Assembly (NCBI GenBank): GCA_944371905.1
Contig: CALVYA010000006.1
Coordinates: 5,358-69,357, forward strand
Reading direction: 5' to 3'
DNA length: 64,000 nt
From: an uncultured Bacilli bacterium
Lineage (GTDB): Bacteria > Bacillota_I > Bacilli_A > RF39 > UBA660
The notes below the pieces were generated by a model. That model made no database searches. It saw only the letters and a program-made list of their open reading frames with translations, and was not told the DNA's origin. This document shows, in pieces, positions 1-64,000 of this stretch. Position 1 is the stretch's first letter. The number at the start of each line of letters is the position of its first letter. The translations under genes and the position numbers were made by a program.

Positions 1-34
1 TAAAATAAAAACTATTAATTTATACAATTAATAG

Positions 35-1018
35 TTATCTATCTAATAAATTTAAATTACTAAGCATAACCCCACAACCTTCTGCTACACAGGTTAGTGG
101 ACTTTCCGCAATAAAAATAGGTACACTCAACTCTTTTTCAAATAATTCAGTAAAACCTTTCACTAATGCGCCTCCTCCAGTTAATACAATTCCCTTATCT
201 ACAATATCGGCAGATAATTCTGGAGAAGTTTCTTCCAATACCTTTTTAGTTTCTTTTATTATCTTTAAAGCATGAGGATATAAAGCTTCTTCCACTTCTT
301 TTTCAGATATTTCAATGGTATTAGGTAATCCATTTTCTAAACTTCTTCCTTTTATCTCTCTTTTATTTCCCTTATCGCCTTTATATACAGTTCCCAAATT
401 TAATTTAATCTCTTCGGCAGTTCTCTCTCCTATTAATAATTTATACTTTTCTCTGATATATTCTATGATTGCATTATCAAAAGTATTTCCTGCTATTTTT
501 ACAGAAGAACTATTTACTATTCCACCTAAAGACAATATAGCTATATCTGTGGTCCCTCCGCCTATATCTATAACCATATTAGCACCCGGTTTAGAAATAT
601 CCATTCCTGCTCCTAATGCCGCAACCTTTGGCTCTTCTTCCATAAAAACTTTCTTTGCTCCTAATTTTTCAGCAGCTTCTTTAATAGCATTTTTCTCTAC
701 TGGTGTAATATTAGATGGGCAACAGATTAAAATTCTAGGTTTAGACCACAGCCTTAATCCTTTTACTTTTTTTAACATGTTTGTAAGCATCGCCTCTGTA
801 TATTCAAAGTCTGCTATCACTCCATCTTTAAGTGGTTTTGTTGCTTTTACTTTACCAGGAGTTCTTCCTAACATTTCATTGGCATCTTTTCCTACTGCTA
901 ATACGTTTTTGGTCTCTGAATCAATAGCTAGTACGGAGGGTTCATTTAAAACTATTCCTTGTCCCTTTACATAAACTAATACATTTGCTGTTCCTAAATC
1001 TATTCCAATATCTTTCAT
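35..1018 (-). CDS. mbl: MreB-like actin homologue Mbl
   Basis: IGIDLGTAN, DIGGGTT and LTGGGA actin-fold motifs; follows spoIIID as in Bacillus. Confidence 0.92.
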   Translation of the reverse strand: MKDIGIDLGTANVLVYVKGQGIVLNEPSVLAIDSETKNVLAVGKDANEMLGRTPGKVKATKPLKDGVIADFEYTEAMLTNMLKKVKGLRLWSKPRILICCPSNITPVEKNAIKEAAEKLGAKKVFMEEEPKVAALGAGMDISKPGANMVIDIGGGTTDIAILSLGGIVNSSSVKIAGNTFDNAIIEYIREKYKLLIGERTAEEIKLNLGTVYKGDKGNKREIKGRSLENGLPNTIEISEKEVEEALYPHALKIIKETKKVLEETSPELSADIVDKGIVLTGGGALVKGFTELFEKELSVPIFIAESPLTCVAEGCGVMLSNLNLLDR

Positions 1019-1030
1019 AATCTCCTCTTC

Positions 1031-1279
1031 TTATAATTTTAAATATTTTTGCTTGGTAGACTCTCCTCCTCTAATGTGTCTAACTTCAATATGTTCTTTA
1101 AAAATTTTATCTACTTTTTCATGAAGTTGTATATCTACCTCTTTAAGTCTTTCCTGCAAATCTTTATGCACTGTACTCTTACTAACGTTATAAATATTAG
1201 CAATATCTCTTACAGTACTTTTGTGTTCTAACATGTACAACGCTTCATTTAACACTCTTGTTATAATATATTTATTCAT
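1031..1279 (-). CDS. spoIIID: Stage III sporulation transcription factor SpoIIID
   Basis: STVRDIA..VSKSTVHKDLQERL..RHIRGGESTK signature. Confidence 0.95.
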   Translation of the reverse strand: MNKYIITRVLNEALYMLEHKSTVRDIANIYNVSKSTVHKDLQERLKEVDIQLHEKVDKIFKEHIEVRHIRGGESTKQKYLKL

Positions 1280-1299
1280 ATATACCTTCCTTTAGTAAA

Positions 1300-1327
1300 G
1301 TATATATAAATAACTAAATAGTTATGA
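1300..1327 (-). promoter_or_regulatory. Putative sigmaE promoter of spoIIID
   Basis: Minus strand TCATAAC...TATATACT resembles the sigmaE consensus; spoIIID is sigmaE-dependent in Bacillus. Confidence 0.5.
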
Positions 1328-1349
1328 ATAAAAAAAGGCAAGTAACCGC

Positions 1350-1976
1350 CTATAAATCTTTTATATTTTTATTATAATATTCTTCTGGATTAAGGACTTG
1401 TCCTTCTTTAAAAAGCTCAAAATGTAAATGATTACCTAAATCTTCATTTATTTTAGAAATACCTGTTTTCCCTAAAACTTGTCCTTGTAATACTGTGTCT
1501 CCTTCTTTCACAGTAATAGTGGCTAAGCTTTGATAAACACTAATAATTGAGTTATCATGTTTAATTTCAATAGTATTTCCCAATAAATCATTATTATTTA
1601 CACTAATTACTGTACCATCTAATACAGATACAACATCAAATGCTTCCTCTTTAACATAATCAATACCAGAATTTTGAATATAGGTATTTTCATAATAAAC
1701 AATAGAATTCTTTTGACTTTCTTCATCTGCTTTAAAATCATAGAAACTCTTACCTATAGTTACAGCTGGATCATTATACGGTCTGATAATAACAACCTCA
1801 TCTGTTGCTACCACTGGTGTATCATTTGATAAAATAACATTAGACACATATTTTGGATCCTCTTCTTCTACTGGTACATCTTCAAAAGTTGACATGGCAC
1901 TAATTACAAATATAGTAATTAAGATAACATAAATACTAGGTATTACATATGGCCTTAACTTTAATTTTGTTTTCAT
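1350..1976 (-). CDS. spoIIQ: SpoIIQ-like forespore membrane protein with degenerate LytM/M23 domain
   Basis: N-terminal TM helix; NSGID in place of HxxxD, YQSL, HLHFE; upstream of spoIIID. Confidence 0.8.
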   Translation of the reverse strand: MKTKLKLRPYVIPSIYVILITIFVISAMSTFEDVPVEEEDPKYVSNVILSNDTPVVATDEVVIIRPYNDPAVTIGKSFYDFKADEESQKNSIVYYENTYIQNSGIDYVKEEAFDVVSVLDGTVISVNNNDLLGNTIEIKHDNSIISVYQSLATITVKEGDTVLQGQVLGKTGISKINEDLGNHLHFELFKEGQVLNPEEYYNKNIKDL

Positions 1977-1992
1977 TTTTCCACCTCAATAT

Positions 1993-2021
1993 CAGTTTGA
2001 ACATTTTAGTGGATTTTATAC
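1993..2021 (-). promoter_or_regulatory. Putative sigmaF promoter of spoIIQ
   Basis: Minus strand GTATA-N14-GTTCAAACTG. Confidence 0.5.
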
Positions 2022-2026
2022 ATAAT

Positions 2027-2224
2027 TTAAAATATTTTAGAAGTTAAAAAGAAATCAAAAATAAAATTAGTAATTAAATAAATAAGTGCAATTCCTAATA
2101 AACAATAAAATACTCGAGCTTGTATTACTCTATTTTTTTTAAAGATTTGATTGATATTAACAGAATCCATTGCCCATATAACTATAATAGTTACAAACAC
2201 ATAAATAAAAAATTTAACACTCAT
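2027..2224 (-). CDS. DUF1146/YwzB-family small membrane protein
   Basis: Two hydrophobic helices with the IFKKNRVIQAR motif. Confidence 0.8.
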   Translation of the reverse strand: MSVKFFIYVFVTIIVIWAMDSVNINQIFKKNRVIQARVFYCLLGIALIYLITNFIFDFFLTSKIF

Positions 2225-2669
2225 TGTCTATTCCTTCTTCATAATCTTCAATCATTTTTATGCGTCTATTATGACGATCTAAATTTGAAAATTTTGTTTT
2301 TAAAAAAGTATCAACAATATCTTTAGCTTTAAAAGACATCATACTACCATTCAGTGCTAAAATATTAGCATCATTGTCTTCTCTAGTTAATTTAGCTTCC
2401 TTAACATTATCTACTTTAGCACATCTAATACCTTTTACCTTATTGCAAGCAATAGATACACCTATTCCTGTTCCACATATAATAATTCCAAAATCCACTT
2501 CTTTACTCACTACTTTTTTGCATAATGAAAATGCATATTTAGGATAATCTACGGAAAGAACAGAATCAGTACCTAAATCGATAATATCAAATCCTTTTTT
2601 TTGCAAATAACTGATTAAAGTTGTCTTTAAATGATACCCTTTATGATCACTAGCTATTGCTATTTTCAT
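2214..2669 (-). CDS. rpiB: Ribose-5-phosphate isomerase B
   Basis: ASDHKG, DYP, CGTGIG and ACNKVKGIR motifs. Confidence 0.93.
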   Translation of the reverse strand: MKIAIASDHKGYHLKTTLISYLQKKGFDIIDLGTDSVLSVDYPKYAFSLCKKVVSKEVDFGIIICGTGIGVSIACNKVKGIRCAKVDNVKEAKLTREDNDANILALNGSMMSFKAKDIVDTFLKTKFSNLDRHNRRIKMIEDYEEGIDNEC

Positions 2670-2752
2670 ATAAACACCTCTTTACTATTCATTAGTATAC
2701 CATAATAATGATATTAAATTGTGAAATTTATAAGAAAAAAAGAAAATTGCCA

Positions 2753-2965
2753 TTAATTTTCTTTTTTATCAAAACCATATTTTTTGTTAAATTTATCTAC
2801 TCTTCCTGTATGTGAAGTTCTACTTTGCATTCCTGTATAAAAAGGATGACATTTAGAACAAACTTCTACGTTGATTTCATCTTTAGTAGATCTAACAACA
2901 AAGTTTTCTCCACAAGCACAAGTTACTTTGGTATCTTTATAATTTGGATGTATACCTGCTTTCAT
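2753..2965 (-). CDS. rpmE: 50S ribosomal protein L31 (Zn-binding form)
   Basis: [29 protein letters not shown]. Confidence 0.97.
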
Positions 2966-2971
2966 TCTATC

Positions 2972-3003
2972 TCTCCTTCCGCCATGATTTAATCAATCAT
3001 AGT
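2972..3003 (-). promoter_or_regulatory. Possible rpmE leader hairpin (L31 autoregulatory element)
   Basis: Minus strand CTATGATT...AATCATGG stem directly before the GGAAGGAG RBS. Confidence 0.35.
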
Positions 3004-3051
3004 AATAATTGCTAATATAGTATAACAATATTTCTTCAAATATGCAACTAT

Positions 3052-3825
3052 TTAATTTAACATTTCACGATCTATAACTTTAATTATTTCTCTACTTATT
3101 ATTTCATATCCTTTTTTATTAGGGTGTATATCTAACGGATTAGGTAAGCATTCTTTATTTTCTGCTATTTTATCTGATATTTTAACATAATAAATATGAT
3201 GTTTGTCACACAATTTTTGATACTCTTGATCAGCATAATTTACTATTTCGTTTATCTTATCTTCATATTTATCCAAATAAGGTAAGGGATTATAGTACCC
3301 TACAACAATAATTGTTCCCTTTGCATATTTTTTAATTATCTCCAATGTATCATCAATATTAGTAAGAATACTATTAATTTTTTTTAAAGCATAACTTTTA
3401 TCTTCTAACATAGAAGGAATTGACGTTAACTTTAATTCACCAATAAAATCATTAGCACCTATAGAAAGTGTTACTAAATCTGATTCCCGTAGCGCTTTCT
3501 TTATATTAATTTCCCTATTATCTACCAAAATACTTTTATTGTAATTGATATCGTTAATTACATCTATCGTTGTGTAGCCACTAACGGCAAAATTAATATA
3601 ACTTTCTAATTTGTTTTCATCGGCTAAATAATCTCTAACATAATCAGTATATCCATAATCATCTACACCATAAGGATTTCTTCCTGCTGCAACAGAATCC
3701 CCTAACGCAACATAATAAAATTCTTGTTTATAAGTTATTGTATAAATAGAAAAAATACCGACACTAATAAAGGATACAATAAAAAGTAATATCCATAATT
3801 TTTTATGTTTCATTTTTGCCTCCAA
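3052..3825 (-). CDS. Membrane-anchored SGNH/GDSL hydrolase
   Basis: N-terminal TM; LGDS, SIGAND and DIHPN catalytic blocks. Confidence 0.88.
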   Translation of the reverse strand: MEAKMKHKKLWILLFIVSFISVGIFSIYTITYKQEFYYVALGDSVAAGRNPYGVDDYGYTDYVRDYLADENKLESYINFAVSGYTTIDVINDINYNKSILVDNREINIKKALRESDLVTLSIGANDFIGELKLTSIPSMLEDKSYALKKINSILTNIDDTLEIIKKYAKGTIIVVGYYNPLPYLDKYEDKINEIVNYADQEYQKLCDKHHIYYVKISDKIAENKECLPNPLDIHPNKKGYEIISREIIKVIDREMLN

Positions 3826-3846
3826 AAAAAAGAAATATTCTATTCA

Positions 3847-5100
3847 TTATATTTCTTTTACTTCTACTTTAGCACCTACATCACTTAATTTTTCAACAAT
3901 ATTCTCATATCCCCTTAAAATATGCTCTATATTATGAATAACAGTTTTTCCTTCTGCTACTAATGCTGCCGCTACCATACTTGCACCTGCTCTTAAATCT
4001 GTCGCTTCTACTTCAGTTCCAATTAACTTAGTAGGACCTTTTATAATAGCTTTCGTACCATTTACTTCAATATTAGCACCCATTTTTTTCAAATAAGGAA
4101 TGTGCATAAAACGATTTTCATAAATGGTCTCTTCTATTATTGACTTACCAGAACACTGTGTCGATAATACCATAAAAGGTTGCTGCAAATCAGTAGGAAA
4201 TCCTGGGAACACTAATGTTGTTACATTAACTGCTTTATATCTATCAGGTTTATTAACTATTAAATAATCATCTCCTATCTCAAGTTCCACTCCCATCTCA
4301 AGTAACTTTGAAGTTAACGCTTCAATATGTTCTGGAATAATATTATCAATTTTTAAATAATTACCAATTAACGCTCCAATAATAGTATAAGTACCTGCTT
4401 CAATTCTATCCGGAATAACTTCATGAAAACATCCATTTAATTTCTCTACGCCTATAATTTTAATTGTACTAGTACCAGCTCCACTGATTCTAGCTCCCAT
4501 ATTATTTAAAAAGGTTGCAACATTAACTATTTCAGGTTCTTTTGCTGCATTATCAATTACTGTTATACCTTTTGCTTTTACTGCTGCCAACATGATATTA
4601 ATCGTGGCTCCTACTGACGCAAAGTCTAAATAAATATTAGCACCTTTTAATTCTTTAGCATCTACTATATATTTATCTCCTTCAATTTGTACAGTGGCTC
4701 CTAATGCTTCAAATCCTTTTAAATGAAAATTAATTGGCCTTGCCCCTATAGAACATCCACCAGGAAAATACATCTCTACATGTTTATACTTACCAAGTAA
4801 TGAACCCATAAAGTAATATGAGGCACGTAATTTCTTAGAAATTTCTGCCGGTATTTCTTTATTTCTTATTGATTTAGGATTAATTACTATACTTTCACTA
4901 GCTCTTCGTACATCTGCACCTAAAAATTCTAGAATTTCGCTTAACGCATCTGTATCCGTTATTTCTGGAACATTACAAATAGTTACATCATCATCAGCCA
5001 AAATTGCTGCTGGTATAAGCGCTACTGAACTATTTTTAGCTCCACTAATTCTAATTGTTCCAGATAACCTATAACCTCCTTGTATCTCTAATACCTTCAT
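3847..5100 (-). CDS. murA: UDP-N-acetylglucosamine 1-carboxyvinyltransferase
   Basis: SGAKNS, LRASYY, PGGCSIGARP, PDRIEAGT, TDLRAGA; occupies the murAB position after fba. Confidence 0.96.
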   Translation of the reverse strand: MKVLEIQGGYRLSGTIRISGAKNSSVALIPAAILADDDVTICNVPEITDTDALSEILEFLGADVRRASESIVINPKSIRNKEIPAEISKKLRASYYFMGSLLGKYKHVEMYFPGGCSIGARPINFHLKGFEALGATVQIEGDKYIVDAKELKGANIYLDFASVGATINIMLAAVKAKGITVIDNAAKEPEIVNVATFLNNMGARISGAGTSTIKIIGVEKLNGCFHEVIPDRIEAGTYTIIGALIGNYLKIDNIIPEHIEALTSKLLEMGVELEIGDDYLIVNKPDRYKAVNVTTLVFPGFPTDLQQPFMVLSTQCSGKSIIEETIYENRFMHIPYLKKMGANIEVNGTKAIIKGPTKLIGTEVEATDLRAGASMVAAALVAEGKTVIHNIEHILRGYENIVEKLSDVGAKVEVKEI

Positions 5101-5143
5101 AATACCTCCACTTCATTATATTTTATTATATTTCGACAAATAA

Positions 5144-5986
5144 TTACCTATTAAAAAACAGATTAATTTTATCATCGATAGCTTTTTTTATTGCTGCTTG
5201 TCCACTTCCAATCACTTTTCTAGGATCATAAACGTTAGGATTTTCTTTAACAAATTCTAAAACTGCATTATGCCATGCAATCTGCAATTCTGTATTAATA
5301 TTAATTTTGCTAATTCCACATGAAATAGCTTTTTTAATATCCTTATCAGGAATTCCCGTTCCACCATGTAAGACCAACGGAATTGGCAGACTATCATTAA
5401 TTAATTTCATTCTTTCAAAATTTAAATTAGGCAATCCCTTATAAAGACCATGAACACTTCCTAATGCAGGCGCCAAAGAATCAACACCTGTAGCTATATA
5501 TAAATTAATACAATCATCTAATGTAGCATGATATATTTCGTTAGAGACTCCATCTTCACTGCCACCAATATGACCAACTTCTGCTTCTACACTAATTCCA
5601 CGCTCATGGGCATAATCAACCACTTTCTTAGTTATCTCAATATTTTTATCAATAGCAAACTTAGACGCATCAATCATCACAGAGGTAAATCCACTATCCA
5701 TTGCTTTTTTACACGATTCAAAACTTGACCCATGATCTAAATGAAGACATACTGGAATCGTTATATTTAAATCTTTTATTAATCCTTGAACCATCTGACT
5801 AACAACAAAATATCCCCCCATATATTTACTAGCACCTTCACTGACACCTAAAATAATTGGGATCTTCTCTTTCTCACATTCTTCCAAAATATACTTTGTC
5901 CATTCTAAATTATTAATATTAAATTGTGGAATAGCATATTTCCCTTTTTTGGCGTCTTGTAACATTTTAATTCCATTTACTAGCAT
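5144..5986 (-). CDS. fba: Class II fructose-bisphosphate aldolase
   Basis: HLDHG, GSVHGLY, LVLHGGTG, KININTE. Confidence 0.95.
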   Translation of the reverse strand: MLVNGIKMLQDAKKGKYAIPQFNINNLEWTKYILEECEKEKIPIILGVSEGASKYMGGYFVVSQMVQGLIKDLNITIPVCLHLDHGSSFESCKKAMDSGFTSVMIDASKFAIDKNIEITKKVVDYAHERGISVEAEVGHIGGSEDGVSNEIYHATLDDCINLYIATGVDSLAPALGSVHGLYKGLPNLNFERMKLINDSLPIPLVLHGGTGIPDKDIKKAISCGISKININTELQIAWHNAVLEFVKENPNVYDPRKVIGSGQAAIKKAIDDKINLFFNR

Positions 5987-6045
5987 TATTTCACCATTCT
6001 TTCTTATATTAATTATAGTAGTTTTTAAATTTAGAAGTCAATAGA

Positions 6046-6591
6046 TTAACTACTATAAAAGAAAAGATATACTATAGATAGACACATTAATACAATACTA
6101 CCCAATAAAGTAGATATCCTTCCAAACTTATCATTTAATTTACTTCCTATAGTTAATCCTAAAAAAGTAAAAATAAAACTAGTAAGTGAAAAAATACCAA
6201 CGGCTAACAATTTATTATCACATACAGCGGATAATCCTATTCCTACCGAAAAACTATCTAAACTAACAGTAAAAGCAAAAAGTATTAAAGTAGATATTCC
6301 CTTTAAATCAACTATTTCTTCCTCTTTAAAAACAGAAATCAACATCTGAATCGAAATTATTAAAAATATGATTCCTACTACAAAATTAGAATCTATTGGT
6401 AACATTTGTAAAATTATAATCCCTATTAAATTTCCTAATAAAGGCATAAAAAAATGAAAAGCACCAACAAAACTAGCTAAAGTCAAAGCCTTTCTTTTGG
6501 TAAAATTTAAAGTACCGTATAATATAGCTAAGGAAAAAGCATCCATACTTAATCCTATAGCTATCATAATTACACTAATTAAATGCATCAT
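6046..6591 (-). CDS. mntP: Manganese efflux pump MntP (YwlD) family
   Basis: LSMDAF and VSLDSFSVG repeats; about six TM helices. Confidence 0.85.
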   Translation of the reverse strand: MMHLISVIMIAIGLSMDAFSLAILYGTLNFTKRKALTLASFVGAFHFFMPLLGNLIGIIILQMLPIDSNFVVGIIFLIISIQMLISVFKEEEIVDLKGISTLILFAFTVSLDSFSVGIGLSAVCDNKLLAVGIFSLTSFIFTFLGLTIGSKLNDKFGRISTLLGSIVLMCLSIVYLFFYSS

Positions 6592-6642
6592 AGTATCAAA
6601 TCCTCTACATTAAAATAATACTATGATTACTTTCAATTAATT

Positions 6643-7167
6643 CTAAAAATATTTATCAATAATTTCTTTGATAAAAGACTTATATTCAATTTCTTCTAAA
6701 TTAGCAGAATTAGTTTCCATTAAACATAGCGGTGGAAATAAGACACACCACCAATTATCGCCTTCACCATTACCTAAAGTAATAACTATAGATTCGTAAT
6801 ATCCTTCTTCATAAATAACGCCTTTATACTTCTTTTCAGGAAATAAATTATATCCAAAATTCACTTTATACTCTACATCATAATTATTTTTTAGTAGAAC
6901 TTCGTTCACACTATCATTAATAAACTCAATGTTATTTTTTAAAATTGTTCTTGCCTCTTCAATATTAGCAACATCTTCTAACAAAGTACTTACCTCATTT
7001 TCAACTTTATTACGAACTACATTTTTCACTAATTGATCTCTGGTAGTATTACTATTAGCAATTACTCTAATCCTTATAGATTCATCAGGAATAATTAAAT
7101 CTTCTGTCGTCTTAGTAGACATAAAAATCACTACAATAACACTTAATATTACCATTATTTTTTTCAT
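6643..7167 (-). CDS. spoIIR: Stage II sporulation protein R
   Basis: IRIRVIANS, FPEKKY, GEGDNWWCVLFPPLC. Confidence 0.95.
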   Translation of the reverse strand: MKKIMVILSVIVVIFMSTKTTEDLIIPDESIRIRVIANSNTTRDQLVKNVVRNKVENEVSTLLEDVANIEEARTILKNNIEFINDSVNEVLLKNNYDVEYKVNFGYNLFPEKKYKGVIYEEGYYESIVITLGNGEGDNWWCVLFPPLCLMETNSANLEEIEYKSFIKEIIDKYF

Positions 7168-7213
7168 TTTATCATCTCTATTTTATAGTGTTAATTATAG
7201 AAAAAAATTAGAC

Positions 7214-7246
7214 AAAAAAAAGCGAATATTATTCGTCATAATTCGC
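7214..7246 (-). terminator. Probable intrinsic terminator after prmC
   Basis: GCGAAT...ATTCGC stem followed by a U-tract on the minus strand. Confidence 0.55.
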
Positions 7247-7250
7247 ATCT

Positions 7251-8069
7251 TTACACGTGATATATAAAAATCATTCTATCTTTTCCAGATAAATCCTTTT
7301 TACTTTCAATAATAACATCTGAAAAATATTTATTAACAATATTTATAATTTTTTCTCTTTGATTCATTCCAATCTCGAACGCTATTAAAAATTTGGATTG
7401 CAAATTTTTTTTACAAGTAGATAAAATTTTTTCATAAAAATATAATCCATCATTATCAGCAAATAAAGCTAAATGAGGTTCATTATTTTTTACAATATCT
7501 TCAATATCTTCATCTCTACTTATATAAGGGGGATTACTTATAATGATATTATATTTATTCTTTATATTATCTAACATATCACTTTTAAGGAAAGTTATTT
7601 CTGCTCCTAAATTATTAGCATTATTGCTAGCAATTTTTAAAGCTTCATCACTGATATCTACACATGTAACTTTTGAATTTTTGATTTTTTTCTTCAAAGT
7701 AATACCAATATTGCCACTACCACACCCAAGATCTATAATAGATACTTCTTCTTTAAAAAATTTATTTATATAGTCTATAGTATAAAAAACTAATTCTTCT
7801 GTTTCAAATCGTGGAATTAAAACACTTTTATTAACATTAAAAGTATAACCATAAAAATTAACATTTCCTAATACATATTGTATGGGCTCTTTATTCATTA
7901 CTTTTTCAATCATTTCTTTGAATTTTACAACTTTAGCATTTTCTACTCGATTATCTAAATAATTTAATAATTCTAAATTATCGTAATTCAAAAGATGACT
8001 AAGTAACATGTATACTTCGTTAGTATGAAGATATTTCTTACCGTAACAGATTAATTCTTCAATTGTCAT
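7251..8069 (-). CDS. prmC: Release factor glutamine methyltransferase
   Basis: LIPRFETEEL, DLGCGSG, SNPPY; follows prfA. Confidence 0.95.
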   Translation of the reverse strand: MTIEELICYGKKYLHTNEVYMLLSHLLNYDNLELLNYLDNRVENAKVVKFKEMIEKVMNKEPIQYVLGNVNFYGYTFNVNKSVLIPRFETEELVFYTIDYINKFFKEEVSIIDLGCGSGNIGITLKKKIKNSKVTCVDISDEALKIASNNANNLGAEITFLKSDMLDNIKNKYNIIISNPPYISRDEDIEDIVKNNEPHLALFADNDGLYFYEKILSTCKKNLQSKFLIAFEIGMNQREKIINIVNKYFSDVIIESKKDLSGKDRMIFIYHV

Positions 8070-9136
8070 TAATTATTACCTTCTAATTGTCTTTTTTGAT
8101 CCTCATTTATTAACGCCTCTATTATTGGATCAATATCTCCTTCCATAACTCGATCTAATTGCATTAAAGTAAATCCTATTCTGTGATCGGTAACTCTATT
8201 TTGTGGATAATTATAAGTCCTGATCTTTTCAGAACGATCCCCTGTACCAATTTTGCTACGTCTTTCAGCGCCTTCTTTTTCTTCTTTTTCTTGTAATTTC
8301 ATATTATATAATCTAGTTTTTAATGTATTAAGAGCCATTTCTTTGTTTTGAATTTGACTACGACCTACTTGGCAATAGACAATAGTTCCAGTAGGAATAT
8401 GGGTAACACGAACGGCTGAATCTGTAGTATTTACTCCTTGACCTCCACATCCAGATGATCTTGTAATATCAATACGTACTTCCGACATATCCAACTGAAA
8501 ATCTAACTCTTCTGCTTCTGGCATAACTAAAACCGTGGCAGTAGAAGTATGAATTCTTCCTTGAGTTTCAGTCACAGGTACCCTTTGAACTCTATGAGCA
8601 CCACTTTCATATTTTAACTTTGAATAAACATTTTTACCTTTAATCATAAAACTAACTAAAGAAAAACCTCCACCATCAGAATGCTCTTCTTCTAAAATTT
8701 CTGTTTTCCAACCTTGTTTTTCAGCATATTTTATATACATACGATAAAGATCACCTGCAAAAATATTAGCTTCGTCTCCCCCAGCAGCACCTCTAATTTC
8801 TACAATAACATTTTTACCGTCATTTGGATCTTTAGGTATTAATAATATTTCTAATTGCTTTTCTAATTCTACTTTTTGCGCTTCTAAATTAATTAATTCT
8901 TCTTTAGCAAATTCAATACTAGCATCATCCTTAAGCATCTCCTTGGCAGCTTCCATATCGTCTAACACCTGTTTATACTTATCAAAACAAACAACTGTAT
9001 CTTCTAAACTGGATACTTCCTTTGATAATTCTCTTGTTTTATTAACATCGCTTAAAATATTTGGATCCAATAATTGATTATTAAGCTCTTCATATCGTTT
9101 TTTTATTGCTTCTAGTCTTTCTATCATTACTATCAT
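8069..9136 (-). CDS. prfA: Peptide chain release factor 1
   Basis: GGQ and PVT motifs, RTYNYPQNRVTDHR. Confidence 0.97.
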   Translation of the reverse strand: MIVMIERLEAIKKRYEELNNQLLDPNILSDVNKTRELSKEVSSLEDTVVCFDKYKQVLDDMEAAKEMLKDDASIEFAKEELINLEAQKVELEKQLEILLIPKDPNDGKNVIVEIRGAAGGDEANIFAGDLYRMYIKYAEKQGWKTEILEEEHSDGGGFSLVSFMIKGKNVYSKLKYESGAHRVQRVPVTETQGRIHTSTATVLVMPEAEELDFQLDMSEVRIDITRSSGCGGQGVNTTDSAVRVTHIPTGTIVYCQVGRSQIQNKEMALNTLKTRLYNMKLQEKEEKEGAERRSKIGTGDRSEKIRTYNYPQNRVTDHRIGFTLMQLDRVMEGDIDPIIEALINEDQKRQLEGNN

Positions 9137-9187
9137 CCCTTCATCTATCGTATTATATCATGACAATACTAAAAAAAGAAACTAAAA

Positions 9188-9622
9188 TTATTGTTCTAAT
9201 TCTAGTTCATCTTCATCCATTATAACTAAGTCTTTTAAATCATCATCGTTGTCATCAAAGTCATCTTCATTAGTGGCATCATCATAGGTTGCCTCTTCCT
9301 CTTCCTCGATTTCATCAGTGATTTCTATATCATCACTTTCATCTTCGTCATCCATAGCAACAGCAACTTTATCTGAAGTATGCCTATCTCTTAAATCCCA
9401 ACAACCATCTTCTAATAAAATAAATCTTTTGTCAGTGGTAAGAGTAGTATAATAATCAGCTATTTTAGTTTCAAATACACTATCAGGTAATTCTAACAAT
9501 GTCGTTATATCTTTAAATAAATCCTTAGTACTTCTTGCGCCTTTTTGTTCTAATAATATATTAGTAATATCTTTATAAGATAATAATTCCCAGTCTTCTT
9601 TACTCATTTTATTTATATCCAT
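9188..9622 (-). CDS. rpoE: RNA polymerase delta subunit
   Basis: YYTTLTTDKRF..WDLR domain plus acidic tail; start refined to the ATG after AGGAGG. Confidence 0.88.
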   Translation of the reverse strand: MDINKMSKEDWELLSYKDITNILLEQKGARSTKDLFKDITTLLELPDSVFETKIADYYTTLTTDKRFILLEDGCWDLRDRHTSDKVAVAMDDEDESDDIEITDEIEEEEEATYDDATNEDDFDDNDDDLKDLVIMDEDELELEQ

Positions 9623-9728
9623 GACATATCCTCCTACGATTAACATTATATGCTAGTAAATATTAATTTGCTTATAAAACAAATCAATAAAACTTATATC
9701 ATTATTTGTAACTAAAATCAACTTGTTT

Positions 9729-11477
9729 TTACATTTTTTCTGGACAATTTATTCCCAAAATATTTAATAACAATATATTGATATCCAAAACCAATTTAGT
9801 AAGTACTAACCATGATTCTCTTAAATCATAATTTTCTTCATCTAAAACTCTGTTTTCAGAATAGAATTTATTATAAGAACTAGTTAATTTATAAATATAA
9901 TCCGTTAATTCATTTAAAGATTTACTTTCATAAGCTTTAGTAATTGTACTAGATAAATTTAGTATATTCAACATTATGTCTTTATCATATTCATTTTTTA
10001 TAGTTTTTATTATATTAAATACCATATTTTTTTCTTTTGCTTTATTAAGCAATGATTTCATACGAATAGTTGAATATAGAAGATAAGGACCGGTTTTCCC
10101 TTCTAAATCACTAAATTTGTTAGGATCAAAAATATAATCAGTACTTCTATATGGTATTAAGTCTGCATATTTTATTGCTGATATAGCAATTGTTCTAGAA
10201 ATATCTTTTTTTTCTTTAGGATCAGTAATAGTTGGATTTAACTTTTTCAAAGTTTCTTCATTAACCAAATCTATTAAATTAGGTAAACTCATAACCCCAC
10301 CATCTCTAGTTTTAAATGGCTTTCCATCCGTTCCATTCATAGTTCCAAATCCTAAAAACTGTAAAGAAGTATTTTCTTTAACTATTCCAGATTTATACGC
10401 TGCACGAAACACCTGATTAAAGTGCAGTTCTTGTCTATTATCCACTACATACCAAATTTCATCAGGATTAAATCTTTTCATTCTAGAATATATAGTAGCT
10501 AAATCTGTAGTTCCGTATAAATAGGCGCCGTCACTTTTCTCTAAAATAATTGGAGGCATTTCTTTATCATCAGAATCTTCTTTAACATCCATTACTTTAG
10601 CTCCTTCGCTAATATATAACAAACCTTTTTTATCTAACAGGTTTAACATTTCTGGAATAACATCAAAAGTTAAACGTTCACCTTCCCATAGTTCAAAAGT
10701 GGCATTTAATTCTTCATAAATTTCTTTTATTGTTTTAATAGATAATGATGATATTTTATCCCACAATTTACAATAACCTAAATGTCCTTTTTGAATTAAA
10801 TACGTAATATTCCTTGCTTCATGTAATAATTCTTCATTAGCTTTAATTCTTGTACTACCTTCTGGATAAATATAAGACAAATCTTCGCTAGTAATTGGTA
10901 ATTCAAAATCTTCTCCTTGATAATCACTCTTAAAACAAATTAAATTAGGATACCTATCTTTCATTTCTAAACAAACAATTCCAGCTTGAAGACCAGCATC
11001 ACCTAAATGAACATCTCCTATTATTTCTTGTCCTAAAAATTTTGCCAATCTTTTTAAAGCTTCTCCTATGTTAGCACTTCTTAAATGCCCTACATGCAAG
11101 ATCTTTGCTACATTAGCTCCACCATAATCAATAATTATCTTCTTTTTCTCTGGTAGATCGATATTATTATAAACATTTTCTATAGTTTTATTTGTACATT
11201 CTATTAAATACTCCTTACTAATACTTAAATTAATAAAACCACTTCCAGCTATATTAACATTTACAAATCTTGCATCTTTTTTTAATTCTTCTAATATTGA
11301 TGTAGCAATTTCTCTTGGATTCTTTTTATAAATTTTAGCTAATTTCATAGCATCATTGATTTGATATTCTCCTAAATCAGGACGATTGGATACTACTAAA
11401 GTTACTTTTTCTATATCATAGCCTAACTTATTCATAATTATTTTTATATCATTTTCGATCTTTTTTATAAAACTCAT
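9729..11477 (-). CDS. argS: Arginyl-tRNA synthetase
   Basis: HVGHLRS (HIGH-type), FKTRDG, GPYLLY; start refined by RBS. Confidence 0.95.
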   Translation of the reverse strand: MSFIKKIENDIKIIMNKLGYDIEKVTLVVSNRPDLGEYQINDAMKLAKIYKKNPREIATSILEELKKDARFVNVNIAGSGFINLSISKEYLIECTNKTIENVYNNIDLPEKKKIIIDYGGANVAKILHVGHLRSANIGEALKRLAKFLGQEIIGDVHLGDAGLQAGIVCLEMKDRYPNLICFKSDYQGEDFELPITSEDLSYIYPEGSTRIKANEELLHEARNITYLIQKGHLGYCKLWDKISSLSIKTIKEIYEELNATFELWEGERLTFDVIPEMLNLLDKKGLLYISEGAKVMDVKEDSDDKEMPPIILEKSDGAYLYGTTDLATIYSRMKRFNPDEIWYVVDNRQELHFNQVFRAAYKSGIVKENTSLQFLGFGTMNGTDGKPFKTRDGGVMSLPNLIDLVNEETLKKLNPTITDPKEKKDISRTIAISAIKYADLIPYRSTDYIFDPNKFSDLEGKTGPYLLYSTIRMKSLLNKAKEKNMVFNIIKTIKNEYDKDIMLNILNLSSTITKAYESKSLNELTDYIYKLTSSYNKFYSENRVLDEENYDLRESWLVLTKLVLDINILLLNILGINCPEKM

Positions 11478-11488
11478 CTTAATCACTC

Positions 11489-11839
11489 CTAAAAAGTCCA
11501 TTCTAATGAAAAATCAAATTGATTTTGTTCTGATAATACATAGCTTACTATTAATTTGTTTTCTTCTAGATACTTAGATTTTACTACTAATGAAAGAGGC
11601 ATTTTGCTATTCATTTTTTTCATATTTATATAACTTTCTCCGCCAGAGAAGTTTAAAACCAAAAACATTTCTTCATTTTCCCTAGTTAAAATTAAATTTG
11701 TAAAATCCACAAATACATCCGTTCCATTTTGTTCTTTATATATTAAAATTTTACGATCCTCATAATATATACATTCACCATCATATTCTGTAATTTGTTT
11801 ATCATTTTTTAAAATATATTTACATCTACCTTTTAACAT
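11489..11839 (-). CDS. Hypothetical beta-rich protein, possibly DUF1934/YwiB-like
   Basis: Sits immediately upstream of argS, as ywiB does; beta-strand-like pattern. Confidence 0.5.
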   Translation of the reverse strand: MLKGRCKYILKNDKQITEYDGECIYYEDRKILIYKEQNGTDVFVDFTNLILTRENEEMFLVLNFSGGESYINMKKMNSKMPLSLVVKSKYLEENKLIVSYVLSEQNQFDFSLEWTF

Positions 11840-11895
11840 ATTATCACCACCAAAATTACTAACACGAATTATAACATAAGTTAAAGATTTTTAAC

Positions 11896-11925
11896 ACATA
11901 TTTTTATATTTTTATTACCATACTA
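11896..11925 (+). promoter_or_regulatory. Putative forespore (sigmaG/F) promoter of the class A PBP
   Basis: ACATA-N18-CATACTA. Confidence 0.55.
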
Positions 11926-11934
11926 AAATTAGAA

Positions 11935-13902
11935 TTGATGGTGATGTATTTGAAATTTTTCAAAAAAATTTTAAAAATAACAATATTCTTAATAATTATT
12001 AGCAGTGCTATTGGTTTAGGAATATATGGATATCAACAAGTATCTACTAAATTAGAAATCAAAAGTGCCAATAATATTTCTTTATATGATAGTAAAGGAA
12101 ATATGTATTTTCAAGGTAGTGGAACTAATGAATGGGTAGCATTAGAAGATATATCAGAAAATGTTATCAACGCAACAATTTCTACTGAAGATAAAAATTT
12201 TTATAAACATTTTGGATTTGATTTCTTAAGAATTATTAAAGCAGGATATACTAATATTATTTCTGGAGAAACTAAACAAGGGGCTTCTACGATTACTCAA
12301 CAATACGTTAAAAACTTATTTTTAGATTTTGATAAAACCTGGGAAAGAAAATGGAACGAATTATGGCTCACTTTAAACGTTGAAGCACATTATACAAAGG
12401 AAGAAATATTGGAAGGATATTTAAATACGATTAACTATGGTCATGGAATGTATGGTATTGAAAACGCTGCTGATTATTATTTTAATAAATCTGCTAAAGA
12501 TCTTACTTTAGCAGAAGCTTCTATGTTAGTAGGAATTCCTAAATCTCCGTCTAATTATTCACCTCTTGTTAATTTTGATATTGCTAAACAACGACAAAAA
12601 CTTATATTAAGTGGCATGGTAAAAAATAAATATATTACTGAAGCAGAAATGAATGAAGCTTATAACGAAGAATTAATTTTAATAGGTAAAAAAGCAACTA
12701 TTAATTCTGACACTATTTTATATTTTCAAGATGCTGTTTTAAATGAATTAAAGTCTATTAAAAGCATCCCTAGTTCATTTTTAGATACAGGTGGATTAAA
12801 AATATACACAACTCTTGATATGGATGCTCAAAATGCTTTAGAACAAAGTATAAAAGAAAATTTAGAAAAAAACAAAGAAGTACAATCAGCTGGCGTAATG
12901 ATCGATCCTACTACAGGAAATATCATAGCTTTAGTTGGAGGAAGAGATTATTCTCTCTCACAATTTAATCGTGCTACAAAGTCAAAAAGACAAGTAGGCT
13001 CTACTATGAAACCTTTTTTATATTATGCAGCCTTAGAAAATGGGTTTACTTCTAGTACTTCTTTTACTAGTGAAGAAACAACTTTTGTATTTTCCAATGA
13101 AGATTCCTATTCTCCTAAGAATGCTAACGAAATATATGGGCATAAACCAATATCATTAGCTGCGGCTATTGCTTACTCAGAGAATATATATGCAATAAAA
13201 ACGCATATGTTCTTAGGAGAGGATGTTTTAGTTGACACAGCCAAAAGATTGGGAATCAGTGAAAATTTACCAGCTATTCCTTCTCTACCTTTGGGTACTA
13301 GTGAAATTGGAATTATCGATATGGCTGCCGCATATTCTGTATTCGCTAACAATGGATATAAAAATACTCCACATTTAATAACAAAAGTGGAAGATGTAGA
13401 AGGAAATATTTTATATGAATTTAAAGAAACAGAAGAATTAGTTTTAAACCCCAGTTTAACTTATATATTAAATGAATTATTAACAACTACTTATGATGCT
13501 AATTTTATTGATTATAATTATCCAACCATTATAAATATAGCAGGAAGATTAAGTAGAAAATACTCTGTTAAATCCGGAACAACTGCAACTGATACTTGGA
13601 CAATTGGATACAACCCTCAAGTAGTCACCGCCGTATGGGTCGGATATGATGATAGCAAAACAATTGAAGAAGATTTATATTCTTCCACTAAAAATATTTG
13701 GGCAGATACGATGGAATCCTATTTAAAAGATAAAGAAGAAAAATGGTTCGAAATGCCAAGTAATGTTGTTGGAGTTTTAGTAGATCCTATCTCAGGAACT
13801 GCCGCTACTGAGAAAACTACAAAAAAAAGGATTCTATACTATTTGAAAGGTACAGAACCTACAGGAGAAGAAATGGTTTTTGATGAAAAATTAAATAATT
13901 AG
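11935..13902 (+). CDS. pbpG: Class A penicillin-binding protein, PbpG/PBP2d-like
   Basis: EDKNFY and GASTITQQ transglycosylase motifs; STMK, SEN, KSG transpeptidase motifs; near argS; sigmaG-like promoter. Confidence 0.75.
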   Translation: MMVMYLKFFKKILKITIFLIIISSAIGLGIYGYQQVSTKLEIKSANNISLYDSKGNMYFQGSGTNEWVALEDISENVINATISTEDKNFYKHFGFDFLRIIKAGYTNIISGETKQGASTITQQYVKNLFLDFDKTWERKWNELWLTLNVEAHYTKEEILEGYLNTINYGHGMYGIENAADYYFNKSAKDLTLAEASMLVGIPKSPSNYSPLVNFDIAKQRQKLILSGMVKNKYITEAEMNEAYNEELILIGKKATINSDTILYFQDAVLNELKSIKSIPSSFLDTGGLKIYTTLDMDAQNALEQSIKENLEKNKEVQSAGVMIDPTTGNIIALVGGRDYSLSQFNRATKSKRQVGSTMKPFLYYAALENGFTSSTSFTSEETTFVFSNEDSYSPKNANEIYGHKPISLAAAIAYSENIYAIKTHMFLGEDVLVDTAKRLGISENLPAIPSLPLGTSEIGIIDMAAAYSVFANNGYKNTPHLITKVEDVEGNILYEFKETEELVLNPSLTYILNELLTTTYDANFIDYNYPTIINIAGRLSRKYSVKSGTTATDTWTIGYNPQVVTAVWVGYDDSKTIEEDLYSSTKNIWADTMESYLKDKEEKWFEMPSNVVGVLVDPISGTAATEKTTKKRILYYLKGTEPTGEEMVFDEKLNN

Positions 13903-14459
13903 TATATCAGTTCAGCCATATCGCCAGTTTTTAAAAAATTAGCATTTGCATCGTCTGTATCTAGATGTAACTCCAAAATTCCATTTGGAGTTTCTTTAAT
14001 ATATACATCATTCAAAATAGCTGTTTTTTCTTTTCCAACTTTTACACTAATTTTGTCAATATTTTCTAAACCCAATTCCATTCTTTCGCTATGATTTAAA
14101 TGTAAATGTCTATTAGCAACAATAGCACACTTTTTAGTTATTACACCTTTAGAACCAATAATAGTAATTTCACTGGCATCACTCAATTCACCAGAAGTTC
14201 GAATCGGGGGGGTAATTCCTAATAAATAACAATCTGTTTTAGATATTTCAACTTGAGTATATTTTCTTATAGGACCTAGTACACGCACTCTTTCAATAGT
14301 AGCTTTTGAAGTTTGAATTTTTACCAATAAATTAGATGCGAATTCTCCCGGTTGCACTAAATCTTTTACCTTTTGTAATTCAATATCTCCAAATAAAATA
14401 TCATAATCCTCTTGACATAAATGAATATGACGATTAGATACTCCTATTTTAACTTTCAT
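13899..14459 (-). CDS. pduL: PduL-family phosphate acyltransferase
   Basis: VSNRHIHL, LVQPGEFAS, RVLGP, RHLH, LHLDTDDANA. Confidence 0.88.
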   Translation of the reverse strand: MKVKIGVSNRHIHLCQEDYDILFGDIELQKVKDLVQPGEFASNLLVKIQTSKATIERVRVLGPIRKYTQVEISKTDCYLLGITPPIRTSGELSDASEITIIGSKGVITKKCAIVANRHLHLNHSERMELGLENIDKISVKVGKEKTAILNDVYIKETPNGILELHLDTDDANANFLKTGDMAELIY

Positions 14460-14553
14460 TTATCTTCATCCTCTCTATTACTAGTATACCATAAAAAGTA
14501 ATTTTTTTTATTAATAAACATATTATTTAATATGAAAAAGAAAGGACGATTTT

Positions 14554-14913
14554 ATGAATGGAAATTATCAAAATTTAGGATTTAATACAAATAAGCCAAC
14601 CTATATTCCAAATCAAAATACTCAACCACCATATACTAATTTTCCTAATTCGGGGACAAATCAAAATCTAGATATATCAAATGATCAATTTCAATACGCA
14701 TATAATATTTTAAATAATAACCCTAATCAAATAGCATCATTTTATATGTCTTATCCAGATTCCGTTGAATGGCGCGATCGTATTTTTACAGGAAGAATAG
14801 TACACTCTACTAGAGAATATACCTTATTAAAAAATGAAGAAACTAACGAATGGTATGTTCTTCCATCTATTTATTTAAATTATGTTATATTTAATGAAGA
14901 AGTAAATATGTAA
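14554..14913 (+). CDS. gerQ: Spore coat protein GerQ-like
   Basis: N/Q/P-rich N-terminus; EWRDRIFTG and IYLNYVIFNEE resemble the GerQ core; near ung as in Bacillus. Confidence 0.75.
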   Translation: MNGNYQNLGFNTNKPTYIPNQNTQPPYTNFPNSGTNQNLDISNDQFQYAYNILNNNPNQIASFYMSYPDSVEWRDRIFTGRIVHSTREYTLLKNEETNEWYVLPSIYLNYVIFNEEVNM

Positions 14914-14975
14914 CAAAGAATGATTGTATCATTTCTTTTTTTTTGATATAATTTTTTTAACATAGAGGTGATTAT

Positions 14976-15509
14976 ATGATAATTTCTATAATATGTGGAT
15001 GCATTGCTTTTATAGCTATCATAATACTAATTATAAAATTAAAAAGTGATAAATTATATGTATATAATACAAAAATACAAGAGGCAGAAAATGAAATTCA
15101 ACTGTTATTAGATAAAAAAATGTCTCTTTTAAGTGAAATCCATCAACAACTTTCAGAACAAATAGAAAATATCAATTTTAATTATTTATGTAATTTAGAA
15201 GATATAAATGATGATGAATTCAAATTAAATTCTATATTAAATAATGCCTATAGCGAATTAAAAGATTTCTTAGAAAATAGGCATAGTTTTATTCCAGAAG
15301 ATAATACTAAACATTTAATCGATGAATTATATCGAATAAATATTGAATGCATAGCCACTAAAAACTACTATAATGATAATAGTATTATCTTAAATAATAA
15401 AATCAAAAAATTTCCTAATAATATAATTGCAAAATTTAAACATTTACATAAAAAAGAATTATATAATGATCCTGTAGAAGAAGAATTTGAAATATTAAAA
15501 AAGAAATAA
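14976..15509 (+). CDS. LemA-like membrane-anchored helical protein
   Basis: N-terminal TM; YYND..LNNKIKKFPNNIIAK C-terminal pattern. Confidence 0.6.
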   Translation: MIISIICGCIAFIAIIILIIKLKSDKLYVYNTKIQEAENEIQLLLDKKMSLLSEIHQQLSEQIENINFNYLCNLEDINDDEFKLNSILNNAYSELKDFLENRHSFIPEDNTKHLIDELYRINIECIATKNYYNDNSIILNNKIKKFPNNIIAKFKHLHKKELYNDPVEEEFEILKKK

Positions 15510-15512
15510 AAA

Positions 15513-16178
15513 TTAATCCTTTATTTCCCAATCAATCGGCTTTAATCCATGCTCTGTTAAAAAATGATTTGCTTTAGAAAAAGGTTTACTGCCAAAAAAG
15601 CCATTATGTGCAGATAAAGGTGAAGGATGAGCTGATTCAATAATAAAATGTCTTTTGTTAGTGATCAGTTCTTTTTTACTTCTTGCATAACTACCCCATA
15701 AAATAAACACAACCGGTGTTTCTTTTTTATTTATAAGTTTAATAACTTGATCAGTAAATATCTCCCACCCTTTTCCTTTATGAGAAGCAGCTTTATCTTT
15801 TTCTACAGTTAGTACAGCATTTAAAAGTAATACTCCTTGTTTTGTCCATGACACTAAACTTCCATTATGTGGAATTTCATATCCTAAATCATCATGTAAT
15901 TCCTTAAAAATATTTACTAATGAAGGCGGTTTTTGTACCCCTTTTTTTACTGAAAAACATAATCCTTCTGCTTGATTTTCACCGTGATATGGATCTTGCC
16001 CAATGATTACTACTTTAATATCGTCAAAAGAAGTATAACGAAAAGCATTATACACTTCGTTAATCTTAGGATAAATAATTTTAGAATTATACTCTTTTAA
16101 AACAAATTTTTCTAATTCCCTAAAGTACTCTTTATTATATTCATCTTTTAATAAAAGATCCCAATCGTTACCAATCAT
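15513..16178 (-). CDS. ung: Uracil-DNA glycosylase
   Basis: GQDPYH, PPSL, LLLN, HPSPLS. Confidence 0.97.
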
Positions 16179-16208
16179 AAAACTTCACCTAGATTTATTA
16201 TATCATAT

Positions 16209-17486
16209 TTATTTAACTTTTTTTCTTAGTTTAAAAATAGCATAAATATTGATAATTCCCATTATTGCTATAAAAATATCAACAATGTTCCATAAAAACA
16301 TAGAATTAACAAAACTTCCTACTATTAACAACACTATCGTGATCAACTTTAAAATCCATATATCATTATTAGATACTTTTCCTTTTAAAAATTTTAGACT
16401 ATTCTCACCATAATAATATCCTGAAATTATTGTAGAAAAAGCAAATATAAAAATAGTAACAATAAGAAGCCAATCACCAAAAGGACCTAAATGATAATTT
16501 AATGCATATTGAGTTAATTCAATTCCATTGATATTTAAAAAAGTTATATCATTATAATCACTTAGCATTATTATGAAAGCTGTTAAAGTACAAAGAACTA
16601 AACTAGTAAAATAAATTCCAGTTACTTGAATCATCCCTTGTCCTTTAGCATCATTATTATCAACAGTAGAGGCTGCTATAGCTCCGCTTCCAATCCCTGC
16701 TTCATTCGAAAATATTCCTCGTTGAAAGCCTATAATAAAAGGAGTAATAAATCCAACTCCTAACGATTTAGGATTAAACGCTTCTCTTACAATTAAAATC
16801 AATACCTTGGGAAGATCATTTATATTGAGTAGTAATATATAACAAGATATTACTACATATAAAATACCTATAAAAGGCATAATTTTTGAAGAAACATCAA
16901 TGATACCTTTTACTCCCTTAAAAATAACTAATCCTGTTATAATTGCCACTAGAATACCAGTAACTGTAGGCGCAATACCAATTAAATTATTAAAAGACTT
17001 AGAAATAGTGTTAGTCTGAATAGTTAAAAATCCAAATATATAACAAACAAGAATTAAAACCGAATATAATCTAGCTAAATGAACTTTTTTTAATCCTTTA
17101 GAAATATAATAGGAAGGTCCTCCTTGATTAAATCCATCTTTTTTTTCATGATATAATACCCCTAGAAAACTTTCAACATAAGCATTAGGCGCTACAATTA
17201 AAGTAGAAATCCACATCCAAAATATTGTTCCCGGTCCACCAATATAAATAGCTAAAGCTATTCCCGCCAAAGATCCAACTCCAATTCTAGCAGCAAGAGT
17301 TAACATCAAAGTGTTAAAAGGAGATATTTTTTCAGTTTTAGAACCTTTAAAACTTTTAATCATCCCTTTTATATTAAACTGAATAAATTTTAGCTTTTTT
17401 GTAAAATATAGCCCACTAACTATTAATAAAACAGTTGTAATTCCCCATAAAAGTTTATTTATTTCTGTTAAAATAATAATCACCAA
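16209..17486 (-). CDS. Alanine/glycine:cation symporter (AGCS/AlsT family); start codon uncertain
   Basis: GGPGTIFWMW, GGPSYY, RGIFSNEAGIG; multiple TM helices. Confidence 0.88.
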   Translation of the reverse strand: MVIIILTEINKLLWGITTVLLIVSGLYFTKKLKFIQFNIKGMIKSFKGSKTEKISPFNTLMLTLAARIGVGSLAGIALAIYIGGPGTIFWMWISTLIVAPNAYVESFLGVLYHEKKDGFNQGGPSYYISKGLKKVHLARLYSVLILVCYIFGFLTIQTNTISKSFNNLIGIAPTVTGILVAIITGLVIFKGVKGIIDVSSKIMPFIGILYVVISCYILLLNINDLPKVLILIVREAFNPKSLGVGFITPFIIGFQRGIFSNEAGIGSGAIAASTVDNNDAKGQGMIQVTGIYFTSLVLCTLTAFIIMLSDYNDITFLNINGIELTQYALNYHLGPFGDWLLIVTIFIFAFSTIISGYYYGENSLKFLKGKVSNNDIWILKLITIVLLIVGSFVNSMFLWNIVDIFIAIMGIINIYAIFKLRKKVK

Positions 17487-17517
17487 TTAATTTTATTAAA
17501 CAATACATTTAAATATG

Positions 17518-17543
17518 AAAAAAGTGATGAATTTCATCACTTC
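17518..17543 (-). terminator. Intrinsic terminator after rlmH
   Basis: AAGTGATGAA-TTCATCACTT inverted repeat with a U-tract. Confidence 0.6.
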
Positions 17544-17998
17544 TATTTATGATATTCTTCATTATTGTTTATTTTGAATGATCGATATATTTGTTCTAGT
17601 AACATTACTCTAAACAGTTGGTGAGGAAAAGTAAAATCTGAAAAAGACAATCTATAATGGGCAATATTTTTTATATTAGTTGATAATCCATAAGAAGAAC
17701 CAATTATAAATACAATACTGCTAAAATTATTAAAAATAGAATTAATTTTTTTTGCAAACTCCAAGGATGTAATTTTACATCCTTCAATCTCTAAAGTAAT
17801 TACATAATCTTTTTTATCAATGAATTTTATTATTTGCTCTTCTTCTTTTTTTAAAATATTAGAAATATCACCTATGTTAATGTCATCAACTTCTATTATT
17901 TTAATTTTAGTATATTTACTAATTCTTTTACAATACTCAAAAACTGCTTCTTTTAAATAATTTTCTTTTAATTTTCCAACACATATAATTTTTATCAT
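17543..17998 (-). CDS. rlmH: 23S rRNA m3Psi1915 methyltransferase
   Basis: VGKLKE, TFPHQLFRVMLLEQIYR, YHK. Confidence 0.95.
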   Translation of the reverse strand: MIKIICVGKLKENYLKEAVFEYCKRISKYTKIKIIEVDDINIGDISNILKKEEEQIIKFIDKKDYVITLEIEGCKITSLEFAKKINSIFNNFSSIVFIIGSSYGLSTNIKNIAHYRLSFSDFTFPHQLFRVMLLEQIYRSFKINNNEEYHK

Positions 17999-18760
17999 TT
18001 ATACCTCGATCATTTTTGTTTCCTCATTTTGATGAGTAACAATCATTTCGTAATTTTTAAATTGTGAATTTATTAATTCTTCCTTTACTTGAGTTAATGC
18101 TAAATCATAAGTATTATTATTCTCACTAATATGAGCTAAAAATATATATTTAGTATTACTACCAATTACTTTTGTTAAATATTTACCAGTATAGTGATTA
18201 GACAAATGACCTTTATCACTAATTACTCTTTGCTTCAAATGATAAGGATATGGTCCATTCATTAACATTTCTTCATCATGATTACTTTCTATAATATAAA
18301 TATCTTTATTAATAGTTAATTCATGATATTTTTTATTTATATATCCAGTATCAGTAATGTATACCATGGATACTCCATTATTTTCAATAATAAACCCATA
18401 AGAAGGAACATCATGAGAAGTCTCCATAAGTAATATATTGATATCTCCTATTTCAAATTGTTCATCGACAACGACAATAGATTCAATAGGTATTATTTTT
18501 ACCAAATCATAAAGTAGCTTTAATGTTGCATAAACTTTTAATTTGTATTTTTTTATAATCTGTGCTAACCCCTTAATATGATCACTATGAGTATGAGAAA
18601 TTAATACTCCATCTAAAGTATTGATATCAATATTTGACAACTCTAAACTATTTTTTATATAGGTAGAACTTACTCCAACATCAATCAATATCTTTGTATT
18701 CTGACTCATTACTAAAGTACAATTTCCTTTAGAACCACTGGCTATTATTTTTACTTTCAT
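17999..18760 (-). CDS. walJ: MBL-fold hydrolase WalJ/YycJ
   Basis: ASGSKGN, HTHSDH, TDTG, ESNHD, GHLSN, AHISENNN. Confidence 0.88.
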   Translation of the reverse strand: MKVKIIASGSKGNCTLVMSQNTKILIDVGVSSTYIKNSLELSNIDINTLDGVLISHTHSDHIKGLAQIIKKYKLKVYATLKLLYDLVKIIPIESIVVVDEQFEIGDINILLMETSHDVPSYGFIIENNGVSMVYITDTGYINKKYHELTINKDIYIIESNHDEEMLMNGPYPYHLKQRVISDKGHLSNHYTGKYLTKVIGSNTKYIFLAHISENNNTYDLALTQVKEELINSQFKNYEMIVTHQNEETKMIEV

Positions 18761-20223
18761 TATAGGAAACGCCTCGGATTTACAGATACTCCACCCAAGA
18801 ATGGATACCCATAATATATTGCAAAATGTAAATGAACCCCTGTAGCGAATCCAGAATCACCCATCGTTCCTATCAACTGTCCACCTTCTACTATTTGTCC
18901 TTTAGACACTCTAATACTGTCCATATGTGCATAGACAGAGTAATAGCCATTATTATGATCAATATATACATAATTACCATTAGTACCAGTATAACCAGCT
19001 TGTACTACCACCCCATTATTAGCTGCATATATAGGAGAACCACGTCCTGTACCCGAAATATCAAGTCCTTCATGCAATTTTCCCCAGCGCCATCCATAAG
19101 TACTCGAAATAATGTATGGCCTTGCTGTAGGCCAGAACCAAACTTGTAAATTTCCAACTCCTGACACTTGTTTTTGACCTCTAATAATTATTTGATCAAC
19201 TTTTGGCTTAATAACCTCTTCTCCAGCAGGTAACGCTTCTACTATATCACCATTTACTTTTTTAACTTTTCTTGTAACTCTACTTACACCATTAACTCCT
19301 TGTTGTTTAACTATTTCAGTTCCAACTGCCAATGTTGGATCATCCTCATATATAGTCGTATAGTGATTGTCCTCAATTGATACCACATGATCTTCTTCCA
19401 CTAATCTAAACGCTGGTTTTATAATCCCAAGAGTTACTTCTTGCCCTGGATATAATAAATTATCAGCACTATTAAATTGTTCGTTAGCAATTAAAAACTC
19501 TCCTACAGATAACTTATTATTAAAGGATACTGATTCAATGGTGTCTCCTTCTTTTACTGTATATTTTTGTTGTTCATCTAAAGTTCCAAATAATAAATAT
19601 TTACTTAAATCTTCTACCGTTAAAAATATTTGATCTTTAATTGAAATGTTTGATTCTTTAATAATAATATCATTTTGTAAATAAATATCTTCTATTAAAG
19701 TGCCTTCATCAGTTATCTCTTCTTGTTGATCATTTAAAAATTTTTCATAACTCTCATCATCAACAAATGCACCCATTGCATTATCAACAGCTTCTACAAA
19801 AATATCTTTATCCAATACATTAACACTAACATCTTCCGTTTGTTTTGTTCCTTCTTCTGTCATTTCTTCAACACCTTTAATAGTAATTTTATAACCCTTA
19901 ATAGTGAAGGAAGATTTGTCTTTAATCTCATCATAAATAGCAGCTGCACTTTGAACTTTTTCATTATATGTTACTTCTTTAACAATATCTAGATTATTTG
20001 GAATATACACATTATCAACATCATATTGATTCTTAATTGTTTCTTCTTCCTTATTAATATAATCTTCTAATTCTGCTTTGGAATATATAAGACCAATTGA
20101 TTTCCCATCTAGATAAACTCGATACACTTCTTGTGGATCCGATGTTTCACTAGAATTAAATAGAAAAACGCTAGAACTCATAATTAATGCTATAATTGTA
20201 TATAAAATAGTTTTAGGATTCAT
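18760..20223 (-). CDS. Cell-wall endopeptidase with LysM, G5 and M23 domains
   Basis: YTVKEGDT (LysM), QQGVNG (G5), HEGLD, YAHM and HLHF (intact M23). Confidence 0.88.
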   Translation of the reverse strand: MNPKTILYTIIALIMSSSVFLFNSSETSDPQEVYRVYLDGKSIGLIYSKAELEDYINKEEETIKNQYDVDNVYIPNNLDIVKEVTYNEKVQSAAAIYDEIKDKSSFTIKGYKITIKGVEEMTEEGTKQTEDVSVNVLDKDIFVEAVDNAMGAFVDDESYEKFLNDQQEEITDEGTLIEDIYLQNDIIIKESNISIKDQIFLTVEDLSKYLLFGTLDEQQKYTVKEGDTIESVSFNNKLSVGEFLIANEQFNSADNLLYPGQEVTLGIIKPAFRLVEEDHVVSIEDNHYTTIYEDDPTLAVGTEIVKQQGVNGVSRVTRKVKKVNGDIVEALPAGEEVIKPKVDQIIIRGQKQVSGVGNLQVWFWPTARPYIISSTYGWRWGKLHEGLDISGTGRGSPIYAANNGVVVQAGYTGTNGNYVYIDHNNGYYSVYAHMDSIRVSKGQIVEGGQLIGTMGDSGFATGVHLHFAIYYGYPFLGGVSVNPRRFL

Positions 20224-21571
20224 AAGAATCACCTTGTCCTTCTCTTTGATAACTTAAAAACGTTGAAGTATCTCTTTTAAATAACAATTCTATAGTTGCA
20301 GTAGGACCATTACGATGCTTAGCAATAATAAATTCACTAATACTTGTATTGGCATCTATTGCTTTTTCTTTATTATAATAATCATCACGATATAAAAACG
20401 CTACAATATCCGCATCTTGTTCAATAGATCCCGATTCTCTTAAATCACTCATAATTGGTCTTTTATTCTCACGAGCATCTACAGCACGTGATAATTGAGC
20501 TAAAGCAACTACAGGAACATTTAATTCCATAGCCATGGTTTTTAAAGATCTAGAAATATCTGATACTTCTTGTTGTCTATTGGCTCCATAATTAGTAGAA
20601 GAAGAAATTAACTGCAGATAATCAATAATTACAATTCCTAATCCTTCTTCACTACTAGCTAGTCTTCTACATTTTGATCTTATTTCTCCAATAGTAATTC
20701 CGGGCGTATCATCCATATACATCTTGGCATCAGATAATTGACTAACTGCTTCGTTTACTCTTTTCCAATCCTCATTCATAAGTTTTCCAGTAGCTAATTT
20801 TTTACCCTCAATTTGACCAAGAGAACTTAACATTCTTGATGCTAATTGTTCTGCGCCCATTTCCATATTAAAAAGTGCTACCGTTTTATCAGTATTAATA
20901 GCAATATTAGTAGCCAAATTTAAAGCAAAAGCTGTTTTTCCCATTGCTGGACGAGCTGCAATAATTATCAACTGATTTCCTTGCAGACCAGTAGTAATAT
21001 TGTCAATATCATACCATCCAGTAGGAATACCTGTAATATCTCCTTTTAAAGCTGCTAATTTTTCTAAATTAGCTTGGGTAGAATCCAATACTTCTTTTAT
21101 TGTTTTAAATTCTGTTGATCTTCTATTTTTAACAATTCCTAAAATCTTTCGTTCCGCTTCATCCAAAGTTTCATTAACATTTCCAAAAGATTGATATGCA
21201 TTCGTTGTAATATCAGTTGAAACTTCAATTAATCTTCTTAATATAGCAGCATCTTCAACTAATTTTATATAATATTCAACATTAGCTGCTGTAGGAACAC
21301 TTTCTAATACTTCGGATAAGTATTCAACTCCACCAACTTCATTTAATAAATTCTTATTTTTTAATTCCGAAGTTATTGTTGTTAAATCAATCGGTTTTTT
21401 ATTTTCATTCATTTCTTGAATTACATTAAAAATTAAAGCATTATTATGATAGTAAAAGCTTTCTTTAGTAAGAGTTTCGCATGCCTTTTCTAACGCATAC
21501 TTAGATAAAAACATTGCGCCAATGACTGATTGTTCCGCTTCAAAATTATTTGGTACATTTTTATTAGGCAT
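20213..21571 (-). CDS. dnaB: Replicative DNA helicase (DnaB family; Bacillus DnaC)
   Basis: ARPAMGKT, IDYLQL, DLRESGSIEQDAD, KHRNGPT. Confidence 0.97.
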   Translation of the reverse strand: MPNKNVPNNFEAEQSVIGAMFLSKYALEKACETLTKESFYYHNNALIFNVIQEMNENKKPIDLTTITSELKNKNLLNEVGGVEYLSEVLESVPTAANVEYYIKLVEDAAILRRLIEVSTDITTNAYQSFGNVNETLDEAERKILGIVKNRRSTEFKTIKEVLDSTQANLEKLAALKGDITGIPTGWYDIDNITTGLQGNQLIIIAARPAMGKTAFALNLATNIAINTDKTVALFNMEMGAEQLASRMLSSLGQIEGKKLATGKLMNEDWKRVNEAVSQLSDAKMYMDDTPGITIGEIRSKCRRLASSEEGLGIVIIDYLQLISSSTNYGANRQQEVSDISRSLKTMAMELNVPVVALAQLSRAVDARENKRPIMSDLRESGSIEQDADIVAFLYRDDYYNKEKAIDANTSISEFIIAKHRNGPTATIELLFKRDTSTFLSYQREGQGDSYES

Positions 21572-21582
21572 GGCTTCACCTC

Positions 21583-22029
21583 CTATTTTTGTAATTTAAC
21601 TTTTATTTTAGCAAAAATATCCTTATATAAATTTATTTGAATTTCATGATAACCTAAACTAGATATAGAATGATCAAATTCTATTTGTTTTTTATCAATA
21701 TTATATCCTTTATGTTCTAACTCATCTTTGATTTGTTTAGCACTAATACTTCCAAAAACACGATCATCTTTTCCGGTTTTAACAATAAAATTAAGTTCAA
21801 TTTTTTCTAGATTTTCTTTCATTTTTTTTGCTTCTTCACGTAATTTAGTGTCATTTTGACGTTGTTGTTCACATTCCCGATTATATTTTTCTAAACTACC
21901 TTCAGTCAATTGAACAGCATAATTATTTTTAATTAAAAAATTTTTTGCGTATCCATCTTTAACTTCTTTGATATCTCCTTTTTTTCCTTGTCCTCTTAAA
22001 TCTTTGGTAAATATTACTTTCACAACCAT
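21583..22029 (-). CDS. rplI: 50S ribosomal protein L9
   Basis: GKKGDIKEVKDGYAKNFL, FGSIS. Confidence 0.96.
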   Translation of the reverse strand: MVVKVIFTKDLRGQGKKGDIKEVKDGYAKNFLIKNNYAVQLTEGSLEKYNRECEQQRQNDTKLREEAKKMKENLEKIELNFIVKTGKDDRVFGSISAKQIKDELEHKGYNIDKKQIEFDHSISSLGYHEIQINLYKDIFAKIKVKLQK

Positions 22030-22039
22030 CCCTCCTCAA

Positions 22040-23008
22040 TTATAAAATTTTTATAATACCTAATATCTCATTTTCTACTTTGTTAACTGATGTATTACTA
22101 AGCTTAGCAGCTGCTTCATGTACATCTCCACCTCCGCCTAGCATACCTAATATTTGTCCAACATTTATTTTTCCCATTGATCTAGCACTAACACCAACTT
22201 TATCTTTATCAATTTTAGCAACCACAAAAGATGCTTCTATTTTATTAAAAAATAATAATGTATCTGCTGTTTTAGCAAGTTCTTCGCGTCTAAATATTTC
22301 AGTTTGTGGTCCCTTAGTTATGGCAATATTATTAATAATTTTTACATTAGTAATCATCTTTTGCCTTTTTATATATTTCTTTAAATCCTGTTTTAATAAA
22401 TACTGTACTTTTGTAGGTTTAGCACCACAGGTAGTAAGATAATATGAATAATAAAAAGTATTGCTATCTGTTTTTAAAACATAATTGTTAGTATCTAAAA
22501 TAATTCCTGATAATAAAATTGTTGCTAAATAACTATCAATAACAAAATTATTTAATTTAAGAAATTCAGTCATCATTTCACAAGTACTAGATGCTTCGTT
22601 ATCAATAATTAATAGTGAATCATGAATTGTACCTTCTCCTTCTCCATGGTGATCTATTACAATTTTGTTATCGAACGCTTGATTCAAATTATCATTTTGT
22701 AATAAATAATCTTTATTAGTATCTAAAATAATTAATAGACTTCCTTGATTTTTTAATGTGATCGCATGCTCCCCTTTAATAAATTTAATAGTATCAGATA
22801 CTTCTTTAATCACTTTAGATACAGCTTTTTCTGTTCTAACATCATCAACAATAACATAAACTTCATTTTTCTTAGTAGAAACGTAACTATACATAGATAA
22901 GCATCCACCTAATGCATCTAAATCTAAATCTTTATGTCCTACCACAAATATACTAGATGCTTTTTCAATCAATTGATTTATTTTTTTATATTGCTCTATT
23001 ATTTTCAT
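22040..23008 (-). CDS. DHH/DHHA1 phosphodiesterase; GdpP catalytic part only
   Basis: HKDLDLD, IDHH, ILDT, SARS, GGG; lies upstream of rplI like gdpP. Confidence 0.8.
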   Translation of the reverse strand: MKIIEQYKKINQLIEKASSIFVVGHKDLDLDALGGCLSMYSYVSTKKNEVYVIVDDVRTEKAVSKVIKEVSDTIKFIKGEHAITLKNQGSLLIILDTNKDYLLQNDNLNQAFDNKIVIDHHGEGEGTIHDSLLIIDNEASSTCEMMTEFLKLNNFVIDSYLATILLSGIILDTNNYVLKTDSNTFYYSYYLTTCGAKPTKVQYLLKQDLKKYIKRQKMITNVKIINNIAITKGPQTEIFRREELAKTADTLLFFNKIEASFVVAKIDKDKVGVSARSMGKINVGQILGMLGGGGDVHEAAAKLSNTSVNKVENEILGIIKIL

Positions 23009-23124
23009 AAACCTCCTGCTAAAACCCCACTATAATTATACATCAAAAAAGAGATTATGTCATTAAGATACCTCTTCTTTTTGCATAAAAAATATGATAA
23101 ATAGATGTTATTTATCATATTTAA

Positions 23125-23415
23125 TTACAAACTCTCTAAACGATATTTTCTAATAACTTTTGTTTTAACATTACCAAGTACAAATCCTATTATCATTGCG
23201 ATAATAAAATATAAATGAATAATTCCATTATTTATCATTCTTAAAATTTCGAAATATAACAACGTATTAATTGTTATAAAAATCAAATTTGTTACTACTC
23301 TAAGTATTAATTTTCCACAAAATAAATGCTTATAAAATAAATTAAACATAAGAGAAAAAAACATTCCAAAAACTAAAGAAAAAATTAGTGATTGAATTTG
23401 AATTTCTAAATTCAT
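23125..23415 (-). CDS. yabQ: Spore cortex protein YabQ-like (short form)
   Basis: Hydrophobic protein with NNGIIHLY motif, coupled to yabP. Confidence 0.7.
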   Translation of the reverse strand: MNLEIQIQSLIFSLVFGMFFSLMFNLFYKHLFCGKLILRVVTNLIFITINTLLYFEILRMINNGIIHLYFIIAMIIGFVLGNVKTKVIRKYRLESL

Positions 23416-23708
23416 TATTTAAATAACCTATTAAAAATACTATTTTCTTTATCTTTAGTTTTTCCCTCTTCTGCATATGTAAAACTTTTAATTAAACCTT
23501 TGATGGATACATTACCTTGCATCGTATCTAGCTTAATTAATTCTAAATCCTCACCTTTAATAATTAAATATCCCATTGTAGTTTCCATAAGGAATTCTTC
23601 ACTATCAAAATTATCAATTTTCTTTACTCCTGTTATTATTATGTTTTTTCGTTCAATAACACTGATTCCATGATTGTAATTAGTTATACTATTATCTGTC
23701 TTGTCCAT
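23415..23708 (-). CDS. yabP: Sporulation protein YabP
   Basis: RKNIIITGVKKIDNFD..ETTMGYLIIKG. Confidence 0.92.
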   Translation of the reverse strand: MDKTDNSITNYNHGISVIERKNIIITGVKKIDNFDSEEFLMETTMGYLIIKGEDLELIKLDTMQGNVSIKGLIKSFTYAEEGKTKDKENSIFNRLFK

Positions 23709-23726
23709 ATTAATTCCTCCTAATTA

Positions 23727-23754
23727 ACTATACGAAAAAAGAAAATTAATATGA
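23727..23754 (-). promoter_or_regulatory. Putative sigmaE promoter of yabPQ
   Basis: Minus strand TCATATT-N13-CGTATAGT. Confidence 0.55.
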
Positions 23755-23755
23755 C

Positions 23756-23784
23756 AAAAAAACAACTTAGATAAGTTGTTTTTT
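23756..23784 (-). terminator. Intrinsic terminator after spoVG
   Basis: AAAAAACAACTTA-G-ATAAGTTGTTTTTT inverted repeat. Confidence 0.7.
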
Positions 23785-23789
23785 AGCAA

Positions 23790-24062
23790 TTATTCTTCAG
23801 AGGGTTGATCAGCATTTTTATATGCTTCAAAAATAGCCTCTTCAAACAATGCGCGACCCTCAGGATTAATTGGATGTGCTATATCACGATACCCTCCTGT
23901 AGCTGTTTTTCTACTTGGCATTGCGATAAATAGTCCATTATCTCCTTCAATAATTCTAATATCATGTACTGCAAAACTATCGTCTATTAATACAGACGCA
24001 ATTCCTTTCATACGTGAGTTTTCTTTTTCAATTTTTCGCACGTTTACAGATGTAATTTTCAT
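23790..24062 (-). CDS. spoVG: SpoVG
   Basis: FAVHDIRIIEG, LFIAMPSRK, RDIAHPIN. Confidence 0.96.
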   Translation of the reverse strand: MKITSVNVRKIEKENSRMKGIASVLIDDSFAVHDIRIIEGDNGLFIAMPSRKTATGGYRDIAHPINPEGRALFEEAIFEAYKNADQPSEE

Positions 24063-24154
24063 TTGCCTATCCTCCCTCTTAAAGTATGTGTCATATTTAC
24101 ATAACTTTATAATATGATCTTATACTAAAATATAATAAAATGCAACTTTTTTCT

Positions 24155-24379
24155 CTATTTATCAACAAAAATCTCTAAACTTTCAGTTAAAATATCTGTA
24201 TAACTAAAAGACCGAATCTTTGCATTATCATCATCTACTCTAATTAGAAAGACATAATTATAAGTATTTTCAATTGTACCTTTAAACACTTCAGTTTGAT
24301 TTCTGCTGCCATTAAATTTAAAATTTAATAATTTCCCTTTATTTTGTTCTAAATCATTTTTTATTTTTTCTATATTCAT
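24155..24379 (-). CDS. veg: Veg family protein
   Basis: NGSRN, GTIENTY, SFSYTDILT. Confidence 0.9.
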   Translation of the reverse strand: MNIEKIKNDLEQNKGKLLNFKFNGSRNQTEVFKGTIENTYNYVFLIRVDDDNAKIRSFSYTDILTESLEIFVDK

Positions 24380-25155
24380 CTTGGATACCCCGTATACATA
24401 GTACCATTAGTTATAATCCCCCCGATACCTTCTTCTTTATATTTAGTTTTATCAATTATTTTAAGTAAATCAATAGGTTTACTTTTATCAGATAAAGCAA
24501 TAGAAGAAGCAATAATGGCTGGATCTAAAGCATGCAAGTTAACTCTTTTAGGACTACTTGCAAAATTTGCCCCTGCTTTAATTAATTCTTCATAATCCGA
24601 TTGACACGCTCCAGCAATGATAATTAATTTATCATGAGATTTTTCATAATTTCTAGCTTCTTTTACAGCATCTACAAAATTTTTACTATTTTTATAACTA
24701 TTAATATCACTTATTTTTCCATTTTTCTTATAGAAAACGTCATGACCTGTAATCACTACAATATCCGGTTTTAAGTCCTCTAAATATTTTTCTATTTCAA
24801 GAGGTATTTCTTTTTCTTTTAGATTAACTCCATACGCCATTATTTTTAATTTTTTATAAAAATTCATACATCGTTCTAAATATTCTGTATCACCATCAAA
24901 ATGTAAAATTTTACCTGGCAAATAAAAATATTCGTTACGATCTAAATCTATGGAAGTACTTATTCTATCAATAAGTTCATTATCATCTATTCTAGCATCT
25001 TCCACAAGTTTTAAGTCATCCATACTACTATCAGCATACAATCTTATATTAAGTCCTTTCAAATATGCGACTTTATCATTTACCTCAATTATTTTAAAAA
25101 CAATATCATTATTATAAGAATTTCTAGTTACCAGATCTCCAACTTTAAAAAACAT
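24376..25155 (-). CDS. yabG: Sporulation peptidase YabG
   Basis: GDLVTRNSY, PGKILHFDGD, ITGHD, AGACQS, ANFASSP. Confidence 0.95.
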   Translation of the reverse strand: MFFKVGDLVTRNSYNNDIVFKIIEVNDKVAYLKGLNIRLYADSSMDDLKLVEDARIDDNELIDRISTSIDLDRNEYFYLPGKILHFDGDTEYLERCMNFYKKLKIMAYGVNLKEKEIPLEIEKYLEDLKPDIVVITGHDVFYKKNGKISDINSYKNSKNFVDAVKEARNYEKSHDKLIIIAGACQSDYEELIKAGANFASSPKRVNLHALDPAIIASSIALSDKSKPIDLLKIIDKTKYKEEGIGGIITNGTMYTGYPR

Positions 25156-25197
25156 ATAATCATCCCCAGATAATTATATGTTTTTTATTTATAATTA

Positions 25198-26022
25198 TTA
25201 TAAGTTATTACTTAAATCAACAAATATATTTAACGATAATTGTTCTGCTCTTGAATTTAAATCAAATCCATATTGTTTTAATATCTGCTCGGTCTTATCC
25301 AAATTATATCCTTTTAAATTGTTACGTAAATTTTTTCTTTTTTGAGCAAAACTATCTCGTACTAATTTATAAAATTTATTCAAATCCTTTACTTTCATTT
25401 TTTCTTTTTTGCATAATTCTAATACTATACTATCTACATTAGGTTTAGGAATAAAAACATTACGGCTTACATCCATTACTTTGGTTATATCAAAATTATA
25501 TTGCAAGAAAACACTTAAAGAATTATAATCTTTTGAATTAGGTTTGGCGTTAAAACGATCTCCTACTTCTTTTTGAACCATAATAATAATTTTATCTACA
25601 TCTATCTTATCTTCAATAATTTTAGTAATAATAGGAGTAGTAATATAATAAGGTAAATTGGCAATTAAATACAAATGATTGTACTCATATTGATTTAGTA
25701 TGTCTTGCAAATTAACTTTCAAAAAATCCTCATAAATAATTTCAACATTATTATATTCTTTTAAATTATTAGATAAAATATCTCTTAAACTAGAATCTAT
25801 TTCAAAACAAACTACTTTATCTGCAATCTTACACAACTTATAAGTTAAAGAACCACTCCCAGGTCCTACTTCAATTACTAATGATCTTTCTTTTATATTA
25901 GCTCTATTAATTATATTATTAATAATATTTTCGTCAACAATAAAATTTTGACCAAATTTCTTTTTAAAACTGAAATGATACTCTTTTAAATTATTATTAA
26001 CTTCTGTTGGTGAATATTTCAT
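25198..26022 (-). CDS. rsmA: 16S rRNA dimethyladenosine transferase
   Basis: KKFGQNF, EVGPGSG, ANLPYYITTP. Confidence 0.96.
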   Translation of the reverse strand: MKYSPTEVNNNLKEYHFSFKKKFGQNFIVDENIINNIINRANIKERSLVIEVGPGSGSLTYKLCKIADKVVCFEIDSSLRDILSNNLKEYNNVEIIYEDFLKVNLQDILNQYEYNHLYLIANLPYYITTPIITKIIEDKIDVDKIIIMVQKEVGDRFNAKPNSKDYNSLSVFLQYNFDITKVMDVSRNVFIPKPNVDSIVLELCKKEKMKVKDLNKFYKLVRDSFAQKRKNLRNNLKGYNLDKTEQILKQYGFDLNSRAEQLSLNIFVDLSNNL

Positions 26023-26060
26023 ACTTACTCCTTATAAAATAAAAGTACATTCCTGTACTT

Positions 26061-26636
26061 TTACCATCCCCACCTTATGATTTCATAAGTTACATTTTGT
26101 CTTCCTATAGAACTAGAAGTTCTTTCGCTAGGCATTAATAAATCCATTAAAGTTCCTTTAATTGCACCACCGCGATCTAATACTACAGCGGTTATTTGTT
26201 CTCCAAGTCTTCCTCCGGATATTTTAACTACCGTTCCGCAAGGAATATTGCCATCCGCAGCAACTATTCTTAATGTTCCATAGTCATTATCTTCAAAATA
26301 TATATTTCCATTTCTAACATCATTCCTTGGAGGACATGATACTTTTCCAGAACATCCTACACAATCCGGACCATAGGCAGTCATTGTACCTTGAAATATT
26401 ACTGGATTAGTTTGACCATATTGTAATATTTCTGATATATTATTAGCATAAATTGTTTCTACTACTTCAGCATTATATTTAGAAACTAAATGTACAGCTT
26501 GAATTGAATTAATACTACTTACATTATAAGTAATTACTTCTTCTTTTGTATTACCACTAATTATTATAAAAAACATAATAATTAATATCAATATTACGCA
26601 AAGCTGGTTTCTGATCATATATAATATATTTTTCAT
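26061..26636 (-). CDS. Membrane-anchored 3D-domain protein (YabE position)
   Basis: TAY, IVAAD, LDRGGAIKG..MDL 3D motif; N-terminal TM. Confidence 0.8.
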   Translation of the reverse strand: MKNILYMIRNQLCVILILIIMFFIIISGNTKEEVITYNVSSINSIQAVHLVSKYNAEVVETIYANNISEILQYGQTNPVIFQGTMTAYGPDCVGCSGKVSCPPRNDVRNGNIYFEDNDYGTLRIVAADGNIPCGTVVKISGGRLGEQITAVVLDRGGAIKGTLMDLLMPSERTSSSIGRQNVTYEIIRWGW

Positions 26637-26673
26637 ACTTTCTCCTCGTCTTTACAAAAATATAATAACACAC

Positions 26674-27426
26674 TCAAATTTTTAAGTCAAATATTCTAAT
26701 TACATTAGAAGAGGTAATCTTTTCCACTGTTTCAATGGATATTTTTTTACTTTCGGCCACTTTTTTCGCTATAATAGGAATATATTTTGGTTCATTTATT
26801 TGACCTCTAAAAGGTTCAGGAGTTAAATAAGGACTATCTGTTTCCAAAACAATATTTTCCATTGGAATTTGTTCAATAACAGAAGATAGATTACTATTTT
26901 TGAAAGTAATTACACCTCCAATTCCTAAACAGTAACCTAATTTTGTATAGAGCCTTGCTACTTCAAGACTAGCAGTAAAACAATGGATTATACCTTTTAA
27001 ATTATATTTTTCTAACAAATTATAAGTATCTTGAAAAGCATCTCTAGAATGAATAACAACTGGCATATGTAATTTTTCTGCTATTTCTAATTGATTAGTA
27101 AACAATTTTAATTGTTGATCTTTGTTATCTTTTCCATAATAATAATCTAACCCTATTTCGCCTATTCCTATTACCTTATTGTTAGTTTTAACCACATTTT
27201 CAAGCCATAACAAATCATTATCACTAACTACATTAGCTTCACTAGGATGAAATCCTACAGTGACATAAACATTATCATATTTCTTTGTGATTTCTAAAGC
27301 ATCTAATATTGCTTGTTTATCGCAACCACTAACAATTAAGTATTTCACATTATTGTCATACGCTTCTCTAATTATTTTTCCTACTTTATCATCATTATTC
27401 ATATGTAAATGGGTATCTATTAACAT
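26674..27426 (-). CDS. tatD: TatD family nuclease
   Basis: DTHLH, GEIGLDY, IHSRDA, HCF, ETDSPY. Confidence 0.95.
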   Translation of the reverse strand: MLIDTHLHMNNDDKVGKIIREAYDNNVKYLIVSGCDKQAILDALEITKKYDNVYVTVGFHPSEANVVSDNDLLWLENVVKTNNKVIGIGEIGLDYYYGKDNKDQQLKLFTNQLEIAEKLHMPVVIHSRDAFQDTYNLLEKYNLKGIIHCFTASLEVARLYTKLGYCLGIGGVITFKNSNLSSVIEQIPMENIVLETDSPYLTPEPFRGQINEPKYIPIIAKKVAESKKISIETVEKITSSNVIRIFDLKI

Positions 27427-27485
27427 ATTCCACCTCTTATATTAAATATATTATATCAAAAAAATAGATTATCATATTATATAAT

Positions 27486-29027
27486 CTACTTTTCGTTAAT
27501 TTCTTTTAGTTTCTCGTCTTTATTAATTCGTTGAAATAATGGTTGTGGATCATTTGTATTATAAATATTATTATTTTTATATTCTCTTCTATTATCACTG
27601 ATATTTAATTGCTTTAAAATATTATCGCTAGTACTAGGTAAAAACGGTTTTAAAAAAATGGCACAAACTCTAATGGATTCTAATAAATTATAAATAACTG
27701 TCATTAATCTTTCTTTATTATTATCTTCCTTAGCTAAAGACCATGGCATAGTATCATCTATATATTTGTTGCTCTTTCTCAATACCTCAAAAATTTCATC
27801 CAAAGCACCACCTATTTCCAAGCGACTCATTTTATCATCTACTTTTTCATCTAATAAATTAATACTATTAATTAAATCCTTATCCAATAAATCCGATTTA
27901 TCTAAATATTTAACATTACCATCAAAATATTTGTTCGCCATAGTAATTGTTCGATTAACCAAATTACCTAATATATTAGCTAAATCACTATTAATTCTAT
28001 CAATTAATAATTCATAAGTAAGACTTCCATCATTAGCATAAGGAATTTCATGCAAAACATAGTATCTAATAGCATCTACACCGAACCACTTTACTAAATC
28101 ATCTGCATACATAATATTTCCTTTGGATTTACTCATCTTATCATTTCCAAATAACAACCAAGGATGCCCAAATATTTGTTTTGGAAGAGGTAAATCCAAT
28201 GACATTAAAAAGCAAGGCCAATAAATAGTGTGGAATCTAATAATATCTTTACCTATTAAATGCAAATCTGCCGGCCAATATTTTTTAAATTCTTCCGTAG
28301 GATTATCTACATCGTACCCAATGTTAGTAATGTAATTAGTAAGAGCATCTAACCAAACATATATAACATGTTTAGGATCAAAATCAACTGGTATCCCCCA
28401 CTTGAATGAAGTTCTAGAAACGCATAAATCTTGCAATCCTGGTTTAATGAAATTATTAATCATTTCGTTCTTTCTAGAATCTGGTTTAATAAAATCAGGA
28501 TGATTATTATAATATTCGACTAATCTATCTTGATATTTAGACAATTTAAAAAAGTAAGCTTCTTCACTAGCATAATGCACTTCACGCCCACAGTCAGGAC
28601 ATTTACCATCAATCAATTGACTTTCTGTGAAAAAAGATTCACATGGAGTACAATATAATCCTTCATATTTTCCTAAATAGATATCCCCTTTATCATACAT
28701 CTTTTTAAATATTTTTTGTACTGTTTTTTCATGATTAGGATCTGTCGTTCTTACAAAGCGATCATAACTAGTATTCATAACATCCCATATTCTTTTAATC
28801 TCTTTTGCTACTTTGTCTACATACTCTTGTGGAGTAATTCCTTGTTCTCTAGCTTTAATTTCTATCTTTTCCCCATGTTCATCAGTTCCAGTTTGAAAAT
28901 AAACATCAAACCCTTTTTGTCTTTTATATCTAGCAATAGCATCTGCTAATACAATTTCATAAGTATTACCAATATGAGGTTTACCTGAAGTATATGCTAT
29001 AGCAGTACTAATATAATATTTTTCCAT
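27486..29027 (-). CDS. metG: Methionyl-tRNA synthetase (short form lacking the C-terminal tRNA-binding domain)
   Basis: HIGN, GTDEHG, Zn knuckle CTPC..CPDC, KMSKS; start refined to the ATG after AGGAGG. Confidence 0.96.
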   Translation of the reverse strand: MEKYYISTAIAYTSGKPHIGNTYEIVLADAIARYKRQKGFDVYFQTGTDEHGEKIEIKAREQGITPQEYVDKVAKEIKRIWDVMNTSYDRFVRTTDPNHEKTVQKIFKKMYDKGDIYLGKYEGLYCTPCESFFTESQLIDGKCPDCGREVHYASEEAYFFKLSKYQDRLVEYYNNHPDFIKPDSRKNEMINNFIKPGLQDLCVSRTSFKWGIPVDFDPKHVIYVWLDALTNYITNIGYDVDNPTEEFKKYWPADLHLIGKDIIRFHTIYWPCFLMSLDLPLPKQIFGHPWLLFGNDKMSKSKGNIMYADDLVKWFGVDAIRYYVLHEIPYANDGSLTYELLIDRINSDLANILGNLVNRTITMANKYFDGNVKYLDKSDLLDKDLINSINLLDEKVDDKMSRLEIGGALDEIFEVLRKSNKYIDDTMPWSLAKEDNNKERLMTVIYNLLESIRVCAIFLKPFLPSTSDNILKQLNISDNRREYKNNNIYNTNDPQPLFQRINKDEKLKEINEK

Positions 29028-29028
29028 A

Positions 29029-29514
29029 TTATTCCTCCTTATTAGTAGATCCAAGTCCACCTTTTCTTTCGTTTTTTATTTCTTCTTCATTATCTATGGT
29101 TAAAAATTTAATAAATATTCCTTGGCAAATAGCATCGCCTTTTTTTACAATGTAATCTTTATCTCCTTCATTTTGTAATTTTAACCAAGCATGACCTTCA
29201 TTATTAGGATTATTATAATAATCACTTTCAAAAATTCCAATTTGATTACACATCCGTACATTATATTTAAACCCCATACTACTTCTAACGACTAACATTA
29301 ACATCTCGTCAGTATTCATATTGAATTTTATTCCAGTTGGAATCTTTTTAGATTCATTTGGTTTTAAAATAAAATCATATAAAGAAAAAAAATCATAACC
29401 AGCACTATATTTTGTACTTCTTTTTGGTAATGAAAAATTATTATATAATTCTTCATCATCACTACAGTCTTTTTTAAATTGCTCAAAACTGATTTTTTCA
29501 AAATATCTAGGCAC
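29029..29514 (-). CDS. dut: Trimeric dUTPase
   Basis: SAGYD, RSS, ESDYYNN, QGIF, RKGGLGST; GTG start after GGAGG. Confidence 0.9.
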   Translation of the reverse strand: MPRYFEKISFEQFKKDCSDDEELYNNFSLPKRSTKYSAGYDFFSLYDFILKPNESKKIPTGIKFNMNTDEMLMLVVRSSMGFKYNVRMCNQIGIFESDYYNNPNNEGHAWLKLQNEGDKDYIVKKGDAICQGIFIKFLTIDNEEEIKNERKGGLGSTNKEE

Positions 29515-29529
29515 CTTTATCAACCTCCA

Positions 29530-29745
29530 AAAATAAAACACAGATAAAACCTCCTTAAGGACGAAATATCCGTGTTACCACCTTAATTCATAGAAAAACT
29601 ATGCACTCAATACATTAACGCTGTCAACGTATTAGCCTACATATCGACTAATAAGACTAAGGAACCATCTTCTGTAATACTTACACTTTTTCCACCAACC
29701 AAAGCTCTCTATTATAAGTTAGTTACATCTCTTTCCCTCAAAGTC
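29530..29745 (-). promoter_or_regulatory. T-box riboswitch with Met (AUG) specifier
   Basis: Minus strand: stem I AGAGAG and GGTGGAA motifs, specifier loop GAAG-ATG-G (29668-29666), T-box AAGGTGGTAACACG (29584-29571), terminator CACGGATA/TATCTGTG plus U-tract. Confidence 0.88.
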
Positions 29746-29781
29746 ATAATAAATATGTATTTTATTATAACATCATTATTC

Positions 29782-30312
29782 CTATTCTTCAATATGTTTT
29801 CCAAAAAATTGAGAAGCGATTTGTGCAGTCTTTATTTCCAAACTACTTATTTTATCATCCAAAGACAAAATTATAATGAGACCAATAGAGTCTCCATTGG
29901 AAATAATAGTATTAATAACATAACTGCAATACTCTTGCTTTTCATTAATAATACTTACTTCTTTCATTTCTTCTTCAACAATATTACTTCTTTTATTAAT
30001 ACACTCTTCTAAATAACTACTAATAGGTTTATTTAAATATTCTTTTTTTAGAGTACCTGCACATGCTATTATATTATCTCGGTCTGTTATTATAATATCT
30101 TTTTTTAATGCGTTATAAATAGAATCAACATATACTTCAGCAAAGTGTAATAAATTATTCATGGAAGAATGTTTTTTTAAAGCAACCATATCTTTCTCAA
30201 CAAATATTTCTAATGAGGTACCATCTTTAATTCCAAGAGTTCTTCGTATTTCTTTAGGGATTACAACTCTACCTAAATCATCTATTCTTCTAACTACTCC
30301 TGTTGTTTCCAT
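29782..30312 (-). CDS. spoVT: Stage V sporulation protein T
   Basis: TGVVRRIDDLGRVVIPKEIRRTL AbrB domain plus GAF-like C-terminus. Confidence 0.95.
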   Translation of the reverse strand: METTGVVRRIDDLGRVVIPKEIRRTLGIKDGTSLEIFVEKDMVALKKHSSMNNLLHFAEVYVDSIYNALKKDIIITDRDNIIACAGTLKKEYLNKPISSYLEECINKRSNIVEEEMKEVSIINEKQEYCSYVINTIISNGDSIGLIIILSLDDKISSLEIKTAQIASQFFGKHIEE

Positions 30313-30340
30313 AGCAAATTACCCTCTTTCTTTCACACAT

Positions 30341-30369
30341 TAGTATTTGTTGTGAATTAAAAATTATAC
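30341..30369 (-). promoter_or_regulatory. Putative sigmaG promoter of spoVT
   Basis: Minus strand GTATA-N17-AATACTA. Confidence 0.6.
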
Positions 30370-30481
30370 CTACTACCAGTAAATAATTTTTTATTTACTA
30401 CATAAATTATAATCTCTTTAGGGGTATATTTCCTTTGGTAAATTTTACCATTTGTAGTGCAAAAAAAAACTCATAATGAGT

Positions 30482-31159
30482 TTATTTCAATTCTTGTAAA
30501 CTTTTAATTTTAACACTTTCCTTTTTTATAATACGACTCTTGTCTAAATCTAAATATTTCTTATACGCCTCATCTGCCATGTTTTTTAAAGTTTGATTTC
30601 GATGTCTACTTTCACTACTAATTCTATTAAATAATACTTGAGAAAAATTTATATTTATAGTTGTTAAAATATCTTGATGCATTTCTTCATTAACACAAGA
30701 ATACGCGTTTGTTAATTCATTATATAAAGATATTTCTGTTTCCTCTTTGATTGTTAAATTTAAATTTTCTTCAAAAGGAAGTTCGTTGTTATCTATTTGT
30801 TTGTTATATTCTTTTAAAAATTTTTTAGTATTACTTACTTTATTTTCTTGATTACTAATGTAATCTTTATTGCTGTCTCGTTTTTCATTAATTACAATAA
30901 TTGTACTTTCTAACATTGAATTTTTACTGTTATTTAAGATATGTTTTATAACTTCATCATCTATATCTACAGAATATTTATCATAAATTTTTTTCAAAGA
31001 AGACAATAATTTGGCTATTTCTATTTTTATAATATTTTTAGTCGCTAATTTAAAAGTATCAGCATTATTATCTAAATCTAATCTTAATTTATCAAAAAAC
31101 ATTTTTTGATGTTTTTCACTAAATATTTCATCAATATCTATTTCTACATTATTATTCAT
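30482..31159 (-). CDS. Hypothetical helical protein
   Basis: Long ORF filling the mfd-spoVT gap; AGGTG RBS before ATG 31159; no recognised motif. Confidence 0.7.
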   Translation of the reverse strand: MNNNVEIDIDEIFSEKHQKMFFDKLRLDLDNNADTFKLATKNIIKIEIAKLLSSLKKIYDKYSVDIDDEVIKHILNNSKNSMLESTIIVINEKRDSNKDYISNQENKVSNTKKFLKEYNKQIDNNELPFEENLNLTIKEETEISLYNELTNAYSCVNEEMHQDILTTININFSQVLFNRISSESRHRNQTLKNMADEAYKKYLDLDKSRIIKKESVKIKSLQELK

Positions 31160-31227
31160 AATAACACCTATTTCTATTCTTAATAATTTAATCTTATCAA
31201 ATATATGTTTAATAGTCAACCTTGACT

Positions 31228-34200
31228 CTATTCATTAAAAGTTATTTTATCAAGCAATTCCACTAAATAATAAATATAATGTTTATTCAATTTTAAGATA
31301 TCAAGAATAATAATTAAATGATTATTTTTGAACATAAATCTAAACATATTAGAAATTTTATATGCCTCTTCGAAGACCTTTTCTCCATCAATTTTATTAG
31401 AATACTCTTCATCAAAAATTAATTCAATAAAATTCTTAGTCTCTTTAACACTATCTACATGTTTATCTTTAGCTAATTTTTCAAACCATTCTTCATACAT
31501 ATAAATAATTAAATTATCATCCAATTTACCAAATCGATCTTCTAATTCTAATTTTACTTCTAATAATTTATTATAGGAATCAATTTCATTAATTTTCTTA
31601 TGTATTTCAATTTTTAATTCATTTTCTTCTACATAGCTATCTTCAATATGAGTATCAACTTCGATTAATGGTTTAGTTTCGTTAATAACTTCTTCTTCCA
31701 CAGATTCCCCTTTTAATCTTTTGATTTCATCATTTAATATTTTTAAATATAAATCTATACCAACATTATCAATAAATCCGGCTTGCTCACTTCCTAAAAC
31801 ATCTCCGGCACCTCTTATAGATAAATCACGTGTGGCAATAGAAAATCCACTTCCTAATTCGGTAAATTCTTTAATAACTTTTAATCTTTTTACAGCGGTC
31901 TCTGTTAATACTTTATTTTTATTATACATTAAATAGGCATAAGCAATTTTATCACTTCTTCCTACTCTTCCGCGAATTTGATATAATTGACTAAGTCCAA
32001 ATCGATCTGCGTCAATTATTATTAATGTATTAACATTTGGAATATCAATCCCTGTTTCAATAATCGTTGTACATAGTAACACATCATATTCATGATTAAT
32101 AAATTTAATCATAATATCTTCTAATTCTTCTTTATTCATTCTACCGTGTGCATAAATAATCCTAGCATCTGGTACTAACTTAGAAATTTCAATTGCCTTA
32201 TTCTCTATTTTTTCTACACTATTAAATAATAGAAAAACTTGACCATCTCTAGACAATTCTTTATAAATAGCTTCTTTTATTAAAAAATCATTTTCCTCGA
32301 TAACATAAGTTTCAACAGGATATCTATTAACTGGTGGAGTTTCTATCAAAGATAAACTTCTAATTCCCATCATTGACATTTGTAAGGTTCTTGGTATTGG
32401 TGTAGCCGTTAAAGTAAGAACATCAATGTTATTCTTATACTGTTTTATTTTTTCTTTATGTACAACACCAAATCGCTGTTCTTCATCGATTACTAGAAGT
32501 CCCAAATTACTAGGTTGAATATCGTTACTTAAAATACGATGGGTTCCAAATAAAATATCAATTTTTCCCGTTTTTAAATCGTTTAAAATTTCCTTTGTAC
32601 GTTTAGATGAAGTAAATCTATTTAAAACTGCTATATTAACCGGGAAATTTTTAAATCTTTGAATAGCATTATTATATTGCTGATTTGACAAAATTGTAGT
32701 AGGGCATAAATATAAAACTTGTTTTGAATCAGATACTGCCTTAAATATAGCCCTAAAAGCTACTTCTGTTTTTCCATATCCAACATCTCCACATAGTAAT
32801 CTATCCATAGGATGAATTGATTCCATATCAGACTTTATTTGATTAATAGCTATTCTTTGATCTGGCGTTAATTCATATTGAAATTCATCTTCAAATATCT
32901 GTTGTAACTCACTATCGACACTAAATGCATATCCCTTTTGCATCTCACGAGATGCATATAATCTAATAAGATCGGCAGCTATTTCTTTTACCTTATTTTT
33001 TACTCTAAGTTTTGTCTTAGCCCATTCCGTACCACCTAATTTATGAATTTTAGGTACTACTCCTTCTTTTCCCGTATATTTACTTATTAATTCGATCTTT
33101 TCTACTGGAATATACAGTTTATCTTTTCCTTCATAAAGAAGCTCTAAATAATCTTTTTTTAATCCGTTTTTAGTTAAAGTTTTAATACCATTATATATAC
33201 CAATACCATGAACATTATGCACTACATAATCCCCAATATTGAGATTACTTATATTTTTTATCCTTGTCGAATATTTAAATGTTGTTTTATATTTATTCTT
33301 ATTAGTGTTAGTGTTAAATAATTCTTTTTCAGTTAAAACAATATAATCATTATATATAAAACCCTGATTAAGATATAAATTAACGATATTCAATTTATTT
33401 TCAATAATAGAATCATTTTCTACTTTTACATATTCTAAATCAATGAATTTTATAAAACTTGTAATCTGATAATCTTTAAGACATACAATTACAGTTTTTT
33501 CGTGTTTTAAATTGTCAATAATATAATTTCTAATTGCTTCTACGTTTTCACGAAAGGAACCAATCGTATGAACATCAAATTTCACATTTTTTTTATTATT
33601 AAAATTCATTATATCGGAATCAATTGTATTATATAAAGTACAATCATAAGGAATTTTATCTAAAGTAAACATTATATTTTGTGTAGTATTTAAATCATTC
33701 CTGCTAAAATAATCATGTATATCTTCTTGTAATTTTTCGTAGCTTATTTTTAATTGTGAATAATCCTTTACTATTACAATTGGGTCTTTAATATAATCCA
33801 AAATATTTTCTGGATTATCAACAATATTAAACCTTTTTTTAAATTCATTTTCTTCATCAAAAATTTCACTATTAGGATAAATAGTGACTTCATTAATAGT
33901 TTCAATTGATTTTTGGGTTGTTGTATCAAAAATACGTATTGATTCTATTTCATCGCCAAAAAATTCTAAACGAACAGCATTAGGTAAACCTAAGGGAAAT
34001 ATATCTATAACAAAGCCTCTTATTCCCATATCTCCTGTTCTAGTCACAGTTGTTTCCCTAATATATCCAATATTCAATAATTTACTTATTAATTCATCTC
34101 TATCAATGGAATCTCCTGTTTTTAAATTAATAATATGATTAGAATAACTCTTTTTAGAAGGTAAATATCTCAAATAAGAATTTAAATGAGTAATAATAAT

Positions 34201-34506
34201 ATGTCTTTTATCCTTCATTAGTTCGTTTAACGTTTCTAACCTAGTAGTCTTTAATTCTGGACTAGTAGCAATAGAAGCGCTAGCTAAAAAATCATCCATT
34301 GGAAATAATAAAGCATTATTATCATAATTATTAATAGAATTTACTAACTTATTTGCTTCAAACAAAGTAGATGTTATAATAACAATATTTCTGTTATTTA
34401 CTTTTGATAAATTAGAAATATATAGACAAAAAAAGTCATCCGTCATGCCATATAAACTAACATTATTCAAATCCATACTATAATCTAACTTATCAAATAA
34501 ATTCAT
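31228..34506 (-). CDS. mfd: Transcription-repair coupling factor
   Basis: GDYVVH, GDVGYGKT, DEEQRFG, QIRGRVGRS. Confidence 0.96.
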   Translation of the reverse strand: MNLFDKLDYSMDLNNVSLYGMTDDFFCLYISNLSKVNNRNIVIITSTLFEANKLVNSINNYDNNALLFPMDDFLASASIATSPELKTTRLETLNELMKDKRHIIITHLNSYLRYLPSKKSYSNHIINLKTGDSIDRDELISKLLNIGYIRETTVTRTGDMGIRGFVIDIFPLGLPNAVRLEFFGDEIESIRIFDTTTQKSIETINEVTIYPNSEIFDEENEFKKRFNIVDNPENILDYIKDPIVIVKDYSQLKISYEKLQEDIHDYFSRNDLNTTQNIMFTLDKIPYDCTLYNTIDSDIMNFNNKKNVKFDVHTIGSFRENVEAIRNYIIDNLKHEKTVIVCLKDYQITSFIKFIDLEYVKVENDSIIENKLNIVNLYLNQGFIYNDYIVLTEKELFNTNTNKNKYKTTFKYSTRIKNISNLNIGDYVVHNVHGIGIYNGIKTLTKNGLKKDYLELLYEGKDKLYIPVEKIELISKYTGKEGVVPKIHKLGGTEWAKTKLRVKNKVKEIAADLIRLYASREMQKGYAFSVDSELQQIFEDEFQYELTPDQRIAINQIKSDMESIHPMDRLLCGDVGYGKTEVAFRAIFKAVSDSKQVLYLCPTTILSNQQYNNAIQRFKNFPVNIAVLNRFTSSKRTKEILNDLKTGKIDILFGTHRILSNDIQPSNLGLLVIDEEQRFGVVHKEKIKQYKNNIDVLTLTATPIPRTLQMSMMGIRSLSLIETPPVNRYPVETYVIEENDFLIKEAIYKELSRDGQVFLLFNSVEKIENKAIEISKLVPDARIIYAHGRMNKEELEDIMIKFINHEYDVLLCTTIIETGIDIPNVNTLIIIDADRFGLSQLYQIRGRVGRSDKIAYAYLMYNKNKVLTETAVKRLKVIKEFTELGSGFSIATRDLSIRGAGDVLGSEQAGFIDNVGIDLYLKILNDEIKRLKGESVEEEVINETKPLIEVDTHIEDSYVEENELKIEIHKKINEIDSYNKLLEVKLELEDRFGKLDDNLIIYMYEEWFEKLAKDKHVDSVKETKNFIELIFDEEYSNKIDGEKVFEEAYKISNMFRFMFKNNHLIIILDILKLNKHYIYYLVELLDKITFNE

Positions 34507-34516
34507 ATTATCACCA

Positions 34517-35077
34517 TCATTTCCTATTATATTTTGACATTAATTTTTCCATATCCATTTTAAAAAAATCATCAATTATGTTACAAACTATATCTATGTT
34601 ATTATTAAAAATTTCCATCGTTTGATTATCAATCTTAGATAAAACATAATCTTTTGTATCTATGGCTTTATTGTTAGAAATACCAATTCTTAATCTTGAA
34701 TAATCTTTAGTCTTCAACATTAATTCTATATTTTTTAAACCATTATGACCACCACTACTACCAGAAGGTCTTATGCGTATTTTTCCTGACTCTAAATTTA
34801 AATCATCACATATTATAAATATATCTTTTAATTCAATATTAAAATAATCAATATACTTTTTTATTACCTCCCCCGATAAATTAATATAACTTTGTGGTTT
34901 TAATAAAATAGCTTTCTCATGATTAATGAGTAAATCACAATATAATCCATTGAATTTTTTTTTATTTATAATCACATTTTTCCTTTCAGCATATTTATCA
35001 ATATAAAAAAATCCTATATTATGTCTTGTTTTATCATACTCATTACCAGGATTACCTAGCCCTACTATTAATTTCAT
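34517..35077 (-). CDS. pth: Peptidyl-tRNA hydrolase
   Basis: GLGNPG, TRHNIGF, GGHNGLK. Confidence 0.96.
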   Translation of the reverse strand: MKLIVGLGNPGNEYDKTRHNIGFFYIDKYAERKNVIINKKKFNGLYCDLLINHEKAILLKPQSYINLSGEVIKKYIDYFNIELKDIFIICDDLNLESGKIRIRPSGSSGGHNGLKNIELMLKTKDYSRLRIGISNNKAIDTKDYVLSKIDNQTMEIFNNNIDIVCNIIDDFFKMDMEKLMSKYNRK

Positions 35078-35923
35078 CTATTCACATCCTTTATGATATT
35101 CTTTATAAATATCTGATTTTGTCGTTTTTCTATCGCGAGCTACTAATTTCATAGCTTCTTTTTCGCTATATCCTAAATTAATATAATTTTTAATATGATC
35201 TATTATACTAATATTATCATAATTAGAATTATCCTTATTACCTTCCACTATTATGACAAATTCTCCTTTTATTTCGCCTGTTAATTCATTTATCACTACA
35301 TCTATTTTACCTCGATATATTTCTTCATATATTTTAGATATTTCTCTACTTATCGATATTTTTCTATTACCAAATATTTTTTTTAAAGATTTTAAGGTAT
35401 CCATTATTCGATGAGGAGATTCATAAAAAATTAAAGTATATTTAAAATCTTTTAATTCTTCCAACTCTTTTTCTAATTTAGATGTCTTAGAATTTAAAAA
35501 CCCATAAAATAGAAAATGATTCGATTCAATACCAGATGTTATTAAAGCTGGGATCAAAGCTGTAGCACCAGGTAAACCAATAACATTATGACCTTTATCT
35601 ACAACATATTCTACTGTTTTATAACCTGGATCACTAATAATTGGTGTCCCTCTATCAGTAATAATTCCAACATCATATCCTTGATCCAAACAGGTTAAGA
35701 TTTTTTCTTTTACCACATTTTCATTAATATTATTACAGCTAATTAATTTTTTCTTAATATTTAATTGATTTAATAATAATTTAGCTACTCTAGTATCTTC
35801 ACAAAAAATTATCTCTACTTGTTTTAAAATATTTATTGATCTTAATGTTATATCTTCCAAATTTCCTATAGGAGTTGGAATTAAATATAGTGCATTTTTA
35901 CCACTATAACTTTTTTGACTCAT
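35078..35923 (-). CDS. rsmI: 16S rRNA C1402 2'-O-methyltransferase
   Basis: TPIGNLEDIT, CEDTR, GTPIISDPG, YESPHR. Confidence 0.95.
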   Translation of the reverse strand: MSQKSYSGKNALYLIPTPIGNLEDITLRSINILKQVEIIFCEDTRVAKLLLNQLNIKKKLISCNNINENVVKEKILTCLDQGYDVGIITDRGTPIISDPGYKTVEYVVDKGHNVIGLPGATALIPALITSGIESNHFLFYGFLNSKTSKLEKELEELKDFKYTLIFYESPHRIMDTLKSLKKIFGNRKISISREISKIYEEIYRGKIDVVINELTGEIKGEFVIIVEGNKDNSNYDNISIIDHIKNYINLGYSEKEAMKLVARDRKTTKSDIYKEYHKGCE

Positions 35924-35932
35924 AAAAACCTC

Positions 35933-36652
35933 CTAACTAAAATATTTAAGAACTTCTTCACTGTATGTACCATCATGATTATGAACTATAATTGAAGGCA
36001 TAATTTTCATACCTGGATTGCCTCCTTTTTTTCCCTCTATTAAAACAATATTAGACTCTTCACCCAGTTTTGGATAAATTAATTGAATTTTTTTAGGCTC
36101 AATCTTATATTTTTTAAATAAAGAAATTAATTCTATTAATCGATCACTTCTATGTACAATCGCTAATAATCCGCCATTTTTTAAATACATACTAGAAATT
36201 TCTATAATTTCTTCTAAATCAATTTTTAATTCATGTCTTGCTATAGTTTTATGAATATCTTCATTAATTTTACTTTTTTCCTGCAATTTAAAATAAGGAG
36301 GATTAGAAACAATAACGTCAAAAAAACCATATTTAAAATATTGGCCTATATTATGAACATCATCATTTATTAATTGAATTTGATCTTGCAAATGATTTAT
36401 TTTAATACTTTCTTGTGCTAGATCATAAATATCCTTTTGTATTTCTATTCCAAATATATTACACTTCGTTCTTGTTGATAAAATTAAGGGAATAGGTGCA
36501 TTACCTGTACCTATATCTAAAATGTTTTTAGTATCTTTATTTATTGTTACAAATCTAGGTAATAGTACTGAATCAAGTGAAAAACTAAACCATTCTGAAT
36601 TTTGAATTATTCTCAGATTTTTATATCCAATTAAATCATTTATTACTTTCAT
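35933..36652 (-). CDS. tRNA1(Val) A37 N6-methyltransferase (YabB-like)
   Basis: FSLDSVLL, DIGTGN, NPPYF, IARHE. Confidence 0.88.
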   Translation of the reverse strand: MKVINDLIGYKNLRIIQNSEWFSFSLDSVLLPRFVTINKDTKNILDIGTGNAPIPLILSTRTKCNIFGIEIQKDIYDLAQESIKINHLQDQIQLINDDVHNIGQYFKYGFFDVIVSNPPYFKLQEKSKINEDIHKTIARHELKIDLEEIIEISSMYLKNGGLLAIVHRSDRLIELISLFKKYKIEPKKIQLIYPKLGEESNIVLIEGKKGGNPGMKIMPSIIVHNHDGTYSEEVLKYFS

Positions 36653-37436
36653 ACTCTTCCACAAAAATTTCTGTTAATATTTTATCACTTGATTCAATAG
36701 TAAATGTTTTTTTAAATAAATTATGTGATACAACTTTTCCACTCAAATTATTTACTTTGATATAACTACCTAAATCTGGATACTTTTTTTTCATTTCGCT
36801 ATATTGCTCATCTTCATAGTTAAGACAACATAAAAGTCTTCCACAAATACCATTAATTTTACTTGGATTTAATGCTATATATTGATTTTTTGCCATATTT
36901 ATAGATACACTATTAAAATCCGTTAAAAAACTATTACAACATAAAAATCGTCCACATGGTCCTAAACCACCTATTTCTTTAGCTTTATCCCTAACACCAA
37001 TTTGTCTTAATTCAATTCTAGTTTTATAAATAGATGCTAATTTTTTTGCCAATTCTCTAAAATCAATTCTTTCATCAGCAACAAAATTATAAATTAATTG
37101 ATTTTTATCTAAAGTAAAATAAGCCCCTATAAAGTTCATATTTAAATTTAACTTTTTTGCATTTTTTTTGGCATCATCTAAAGCTTTCACACTTAATTTT
37201 TGATTTTTAGCATTTTGATTAATATCTTCCTCATTAGCTAATCTTATTATTTTTTTTAGTGGAGTAGTTAAATGCTTATCTTCCATTGATTTAACGTTCG
37301 TAAATACTTCACCAAATTGAACACCTTTTTCTGTTTCTACTACTACTTTATCACCTTTTTTTACATCTAAGGAATTTCTTTCAAAAAAATACAATCTATT
37401 TGAACTTTCGAATTTTACTCCTACTACTTCATTCAT
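36636..37436 (-). CDS. yaaT: PSP1-domain RicT/YaaT
   Basis: RIDFREL, RIELRQIGVRD, GPCGR..CC, GICGRLLCCLNYE. Confidence 0.93.
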   Translation of the reverse strand: MNEVVGVKFESSNRLYFFERNSLDVKKGDKVVVETEKGVQFGEVFTNVKSMEDKHLTTPLKKIIRLANEEDINQNAKNQKLSVKALDDAKKNAKKLNLNMNFIGAYFTLDKNQLIYNFVADERIDFRELAKKLASIYKTRIELRQIGVRDKAKEIGGLGPCGRFLCCNSFLTDFNSVSINMAKNQYIALNPSKINGICGRLLCCLNYEDEQYSEMKKKYPDLGSYIKVNNLSGKVVSHNLFKKTFTIESSDKILTEIFVEEYESNK

Positions 37437-37437
37437 A

Positions 37438-38247
37438 CTACTCAACTCCAAACATAGAAATCATCAATTTATCAACTAGTAATTTTAAATTAATATTAAA
37501 ATCTAATGAATCAATTATAAAAATAAGCCCATTTATTCTTCTTTTTATATCAATTATTTTATTGTTTTTTATAATTTTGTCAAACGTTTTTTGTATTTCA
37601 TCATCATTGTCTACGGTAAGTATATTCAACATAATCCGTTCATATAACTTTATAACTTTTTTTAAAAAAGATTGTAATTCAATTTTATCTTCGTACTCCG
37701 AAAATTTTTCTAATATTTCAATAGAAGCTAGCATTTTTTTAGTTTCTATATTATGAATAAATTCGATAGCATCGTTATAATCATTATCATCTTCATTATA
37801 ATTATAACTCAAGTTTATAAACTCACACCGTGATACTATCGTATCCATAACTTTATTTTTATTTTCTGTAATTAATAAGGCAATAATATCCTCATCGGGT
37901 TCTTCTAAAAACTTTAGCAAAGTATTACCTGATGATTTATTTAAGTTCTCTGCATTTTTAATCACATATATTCTTTTATTGTTATACGATGACTTTGCTT
38001 TAAATTCTTCTTTTAAATTTAATATTTGTTCTTTTTTTATCCACTGACCTTCTGGTTCTATGATTTTAAAATCTGGATATATTCCTTCCATTATCAATGT
38101 ATCAATATTATCAACAACTTCTTTTTTTGATAATATAATCTTAACTATTTTTATTATTATATTAAAATCCGAAGTTTTTAATAAATAAGCATGTCCAATA
38201 TTATCATTACTAAAATATGTTTTTATTATATTATCAAAATCTAACAT
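37438..38247 (-). CDS. holB: DNA polymerase III delta' subunit (divergent)
   Basis: HAYLL, NTLLKFLEEP, TIVSRC; upstream of yaaT. Confidence 0.85.
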   Translation of the reverse strand: MLDFDNIIKTYFSNDNIGHAYLLKTSDFNIIIKIVKIILSKKEVVDNIDTLIMEGIYPDFKIIEPEGQWIKKEQILNLKEEFKAKSSYNNKRIYVIKNAENLNKSSGNTLLKFLEEPDEDIIALLITENKNKVMDTIVSRCEFINLSYNYNEDDNDYNDAIEFIHNIETKKMLASIEILEKFSEYEDKIELQSFLKKVIKLYERIMLNILTVDNDDEIQKTFDKIIKNNKIIDIKRRINGLIFIIDSLDFNINLKLLVDKLMISMFGVE

Positions 38248-38258
38248 TATTACCTCCA

Positions 38259-38438
38259 TTAAAATATTAATATGAATGAAAAAACCAATAAAATCATCGC
38301 CGGTATATCTAATAAAGTTACTAAAGCTATAGTGATATAATTAATTGGTACTATTAAACCAAACTTAATAGATATTAAATTAAAACTATATAAAAGTACT
38401 ACTGCAAAAATTAATTTTTTTATTAACTTTGTTATCAT
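38259..38438 (-). CDS. bofA: Pro-sigmaK processing inhibitor BofA-like, 59 aa (missing from the ORF track)
   Basis: My translation MITKLIKKLIFAVVLLYSFNLISIKFGLIVPINYITIALVTLLDIPAMILLVFSFILIF contains the PINxxT motif; GAGGG RBS; follows recR as in Bacillus. Confidence 0.78.
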   Translation of the reverse strand: MITKLIKKLIFAVVLLYSFNLISIKFGLIVPINYITIALVTLLDIPAMILLVFSFILIF

Positions 38439-38476
38439 TTTTATCCCTCAATCTAATTTATGAGGATAAAATCATA

Positions 38477-39073
38477 TTATTCAATTTCTTTTCTATCAAT
38501 TAATGCTCTTTCTAAAGTTAATGAATCAATATATTCAATATCAGCACCTAAAGGAATCCCACTAGCAATTCGCGTAACCCTAACATTTAAACCTTCTAAA
38601 ACTTTTTTTATATATAAACTAGTCGTTTCTCCTTCAATACTAGGTTTAACTGCTATTATTATTTCTTCGAAAGATGCATTTTCAACACGTTTTACCAATT
38701 TCTCTATTCCAATATCTTCTGGATTAATTCCATCTAAAGGAGATATTAAATTATCTAAAACATGATAATACCCTTTAAAAGAGCCAATTTTCTCAAATAG
38801 AAAAATACTTCTACAATCTTCCACAATACATAATGTTTTGCTATCTCTAGAACTAGAAGAACAAATATTACAAATGTCTTCATCAGTAATATTAGAACAG
38901 ATAGGACACTTATGTAATTTTTGCCTTGCCTCAATAATAGACTTTGAAAAAAAATCAGCTTTTTCTTCATCAATACTTAACATGTAAAAAGCTAATCTTT
39001 CTGCTGTTTTTTCACCAATTCCTGGTAACAATTTAAATCCTTCTATTAAATCTTTCAAACTTTCAGGATACAT
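38477..39073 (-). CDS. recR: Recombination mediator RecR
   Basis: LPGIGEKTAERLA, C4 zinc finger, Toprim EGETT. Confidence 0.96.
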   Translation of the reverse strand: MYPESLKDLIEGFKLLPGIGEKTAERLAFYMLSIDEEKADFFSKSIIEARQKLHKCPICSNITDEDICNICSSSSRDSKTLCIVEDCRSIFLFEKIGSFKGYYHVLDNLISPLDGINPEDIGIEKLVKRVENASFEEIIIAVKPSIEGETTSLYIKKVLEGLNVRVTRIASGIPLGADIEYIDSLTLERALIDRKEIE

Positions 39074-39075
39074 AA

Positions 39076-39372
39076 TTAAAATAGACCTGGGATATTACTA
39101 AATTTTCCCATTTTTTCTTCTGTCATATCATCAATCTTTTTTAATGCTGAATTAACTGCTACCACGATCATATCTTCTAGCATTTCTATTTCGTCTTCTT
39201 GTATTGCTTCTTTGGTATTTATTTTTATTGATTTTATTTCCTTATTTCCTTTAATTTCAACTTGTACTAAAGCATTCTCTCCAGTAAATATTGTGTTATC
39301 AATTTCTTCTTTAGCTTTTAACATATCTTTTTGCATACTTTGTGCCTGTTTCAATAAAGCTTGCATATTCAT
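39076..39372 (-). CDS. YbaB/EbfC nucleoid-associated protein
   Basis: KQAQSMQ, EMLEDMIVVAVN; between dnaX and recR. Confidence 0.92.
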   Translation of the reverse strand: MNMQALLKQAQSMQKDMLKAKEEIDNTIFTGENALVQVEIKGNKEIKSIKINTKEAIQEDEIEMLEDMIVVAVNSALKKIDDMTEEKMGKFSNIPGLF

Positions 39373-39386
39373 AATTATTCTCTCCT

Positions 39387-41012
39387 TTATTTTATCTCTA
39401 TATCAACTGAATCAAACAGTTCATATATTTTATTATCAATAATTTCTTGATCTTTCCTAACTTCCTTTTTAGAATTATTATCAGTTAATACAATGTATTT
39501 ATCATCTATAATATTATATTTTTCATTATTATTCAATTTTTTTATATATTCAGTTCTTGCTTCATTCCATTCTGAATCTGAAATTGCTACTATATGATAG
39601 TTTAATTGCAAATAATCATTTAAAATCTTTTCTATTTTCTTATATTCTTCATTCAATTTATCTGCAAGGGACGAATAAAGATAATCTATAACTACATATT
39701 CATTACTTGCTACTACCGGAGATCCATCTAACAAATTACATATAATAGCACCATTTTCTTTATCAAAAGCATAATTTTTCAATTCTAACCATTTATTTTT
39801 TATATTATTTAAAAATTCTTTATTAGCATTAACAAAAGTATTATTGATTCTAATAGTTTTAAAATCGGCGTTTGAAAATTTATTTGTTTCTTTCAAATTT
39901 TCTTCTTTTACTATGGTATCATTTTCTAGTTTAATAGGATCAACACATTGCTCTTCTGTCTTTTTTTCAGAAAATATTTCCCGGGAAATATTTTCTATAT
40001 TATTCGCTATATCTAATAAACCCACTTCAAAAATTATTTTTTTACTAACAGAACTACTTTTCATTTTGTCATATATCTTGATCATTTCAGATAGTAAATC
40101 TTGCAATTCTTTATTTCTATCTTTCTTAATAAAAATTCTATCATCCAATTCTTTTATAATATCTTCTACTATATAAATTAAATCATAGTTATTTTGATAT
40201 AATGTATTCACTCGATCAATAGAATTGATAATATCTTTTGAAAGTATTAGATCAATCAGTGAAATAATCTCTTTTTTTGAAGGTTTATCACACACTGTTC
40301 TAACATCTTCCAATTCTATTTTGCTATTACAATAAGAATTAATTTTTTCTAATAAACTCAAAGCATCACGCATACATCCGTCAGAGGAAGAAATAATTTC
40401 ATCTATTGCTTCATTCGAAATTTCTATTTTTTCTTTATCACATATTTCTATAATTCTATTTTTCATATCGATAGAAGATATTTTTTTAAATTCTAGAACT
40501 TGACATCTAGACAATATAGTAGATGGTACTTTCTGAATCTCTGTTGTAGCTAATATAAATATAACATGAGATGGAGGCTCTTCTAATGTCTTTAACAAGG
40601 CATTAAAAGCGCCAATAGATAACATATGTACCTCATCAATAATATAAATTTTATATTTTAAAAAAGAAGGAACAATATTAATTTTACTTTTTAACTCTCT
40701 TATTTCATCGACTCCATTATTAGAAGCAGCATCAACTTCAATAATATCTACACATTCTTTTGACGAGGAATTAAGACACGAATCACATTGATTACAAGGA
40801 TTCAAATTGATTAAATTTTCACAATTAATTGTTCGAGCAAATATCTTAGCAATACTTGTTTTTCCAGTTCCCCTTGGTCCAGTAAATAAATATGCATGCG
40901 AAATATTATTATTATTAATAGCATTTTTTAAAATCGTAGTTATTACTTTCTGACCAGAAACTTCATCAAAATTAAAAGGTCTATATTTTCTATATATTGC
41001 TAGATGACTCAT
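39387..41012 (-). CDS. dnaX: DNA polymerase III gamma/tau
   Basis: YRKYRP, GPRGTGKT, DAASN, DEVH, SRC. Confidence 0.96.
   Translation of the reverse strand: MSHLAIYRKYRPFNFDEVSGQKVITTILKNAINNNNISHAYLFTGPRGTGKTSIAKIFARTINCENLINLNPCNQCDSCLNSSSKECVDIIEVDAASNNGVDEIRELKSKINIVPSFLKYKIYIIDEVHMLSIGAFNALLKTLEEPPSHVIFILATTEIQKVPSTILSRCQVLEFKKISSIDMKNRIIEICDKEKIEISNEAIDEIISSSDGCMRDALSLLEKINSYCNSKIELEDVRTVCDKPSKKEIISLIDLILSKDIINSIDRVNTLYQNNYDLIYIVEDIIKELDDRIFIKKDRNKELQDLLSEMIKIYDKMKSSSVSKKIIFEVGLLDIANNIENISREIFSEKKTEEQCVDPIKLENDTIVKEENLKETNKFSNADFKTIRINNTFVNANKEFLNNIKNKWLELKNYAFDKENGAIICNLLDGSPVVASNEYVVIDYLYSSLADKLNEEYKKIEKILNDYLQLNYHIVAISDSEWNEARTEYIKKLNNNEKYNIIDDKYIVLTDNNSKKEVRKDQEIIDNKIYELFDSVDIEIK
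39969..39996. promoter_or_regulatory. Noc-binding site (NBS) inside dnaX
   Basis: 28-bp perfect palindrome AGAAAATATTTCCCGGGAAATATTTTCT containing the NBS consensus ATTTCCCGGGAAAT. Confidence 0.85.
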
Positions 41013-41094
41013 TCAAATCCCTCCATAAATATTGTAACACAAATCACTAGTGCAATAAAGGTTTATTTTATGGTTATAATGATAAAACCTACGC

Positions 41095-41118
41095 AAAATA
41101 TTTCCCGGGAAATATTTT
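41095..41118. promoter_or_regulatory. Noc-binding site
   Basis: AAAATATTTCCCGGGAAATATTTT perfect palindrome. Confidence 0.88.
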
Positions 41119-41486
41119 ATCGAACAAAAATACGAACATTTTTATAAAAAAATAAAATACAATTTATAGAGAAAATATAAAAAATCTTTCAATCAAATGA
41201 AAATTTTTAAAAATGACATTTCTTATAAATTTAAAAGATATTATAGATAAAAAATAACAAACAAATCATTTGTTTAAACATATGTTTTTTTTTACTATTA
41301 ATCAATAACCTTAAGTCATACTTTATTGTATAAATATTATGATTATACATACAAAAATCAAAATTCTAAATGAATTTATTTTATTAATTCTTCCTATTTA
41401 ATATCTTGTATTTATTTTTATATTTTTTCACAATACAATTAAAATATTATCAATCATTTCATAAAATATTTTTATTATTAAACTAA

Positions 41487-41514
41487 ATAAAATATTTCCC
41501 GGGAAATATTTTAT
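41487..41514. promoter_or_regulatory. Noc-binding site
   Basis: ATAAAATATTTCCCGGGAAATATTTTAT perfect palindrome. Confidence 0.88.
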
Positions 41515-41587
41515 CAAACAAAAATACGTTCTTTTGTTTTGCTTTACCATTAACTTTGTTTAAACAAGATCTAACATTTAAAATTTT

Positions 41588-41603
41588 TGTTTCACGTGAA
41601 ACA
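41588..41603. promoter_or_regulatory. parS: parS site
   Basis: TGTTTCACGTGAAACA, exact consensus. Confidence 0.93.
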
Positions 41604-41748
41604 TAGTAGTTTTTAATATAGTTTTTTTAATTTACTGATATAAAATAACAATTATATTCTATATTTCAACAATTTCGTATTGTTAATTTATTTAAAAGTT
41701 TTCTATCACATCACTTTGGCTATTTTTTAATATGCAACCTTGCTTTAA

Positions 41749-41764
41749 CGTTTCACGTGAAACA
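41749..41764. promoter_or_regulatory. parS: parS site
   Basis: CGTTTCACGTGAAACA, one mismatch. Confidence 0.9.
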
Positions 41765-41853
41765 TCAAAATATTGTTATCTTTAATATATATTATTCTAC
41801 TAATTTATTTATATAAAGTAATAATTAAAATTTATATTTTAATAGTATTTACA

Positions 41854-41881
41854 AAAAAATATTTCCCGGGAAATATTTTTT
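41854..41881. promoter_or_regulatory. Noc-binding site
   Basis: AAAAAATATTTCCCGGGAAATATTTTTT perfect palindrome. Confidence 0.88.
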
Positions 41882-41915
41882 GTAATATTACTTTATTAGA
41901 TAATTTTATAAAAAA

Positions 41916-41931
41916 TGTTTCACGTGAAACA
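41916..41931. promoter_or_regulatory. parS: parS site
   Basis: TGTTTCACGTGAAACA, exact consensus. Confidence 0.93.
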
Positions 41932-41938
41932 TAATATA

Positions 41939-42388
41939 TTATCTTTTATTATTAAAAAATTTTTTTATAATACTTGAACATTCATCAGACATAATGCCTC
42001 TTTCTATTATAACTTGATGGTTATAGTTATTATTTTGTAATATTTGCTCTATTATTTTTCTGTTATCTGTAATATTTGAATCGCATCCATAAATAATTTT
42101 ACTTATTCTTGCCTGTTGAATAGCACTGGCACACATTGGACACGGTTCTAATGTTACATAAATAATGGTATCATTCAGTCTCCAATCTTTTAATTTTGCA
42201 CTTGCTTTTTCAATTGCAATTAATTCTGCATGACGTGTCACTAACTTTTCTTTATCTTTTTGATTATAAGCTGATGCAATTACTACATTATCTTTAACAA
42301 TTACAGCTCCTACTGGTATTTCATCTTCAATATCAGCAAATTTAGCTTGTTCTAAAGCTAATTTCATAAAATACTCGTTATTATACAT
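41939..42388 (-). CDS. tadA: tRNA adenosine deaminase
   Basis: EIPVGAV, HAE, TLEPCPMC; true start MYNNEY after GGAGTG. Confidence 0.92.
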   Translation of the reverse strand: MYNNEYFMKLALEQAKFADIEDEIPVGAVIVKDNVVIASAYNQKDKEKLVTRHAELIAIEKASAKLKDWRLNDTIIYVTLEPCPMCASAIQQARISKIIYGCDSNITDNRKIIEQILQNNNYNHQVIIERGIMSDECSSIIKKFFNNKR

Positions 42389-42407
42389 AATATCACTCCA
42401 TAAAAAA

Positions 42408-42482
42408 TAGCGCACATAAATAGGAATTGTTAAGGCTGCTATCTTCCGATCCTGACCTGGTTCCAATATATTTATTGCGCCA
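42408..42482 (-). ncRNA. ffs: Signal recognition particle RNA (small 4.5S type)
   Basis: Minus strand GCGCA...GAACCAGGTCAGGATCGGAAGATAGCAGC...TGCGC: domain IV with GGAA tetraloop and CAGG/AGCA loop, closing stem and U-tract. Confidence 0.85.
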
Positions 42483-42523
42483 TATATAGATTAATATATT
42501 TTTTTTATTTTTGCAAGTTTAAA

Positions 42524-44962
42524 TTATAAAGTTTCCTCAATTTCTTCTTCATGTTCGATTGTATTAGCTGTAGATACTTTTTGCTCTTCTTTTAAATTAA
42601 TTAAACGAACACCCTGTGTATTTCTACTTAATAACGATATCTGCTCAACAGCAATTCTTATTACAATACCATTATTAGTAATAATCATTACATCTTCATC
42701 TCCTGTTACAGATTTCAAAGTTACTATATTTCCATTTTTTTCGGTAACATTTAATGTTTTTACTCCTTTACTTCCCCTATGGGTTAAACGATATTCTTCA
42801 ATTGGGGTTCTTTTACCATAGCCATTTTCTGTTATTACTAATACTTGTGAGCATTCTTCAACTACTTCTGCTCCTACTACAATAGAATTATCACAATTAA
42901 TTCCTTTAACTCCTGAACTGCTTCTACCCATGATACGAACTTCTGATTCATGAAATCTTACTAATCTACCATCGCTAGTACCAATAATTATTTCATTATT
43001 ACCATTAGTCTTTCTAACAGAAATTAATTCATCATTATCTTTCAAAACGATTGCTTTTTTGCCATTATTTCTTATATTATCAAATTCTAATAAAGAAGTT
43101 CTCTTAACTAATCCTTTTTTTGTTATGAAAGCTAAATATTTAGTTTCTTCATTTTCATATTTAATAACAATCGTGGAGGTAATTTTTTCATCTTTTTCTA
43201 TTGGCAATAAATTAACAATAGGTAATCCTTTAGATTGACGATTAAATTCTGGTATTTCATAACCTTTCAATCTATAAACTTTTCCATAATTAGAGAATAA
43301 TAAGATATAATCATGAGTTTTCATAGGAAGAATTTTTTCTGGGAAATCCTCTTCGTTTGTACCCATACCCCTTATACCTACTCCTCCTCTATTTTGAGTT
43401 TTATAAGTATCCGCTGGCACTCTTTTAATATACCCCTTATTAGTTAACATAATTATCGAATCTTCCACAGGAATTAAAGATTCATCTTCTATATAATCAA
43501 TTGCTGAGAGATCAATTGTAGTTCTTCTATCATCACCATATTTATTCTTTATTTCTATTAATTCGTTTTTAATAATAGTTAAAATACGTTCTTCCTTTGA
43601 TAAAATATCAGTTAAATCAGCAATTAAAATCTCTAATTCTCTTAATTCAGATTCTATTTTATCTCTTTCTAAACCTGTTAATCTTCTAAGTCTCATTTCC
43701 AAAATAGCCTTAGCTTGAATTTCAGTTAAATTAAATCTAGATTGTAATTGCTTACATGCTTCATCATCATCAGTAGATTTTTTTAATAATTGTACTATTT
43801 CATCAATATTATCTAATGCTATTTTTAATCCTTCTAAAATATGTGCTCTTGATTTTGCTTTATCTAAATCAAATTGGGTTCGTCTTATAATGACAACTCT
43901 TTGATGTTCTATATATTTTTCAATCATATCCTTTAAAGATAAGATTCTAGGTTGTCCATCAACTAATGCTAAAAAATTGATTCCATAAGATGATTGCAGT
44001 GCAGTATGTTTGTATAAATTATTTAGAACTACATTTGGATTAGCATCACGTCTTAATTCAATAACAATCTTAATACCATTACGATTAGATTCATCTCTTA
44101 AATCGGTTATACCGTCTATTACTTTTTCCCTAACAAGCTCCGCTATACGGGTTATCATATTAGCTTTATTAACCATATAAGGAATTTCAGTTACAATTAT
44201 TTGGCTTTTTCCACCATGCATTTCTTCGATAGTTGCCCTAGATCTAATTGTTATTATTCCTTTACCGGTTTCATATGCCTTTTTGATTCCACTATTACCA
44301 AGAATTATAGCACCAGTTGGAAAATCAGGTCCTTTAATATATTGCATTAAATCCAAAACAGTTAAATCAGGATTATCAATAAGTGCAACGGTTGCATCGA
44401 TAACTTCTTTTAAATTATGAGGAGGAACATTCGTTGCCATACCAACAGCAATACCTGTCGAACCATTAACTAATAAATTAGGATACCTAGAAGGTAATAC
44501 AACTGGTTCTTTTTCTTCTCCATCATAATTCGGTGTAAAATCAACAGTATTTTTGTTCATATCGCGAACTAATTCCATACTTAATTTCGACATCCTAGCT
44601 TCAGTATAACGTTGTGCCGCAGCACCATCACCATCTATAGAACCAAAATTTCCATGACCATCTACAATCACATATCTATAGGAAAAATCTTGAGCCATTC
44701 TTACCAAAGCTTCATAAATACTTGAGTCACCATGAGGATGATATTTACCCATAACATCACCAGTAATACGTGCACACTTTTTATATGGTGAACTAGCTGT
44801 TGCACCTAATTCATTCATACCATATACAATACGTCTTTGAACAGGTTTTAAACCGTCTTTAACATCAGGTAATGCTCTTGATACAATAACACTCATTGCA
44901 TAATCAAGAAATGATTGTTGTATCTCTTCTGAAAAATGTAAATCTTTTAAACTATCTGCCAT
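42524..44962 (-). CDS. gyrA: DNA gyrase subunit A
   Basis: YHPHGDS, AAQRYTE, GyrA-box QNRGGVG. Confidence 0.97.
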
Positions 44963-44974
44963 AATATCCCCCTC

Positions 44975-48011
<3,037 letters not shown>

Positions 48012-48080
48012 TTAAATCCCCTAAAAATGCCCATATAACCACCTTTACCTATAACCATAGTCCTCTATACATACATTTAT

Positions 48081-48089
48081 ATTATAGCA
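48081..48089 (-). promoter_or_regulatory. Extended -10 sigmaA promoter for recF-gyrB-gyrA
   Basis: Minus strand TGCTATAAT downstream of the comK terminator. Confidence 0.55.
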
Positions 48090-48104
48090 CATATTTTTTA
48101 AATA

Positions 48105-48132
48105 AAAAAGAAAAAAGAGGTCACCCTCTTTT
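48105..48132 (-). terminator. Intrinsic terminator after the comK-like gene
   Basis: AAAAGAGG-GTGA-CCTCTTTT followed by a U-tract. Confidence 0.7.
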
Positions 48133-48577
48133 ATTTTTTCGATATTCTTTTCGTTATCATAGCATCTAACATACCCGCTCTAAGTAATTGATTTTCAAAA
48201 GATAATTTAGAAATATCAAATTCTTTTTCTATGCCATTTTGAAATATCACTTTAGTATTATTACCTATTTTTTCTCTTTTTTTTACATAATTATGATTTA
48301 TCCAACAGCAATCTTCACTAGTATAAGATTTTGTCGGAAAAAAGATTATTTTTTCTGATTCTTCAATAAGAAGTGGTAATTTATAACTAAAATTTAATAT
48401 CTTCTGAGCAGCTTTAATTCTACCATCATATGTACTACCATAATACTCACAATTTTCTTCCATAATGTTAAAAGTAGAAGAAGGTATTAAATATTCTTTT
48501 GTTAATTCTATTACTTTCGTATTTTCTGAATCGATTGGTATTAATGCTATAGTTTCATCATTAATCTCATATGTCAT
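48131..48577 (-). CDS. comK: ComK-family competence transcription factor
   Basis: YEINDETIALIP, CEYYGSTYDGR, KLPLLI, IFFPTKS, CCWIN match the ComK family pattern. Confidence 0.82.
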   Translation of the reverse strand: MTYEINDETIALIPIDSENTKVIELTKEYLIPSSTFNIMEENCEYYGSTYDGRIKAAQKILNFSYKLPLLIEESEKIIFFPTKSYTSEDCCWINHNYVKKREKIGNNTKVIFQNGIEKEFDISKLSFENQLLRAGMLDAMITKRISKK

Positions 48578-48642
48578 AAAGTATCCCCCCATTTCTAATT
48601 TTTTGTAATTTAAATTACGGGGATTATTATAATTATATTTAT

Positions 48643-48669
48643 TGTCGAATTATGTCGAAATATGACGAA
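48643..48669. promoter_or_regulatory. Three tandem Spo0A boxes in the comK promoter region
   Basis: TGTCGAA (48643), TGTCGAA (48653), TGACGAA (48663); consensus TGNCGAA. Confidence 0.8.
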
Positions 48670-48681
48670 TTTTGCATTTTT

Positions 48682-49803
48682 TTAATAAGTTCTTATAGGT
48701 AATACTAGTTGTTCAAGTGTATCATCTTCTTTTCCACGAATAATAATTGGTTTTATTTCTCCAAATAATGATATCTTAGCATAACTAGTTTCAAAAGATT
48801 TTAATGCATCCATCATATATTTAGCACTAAATGAAATCTTGATTTCTTGATCATTATCTTTTTCAATTTTCATTTTTTCTTCTACTCTACCTATTTCAGC
48901 AGAGGAAGATTTTACTAATAATGTATCTCCATTAACTTCAAAAGTAACAACATTTTTTTCCTTATCAGAAGTTAAAATACTAGCTCTATCTATAACATTA
49001 TATAATTCGTCCAAATTAGCTGTAAAACTTAAAATAGGATCTGTTGGCCATAAATTTGATGTATTTGGATAATTTCCATTAATTAATCGTGATTGAAATA
49101 ATAGATTATTATATTTAAACAATATTTTATTATTAAATATATGCATTTCTATATTATCCTCACCAAAATCTAATATTTTATTAAATTCTATTAAATTTTT
49201 ACTAGGTACTACAAAATTATAATTCTCTTCGGCTATTTTATCTAAATTTATTGTTTTTTTAGCCAAACGATAAGAATCTGTAGCATTACATTCCAATAAA
49301 TCCCCTACTATTTTAAAATTAATTCCTGTTAAAACAGGTCTTGATTCATCTGCTGATGTGGCAAATGAAGTTTGATTAATAAGACTGTGGAAAATTTTAT
49401 TATTAATATATATTATTTTTTTACTTTCTTCTAATGAAATATTAGGATATTCATTTTTGTTAATACCATTTAAATTAAATTCACTATTTTCAGTGTATAT
49501 AATTATTTTTAATTCATCTATTACTTCAATATTAATAAATTCGTCAGGTAACTTTCTTACAATATCTAATATGTACTTACCTTGAATAATAATACTACCT
49601 TCTTTTTCTATAGTCATATCTTCGTTTGTTGGTATAAATGTTTGAATAGTAATATCATTATCTGAAGCTGTTAATGTTAATCCGTTACTATTTAATTCGA
49701 ATTTAATTCCAGATAAAATGGGAATTAAGTTTTTAGTAGATATAGCTTTTGATACTTTGTTTAAACTTTCTAACAATATTTCTTTTTTAATTTTTAATTT
49801 CAT
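48682..49803 (-). CDS. dnaN: DNA polymerase III beta clamp
   Basis: PILSGI, SRPVLTG, ATDSYRLA, LVLPIR. Confidence 0.97.
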   Translation of the reverse strand: MKLKIKKEILLESLNKVSKAISTKNLIPILSGIKFELNSNGLTLTASDNDITIQTFIPTNEDMTIEKEGSIIIQGKYILDIVRKLPDEFINIEVIDELKIIIYTENSEFNLNGINKNEYPNISLEESKKIIYINNKIFHSLINQTSFATSADESRPVLTGINFKIVGDLLECNATDSYRLAKKTINLDKIAEENYNFVVPSKNLIEFNKILDFGEDNIEMHIFNNKILFKYNNLLFQSRLINGNYPNTSNLWPTDPILSFTANLDELYNVIDRASILTSDKEKNVVTFEVNGDTLLVKSSSAEIGRVEEKMKIEKDNDQEIKISFSAKYMMDALKSFETSYAKISLFGEIKPIIIRGKEDDTLEQLVLPIRTY

Positions 49804-49928
49804 ATTTATTCCTTCTTTCTTTATTATTATTTTTATTATTAGAGTGGAAATTGTTGAAAACTTATTTTTTCTCTAATATACAAATGATTTTATAAATTTA
49901 TCCTGTGGAAAAATAGTTGATAAGTGAA
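49804..49928. other. oriC, dnaA-dnaN part (probable unwinding region)
   Basis: DnaA-box-like TGTTGAAAA (49852), TGTGGAAAA (49904) and AGTTGATAA (49915), next to (TTA)n DnaA-trio-like repeats at about 49821-49841. Confidence 0.75.
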
Positions 49929-51308
49929 TTATTTAATCTCTTTTTCTAGTATTTCTATAGTTTTAGACAAATCTTTATTTATTGAAATTTCTCTTTCAAT
50001 TTTTTCACAGGAATGCATTACTGTTGAGTGATCTTTTCCTCCAAATTCAATTCCAATTTTAGGAAAAGATTCGTCTGTTAATTTTCTACATAAGTACATA
50101 GCAATTTGTCGTGGAAATGATATATTAGAATTTCTTTTTTTAGATTTTAAATCATCAATAGATATTTTAAAATATTCTGCTACTACCTTTTGTATTTTGT
50201 TGATATCATTTTTTTCACTTATGCCTTTATTAATATAGTCTTTTAAAGCTTCCATTGCAAGATTTAAATCAATTTCTGCTCCCATAATGGTCGAATATGC
50301 AACTAATCTTGTAACAGAACCTTCCAGCATCCTAATATCACTACCTAAATTGGAAGCCATATATTCAATAACTTGCTCTGGAATATATTTATTAATAGCT
50401 TCCCCAGCAATTCTTTTTTTCAAAATAGCAACTCTAAGTTCAAAATCTGGGGGATATATATCAACAGGTAATCCCCAACAAAATCTCGTTCTTAAGCGAT
50501 CTTCTAGTATTTTTAAATCATCGGGAGAACGATCAGAAGAAATTATTATTTGTTTGTTATCACCATACAAATTATTAAATGTGTGAAAAAATTCTTTTTG
50601 TGTTTCTGTTGCACCACCTAAATATTGAATGTCGTCAATGATGAGAACATCAATATTTCTATACTTTTGCTTAAAGAAGTCAACATAACTAAAATTCGTT
50701 CCAGATTCATCTTTCTTATTAATTCCAATAAAATCAGATACAAATTGTTCACTAGTTACATATAAAACTTTTTTATCAGAGTTTTTAGTAATATAATTTC
50801 CTATTGCATGCATTAAATGAGTTTTACCCAGTCCACTGTTTCCATAAATAAATAACGGATTATACATTTTTCCAGGATTTTCCGCAACTGCAAGAGCAGC
50901 TGCATGAGCAAATTTATTACTATTTCCTACAATAAAATTATCAAAAGTATATTTTGAATTTAAGTTTGTATTTAAATATAAATGTTCATTATTATATAAA
51001 CTGTTACTGGTATTTTCCACATGATTGTGAATATTATTTTCTTCTTGAAATTCATCTTCAATGTCTTCTTTTAATAATAATTCAATTTCTATATTTTTTC
51101 CCGTTAATTCTAAAAATGAGTTTTGTAACATTTCCTTATAATTTAATAGGATATGATTTTTATGAATAGCATAAGGAACAATAATTCTAGCAGTTCCATT
51201 TTTTATGTCATACAATTCTGTTTCTTCAAACCAAGTTTGGAAGGACAATGAATTTATTTCTGATTTAATTTTTTCTAAAATGTTAGACCATAAAACAGAT
51301 GTATTCAT
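49929..51308 (-). CDS. dnaA: Chromosomal replication initiator
   Basis: NPLFIYGNSGLGKTHL, IDDIQ, RQIAMYL, GGKDHSTV. Confidence 0.98.
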   Translation of the reverse strand: MNTSVLWSNILEKIKSEINSLSFQTWFEETELYDIKNGTARIIVPYAIHKNHILLNYKEMLQNSFLELTGKNIEIELLLKEDIEDEFQEENNIHNHVENTSNSLYNNEHLYLNTNLNSKYTFDNFIVGNSNKFAHAAALAVAENPGKMYNPLFIYGNSGLGKTHLMHAIGNYITKNSDKKVLYVTSEQFVSDFIGINKKDESGTNFSYVDFFKQKYRNIDVLIIDDIQYLGGATETQKEFFHTFNNLYGDNKQIIISSDRSPDDLKILEDRLRTRFCWGLPVDIYPPDFELRVAILKKRIAGEAINKYIPEQVIEYMASNLGSDIRMLEGSVTRLVAYSTIMGAEIDLNLAMEALKDYINKGISEKNDINKIQKVVAEYFKISIDDLKSKKRNSNISFPRQIAMYLCRKLTDESFPKIGIEFGGKDHSTVMHSCEKIEREISINKDLSKTIEILEKEIK

Positions 51309-51339
51309 CCTTATCACTCCCCCCATTAATACGAATAAT

Positions 51340-51560
51340 TAATACAAATTCATTTTAACTTATCCTGTTGAAAAAATAAAGTAAAAACCGTAAAAAAAAG
51401 ATATCAACAAGTAATCAACAGAGTTTTCAACAAAAAATGTGCATAAATAATAAGAAAAAAATTACTTTTTCACATTTTCCACAAATTTTTATTCATAACT
51501 ATGAATAATGTTATCCACAAGTATGTTAATTTTGTTGATAACTATTTTTAAAATGAATTG
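51340..51560. other. oriC, rpmH-dnaA DnaA-box cluster
   Basis: Perfect TTATCCACA (51511) plus TTTTCAACA, TGTGCATAA, TTTTCCACA and TGTTGATAA; gene orientation switches here. Confidence 0.85.
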
Positions 51561-51617
51561 ACAAATATGATAATTCTTTATTATAATAGGGTAGATTTTA
51601 GTTTGGAGGTGGAATGA

Positions 51618-51737
51618 ATGAAAAGGACTTATCAACCAAATAATAGAAAAAAAGCTAAAAAGCAAGGATTTTTTGCTAGAATGGAAACAGATATTATTAA
51701 TAAAAGAAGAAAAAAAGGACGTAAAAAACTTGTATAA
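51618..51737 (+). CDS. rpmH: 50S ribosomal protein L34, 39 aa (missing from the ORF track)
   Basis: [39 protein letters not shown]; GGAGGT RBS. Confidence 0.93.
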
Positions 51738-51795
51738 ATAGTTCCACTGGTAACAGTGGCTTTTTTGTTATATACTGTGTATGGAGATGTGTGTT

Positions 51796-52155
51796 ATGAA
51801 AAAAGTAAATATAGTGAAAGAAAATAAAGATTTTTCTAGAATTATAAATAATGGAAAAAAATGTTGGAATGATGTTTTTTCTATATATTATAGTATGAAT
51901 GATAAAGAAAATTATAGATTTGGTATTTCTGTAAGTAAAAAAATAGGAAATGCTGTAACTAGAAATAAAATAAAAAGACAAATGAGAAATATCGTGGATA
52001 AGTACAAAAATATCTACCCAAACAATCAAGATTATATTATAATAATAAGGAAGAACTACATTAATTTAACTTTTTATGAAGTAAGAGATAAATATATTGA
52101 ATTAATGAAAAAAATAACGCACATAAAGGAGAAAAAAGATGAAGAAAAAAAATAA
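51796..52155 (+). CDS. rnpA: RNase P protein component
   Basis: RFGISVSKKIGNAVTRNKIKR. Confidence 0.95.
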   Translation: MKKVNIVKENKDFSRIINNGKKCWNDVFSIYYSMNDKENYRFGISVSKKIGNAVTRNKIKRQMRNIVDKYKNIYPNNQDYIIIIRKNYINLTFYEVRDKYIELMKKITHIKEKKDEEKK

Positions 52156-53074
52156 TAAAATCAAAATAATAATATTAATTTTATTAGTATTATTTTCAAC
52201 AGGATGTACCAAAGTATTAAAAGATCCTGAAGATAAAAAAGCTGTTACTAATCCTACTACAGGTCAAAGTTTAACCGAGAATATATTATGTCAGCCAGAA
52301 GATGAAGAAACTATAAAAGCTTATGAGAAATATAAAGATATTGTAGATATTTCTAAATTGCCAACATGTCAAAATTTTCAAATTAACTCAGGTGGATATG
52401 AAGGATTATGGGATAGTATTTTTGTAAAACCATTAGCTTGGGTAATTATTCAAATAGGTAATTTTGTAAAAAGTTATGGATTATCATTGATTATTACTAG
52501 TTTGTTAATTAGATTAATAGCTTTTCCTATTACTAAGAAAACAGCTATCCAATCAGAATTGATCAGTAAAGCTAAACCAGAGTTAGATAAATTAGAAAAA
52601 AAATACAAAGATAAAACAGATCAAGCTTCGCTTATGAAGAAAAGTCAAGAAATGACTATGATTTATAAGAAATATAACATAAATCCAGTTGCTGGATGTT
52701 TATATGCATTTTTACAGATTCCTTTATTTATAGCATTTTTAGAAGCAATTAACAGAGTGCCAGCAATTTTTGAAGAAAAGTTTATTGGATTTCAATTAGG
52801 AACAACTCCTTTAGTAGGATTACAAAATGATAATTTTATATATATAATTATTATTGTTTTAGTTGGATTATCTACTTACTTCTCATTTAAATTGAATTCA
52901 ACCGCAACCGATATCAACGGTCAATCTAGTATGATTAATAAAGTTATGGTATTAACAATAGTATTTATGTCATTATTCATGTCATCTGCATTAGGCATTT
53001 ATTGGATAACAACAAATCTATTTACTATAGGACAAAATTTATTAGTTAAAAGGAGTAAAGCGTTAAATGGATAA
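52139..53074 (+). CDS. yidC: YidC/SpoIIIJ membrane protein insertase (lipoprotein)
   Basis: Lipobox STGC, INPVAGCL..QIP, LGIYW. Confidence 0.9.
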   Translation: MKKKNNKIKIIILILLVLFSTGCTKVLKDPEDKKAVTNPTTGQSLTENILCQPEDEETIKAYEKYKDIVDISKLPTCQNFQINSGGYEGLWDSIFVKPLAWVIIQIGNFVKSYGLSLIITSLLIRLIAFPITKKTAIQSELISKAKPELDKLEKKYKDKTDQASLMKKSQEMTMIYKKYNINPVAGCLYAFLQIPLFIAFLEAINRVPAIFEEKFIGFQLGTTPLVGLQNDNFIYIIIIVLVGLSTYFSFKLNSTATDINGQSSMINKVMVLTIVFMSLFMSSALGIYWITTNLFTIGQNLLVKRSKALNG

Positions 53075-53675
53075 GTATGTATATAATGGAAAAACAAAAG
53101 AAGAAGCACTAGAAAAAGCATTAAATGATTTAAATGTTTTAGAAAAAGAAGTTTTGATAAAAGACAAAGAACAAAAAGTAGGTTTATTTAAAAATAAGCG
53201 TATTGATTTAGAAGTCATTAAGAAAAATGATATAATTGAAGAATTAAAAAAATTTATAAAAAATATAACTAAATTAATGGGAATTGAAGTAAATATAGAA
53301 CAAAAAATTAGAAACGATGATGTTACTATTACATTATATAGTGATAATAATAATATTCTGATAGGAAAAAATGGACGAACATTAGAAGCAATTAGTATGG
53401 TAGCTAAACAATATATTTATAATGAAACGGGATATAATTTTAGATTTTTATTAGATGTTGGAGAATATAAATTAAAACATCAAAAAAATATTGAATATTT
53501 AGCTAAAAAAATAGCTAAAGAAGTAGCTACTACTAAAATAGAAGCTAAATTAGATCCAATGAATTCATACGAAAGAAGAATTGTTCATAGTGTTTTATCT
53601 GATAATGATAAAGTATATACAGAAAGTATGGGAGAAGAACCAAATAGGGCGGTAGTAATTAAACCAAGAGATTAA
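53067..53675 (+). CDS. jag: Jag/KhpB RNA-binding protein
   Basis: KH motif LIGKNGRTL, R3H motif ERRIVH. Confidence 0.93.
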   Translation: MDKYVYNGKTKEEALEKALNDLNVLEKEVLIKDKEQKVGLFKNKRIDLEVIKKNDIIEELKKFIKNITKLMGIEVNIEQKIRNDDVTITLYSDNNNILIGKNGRTLEAISMVAKQYIYNETGYNFRFLLDVGEYKLKHQKNIEYLAKKIAKEVATTKIEAKLDPMNSYERRIVHSVLSDNDKVYTESMGEEPNRAVVIKPRD

Positions 53676-53752
53676 TATCTCTTTTTTTCTTGAAATACTT
53701 GAAAAAATGATAAATATGTTATAATCTATATAAGCAAAAAAGGGGTGATATC

Positions 53753-55105
53753 ATGAATGATACGATTGCTGCTATATCTACTGCTTTGGGAGTAGGAGCT
53801 ATTTCTATAGTAAGGCTTAGTGGAAAAGATGCTATATCTATTACTAATTCTATTTTTAAAGGAAAAGATTTAAATAATGTTAATAGCCATACTATTAATT
53901 ACGGTCATATCGTTGATAATGATAAAGTGATTGATGAGGTATTAGTTAGTATTATGAGATCACCTAAAACTTATACTTGTGAAGATATAGTTGAAATAAA
54001 TTGTCATGGCGGAATCGCAACTACTAATAAAATTTTGGAGTTGGTTTTATTAAATGGGGCAAGATTAGCAGAGCCTGGAGAATTTACTAAAAGAGCTTTT
54101 TTAAATGGAAGAATCGATTTAATAGAAGCGGAATCTGTTATGGATTTAATTGATGCTAAAACAGAAGAAGCTAGAAAATTGTCTATTAATCAATTGGAAG
54201 GAAAAGTAAGTACTATTATTCGTAATTTTAGACAAAAACTGTTGGAACTTTTAGCTAGTATTGAAGTAAATATAGATTATCCAGAATATGAAGATATTGA
54301 GGTTATTACTAATGAAAACATAAGAAAAGAAATTTCTAATATCAAAGAAGAATTAAATAAAATAATTATGGAGTCTGAAAATGGTAAAATTATAAAAAAA
54401 GGAATTAAAGTTGCAATAGTGGGTCGTCCTAACGTGGGAAAAAGTAGTATTTTAAATAGATTATTAAATGAAGAAAAAGCAATCGTTACGGATATTGAGG
54501 GAACTACAAGAGATATTGTTGAAGGAGAAGTAAGTATTTCAGGAATTCTATTTAGATTTGTTGATACTGCTGGAATCCGAGAAGCAAAAGATTTAGCAGA
54601 AAAAATTGGAATAGAGCGTAGTAAAAATGAAATTTTTAATTCTGATTTAGTTTTAATGGTTTTAAATAATAATGAAAACATAAAAGAAGAAGATAAAAAT
54701 TTGATTAACAAATTACCAAAAAATTCTTTAATTGTTATTAATAAAAATGATTTATGTTCTAATATAGATACTGAATTTTTAAAAGATCGTGATGTTATAT
54801 ATATCGATACAGTCAATATAGATGGTATTGAACCATTAAAGAATAAATTAATTGAGATGTTTAATTTGGAGAAAATAAATAATAGTGACTATACTTATAT
54901 GAGTAATGCTAGACAAATATCTTTAGCAAAGGAAGCCTATAATATAATTAATGATGTAGAATTAGGTTTAAAAAATGAAGTACCAACGGATTTAATAGAA
55001 ATAGATATTAAACGTATATGGGAAAAACTAGGTGAAATATTGGGAGAAAGTTATTCAGAGGAATTAATTGATCAGTTATTTACTCAGTTTTGTCTTGGAA
55101 AATAG
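53753..55105 (+). CDS. mnmE: tRNA modification GTPase
   Basis: GRPNVGKSS, GTTRD, DTAG, FCLGK. Confidence 0.97.
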   Translation: MNDTIAAISTALGVGAISIVRLSGKDAISITNSIFKGKDLNNVNSHTINYGHIVDNDKVIDEVLVSIMRSPKTYTCEDIVEINCHGGIATTNKILELVLLNGARLAEPGEFTKRAFLNGRIDLIEAESVMDLIDAKTEEARKLSINQLEGKVSTIIRNFRQKLLELLASIEVNIDYPEYEDIEVITNENIRKEISNIKEELNKIIMESENGKIIKKGIKVAIVGRPNVGKSSILNRLLNEEKAIVTDIEGTTRDIVEGEVSISGILFRFVDTAGIREAKDLAEKIGIERSKNEIFNSDLVLMVLNNNENIKEEDKNLINKLPKNSLIVINKNDLCSNIDTEFLKDRDVIYIDTVNIDGIEPLKNKLIEMFNLEKINNSDYTYMSNARQISLAKEAYNIINDVELGLKNEVPTDLIEIDIKRIWEKLGEILGESYSEELIDQLFTQFCLGK

Positions 55106-55108
55106 GAA

Positions 55109-56986
55109 GTGATAAATATGAAATTTGATGTTATTGTCGTAGGAGGAGGTCATGCTGGATGTGAAGCTTGTTTAGCATGTGCTAGAAAAAATAAAAAGAC
55201 TCTTCTTATCACTAGTAATAAAGAAAATATTGCGGATATGCCATGTAATCCTTCTATAGGAGGACCAGCTAAAGGTATTGTCGTTCGTGAAATCTCTGCT
55301 TTAGGTGGAGAAATGGCTAATAATATTGATAAAAGTTTTTTGCAAATGAAAATGTTAAATACGAAAAAAGGCCCTGCAGTAAGAGCTTTAAGAGCACAAG
55401 CAGATAAAATAAGTTATAAACAAGAAATGATAAAAACTTTAGAAAGTACTCCAAACTTGACTATTATGGAAGGAATGGTTGAAGATTTAATTATTGAAAA
55501 TAATACTATAAAAGGAATCGTACTAGAGGATAACAGTAAAATTTTTTCTAATTGTGTAATTCTTACTACAGGAACTTATTTAAAAGGAGTTATTTTATAC
55601 GGATCAACTAAAATAGAAAGTGGTCCACATGAGGAAAGACCTTCTAAATTTTTAAGTGATAATTTAAAAAAATTAGGATTTAAAATAAAAAGATTAAAAA
55701 CTGGCACACCTCCTAGAATAGAGAAGAGTAGTATTGATTTTAGCAAAGCTGTTTTACAACCAGGAGATTGTGAAAAACATTATTTTTCTTTCTTTAATAA
55801 TCAAGATTATAATGTAGATGACCAGTTACCTTGTTATTTAATATATACTACTCCATTGACTCATCAAATAATAAAAGAAAACTTATCAAAGTCTAGTATG
55901 TATGGAGGATATGTAGAAGGTATTGGTCCTAGATATTGTCCTTCGATCGAAGATAAAATAGTAAGATTTGCTGATAAAGAACGTCATCAATTATTTTTAG
56001 AACCTGAAAGTATATATTACGACGATATCTACATTCAAGGTTTTTCAACTAGTATGCCACATGATGTTCAAGAAAGAATGGTTCATAGTTTGCCTGGACT
56101 TGAAAATGCAATCATAAATAAATATGCTTATGCTATTGAGTATGATGCAATAGATTCTACACAGTTAAAACCTACTTTGGAGACAAAATTAATAAAAAAT
56201 TTGTATACTGCTGGTCAAATTAATGGTACTAGTGGATATGAAGAAGCTGCATGTCAAGGATTAATGGCCGCTATCAATGTTTGTTTAAAGTTAGATAATA
56301 AGGAACCCTTAATTTTAAAAAGAAATGAAGCTTATATTGGAGTACTTATTGATGATTTAATTACAAAAGGTGTTATTGATCCTTATCGTTTGTTAACATC
56401 ACGAGCTGAATATAGATTATTATTAAGACATGATAATGCTGATTTAAGATTAATGGATTATGGATATCAAGTAGGGTTAATAAGTGAAGAAGATTATCGT
56501 TTATTTTGTGAAAAAAGAGATAGCATTAATAAATTGTTACAAAATTTAAAAAATTATCTTCTAAATCCTACTATAGAAAATAATAAGTTTTTAACTAGCA
56601 TAGGAACTCAAGAAATAGTTACAACGACATCCTTATATGACTTATTAAAAAGACCAGAAATAGAAATTAATCAATTTAAAGATTTGATTGATCTAAACTA
56701 TACTAATGAAGTATTAGAACAAGTGACTATTAATGTTAAATATGAAGGGTACATAAAAAAAGCTAATAAGGAAGCTTTAAAAATGTTAGAATATGAAAAT
56801 ATAAAGATACCAGAGGGGATTGATTATAATTTAGTTCATAATATTGCAAAAGAAGCAAAACAAAAATTAAGCGAAATAAGACCAACTTCTATTGGTCAAG
56901 CTATGAGAATTAGTGGAGTAAATCCTGCTGATATTACTATGTTAATGGTTTATTTGAAAAGGAATAAGGTCAATGAAGAGAGATGA
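55109..56986 (+). CDS. mnmG: tRNA uridine-34 modification enzyme GidA
   Basis: GGGHAGCEA, CNPSIGG, GPRYCPSIEDK, GQINGTSGYEEA. Confidence 0.97.
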   Translation: MINMKFDVIVVGGGHAGCEACLACARKNKKTLLITSNKENIADMPCNPSIGGPAKGIVVREISALGGEMANNIDKSFLQMKMLNTKKGPAVRALRAQADKISYKQEMIKTLESTPNLTIMEGMVEDLIIENNTIKGIVLEDNSKIFSNCVILTTGTYLKGVILYGSTKIESGPHEERPSKFLSDNLKKLGFKIKRLKTGTPPRIEKSSIDFSKAVLQPGDCEKHYFSFFNNQDYNVDDQLPCYLIYTTPLTHQIIKENLSKSSMYGGYVEGIGPRYCPSIEDKIVRFADKERHQLFLEPESIYYDDIYIQGFSTSMPHDVQERMVHSLPGLENAIINKYAYAIEYDAIDSTQLKPTLETKLIKNLYTAGQINGTSGYEEAACQGLMAAINVCLKLDNKEPLILKRNEAYIGVLIDDLITKGVIDPYRLLTSRAEYRLLLRHDNADLRLMDYGYQVGLISEEDYRLFCEKRDSINKLLQNLKNYLLNPTIENNKFLTSIGTQEIVTTTSLYDLLKRPEIEINQFKDLIDLNYTNEVLEQVTINVKYEGYIKKANKEALKMLEYENIKIPEGIDYNLVHNIAKEAKQKLSEIRPTSIGQAMRISGVNPADITMLMVYLKRNKVNEER

Positions 56987-57677
56987 GTTTTTAAAAGAGA
57001 TAGATAAATTAGGTATTACTCTTAATGAGAGACAGCTAAATCAACTAGAGAAGTTTTATAAATTATTAATTGAATGGAATCAAAAAATTAATTTGACAAC
57101 TATTATTTCTGAAGAAGAAGTTTATTTGAAACATTTTTATGATAGTTTGACCTTAGTGAAAGAAATTAATTTAGATCAAAAATTAAAATTATGTGATGTA
57201 GGAAGTGGAGCAGGATTTCCGGGTATAGTTTTAAAAATTTGTTTTCCAAAATTAGAAATAGTTTTAGTTGAAGCACTACAAAAAAGAGTAAACTATTTAA
57301 ATGACATCATAAAAAAAATAGGATTGACTGACATTATAGCGATACATGCTAGAATGGAAGACTTTTCAAGAGTTAATGAAGAAAAATTTGATATGATTAC
57401 AGCAAGAGCGGTAGCTAATCTCAATGTTTTGTTGGAAATAAGTGTAAGAGCCTTAAAAATAAAAGGACAAATGATTTTTATGAAAGCAAATTGTGAAGAA
57501 GAAATTAATCATAGTAGACAAGCTTTAAATAAATTATCTTGTAATATAGTTCATATAAATAAGTTTAAATTGCCCATAGAAAATAGTAAGAGAACAATAA
57601 TTACTGTTGTAAAACAAGAAAAAACAAAGAACATTTATCCAAGAACTATTGATAAAATCAAAAAGAATCCATTGTAA
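56973..57677 (+). CDS. rsmG: 16S rRNA m7G527 methyltransferase
   Basis: KHFYDSL, DVGSGAGFPG, ARAVA. Confidence 0.96.
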   Translation: MKRDEFLKEIDKLGITLNERQLNQLEKFYKLLIEWNQKINLTTIISEEEVYLKHFYDSLTLVKEINLDQKLKLCDVGSGAGFPGIVLKICFPKLEIVLVEALQKRVNYLNDIIKKIGLTDIIAIHARMEDFSRVNEEKFDMITARAVANLNVLLEISVRALKIKGQMIFMKANCEEEINHSRQALNKLSCNIVHINKFKLPIENSKRTIITVVKQEKTKNIYPRTIDKIKKNPL

Positions 57678-57714
57678 AAATATAGTTATGCAAATTATAA
57701 CTATATTTTATTTT
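57677..57714 (+). terminator. Probable terminator between rsmG and noc
   Basis: AAAATATAGTTAT...ATAACTATATTTT inverted repeat. Confidence 0.55.
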
Positions 57715-57795
57715 AATTTTACATTGTAAAATATTGAAAAATATTATATAATTTATTATAAAGTAAGAAAGAATAAAGTAGGAGGGTATAAATAT

Positions 57796-58794
57796 ATGGA
57801 AAATGAAATAGTTTATTTATACTTAGATGATATTATACCTAATAGATTTCAACCTCGTGAAGTTTTTGATGATAAAGCATTAAAAGAATTAGCAGTGTCC
57901 ATTAGAGAACATGGTGTTATTCAACCAATTATTGTTAGAAAAATAGGGACTAAATATGAAATAATTGCAGGAGAACGTCGTTATAAAGCTTCAACTATGG
58001 TAGGATTAACAAAAATTCCAGCTATAATTAGAAATCTTGATGATAAAGAAAGTTCTAAAGTAGCTCTTATTGAAAATTTGCAAAGAAAAGACTTAACTGC
58101 TATAGAAGAAGCAAGAACATATCAAAAAATTTTAGATATTGATAATATGACGCAAGAAGAATTAGCTAAAACTATGGGAAAATCTCAATCTGCGATTTCT
58201 AATAAATTGCGTTTATTAACTTTATCTAACAAAATACAAGACGCTTTATTGAATGAAAAAATATCAGAAAGACATGCTAGAGCTCTATTAAATGTTGATT
58301 CTGAAGAAGAACGTGATAGATTAACTGATTTAATTATTGAAAAACGTCTTTCTGTTAAAGATTTAGAGAATTTAGTAAAAGAAGAACAAAAGAAAAAAGA
58401 TGAGATTAAAACTTCATCGAGTGAAAAAGTAGAAAAAGAAGATACAGTAATTGATAATAGTAAAGTAGAAACTAAAAATAACGAAAATAATTATCCAAGA
58501 ATTAAATTAGATGATCTTTTAAAAGATATTATTAAGGAAGAGGATAAACCTTTAGAAAAAGAAAAAGATTCTGATATAGAAATGTTAGATTTATCAGAAC
58601 CTGATGAAAATTATTATTCTTTTAAAGGATTAAAGGAAGTTACTAACGCTAGTAATAGTATAGATAAATGTATAAATATGATAAGAGATACAATTAAAGA
58701 AATCGAAAACAAAGGATATCAAGTTAAATTTGATGAATTAGATTTAGAAAATAAGCATCGTTTTATTATAGAGATTGAAAAAAGAGAAGAATAA
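57796..58794 (+). CDS. noc: Nucleoid occlusion protein Noc (ParB paralogue) without N-terminal amphipathic helix
   Basis: PNRFQPR, GERR CTPase box, Noc-type HTH GKSQSAISNKLR and ERHARAL; located between rsmG and soj. Confidence 0.85.
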   Translation: MENEIVYLYLDDIIPNRFQPREVFDDKALKELAVSIREHGVIQPIIVRKIGTKYEIIAGERRYKASTMVGLTKIPAIIRNLDDKESSKVALIENLQRKDLTAIEEARTYQKILDIDNMTQEELAKTMGKSQSAISNKLRLLTLSNKIQDALLNEKISERHARALLNVDSEEERDRLTDLIIEKRLSVKDLENLVKEEQKKKDEIKTSSSEKVEKEDTVIDNSKVETKNNENNYPRIKLDDLLKDIIKEEDKPLEKEKDSDIEMLDLSEPDENYYSFKGLKEVTNASNSIDKCINMIRDTIKEIENKGYQVKFDELDLENKHRFIIEIEKREE

Positions 58795-58898
58795 AATAAA
58801 AGGTAGATTTTCTATCTTTTTTTATTGAAAAACATTTAAAAAAGTTATATTTTTTGATAGAATAGTATTTGTCAAGAATTATTGAAAAGGGTGATAGG

Positions 58899-59687
58899 AT
58901 GGGAAAGGTAATTTCTTTGGTAAATCAAAAAGGTGGAGTTGGAAAAACAACGACAAGTATTAATCTTTCAGCATCTTTAGCGGTATTAGGGAAAAATGTA
59001 TTATTAATCGATTTAGATCCTCAAGGAAATACAACGACAGGTATAGGTATTAATAAAGGAGATATCGATAAAAGTATTTATGATGTATTAATTGATCAAT
59101 GTTCAATCAACGAAGCTATTCTTGCCACTAGATATAAGAGATTATTTTTATTACCAGCTACTATCAATTTGGCTGGGATTGATATAGAATTGATGGAAAA
59201 GAGTAAAGATGAACCGACTTTTTCAAAAGGAAAACAATTAAAAATAAAACTAGATACAATAAAAGATAAATATGATTTTGTAATTATTGATTGTCCACCA
59301 TCATTAGGATTGATTACTACTAATGCATTGACAGCTTCAGATTCTGTTATTATTCCTGTTCAATGTGAATTTTTCGCTTTGGAAGGAATTATGCAGTTAT
59401 TGAATACTATTATGATGGCTCAGAAAAATTTAAATCCTAATTTAGATATCGAAGGAGTTTTATTAACTATGTTAGATTCAAGAACTAAATTGGGATTTGA
59501 AGTCGTAGAAGATATTAGGAAGTATTTTAAAGAGCGTGTTTATAATACAATTATTCCTAGATTAATAAGGTTAACAGAAGCTCCATCTCATGGTAAACCA
59601 ATAATTGCTTATGATCCAAAAAGTAAAGGAACAGAAGCTTACTTAAATTTAGCAAAGGAAGTGATTGAAAGAAATGGAAACAACTAA
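58899..59687 (+). CDS. soj: ParA/Soj ATPase
   Basis: NQKGGVGKTT, DLDPQGN, DCPPSLG, EAPSHG. Confidence 0.96.
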   Translation: MGKVISLVNQKGGVGKTTTSINLSASLAVLGKNVLLIDLDPQGNTTTGIGINKGDIDKSIYDVLIDQCSINEAILATRYKRLFLLPATINLAGIDIELMEKSKDEPTFSKGKQLKIKLDTIKDKYDFVIIDCPPSLGLITTNALTASDSVIIPVQCEFFALEGIMQLLNTIMMAQKNLNPNLDIEGVLLTMLDSRTKLGFEVVEDIRKYFKERVYNTIIPRLIRLTEAPSHGKPIIAYDPKSKGTEAYLNLAKEVIERNGNN

Positions 59688-60552
59688 AAGAAGAGCACTT
59701 GGTAAAGGATTAGAAGAATTGTTTAATAATGAGCAGTTAGATTTAAATAAATTTGAGAAACAAATAGTAGAATCAACACCAAAAGAAGAAATAATAGAAG
59801 TTAATATTAGTGATTTAAGACCAAATCCGTATCAACCAAGAAAAGTCTTTGATGAATCCAAATTGAATGAATTAGCTTCTTCTATTAAGGAGCATGGAGT
59901 TTTTCAACCAATAATAATTAAAAAAAGTGTTAAGGGATATGAAATAATTGCAGGAGAACGTCGTGTTAAAGCATCGGGTATAGCAGGGTTAGAAAAAATT
60001 CCTGCTATTGTTAGAAGTTTTACTGATGAAGAAATGATGGAAATAGCTCTACTTGAAAATTTGCAAAGAGAAAATTTAAATTCTATAGAAGAGGCAACAG
60101 CATATAAAAAGTTATTAGACAATTTATCTATTACACAGGAAGAGCTAGCTAATAAGTTAGGAAAAAGTAGAAGTCACATTACCAATATGTTAGGATTATT
60201 GTCATTACCTTCTGAAATTAAAGATATGATTAGTGAAAATAAAATTTCAATGAGTCATGCCAGAGTGCTAAGTAAAATTGAGGAAAAAGATAAAATATTA
60301 TCTTTAGCACAAAAAATAATAGATGAAAACTTAAATGTTAGAGAATTAGAAGAATTATCAAAAGATAAAGAAATCGTGAAAAAACATCATATGGAAAAGC
60401 ATAAAAATAATGAATATCATTATTTGGAAGAACAATTATGTGATAGGTTAGGCACAAAAGTAAAAATTAAATCTAATAAAATAGAAATTAAATTTAGTAA
60501 TGTTAACGATTTAAATAGAATATTAGAAATTTTAAGATTAACGGAAGAATAA
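59674..60552 (+). CDS. spo0J: ParB/Spo0J
   Basis: ALGKGL ParA-stimulating peptide, GERR, HTH GKSRSHITN. Confidence 0.95.
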   Translation: METTKRRALGKGLEELFNNEQLDLNKFEKQIVESTPKEEIIEVNISDLRPNPYQPRKVFDESKLNELASSIKEHGVFQPIIIKKSVKGYEIIAGERRVKASGIAGLEKIPAIVRSFTDEEMMEIALLENLQRENLNSIEEATAYKKLLDNLSITQEELANKLGKSRSHITNMLGLLSLPSEIKDMISENKISMSHARVLSKIEEKDKILSLAQKIIDENLNVRELEELSKDKEIVKKHHMEKHKNNEYHYLEEQLCDRLGTKVKIKSNKIEIKFSNVNDLNRILEILRLTEE

Positions 60553-60573
60553 AAACTATCTAGGAGTGATTTT

Positions 60574-60759
60574 ATGCAGGATAAAAGTTATGAGTTAGGA
60601 ACCATTGTAGAAATGAAAAAAGGTCACCCTTGTGGAGAAAATAAGTGGCAAGTAATTAGACTTGGAGCAGATATAAAGGTAAAATGTTTGAAATGTGGAA
60701 GAACAGTTATGATTCCTAGGATAGAATTTAATAAAAAAATAAAGAAGGTTATCGGTTAG
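60574..60759 (+). CDS. DUF951/YyzM family protein
   Basis: MKKGHPCG..W..R.GADIK..C..CG. Confidence 0.9.
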   Translation: MQDKSYELGTIVEMKKGHPCGENKWQVIRLGADIKVKCLKCGRTVMIPRIEFNKKIKKVIG

Positions 60760-60768
60760 GAGAAACAT

Positions 60769-62355
60769 ATGAGTACTAAAAAGAAAATGAGATTAAAAAA
60801 GTTTAGTTTCCATCCAATTACAACTTTTATATTATTAACTCTTGGAGTGATGATACTTAGTTGGATTTTATCTGCACTACAATTTCAAGCAACTTATACA
60901 ATAGTTCGTCCTGAAAACTTGGAATTAGAATCTGTTTTTGTTAGTGTTAAAAATTTATTAAATTTTGATGGAATTAAATATATTATAAGTAATGCTGCAA
61001 CTAATTTTGCATCATTTACTCCGTTAATAAGTTTATTAATAGCTTTAATAGGCTTATCTGTAGCTCATGCTTCGGGATTGATTGACACATTTATTAAAAG
61101 AGTGACATTAAATATAAGTAATAAGAAATTGACTTTTATTTTAATATTAGTAGCTATTTTTTCTAGTATTATTAATGATGTTGGATATGTTATTTTGATT
61201 CCTTTAGCGGCTTTATTATTTTTAGCCAATGGGAGAAGTCCATTATTAGGAATTGTAGCTGCCTTTTCTGGAGTAGCTTTTGGATATGGAACAACATTTT
61301 TTGTAGGTTCGATGGAAGTAAACCTTATTTCTTTAACCACATCTAGTGCTAGATTAATTGATCCGGAATTTCATGTAGGATTAACTTCCAATTTATTTAT
61401 CATGATAGCTTTTTCTATTGTTATGGCTATAGTAGGAACTATCGTTGTTGAAAATATTGTATTAAAAAAATTAGGACGATATAAATTATCGATGGAGGAG
61501 ACCCAGGAATTAGAAAAATTAACTTTTCCAATTGAAGAACAACAAAAAATAGCCTTAGAAATTAATGAAAAAAAAGGTTTAAGAAGTGCGTATATTGCTG
61601 GTATAGTAATAATACTATTATTTATTTATATGATTATTCCTGGACTTCCTGCTTCTGGTATGTTGCTAGATATGAACGAAAATACTTATTTGAATCAATT
61701 ATTTGGTCCTAATTCGTATTTTCAAGATGGTTTTACTTATATAGTTTCTATATTCTTTATTGTAACAGGAATAGCTTATGGTATGGGCGCAAAAACTTTA
61801 AAAAGTGATAAGCAATTAATTGAGAAAGCTTCAGAATATACTAAAAATATCGGAAGTTTAATAGTTTTATTGTTTTTTGCCTCACAATTTATTGCTGTTT
61901 TTAGAGAAACTAATATTGGAACCGTTTTGACTGCTACTGGAGCTAATCTTATCAAAGATTTGTCTTTTTCAGGATTACCATTGATTCTTTTAGTGTTAAT
62001 TATTATTTTAATATGTAATTTGTTCTTAACATCACCTGTTAGTAAATGGACGATTTTATCTCCAGTCGTAATACCATTGATGATGCAATCTAATATTTCA
62101 CCACAATTTGCTCAATTTATTTTGAGAGCTGGAGATTCTATAACTAAAGGAATTACTCCACTATTAGCATATTTTGTGATATATTTAGGATATTTAAATA
62201 TCTATAATAAAAATAGAGAGCCAATTACAATAAGAAAAGCAATTTCTTATGTAATGCCTTGTTGTTTAATTATGGGAATGACTTGGATTTTATTAATTGT
62301 AGGATGGTACTTAATAGGTTTACCAATAGGTCCTGGGGTATTTCCTACTTTATAG
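60769..62355 (+). CDS. AbgT-family transporter
   Basis: HPITTF, NFASFTPL, GRSPLLG, RAGDSITKGITPL, LPIGPG. Confidence 0.85.
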   Translation: MSTKKKMRLKKFSFHPITTFILLTLGVMILSWILSALQFQATYTIVRPENLELESVFVSVKNLLNFDGIKYIISNAATNFASFTPLISLLIALIGLSVAHASGLIDTFIKRVTLNISNKKLTFILILVAIFSSIINDVGYVILIPLAALLFLANGRSPLLGIVAAFSGVAFGYGTTFFVGSMEVNLISLTTSSARLIDPEFHVGLTSNLFIMIAFSIVMAIVGTIVVENIVLKKLGRYKLSMEETQELEKLTFPIEEQQKIALEINEKKGLRSAYIAGIVIILLFIYMIIPGLPASGMLLDMNENTYLNQLFGPNSYFQDGFTYIVSIFFIVTGIAYGMGAKTLKSDKQLIEKASEYTKNIGSLIVLLFFASQFIAVFRETNIGTVLTATGANLIKDLSFSGLPLILLVLIIILICNLFLTSPVSKWTILSPVVIPLMMQSNISPQFAQFILRAGDSITKGITPLLAYFVIYLGYLNIYNKNREPITIRKAISYVMPCCLIMGMTWILLIVGWYLIGLPIGPGVFPTL

Positions 62356-62366
62356 GAGGTTTTGAT

Positions 62367-63467
62367 ATGAGTTTAAAAGCAGGAATTGTTGGTCTACCTA
62401 ATGTAGGTAAATCAACTCTTTTTAACGCAATTACTAAAAAAAATATTTTAGCAGCTAATTATCCTTTTGCCACTATAGACCCTAATGTTGGAATAGTAAC
62501 AGTACCAGATGAAAGATTAGCTAAATTAGAAGAGATGTATATACCTGAAAGATTAGTTGCTACTAGTTATGAATTTACAGATATTGCAGGTCTTGTAAAA
62601 GGTGCTTCCCTAGGAGAAGGGTTAGGAAATAAATTTTTATCTCATATTAGAGAAGTAGATGCAATAGTGGAAGTAGTTAGATGTTTTGATGATAACAATA
62701 TTATTCATGTTGAAAATTCGGTAGATCCAATACGTGATATTGAAATAATTAATTTAGAACTTTCTTTATCTGATTTAGAAATTTTAAATAATAGGATCGA
62801 TAAAATAAAAAAGAAAGCAGAGACAAACAGGGATAAAGAAGCTTTAGAAGAATTGAATATTTTGAGAAAAGCGAAAGAAAATTTAGAAAAAAATATTCCT
62901 CTTAGATTAGTAATATTTACAGATGAAGAAAGAACAATATTGAATAATTTTTCTTTTTTAACTATTAAACCAATGATATATCTTGCTAATGTGAATGAAG
63001 ATGATGTTGCCACTAATGACAATAAATATGTTAAACAAGTGAAAGAATATGCAAGTCATGAAAATTCAAAAGTAATTAAAATGTGCGCTAAGTTAGAATC
63101 AGAACTCAGTGAATTAAATGATAGCGATAAACAAGAAATGCTAAATGCTATTGGAATTGAAGAAAGTGGCCTTGATTTATTAATAAAAGAAACCTATGAT
63201 TTGTTAGGGTTAAAGACTTTTTTTACTGTTGGTAGTGACGAAGTAAGAGCTTGGACTTTTAAAAATGGGATGACTGCTAAAAGCTGTGCAGGTATTATTC
63301 ATAGTGATTTCGAGCGAGGTTTTATTAAAGCGGAAGTTATGAGTTATGAAGATTTAATTAAATATGGTAGTGAACAGAAAGTAAAAGAAAATGGGCGAGC
63401 TAGGTTAGAAGGAAAAGATTATATAATGCAAGATGGTGATATTTGTTATTTTAGATTTAATGTATAA
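62367..63467 (+). CDS. ychF: Ribosome-binding ATPase YchF
   Basis: GLPNVGKST, ANYPFATI, DIAGLV, GIIHSDF, FRFNV; start refined by RBS. Confidence 0.97.
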   Translation: MSLKAGIVGLPNVGKSTLFNAITKKNILAANYPFATIDPNVGIVTVPDERLAKLEEMYIPERLVATSYEFTDIAGLVKGASLGEGLGNKFLSHIREVDAIVEVVRCFDDNNIIHVENSVDPIRDIEIINLELSLSDLEILNNRIDKIKKKAETNRDKEALEELNILRKAKENLEKNIPLRLVIFTDEERTILNNFSFLTIKPMIYLANVNEDDVATNDNKYVKQVKEYASHENSKVIKMCAKLESELSELNDSDKQEMLNAIGIEESGLDLLIKETYDLLGLKTFFTVGSDEVRAWTFKNGMTAKSCAGIIHSDFERGFIKAEVMSYEDLIKYGSEQKVKENGRARLEGKDYIMQDGDICYFRFNV

Positions 63468-63532
63468 TATAATTGAAAATAAAGTATAGACAAAAGTTTG
63501 TACTTTTGTTATACTACTTGCGAGTATGAATT

Positions 63533-63578
63533 ACTCCTTGCTTCATTTGTATGAAGCCATAAGTCCAAAAGGAGGTGT
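63533..63578 (+). promoter_or_regulatory. rpsF leader (S6:S18 autoregulatory RNA)
   Basis: CTCCTT/AAGGAG stem sequestering the RBS, inner GCTTCAT/ATGAAGC hairpin followed by CCA. Confidence 0.7.
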
Positions 63579-63583
63579 GAAAA

Positions 63584-63874
63584 GTGAAAAGATATGAAAT
63601 TATGTTCATTGTTAGACCAGATCTTGAAGAAACTAATATTAAAAGTGTTGTTGATTCAATGAAGACTTTAGTAGAATCAAAAGGTTCTAAAATATTAGAA
63701 GTAAAAGAAATGGGTCAAAGAGAACTTGCTTACGAGATTAATAAATATAAAAATGGTTATTATTTCTTATTTGTAATTGAATCAGAAAATAATGATGCCA
63801 CAGTAGAATTTGATCGTGTAGCATTAATTAATGAAGATATTATTCGTCACTTAATAGTAAAAGTAGAAGAATAA
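63584..63874 (+). CDS. rpsF: 30S ribosomal protein S6
   Basis: YEIMFIVRP, GQRELAYEI, IIRHLIV. Confidence 0.96.
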   Translation: MKRYEIMFIVRPDLEETNIKSVVDSMKTLVESKGSKILEVKEMGQRELAYEINKYKNGYYFLFVIESENNDATVEFDRVALINEDIIRHLIVKVEE

Positions 63875-63891
63875 TAAAGTAGGAGATTGTT

Positions 63892-64000
63892 ATGAATAAA
63901 GTATTTTTAATAGGTAGATTAACAAGAGATCCTGAGTTAAGATATACTAGTTCTAATTTACCAGTAGCTACGTTTAGTTTAGCAGTAAATAGGAATTTTA
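63892..64000 (+). CDS. ssb: Single-stranded DNA-binding protein (5' part; runs off the window)
   Basis: [29 protein letters not shown]. Confidence 0.93.

Follow-up and report, generated by a model that had tools for sequence, protein, structure and literature searches.

The gene at positions 57796–58794 on the forward strand of the window (the whole stretch of 64 000 nucleotides that was analysed) encodes a protein that is, judged from its sequence, an orthologue of Noc with an intact CTP-binding domain and an intact helix-turn-helix that is predicted to read NBS sites. The protein begins directly at the ParB/CTPase domain, without the N-terminal membrane-targeting helix, and carries an acidic linker of at least 80 amino acids. 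In the accepted model, Noc functions only by binding DNA and membrane together through the N-terminal helix. The interpretation favoured here, at a probability of about one half, is that this Noc would be a CTP-dependent DNA clamp, loaded at NBS sites, which has no direct contact with the membrane and probably exerts its effect by way of the linker.

Gene, start codon and genomic context

The coding sequence, taken from the list of open reading frames, starts with ATG and specifies 332 amino acids plus a stop codon; the protein begins MENEIVYLYLDDIIPNRFQPR. A Shine–Dalgarno sequence, GGAGGG, was read on the forward strand at 57781–57786, 9 nt 5′ of the ATG, which confirms the good ribosome-binding site reported in an earlier note on this DNA. 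In 78 of 81 sources of the gene, a Shine–Dalgarno-like core precedes the start codon of the short form by 4–13 nt. Further upstream, a consensus scan located a promoter-like sequence, TTGTAA-17-TATAAT (57724–57752, forward strand; 10/12 matches), which is a pattern match only. An in-frame TAA stop codon occupies 57727–57729, and a search for ATG, GTG or TTG in the 22 codons that separate this stop from the start codon found none, so that an N-terminal extension of the protein is unlikely. Extension from a rare start codon (ATT or ATA in 57730–57795) was considered and rejected, as it overlaps with the promoter-like site and the stretch is not conserved. In relatives, the gap between the upstream stop codon and the motif shrinks to as few as 15 codons.

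The gene order in the window is rsmG-noc-soj-spo0J, near oriC. The next gene downstream is soj (58869–59687, forward strand), a ParA-type ATPase assigned from Pfam AAA_31 and CbiA and from conserved synteny, which is followed by spo0J (59665–60552, forward strand), a ParB recognized by its LGKGL peptide (RALGKGLEELF), R173 and a ParB_C domain. The longer order mnmE-mnmG-rsmG-noc-soj-spo0J-DUF951-abgT-ychF can be followed in full in 55 of 80 related loci; the remaining 25 show the genes that they have in the same order, and most of these loci seem to be cut by the end of the locus or contig. The host genome has a GC content of 26.6%, and the clade is an extensive lineage of low-GC, uncultured Bacilli from the gut. 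Database names for clade members, where given, are ParB/RepB/Spo0J or ParB family partition protein, and the protein-atlas clusters of one homologue (P0024) are described only as 'ParB HTH/ParB N-terminal domain'.

Domain structure and assignment to Noc

The N-terminal CTP-binding domain of ParB/Noc type spans residues 1–97 (57796–58086, forward strand), with Pfam ParB_N matching residues 6–96 at 119.8 bits. Its CTP boxes (QPR, GERR and ENLQR) are preserved, and P15–R21, G59–R62, E93, N94, Q96 and R97 are invariant in 60/60 aligned relatives. The helix-turn-helix DNA-binding domain follows at residues 98–198 (58087–58389, forward strand; Pfam HTH_ParB 98–198), and a Noc-type C-terminal domain closes the protein at residues 281–332 (58636–58791, forward strand).

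The whole protein scores 287.2 bits against the Noc model TIGR04285, with residues 5–214 matching model positions 2–213. This is under the curated cut-off of 315, and control Nocs score 319–381 bits; these canonical comparison sequences came from pieces of chromosome that are filed as plasmids. The deficit of the window protein goes together with the linker insertion. The closest solved structures are Noc chains (207, 207 and 188 bits), compared with at most 170 bits for ParBs, and the neighbouring Spo0J displays the reverse pattern, with 221 bits to B. subtilis Spo0J versus 169–172 to Noc. In two trees, of 32 and 38 rows, the ParB group is split off by a branch with support of 100/98 and 100/99, respectively, and the protein falls on the Noc side of this ParB/Noc split in both.

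The C-terminal domain taken alone matches TIGR04285 positions 207–255 (E = 4e-4, 19.8 bits), while the Spo0J C-terminus matched no family in the same search. Pfam did not find ParB_C in the protein, profile–profile comparison of its C-terminal domain with the Spo0J C-termini of the clade gave a probability of 0.2% and hence no similarity, and residues 228–332 alone returned a single chance-level match among solved structures (E = 1.6). The earlier note had also described the absence of an LGKGL ParA-stimulating peptide; this is borne out, as the translation, read by eye, showed no match to (L/F/I)G(K/R)G(L/F/I). Chromosomal ParB/Spo0J proteins share with the window protein the fold, the CTP boxes and the clamp architecture (51% identity over 198 residues with the neighbouring Spo0J), but they have the LGKGL peptide and a different C-terminal domain.

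The score below the curated cut-off, together with a hypervariable linker, would suit a decaying or functionless Noc remnant left after loss of the N-terminus. Such decay is extremely improbable: the N-terminal domain is 93% and the DNA-binding domain 86% identical among 32 close homologues, the related loci have intact reading frames and conserve the Shine–Dalgarno-like core and the synteny, and NBS sites are maintained.

Absence of the membrane-targeting helix

Residues 3–4 of the protein align with residues 27–28 of the Nocs of Geobacillus and B. subtilis in full numbering, and residue 4 aligns with residue 3 of the NΔ26 construct 7ng0_A. From this offset against solved Noc chains, approximately 25 N-terminal residues are absent, a module which in Bacillus-type Noc comprises the membrane helix α1, helix α2 and a loop. 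The short N-terminus is found in 80/80 related loci and in 142/150 of the best 50%-identity representatives. The proposal that the protein starts directly at the ParB/CTPase domain without a membrane-targeting helix therefore holds, and the absence is a conserved one.

The MK..FSRLFG helix is present in six Nocs of Bacillales and Lactobacillales. The first residues of five of them have a discriminant D of 0.85–1.72; in the Latilactobacillus protein, the sixth, the top 11-mer (1.2) lies at residue 13, off its MALSFF start. The best N-terminal 11-mer of the window protein has D = −0.6, and over 147 representatives the best values reach a maximum of at most 1.34 with a median of −0.22. A substitute cationic amphipathic helix was sought at the N-terminus, in the linker and at the C-terminus of the protein, and none was found. 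Cationic amphipathic segments in the linkers of the clade likewise showed no excess over shuffles (median 0.78 versus 0.90). The protein is thus predicted to be unable to insert into the membrane directly.

The N-terminal amphipathic membrane-targeting helix is described as a Noc trait in the reports consulted (Adams 2015; Jalal 2021), and every homologue examined in the former was predicted to carry it. The same report describes a B. subtilis truncation, NocNΔ10, that stays on the nucleoid, misses the membrane and is non-functional (Adams 2015). The window protein begins within about three residues of the engineered Geobacillus NocNΔ26ΔCTD (PDB 7NG0). A truncated form that was engineered in B. 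subtilis and Geobacillus is here the natural state, conserved throughout a large clade and combined with an added linker.

Nor is this Noc a singular oddity, as helix-less Noc is common and includes the RefSeq-annotated noc of C. difficile (WP_003429292.1, locus L084), which passes the curated model TIGR04285 at 351.5 bits. This protein resembles the window protein in its short N-terminus, with 15 residues before the box-I Pro, in its Noc-type C-terminal domain and in its gene order, and its recognition residues are QKKR. It differs in having a linker of 15 amino acids with a net charge of −2. A literature search for the function of C. difficile noc found no study.

Recognition residues

The recognition segments read GKSQSAISNKLRLLTL...ISERHAR in the Noc-like protein and GKSRSHITNMLGLLSL...ISMSHAR in the adjacent Spo0J. 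Residues Q131, K137, T142 and R159 of the protein correspond to positions 173, 179, 184 and 201 as numbered by Jalal 2020. That study attributes NBS specificity to Q173 and R201, given a lysine at 179 or 184, one lysine being enough (Jalal 2020). Of the four Noc residues, the protein has three (Q173, K179 and R201), and position 184 is threonine in place of the canonical lysine. The recognition residues described in the earlier note stand in these three positions; T184 was not mentioned there. Compared with chromosomal ParB/Spo0J, the protein has Q rather than R at 173 and R rather than G or S at 201.

The same pattern extends through the family. In 60 relatives, neither Q131 nor K137 varies, and R159 reaches a conservation of at least 90%. 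Of the best 150 representatives, 107 matched the regular expression used for counting residues and 43 did not; among the 107 that matched, Q173 occurs in 107, K179 and R201 in 106 each, and K184 in one.

NBS and parS sites

Four perfect NBS sites (ATTTCCCGGGAAAT) occur in the window, and one further match has two mismatches. The mean in shuffled sequence was 0.19, and five matches were reached in 0/100 shuffles. The first site (39976–39989) lies inside dnaX, a gene assigned using NCBIfam, and the other three, found by the same pattern search, are in the dnaX–tadA intergenic region at 41100–41113, where the palindrome extends to AAAATATTTCCCGGGAAATATTTT, at 41494–41507 and at 41861–41874. The Noc keeps NBS-type residues, as had been claimed, and the genome contains NBS sites to match, to which binding is predicted.

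Three parS sites span 41588–41931, two of them perfect (41588–41603 and 41916–41931) and one with a single mismatch (41749–41764), against a shuffle mean of 0.00 (repeat families D3 and D5). They are interleaved with the NBS sites, three of each falling within 926 bp. The related loci contain 14 NBS sites in 12 of 80 loci over 1.37 Mb, and those of the sites that were checked against gene coordinates lie in the mnmE–mnmG spacer. The suggestion of origin-clustered NBS sites is therefore correct for this window, but relatives also have single sites.

This arrangement could be read as a mixed NBS/parS centromere at which the protein serves, with Soj and Spo0J, as a second centromere-binding partition protein concerned with segregation and not with division control. 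Besides the interleaved sites, the position of the gene directly upstream of soj-spo0J is in keeping with such a role. We consider it very unlikely, since the LG(K/R)GL ParA-stimulating peptide of Spo0J is missing and the C-terminal domains of the two proteins are unrelated in sequence, which makes mixed dimers unlikely. The array, moreover, was seen only in this window; the 80 loci are without a perfect parS core and end short of the equivalent region.

The NBS cluster is approximately 10 kb from a DnaA-box cluster (51438–51541) and from the GC-skew switch, which would fit control of replication initiation at the origin as the main role, with the protein holding back DnaA-dependent initiation through origin-proximal NBS sites and a protein contact of the linker. 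The precedent is S. aureus Noc, which is described as controlling initiation, with a target proposed to be protein-specific (Pang 2017, in the part drawn on here). Against this, no NBS was found within oriC itself in the window, the single NBS of relatives lies between mnmE and mnmG, and S. aureus Noc has a membrane helix (seen in S. epidermidis Noc), which makes the analogy to the window protein a loose one. Initiation control as the main role is accordingly judged unlikely.

The acidic linker

Between the DNA-binding and C-terminal domains lies an acidic, fast-evolving linker (approximately residues 199–280; 58390–58635, forward strand), which is an insertion relative to TIGR04285. Residues 197–285 contain 26 D+E and 17 K+R, a net charge of −9. 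Linkers of the clade range from 81 to 547 amino acids and are net negative in 147/147 representatives (median −26), compared with 9–17 amino acids and a net charge of +1 to +7 in canonical Nocs. Residues 197–230 are only 11% identical among the 32 close homologues.

Two motifs stand out from this background. Motif 1, YPRIKLDDLLKDIIK (residues 233–247; 58492–58536, forward strand), holds the 11-mer with the strongest amphipathicity in the protein and can be recognized by eye in the majority of the 32 close homologues. Motif 2 consists of DIEMLDL (260–266) followed by NYYSFKGL (272–279) and was located at 58573–58632 on the forward strand from the aligned columns of 60 relatives. The motif stretches are 43% and, for motif 2, 63% identical among the 32 close homologues, versus 11–17% in the rest of the linker. 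Family-wide, the pattern [LIVM][DE][ST][LIVM][LIVM] occurs in 35 of 147 linkers, compared with 6.7 in shuffles, and the consensus for the family, (A)DLDSLL(N/K), is acidic. The long acidic linker noted earlier is thereby upheld across the family, with the addition of conserved short motifs of acidic-hydrophobic character.

The 11-mer in motif 1, KLDDLLKDIIK (residues 237–247), has a hydrophobic moment of 0.83, the highest in the protein, a net charge of 0 and D = 0.78, which lies in the 'possible' lipid-binding range of the HeliQuest thresholds. The earlier view that the protein lacks such a helix is right in that no cationic amphipathic helix was found elsewhere in the protein, and is qualified by this short net-neutral segment, which may make weak contact with the membrane. 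Ordinary occlusion by direct membrane tethering might then persist, with the membrane element moved to KLDDLLKDIIK or to another linker segment. Conservation of the motif, the family-wide recurrence of LDSLL-like variants and the presence in the host of MreB, MurA, PBP1A and sporulation genes, which indicates a walled rod in which occlusion is relevant, are on the side of this view. The flanks of the segment are acidic, however, and windows of 14 and 18 residues have a net charge of −3 and D < 0; the acidic family consensus, the uniformly negative linkers and the lack of cationic amphipathic enrichment over shuffles also speak against it, and in helix-bearing Nocs the linkers are basic and the N-termini cationic. 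A relocated membrane element is thus distinctly unlikely.

The protein probably acts, as far as its sequence can tell, through this linker. IEMLDL may be read as a β-clamp-binding motif, and the acidic linker motifs as SSB-tail-like; both are candidate readings. The motifs could instead represent intramolecular contacts with the C-terminal domain and not sites for a partner, and low-complexity acidic or N/Q-rich linkers can come from compositional drift in a genome of such low GC content.

Proposed mechanism

In the favoured interpretation, dimers of the Noc-like protein would load at TATTTCCCGGGAAATA sites, bind CTP and close into sliding clamps, which would then spread on origin-proximal DNA in the manner of ParB and Noc. 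The clamps would be unable to insert into the membrane, and the acidic linker would be the output module. Most likely, its short motifs would bring a protein partner to the Noc-coated DNA; less likely, the linker would act as a steric or electrostatic brush. The end result could be division inhibition, origin positioning or replication control.

An ancestral role for such a protein had also been put forward. The trees lend this weak support, in that the helix-bearing Nocs form one group in two trees; the part ascribed to the linker stays an inference. With helix-less Nocs in C. difficile as well as in this clade, and helix-bearing Nocs in one group, one gain of the helix suffices as opposed to two losses. 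Tentatively, and with more doubt than confidence, the helix may be a later invention of Bacillales and Lactobacillales, the original Noc having been a membrane-independent, NBS-loaded CTP clamp, and the gut clade may have gained a long acidic disordered hub whose short acidic-hydrophobic motifs dock a protein partner on origin-proximal DNA, beside ParB at a mixed NBS/parS centromere. If this is true, nucleoid occlusion or origin handling here would proceed via a protein adaptor and not via lipid.

Comparison with known systems

The Nocs of B. subtilis and Geobacillus thermoleovorans (TIGR04285; PDB entries 7NFU, 7NG0, 7OL9 and 6Y93) share with the window protein the CTP domain, Q173/K179/R201, the Noc-type C-terminal domain, the lack of a ParA peptide, the rsmG-noc-soj-spo0J position and an identical NBS core. 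The window protein differs from them in its N-terminus, in T184 and in its acidic linker. KorB of RK2 is, in the account consulted, a precedent for a ParB-family CTP sliding clamp that acts via a protein contact (KorA) and not via ParA or the membrane. It is a distant sequence match (8qa8), and the analogy is one of logic only and not of family; as described there, KorB also differs in its DNA site, its plasmid context and its lack of an acidic linker. RicO of S. aureus, described as a tether between the origin and the membrane, has in common with the window Noc site-specific, origin-proximal DNA binding (predicted here), but it is an unrelated protein and is reported to have a C-terminal amphipathic helix, which the window protein is without.

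Conclusions

A very large and diverse group of Noc orthologues is without the helix, yet its DNA reader, CTP boxes and NBS sites are strongly conserved, and the same holds for C. difficile Noc. RefSeq-style naming misses this helix-less clade. Either a membrane-independent activity of Noc has been overlooked, or these proteins may take a partner-mediated route to the membrane or divisome, and the conserved linker motifs would provide a concrete handle on the partner.

Orthology and genomic context

Reciprocal searches support, at the level of sequence, the assignment of the 332-residue protein encoded at 57796..58794 (plus strand; N-terminal sequence MENEIVYLYLDDIIPNRFQPR) as an orthologue of Noc. 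When it was searched against solved structures, the top matches were the Noc chains 7ng0_A (207.4 bits, query 4–196 to chain 3–196), 7nfu_A (206.9 bits, query 4–196 to chain 27–220) and 7ol9_A (188 bits, query 3–196 to chain 28–223), with ParB chains reaching at most 169.7 bits; the neighbouring Spo0J gave B. subtilis Spo0J as its top match (221.3 bits), with Noc chains at 169–172 bits. With TIGR04285, the NCBIfam model of the nucleoid occlusion protein, the Noc-like protein scored 287.2 bits, below the curated 315 and over model positions 2–213 of 255 only, and Spo0J scored 245.1 bits. The last 67 residues of the Noc-like protein, searched alone, matched positions 207–255 (E = 4e-4, 19.8 bits), so the shortfall coincides with an insertion of ~70–80 residues between the DNA-binding and C-terminal domains. 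The C-terminus of Spo0J, searched alone against family models, gave no match. A profile comparison likewise found no similarity between the Noc-type and Spo0J C-termini of the clade, a large lineage of uncultured low-GC gut Bacilli whose Noc-like proteins have no helix and a long acidic linker (hhalign probability 0.2%).

A maximum-likelihood tree built from the N-terminal and DNA-binding domains (32 rows) put a branch supported at 100/98 between 12 Spo0J and 20 Noc-type rows and gathered the 14 clade rows in one group (98/93). With 38 rows, the 16 ParB rows lay on one side of a branch (100/99), with the clade again forming one group (98/91). The rows were hand-picked, covering 13 of the 150 representatives and eight of the 59 loci in which Spo0J was matched, and the canonical Nocs used for comparison came from chromosome pieces filed as plasmids (loci L081–L086 and L090). 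Plasmid-collection records H1–H6, H8 and H9 carry the chromosomal origin cluster mnmE-mnmG-rsmG-noc-soj-spo0J and look like chromosome pieces mislabelled as plasmids.

The order mnmE-mnmG-rsmG-noc-soj-spo0J-DUF951-abgT-ychF was complete in 55 of 80 related loci; in the other 25 the genes present kept the identical order, most of these loci being apparently cut by a locus or contig end. An origin cluster including noc has been inferred for the ancestor of Firmicutes (Garcia 2021). The window (GC 26.6%) spans the origin, with dnaA at 49932–51326 and dnaN at 48685–49803 (both minus strand), a DnaA-box cluster at 51438–51541 and a switch in the sign of GC skew between 48 and 52 kb. Between dnaN and recF, this origin gene cluster also encodes a protein of the ComK family (Pfam PF06338, 143.7 bits; 48134–48592, minus strand).

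Two unusual homologues were encountered. In the representative P0181 (221 aa), an N-terminus resembling that of Spo0J (RRALGRGLEELF, SNPYQPR) is fused to a Noc-like body (GKSQSAVSNKLRLLTL, ERHAR), and the sequence breaks off abruptly; a chimeric assembly or recombination between the two paralogues is the probable origin. In Acetoanaerobium noterae (L089, 2971–3738), a 255-residue ParB-type protein with R173, G201, a ParB-like C-terminus, a short N-terminus and no LG(K/R)GL peptide directly follows rsmG, so that the place of noc is taken by an 'orphan' ParB of another kind.

The short N-terminus and its distribution

On the plus strand, the Shine–Dalgarno sequence GGAGGG (57781–57786) is followed 9 nt further on by the ATG, and the 22 in-frame codons separating this ATG from an upstream stop (TAA, 57727–57729) contain no ATG, GTG or TTG; a promoter-like TTGTAA-17-TATAAT (57724–57752, plus strand), a pattern match only, lies inside this upstream stretch. 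Pfam places ParB_N at residues 6–96 and HTH_ParB at 98–198, and finds no domain C-terminal of residue 198; the neighbouring Spo0J has ParB_C in addition. The ribosome-binding site and the direct start at the ParB domain described in an earlier note thus hold. By the offsets in the alignments to solved chains, the start lies ~25 residues later than in Geobacillus and B. subtilis Noc with full numbering, and roughly coincides with that of the engineered NΔ26 Noc construct. The residues absent here correspond to the 10-residue membrane-targeting helix α1, helix α2 and an 8-residue loop (Jalal 2021).

This short form was found throughout the relatives. In a word-indexed homologue search (8000 scored candidates, all with E ≤ 0.001), all 17 homologues read of the 120 listed start within 3–6 residues of the VYLYLDDIIPNRFQPR block. 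A genome scan with one genome per species gave 607 pattern matches, at least 595 of them confirmed by tblastn; the best 80 loci are all metagenome-assembled or uncultured 'Bacilli', 'Tenericutes' or 'Erysipelotrichaceae' records, including Candidatus Onthousia and Clostridium sp. CAG:417. An in-frame stop lies 15–61 codons before the Pro of PNRFQPR in 80/80 of these loci and in the window. The longest possible N-terminus before this Pro is 14–25 residues, with two exceptions (39 and 41 residues via TTG) in which an internal ATG gives 18. A start with a Shine–Dalgarno-like core 4–13 nt upstream yields an N-terminus of 14–21 residues in 78 of the 81 sources. An exhaustive search of representatives (84,004 matches, E ≤ 0.001) gave the same picture for the best 150 (240–542 bits): with starts as called by upstream gene finders, 9–21 residues precede the box-I Pro in 142 and 23–53 in six, two being unmatched by the regular expression, and the pattern MK..FSRLFG is absent from the longer N-termini read.

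Six Bacillales and Lactobacillales Nocs carry the helix motif, with 27–47 residues before the box-I Pro; they start MKNTFSRLFGFG (B. thuringiensis), MKSAFSRFFNLK (P. megaterium), MKKPFSKLFGLK (S. epidermidis), MPFSRLFGKK (L. monocytogenes), MKEQFSRLFGI (Paenibacillus) and MALSFFNKKK (Latilactobacillus). The RefSeq noc of Clostridioides difficile (L084, 2986–3771, NZ_CP149720.1; 261 aa) starts MEDKRVMEIPIEDVVPNPYQPR, only 15 residues before the box-I Pro, and is likewise helix-less; it has QKKR at the recognition positions and a Noc-type C-terminus, and passes TIGR04285 (351.5 bits), whereas the window protein falls below the cut-off. Helix-less Noc is thus peculiar neither to the window nor even to the clade. 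No inference was drawn from a Subdoligranulum Noc-like gene (QKTR), since its start is uncertain and its branch long and compositionally odd.

The absence of an N-terminal helix claimed in the earlier note is therefore borne out in 80/80 best loci and 142/150 best representatives. The note had also named common occurrence of helix-less Noc, together with ordinary occlusion by such forms, as speaking against its reading; the counts and the C. difficile gene establish the first of these two. In the literature searched, mainly from outside the subscription journals, no mention of helix-less Noc orthologues and no study of the helix-less C. difficile noc were found, and the Noc passages of a 2025 survey of the ParB-CTPase fold mention no such orthologues. 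The helix was predicted in all homologues examined by Adams (2015). Clade members, where named by their source, are called 'ParB/RepB/Spo0J family partition protein' or 'ParB family chromosome partitioning protein'.

DNA recognition

The helix–turn–helix reads GKSQSAISNKLRLLTL...ISERHAR in the Noc-like protein and GKSRSHITNMLGLLSL...ISMSHAR in the neighbouring Spo0J. In the numbering of Jalal (2020), the former has Q173, K179, T184 and R201, so that the Noc-type residues recognized earlier are present, with position 184 differing from the canonical lysine. Q173 and R201 are the specificity-switching residues, and one lysine, at 179 or 184, is enough to license them, both positions being 'almost invariably' lysine in ~400 Noc orthologues (Jalal 2020). 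As had also been stated, no ParA-stimulating LG(K/R)GL peptide was seen on reading the Noc-like translation; Spo0J has RALGKGLEELF.

Four perfect NBS (ATTTCCCGGGAAAT) occur in the window, at 39976, 41100, 41494 and 41861, with one further match containing two mismatches; the mean in shuffles was 0.19, and five matches were reached in 0/100 shuffles. Searching with the 12-base core and at most one mismatch returned the identical four sites. The 80 related loci (1,370,920 bases) hold 14 perfect NBS in 12 loci. In this subset (L016, L021, L022, L041, L066, L067 and others; 12/80), a perfect NBS lies ~2.7–2.9 kb upstream of noc, which is in the mnmE–mnmG spacer in the loci compared with gene coordinates; the mnmE–mnmG spacer of the window contains no NBS. 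Together, the residues and the conservation of sites suggest that the Noc-like protein still reads NBS.

The site at 39976 is inside dnaX. In the dnaX–tadA spacer (41013–41938, 926 bp), the other three NBS, each inside a 24-bp palindrome AAAATATTTCCCGGGAAATATTTT, lie interleaved among three parS sites, of which two are perfect and the third has a single mismatch, and the spacer looks like a mixed Noc/ParB loading array ~10 kb from oriC. The origin clustering of NBS proposed earlier is hence seen in the window, but in the relatives NBS also occur singly. A role in partition at such a mixed centromere, for which the interleaved sites could be read as the setting, is considered improbable for a protein in which no ParA-stimulating peptide was seen. 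The longest tadA ORF (41942–42491, minus strand; TTG at 42466) overlaps an SRP RNA match (42393–42491), and the NCBIfam match starts only with residue 26, which makes a true start further downstream probable.

The window Spo0J (59665–60552) has S at position 201, as do those noted in L001, L010, L016, L042 and other loci; the 59 clade sources in which a match was obtained divide into 43 with G, 15 with S and one with A. G201 has been described as 'absolutely conserved' among ParB orthologues, and in a mutational scan S or T was tolerated in parS binders and common in dual-specificity variants (Jalal 2020).

The acidic linker and membrane binding

The distinctive feature of the clade, judged from these sequences, is a long and acidic linker. 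In the Noc-like protein, residues 197–285 include 26 acidic positions and 17 basic ones (net −9), in agreement with the earlier description. The linker has 81–243 residues and a net charge of −8 to −22 in this protein and three clade members, and 88–547 residues (median 219) in 147 representatives, being net negative in all 147 (median −26). It has 9–17 residues (+1 to +7) in five Bacillales Nocs, 15 (−2) in C. difficile and 13 (+4) in Subdoligranulum. Compared with the window protein, 32 close homologues are 93% identical in the N-terminal domain, 86% in the DNA-binding domain and 56% in the C-terminal domain, and within the linker the identity alternates between 11% (197–230), 43% (231–248, motif 1), 17% (249–258) and 63% (259–281, motif 2 and the NYYSF stretch). 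By eye, (Y)P(R/K)I(N/D)F(D/E)(D/E)LLK is present in most of these homologues, and (E/D)(I/V)E(T/M/V/L)LD followed by a DDNYYSFxGL-like segment in 32/32; distant members again show motifs resembling IE(T)LD and LD(S)LL. In reduced-alphabet counts, [LIVM][DE][ST][LIVM][LIVM] occurred in 35/147 linkers (6.7 in shuffles), and (K/R)FF(N/Q)F in 14 (0.1), the same with N/Q before it in 16 (0.1) and FLPNF in 15 (0.2). Short acidic–hydrophobic motifs in a fast-evolving disordered segment would be typical of partner-binding sites.

Amphipathicity was evaluated on the Fauchère–Pliska scale with the HeliQuest discriminant, D = 0.944 μH + 0.33 z (thresholds 0.68 and 1.34). Among the positive controls, the first residues of five of the six helix-bearing Nocs scored 0.85–1.72; in Latilactobacillus, the top 11-mer (D 1.2) lies at residue 13, off its MALSFF start. 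The strongest 11-mer of the Noc-like protein, KLDDLLKDIIK (residues 237–247; μH 0.83, z = 0, D = 0.78), falls to z −3 and negative D in 14- and 18-residue windows. A second amphipathic region (286–303) is a helix of the C-terminal domain, and the terminus, ...FIIEIEKREE, forms no amphipathic tail. The best N-terminal D in 147 representatives had a median of −0.22 and exceeded 1.34 in none, and the best linker D had a median of 0.78 versus 0.90 in shuffled linkers. The earlier note had named an internal or C-terminal membrane-binding helix as refuting its reading; the C-terminus has no such tail, and the strongest internal candidate is this 11-mer. Direct lipid binding appears unlikely on these scores, as does relocation of the lipid-binding helix within the protein, although residues 237–247 may add a weak lipid contact.

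Evolution and possible function

When the two trees are rooted on the ParB side, the sister of the clade is in each a group containing C. difficile and the helix-bearing Nocs (93/80 in the 32-row tree; equivalent bipartition 95/86 in the 38-row tree, with weak inner order). The helix-bearing Nocs form one group (89/82, five rows; 61/88, six rows, in 60% of bootstrap trees, respectively), and a single acquisition of the helix is therefore enough, compared with two or more losses. The evidence that this gives for an ancestral helix-less state is weak, in a tree with only one secure clostridial row, long branches (C. difficile, S. epidermidis and Subdoligranulum), deviation from the species tree and a shared low-GC composition that could draw the Noc of the clade toward its Spo0J. 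The 'ancestral' of the earlier note is accordingly weakly supported.

B. subtilis Noc loads at NBS, closes on CTP and slides (Jalal 2021). The Noc-like protein would do likewise, its CTP boxes being intact and invariant in 60/60 relatives, but it lacks the segment freed toward the membrane when the CTP switch operates. B. subtilis NocNΔ10 remains on the nucleoid, is largely cytosolic and non-functional, and regains function with a foreign amphipathic helix (Adams 2015). The natural protein resembles this truncation; however, it is conserved, and decay is highly improbable. Its conservation points to an output independent of the membrane, or to an envelope reached via a partner. Control of initiation, as reported for S. 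aureus Noc (Pang 2017), is unlikely here. The reading favoured, with a probability of roughly 0.5, is that the linker motifs recruit a partner.

Genes for MreB, MurA, a class A PBP, SpoIIID, SpoIIQ, SpoIIR, SpoVT, YabP, YabQ, YabG and GerQ are present in the organism, a walled and probably rod-shaped spore-former in which it is relevant to coordinate division and nucleoid. The window protein is, as far as its sequence indicates, an orthologue of Noc that does not show the functional hallmark of the family as studied and has a new linker module.
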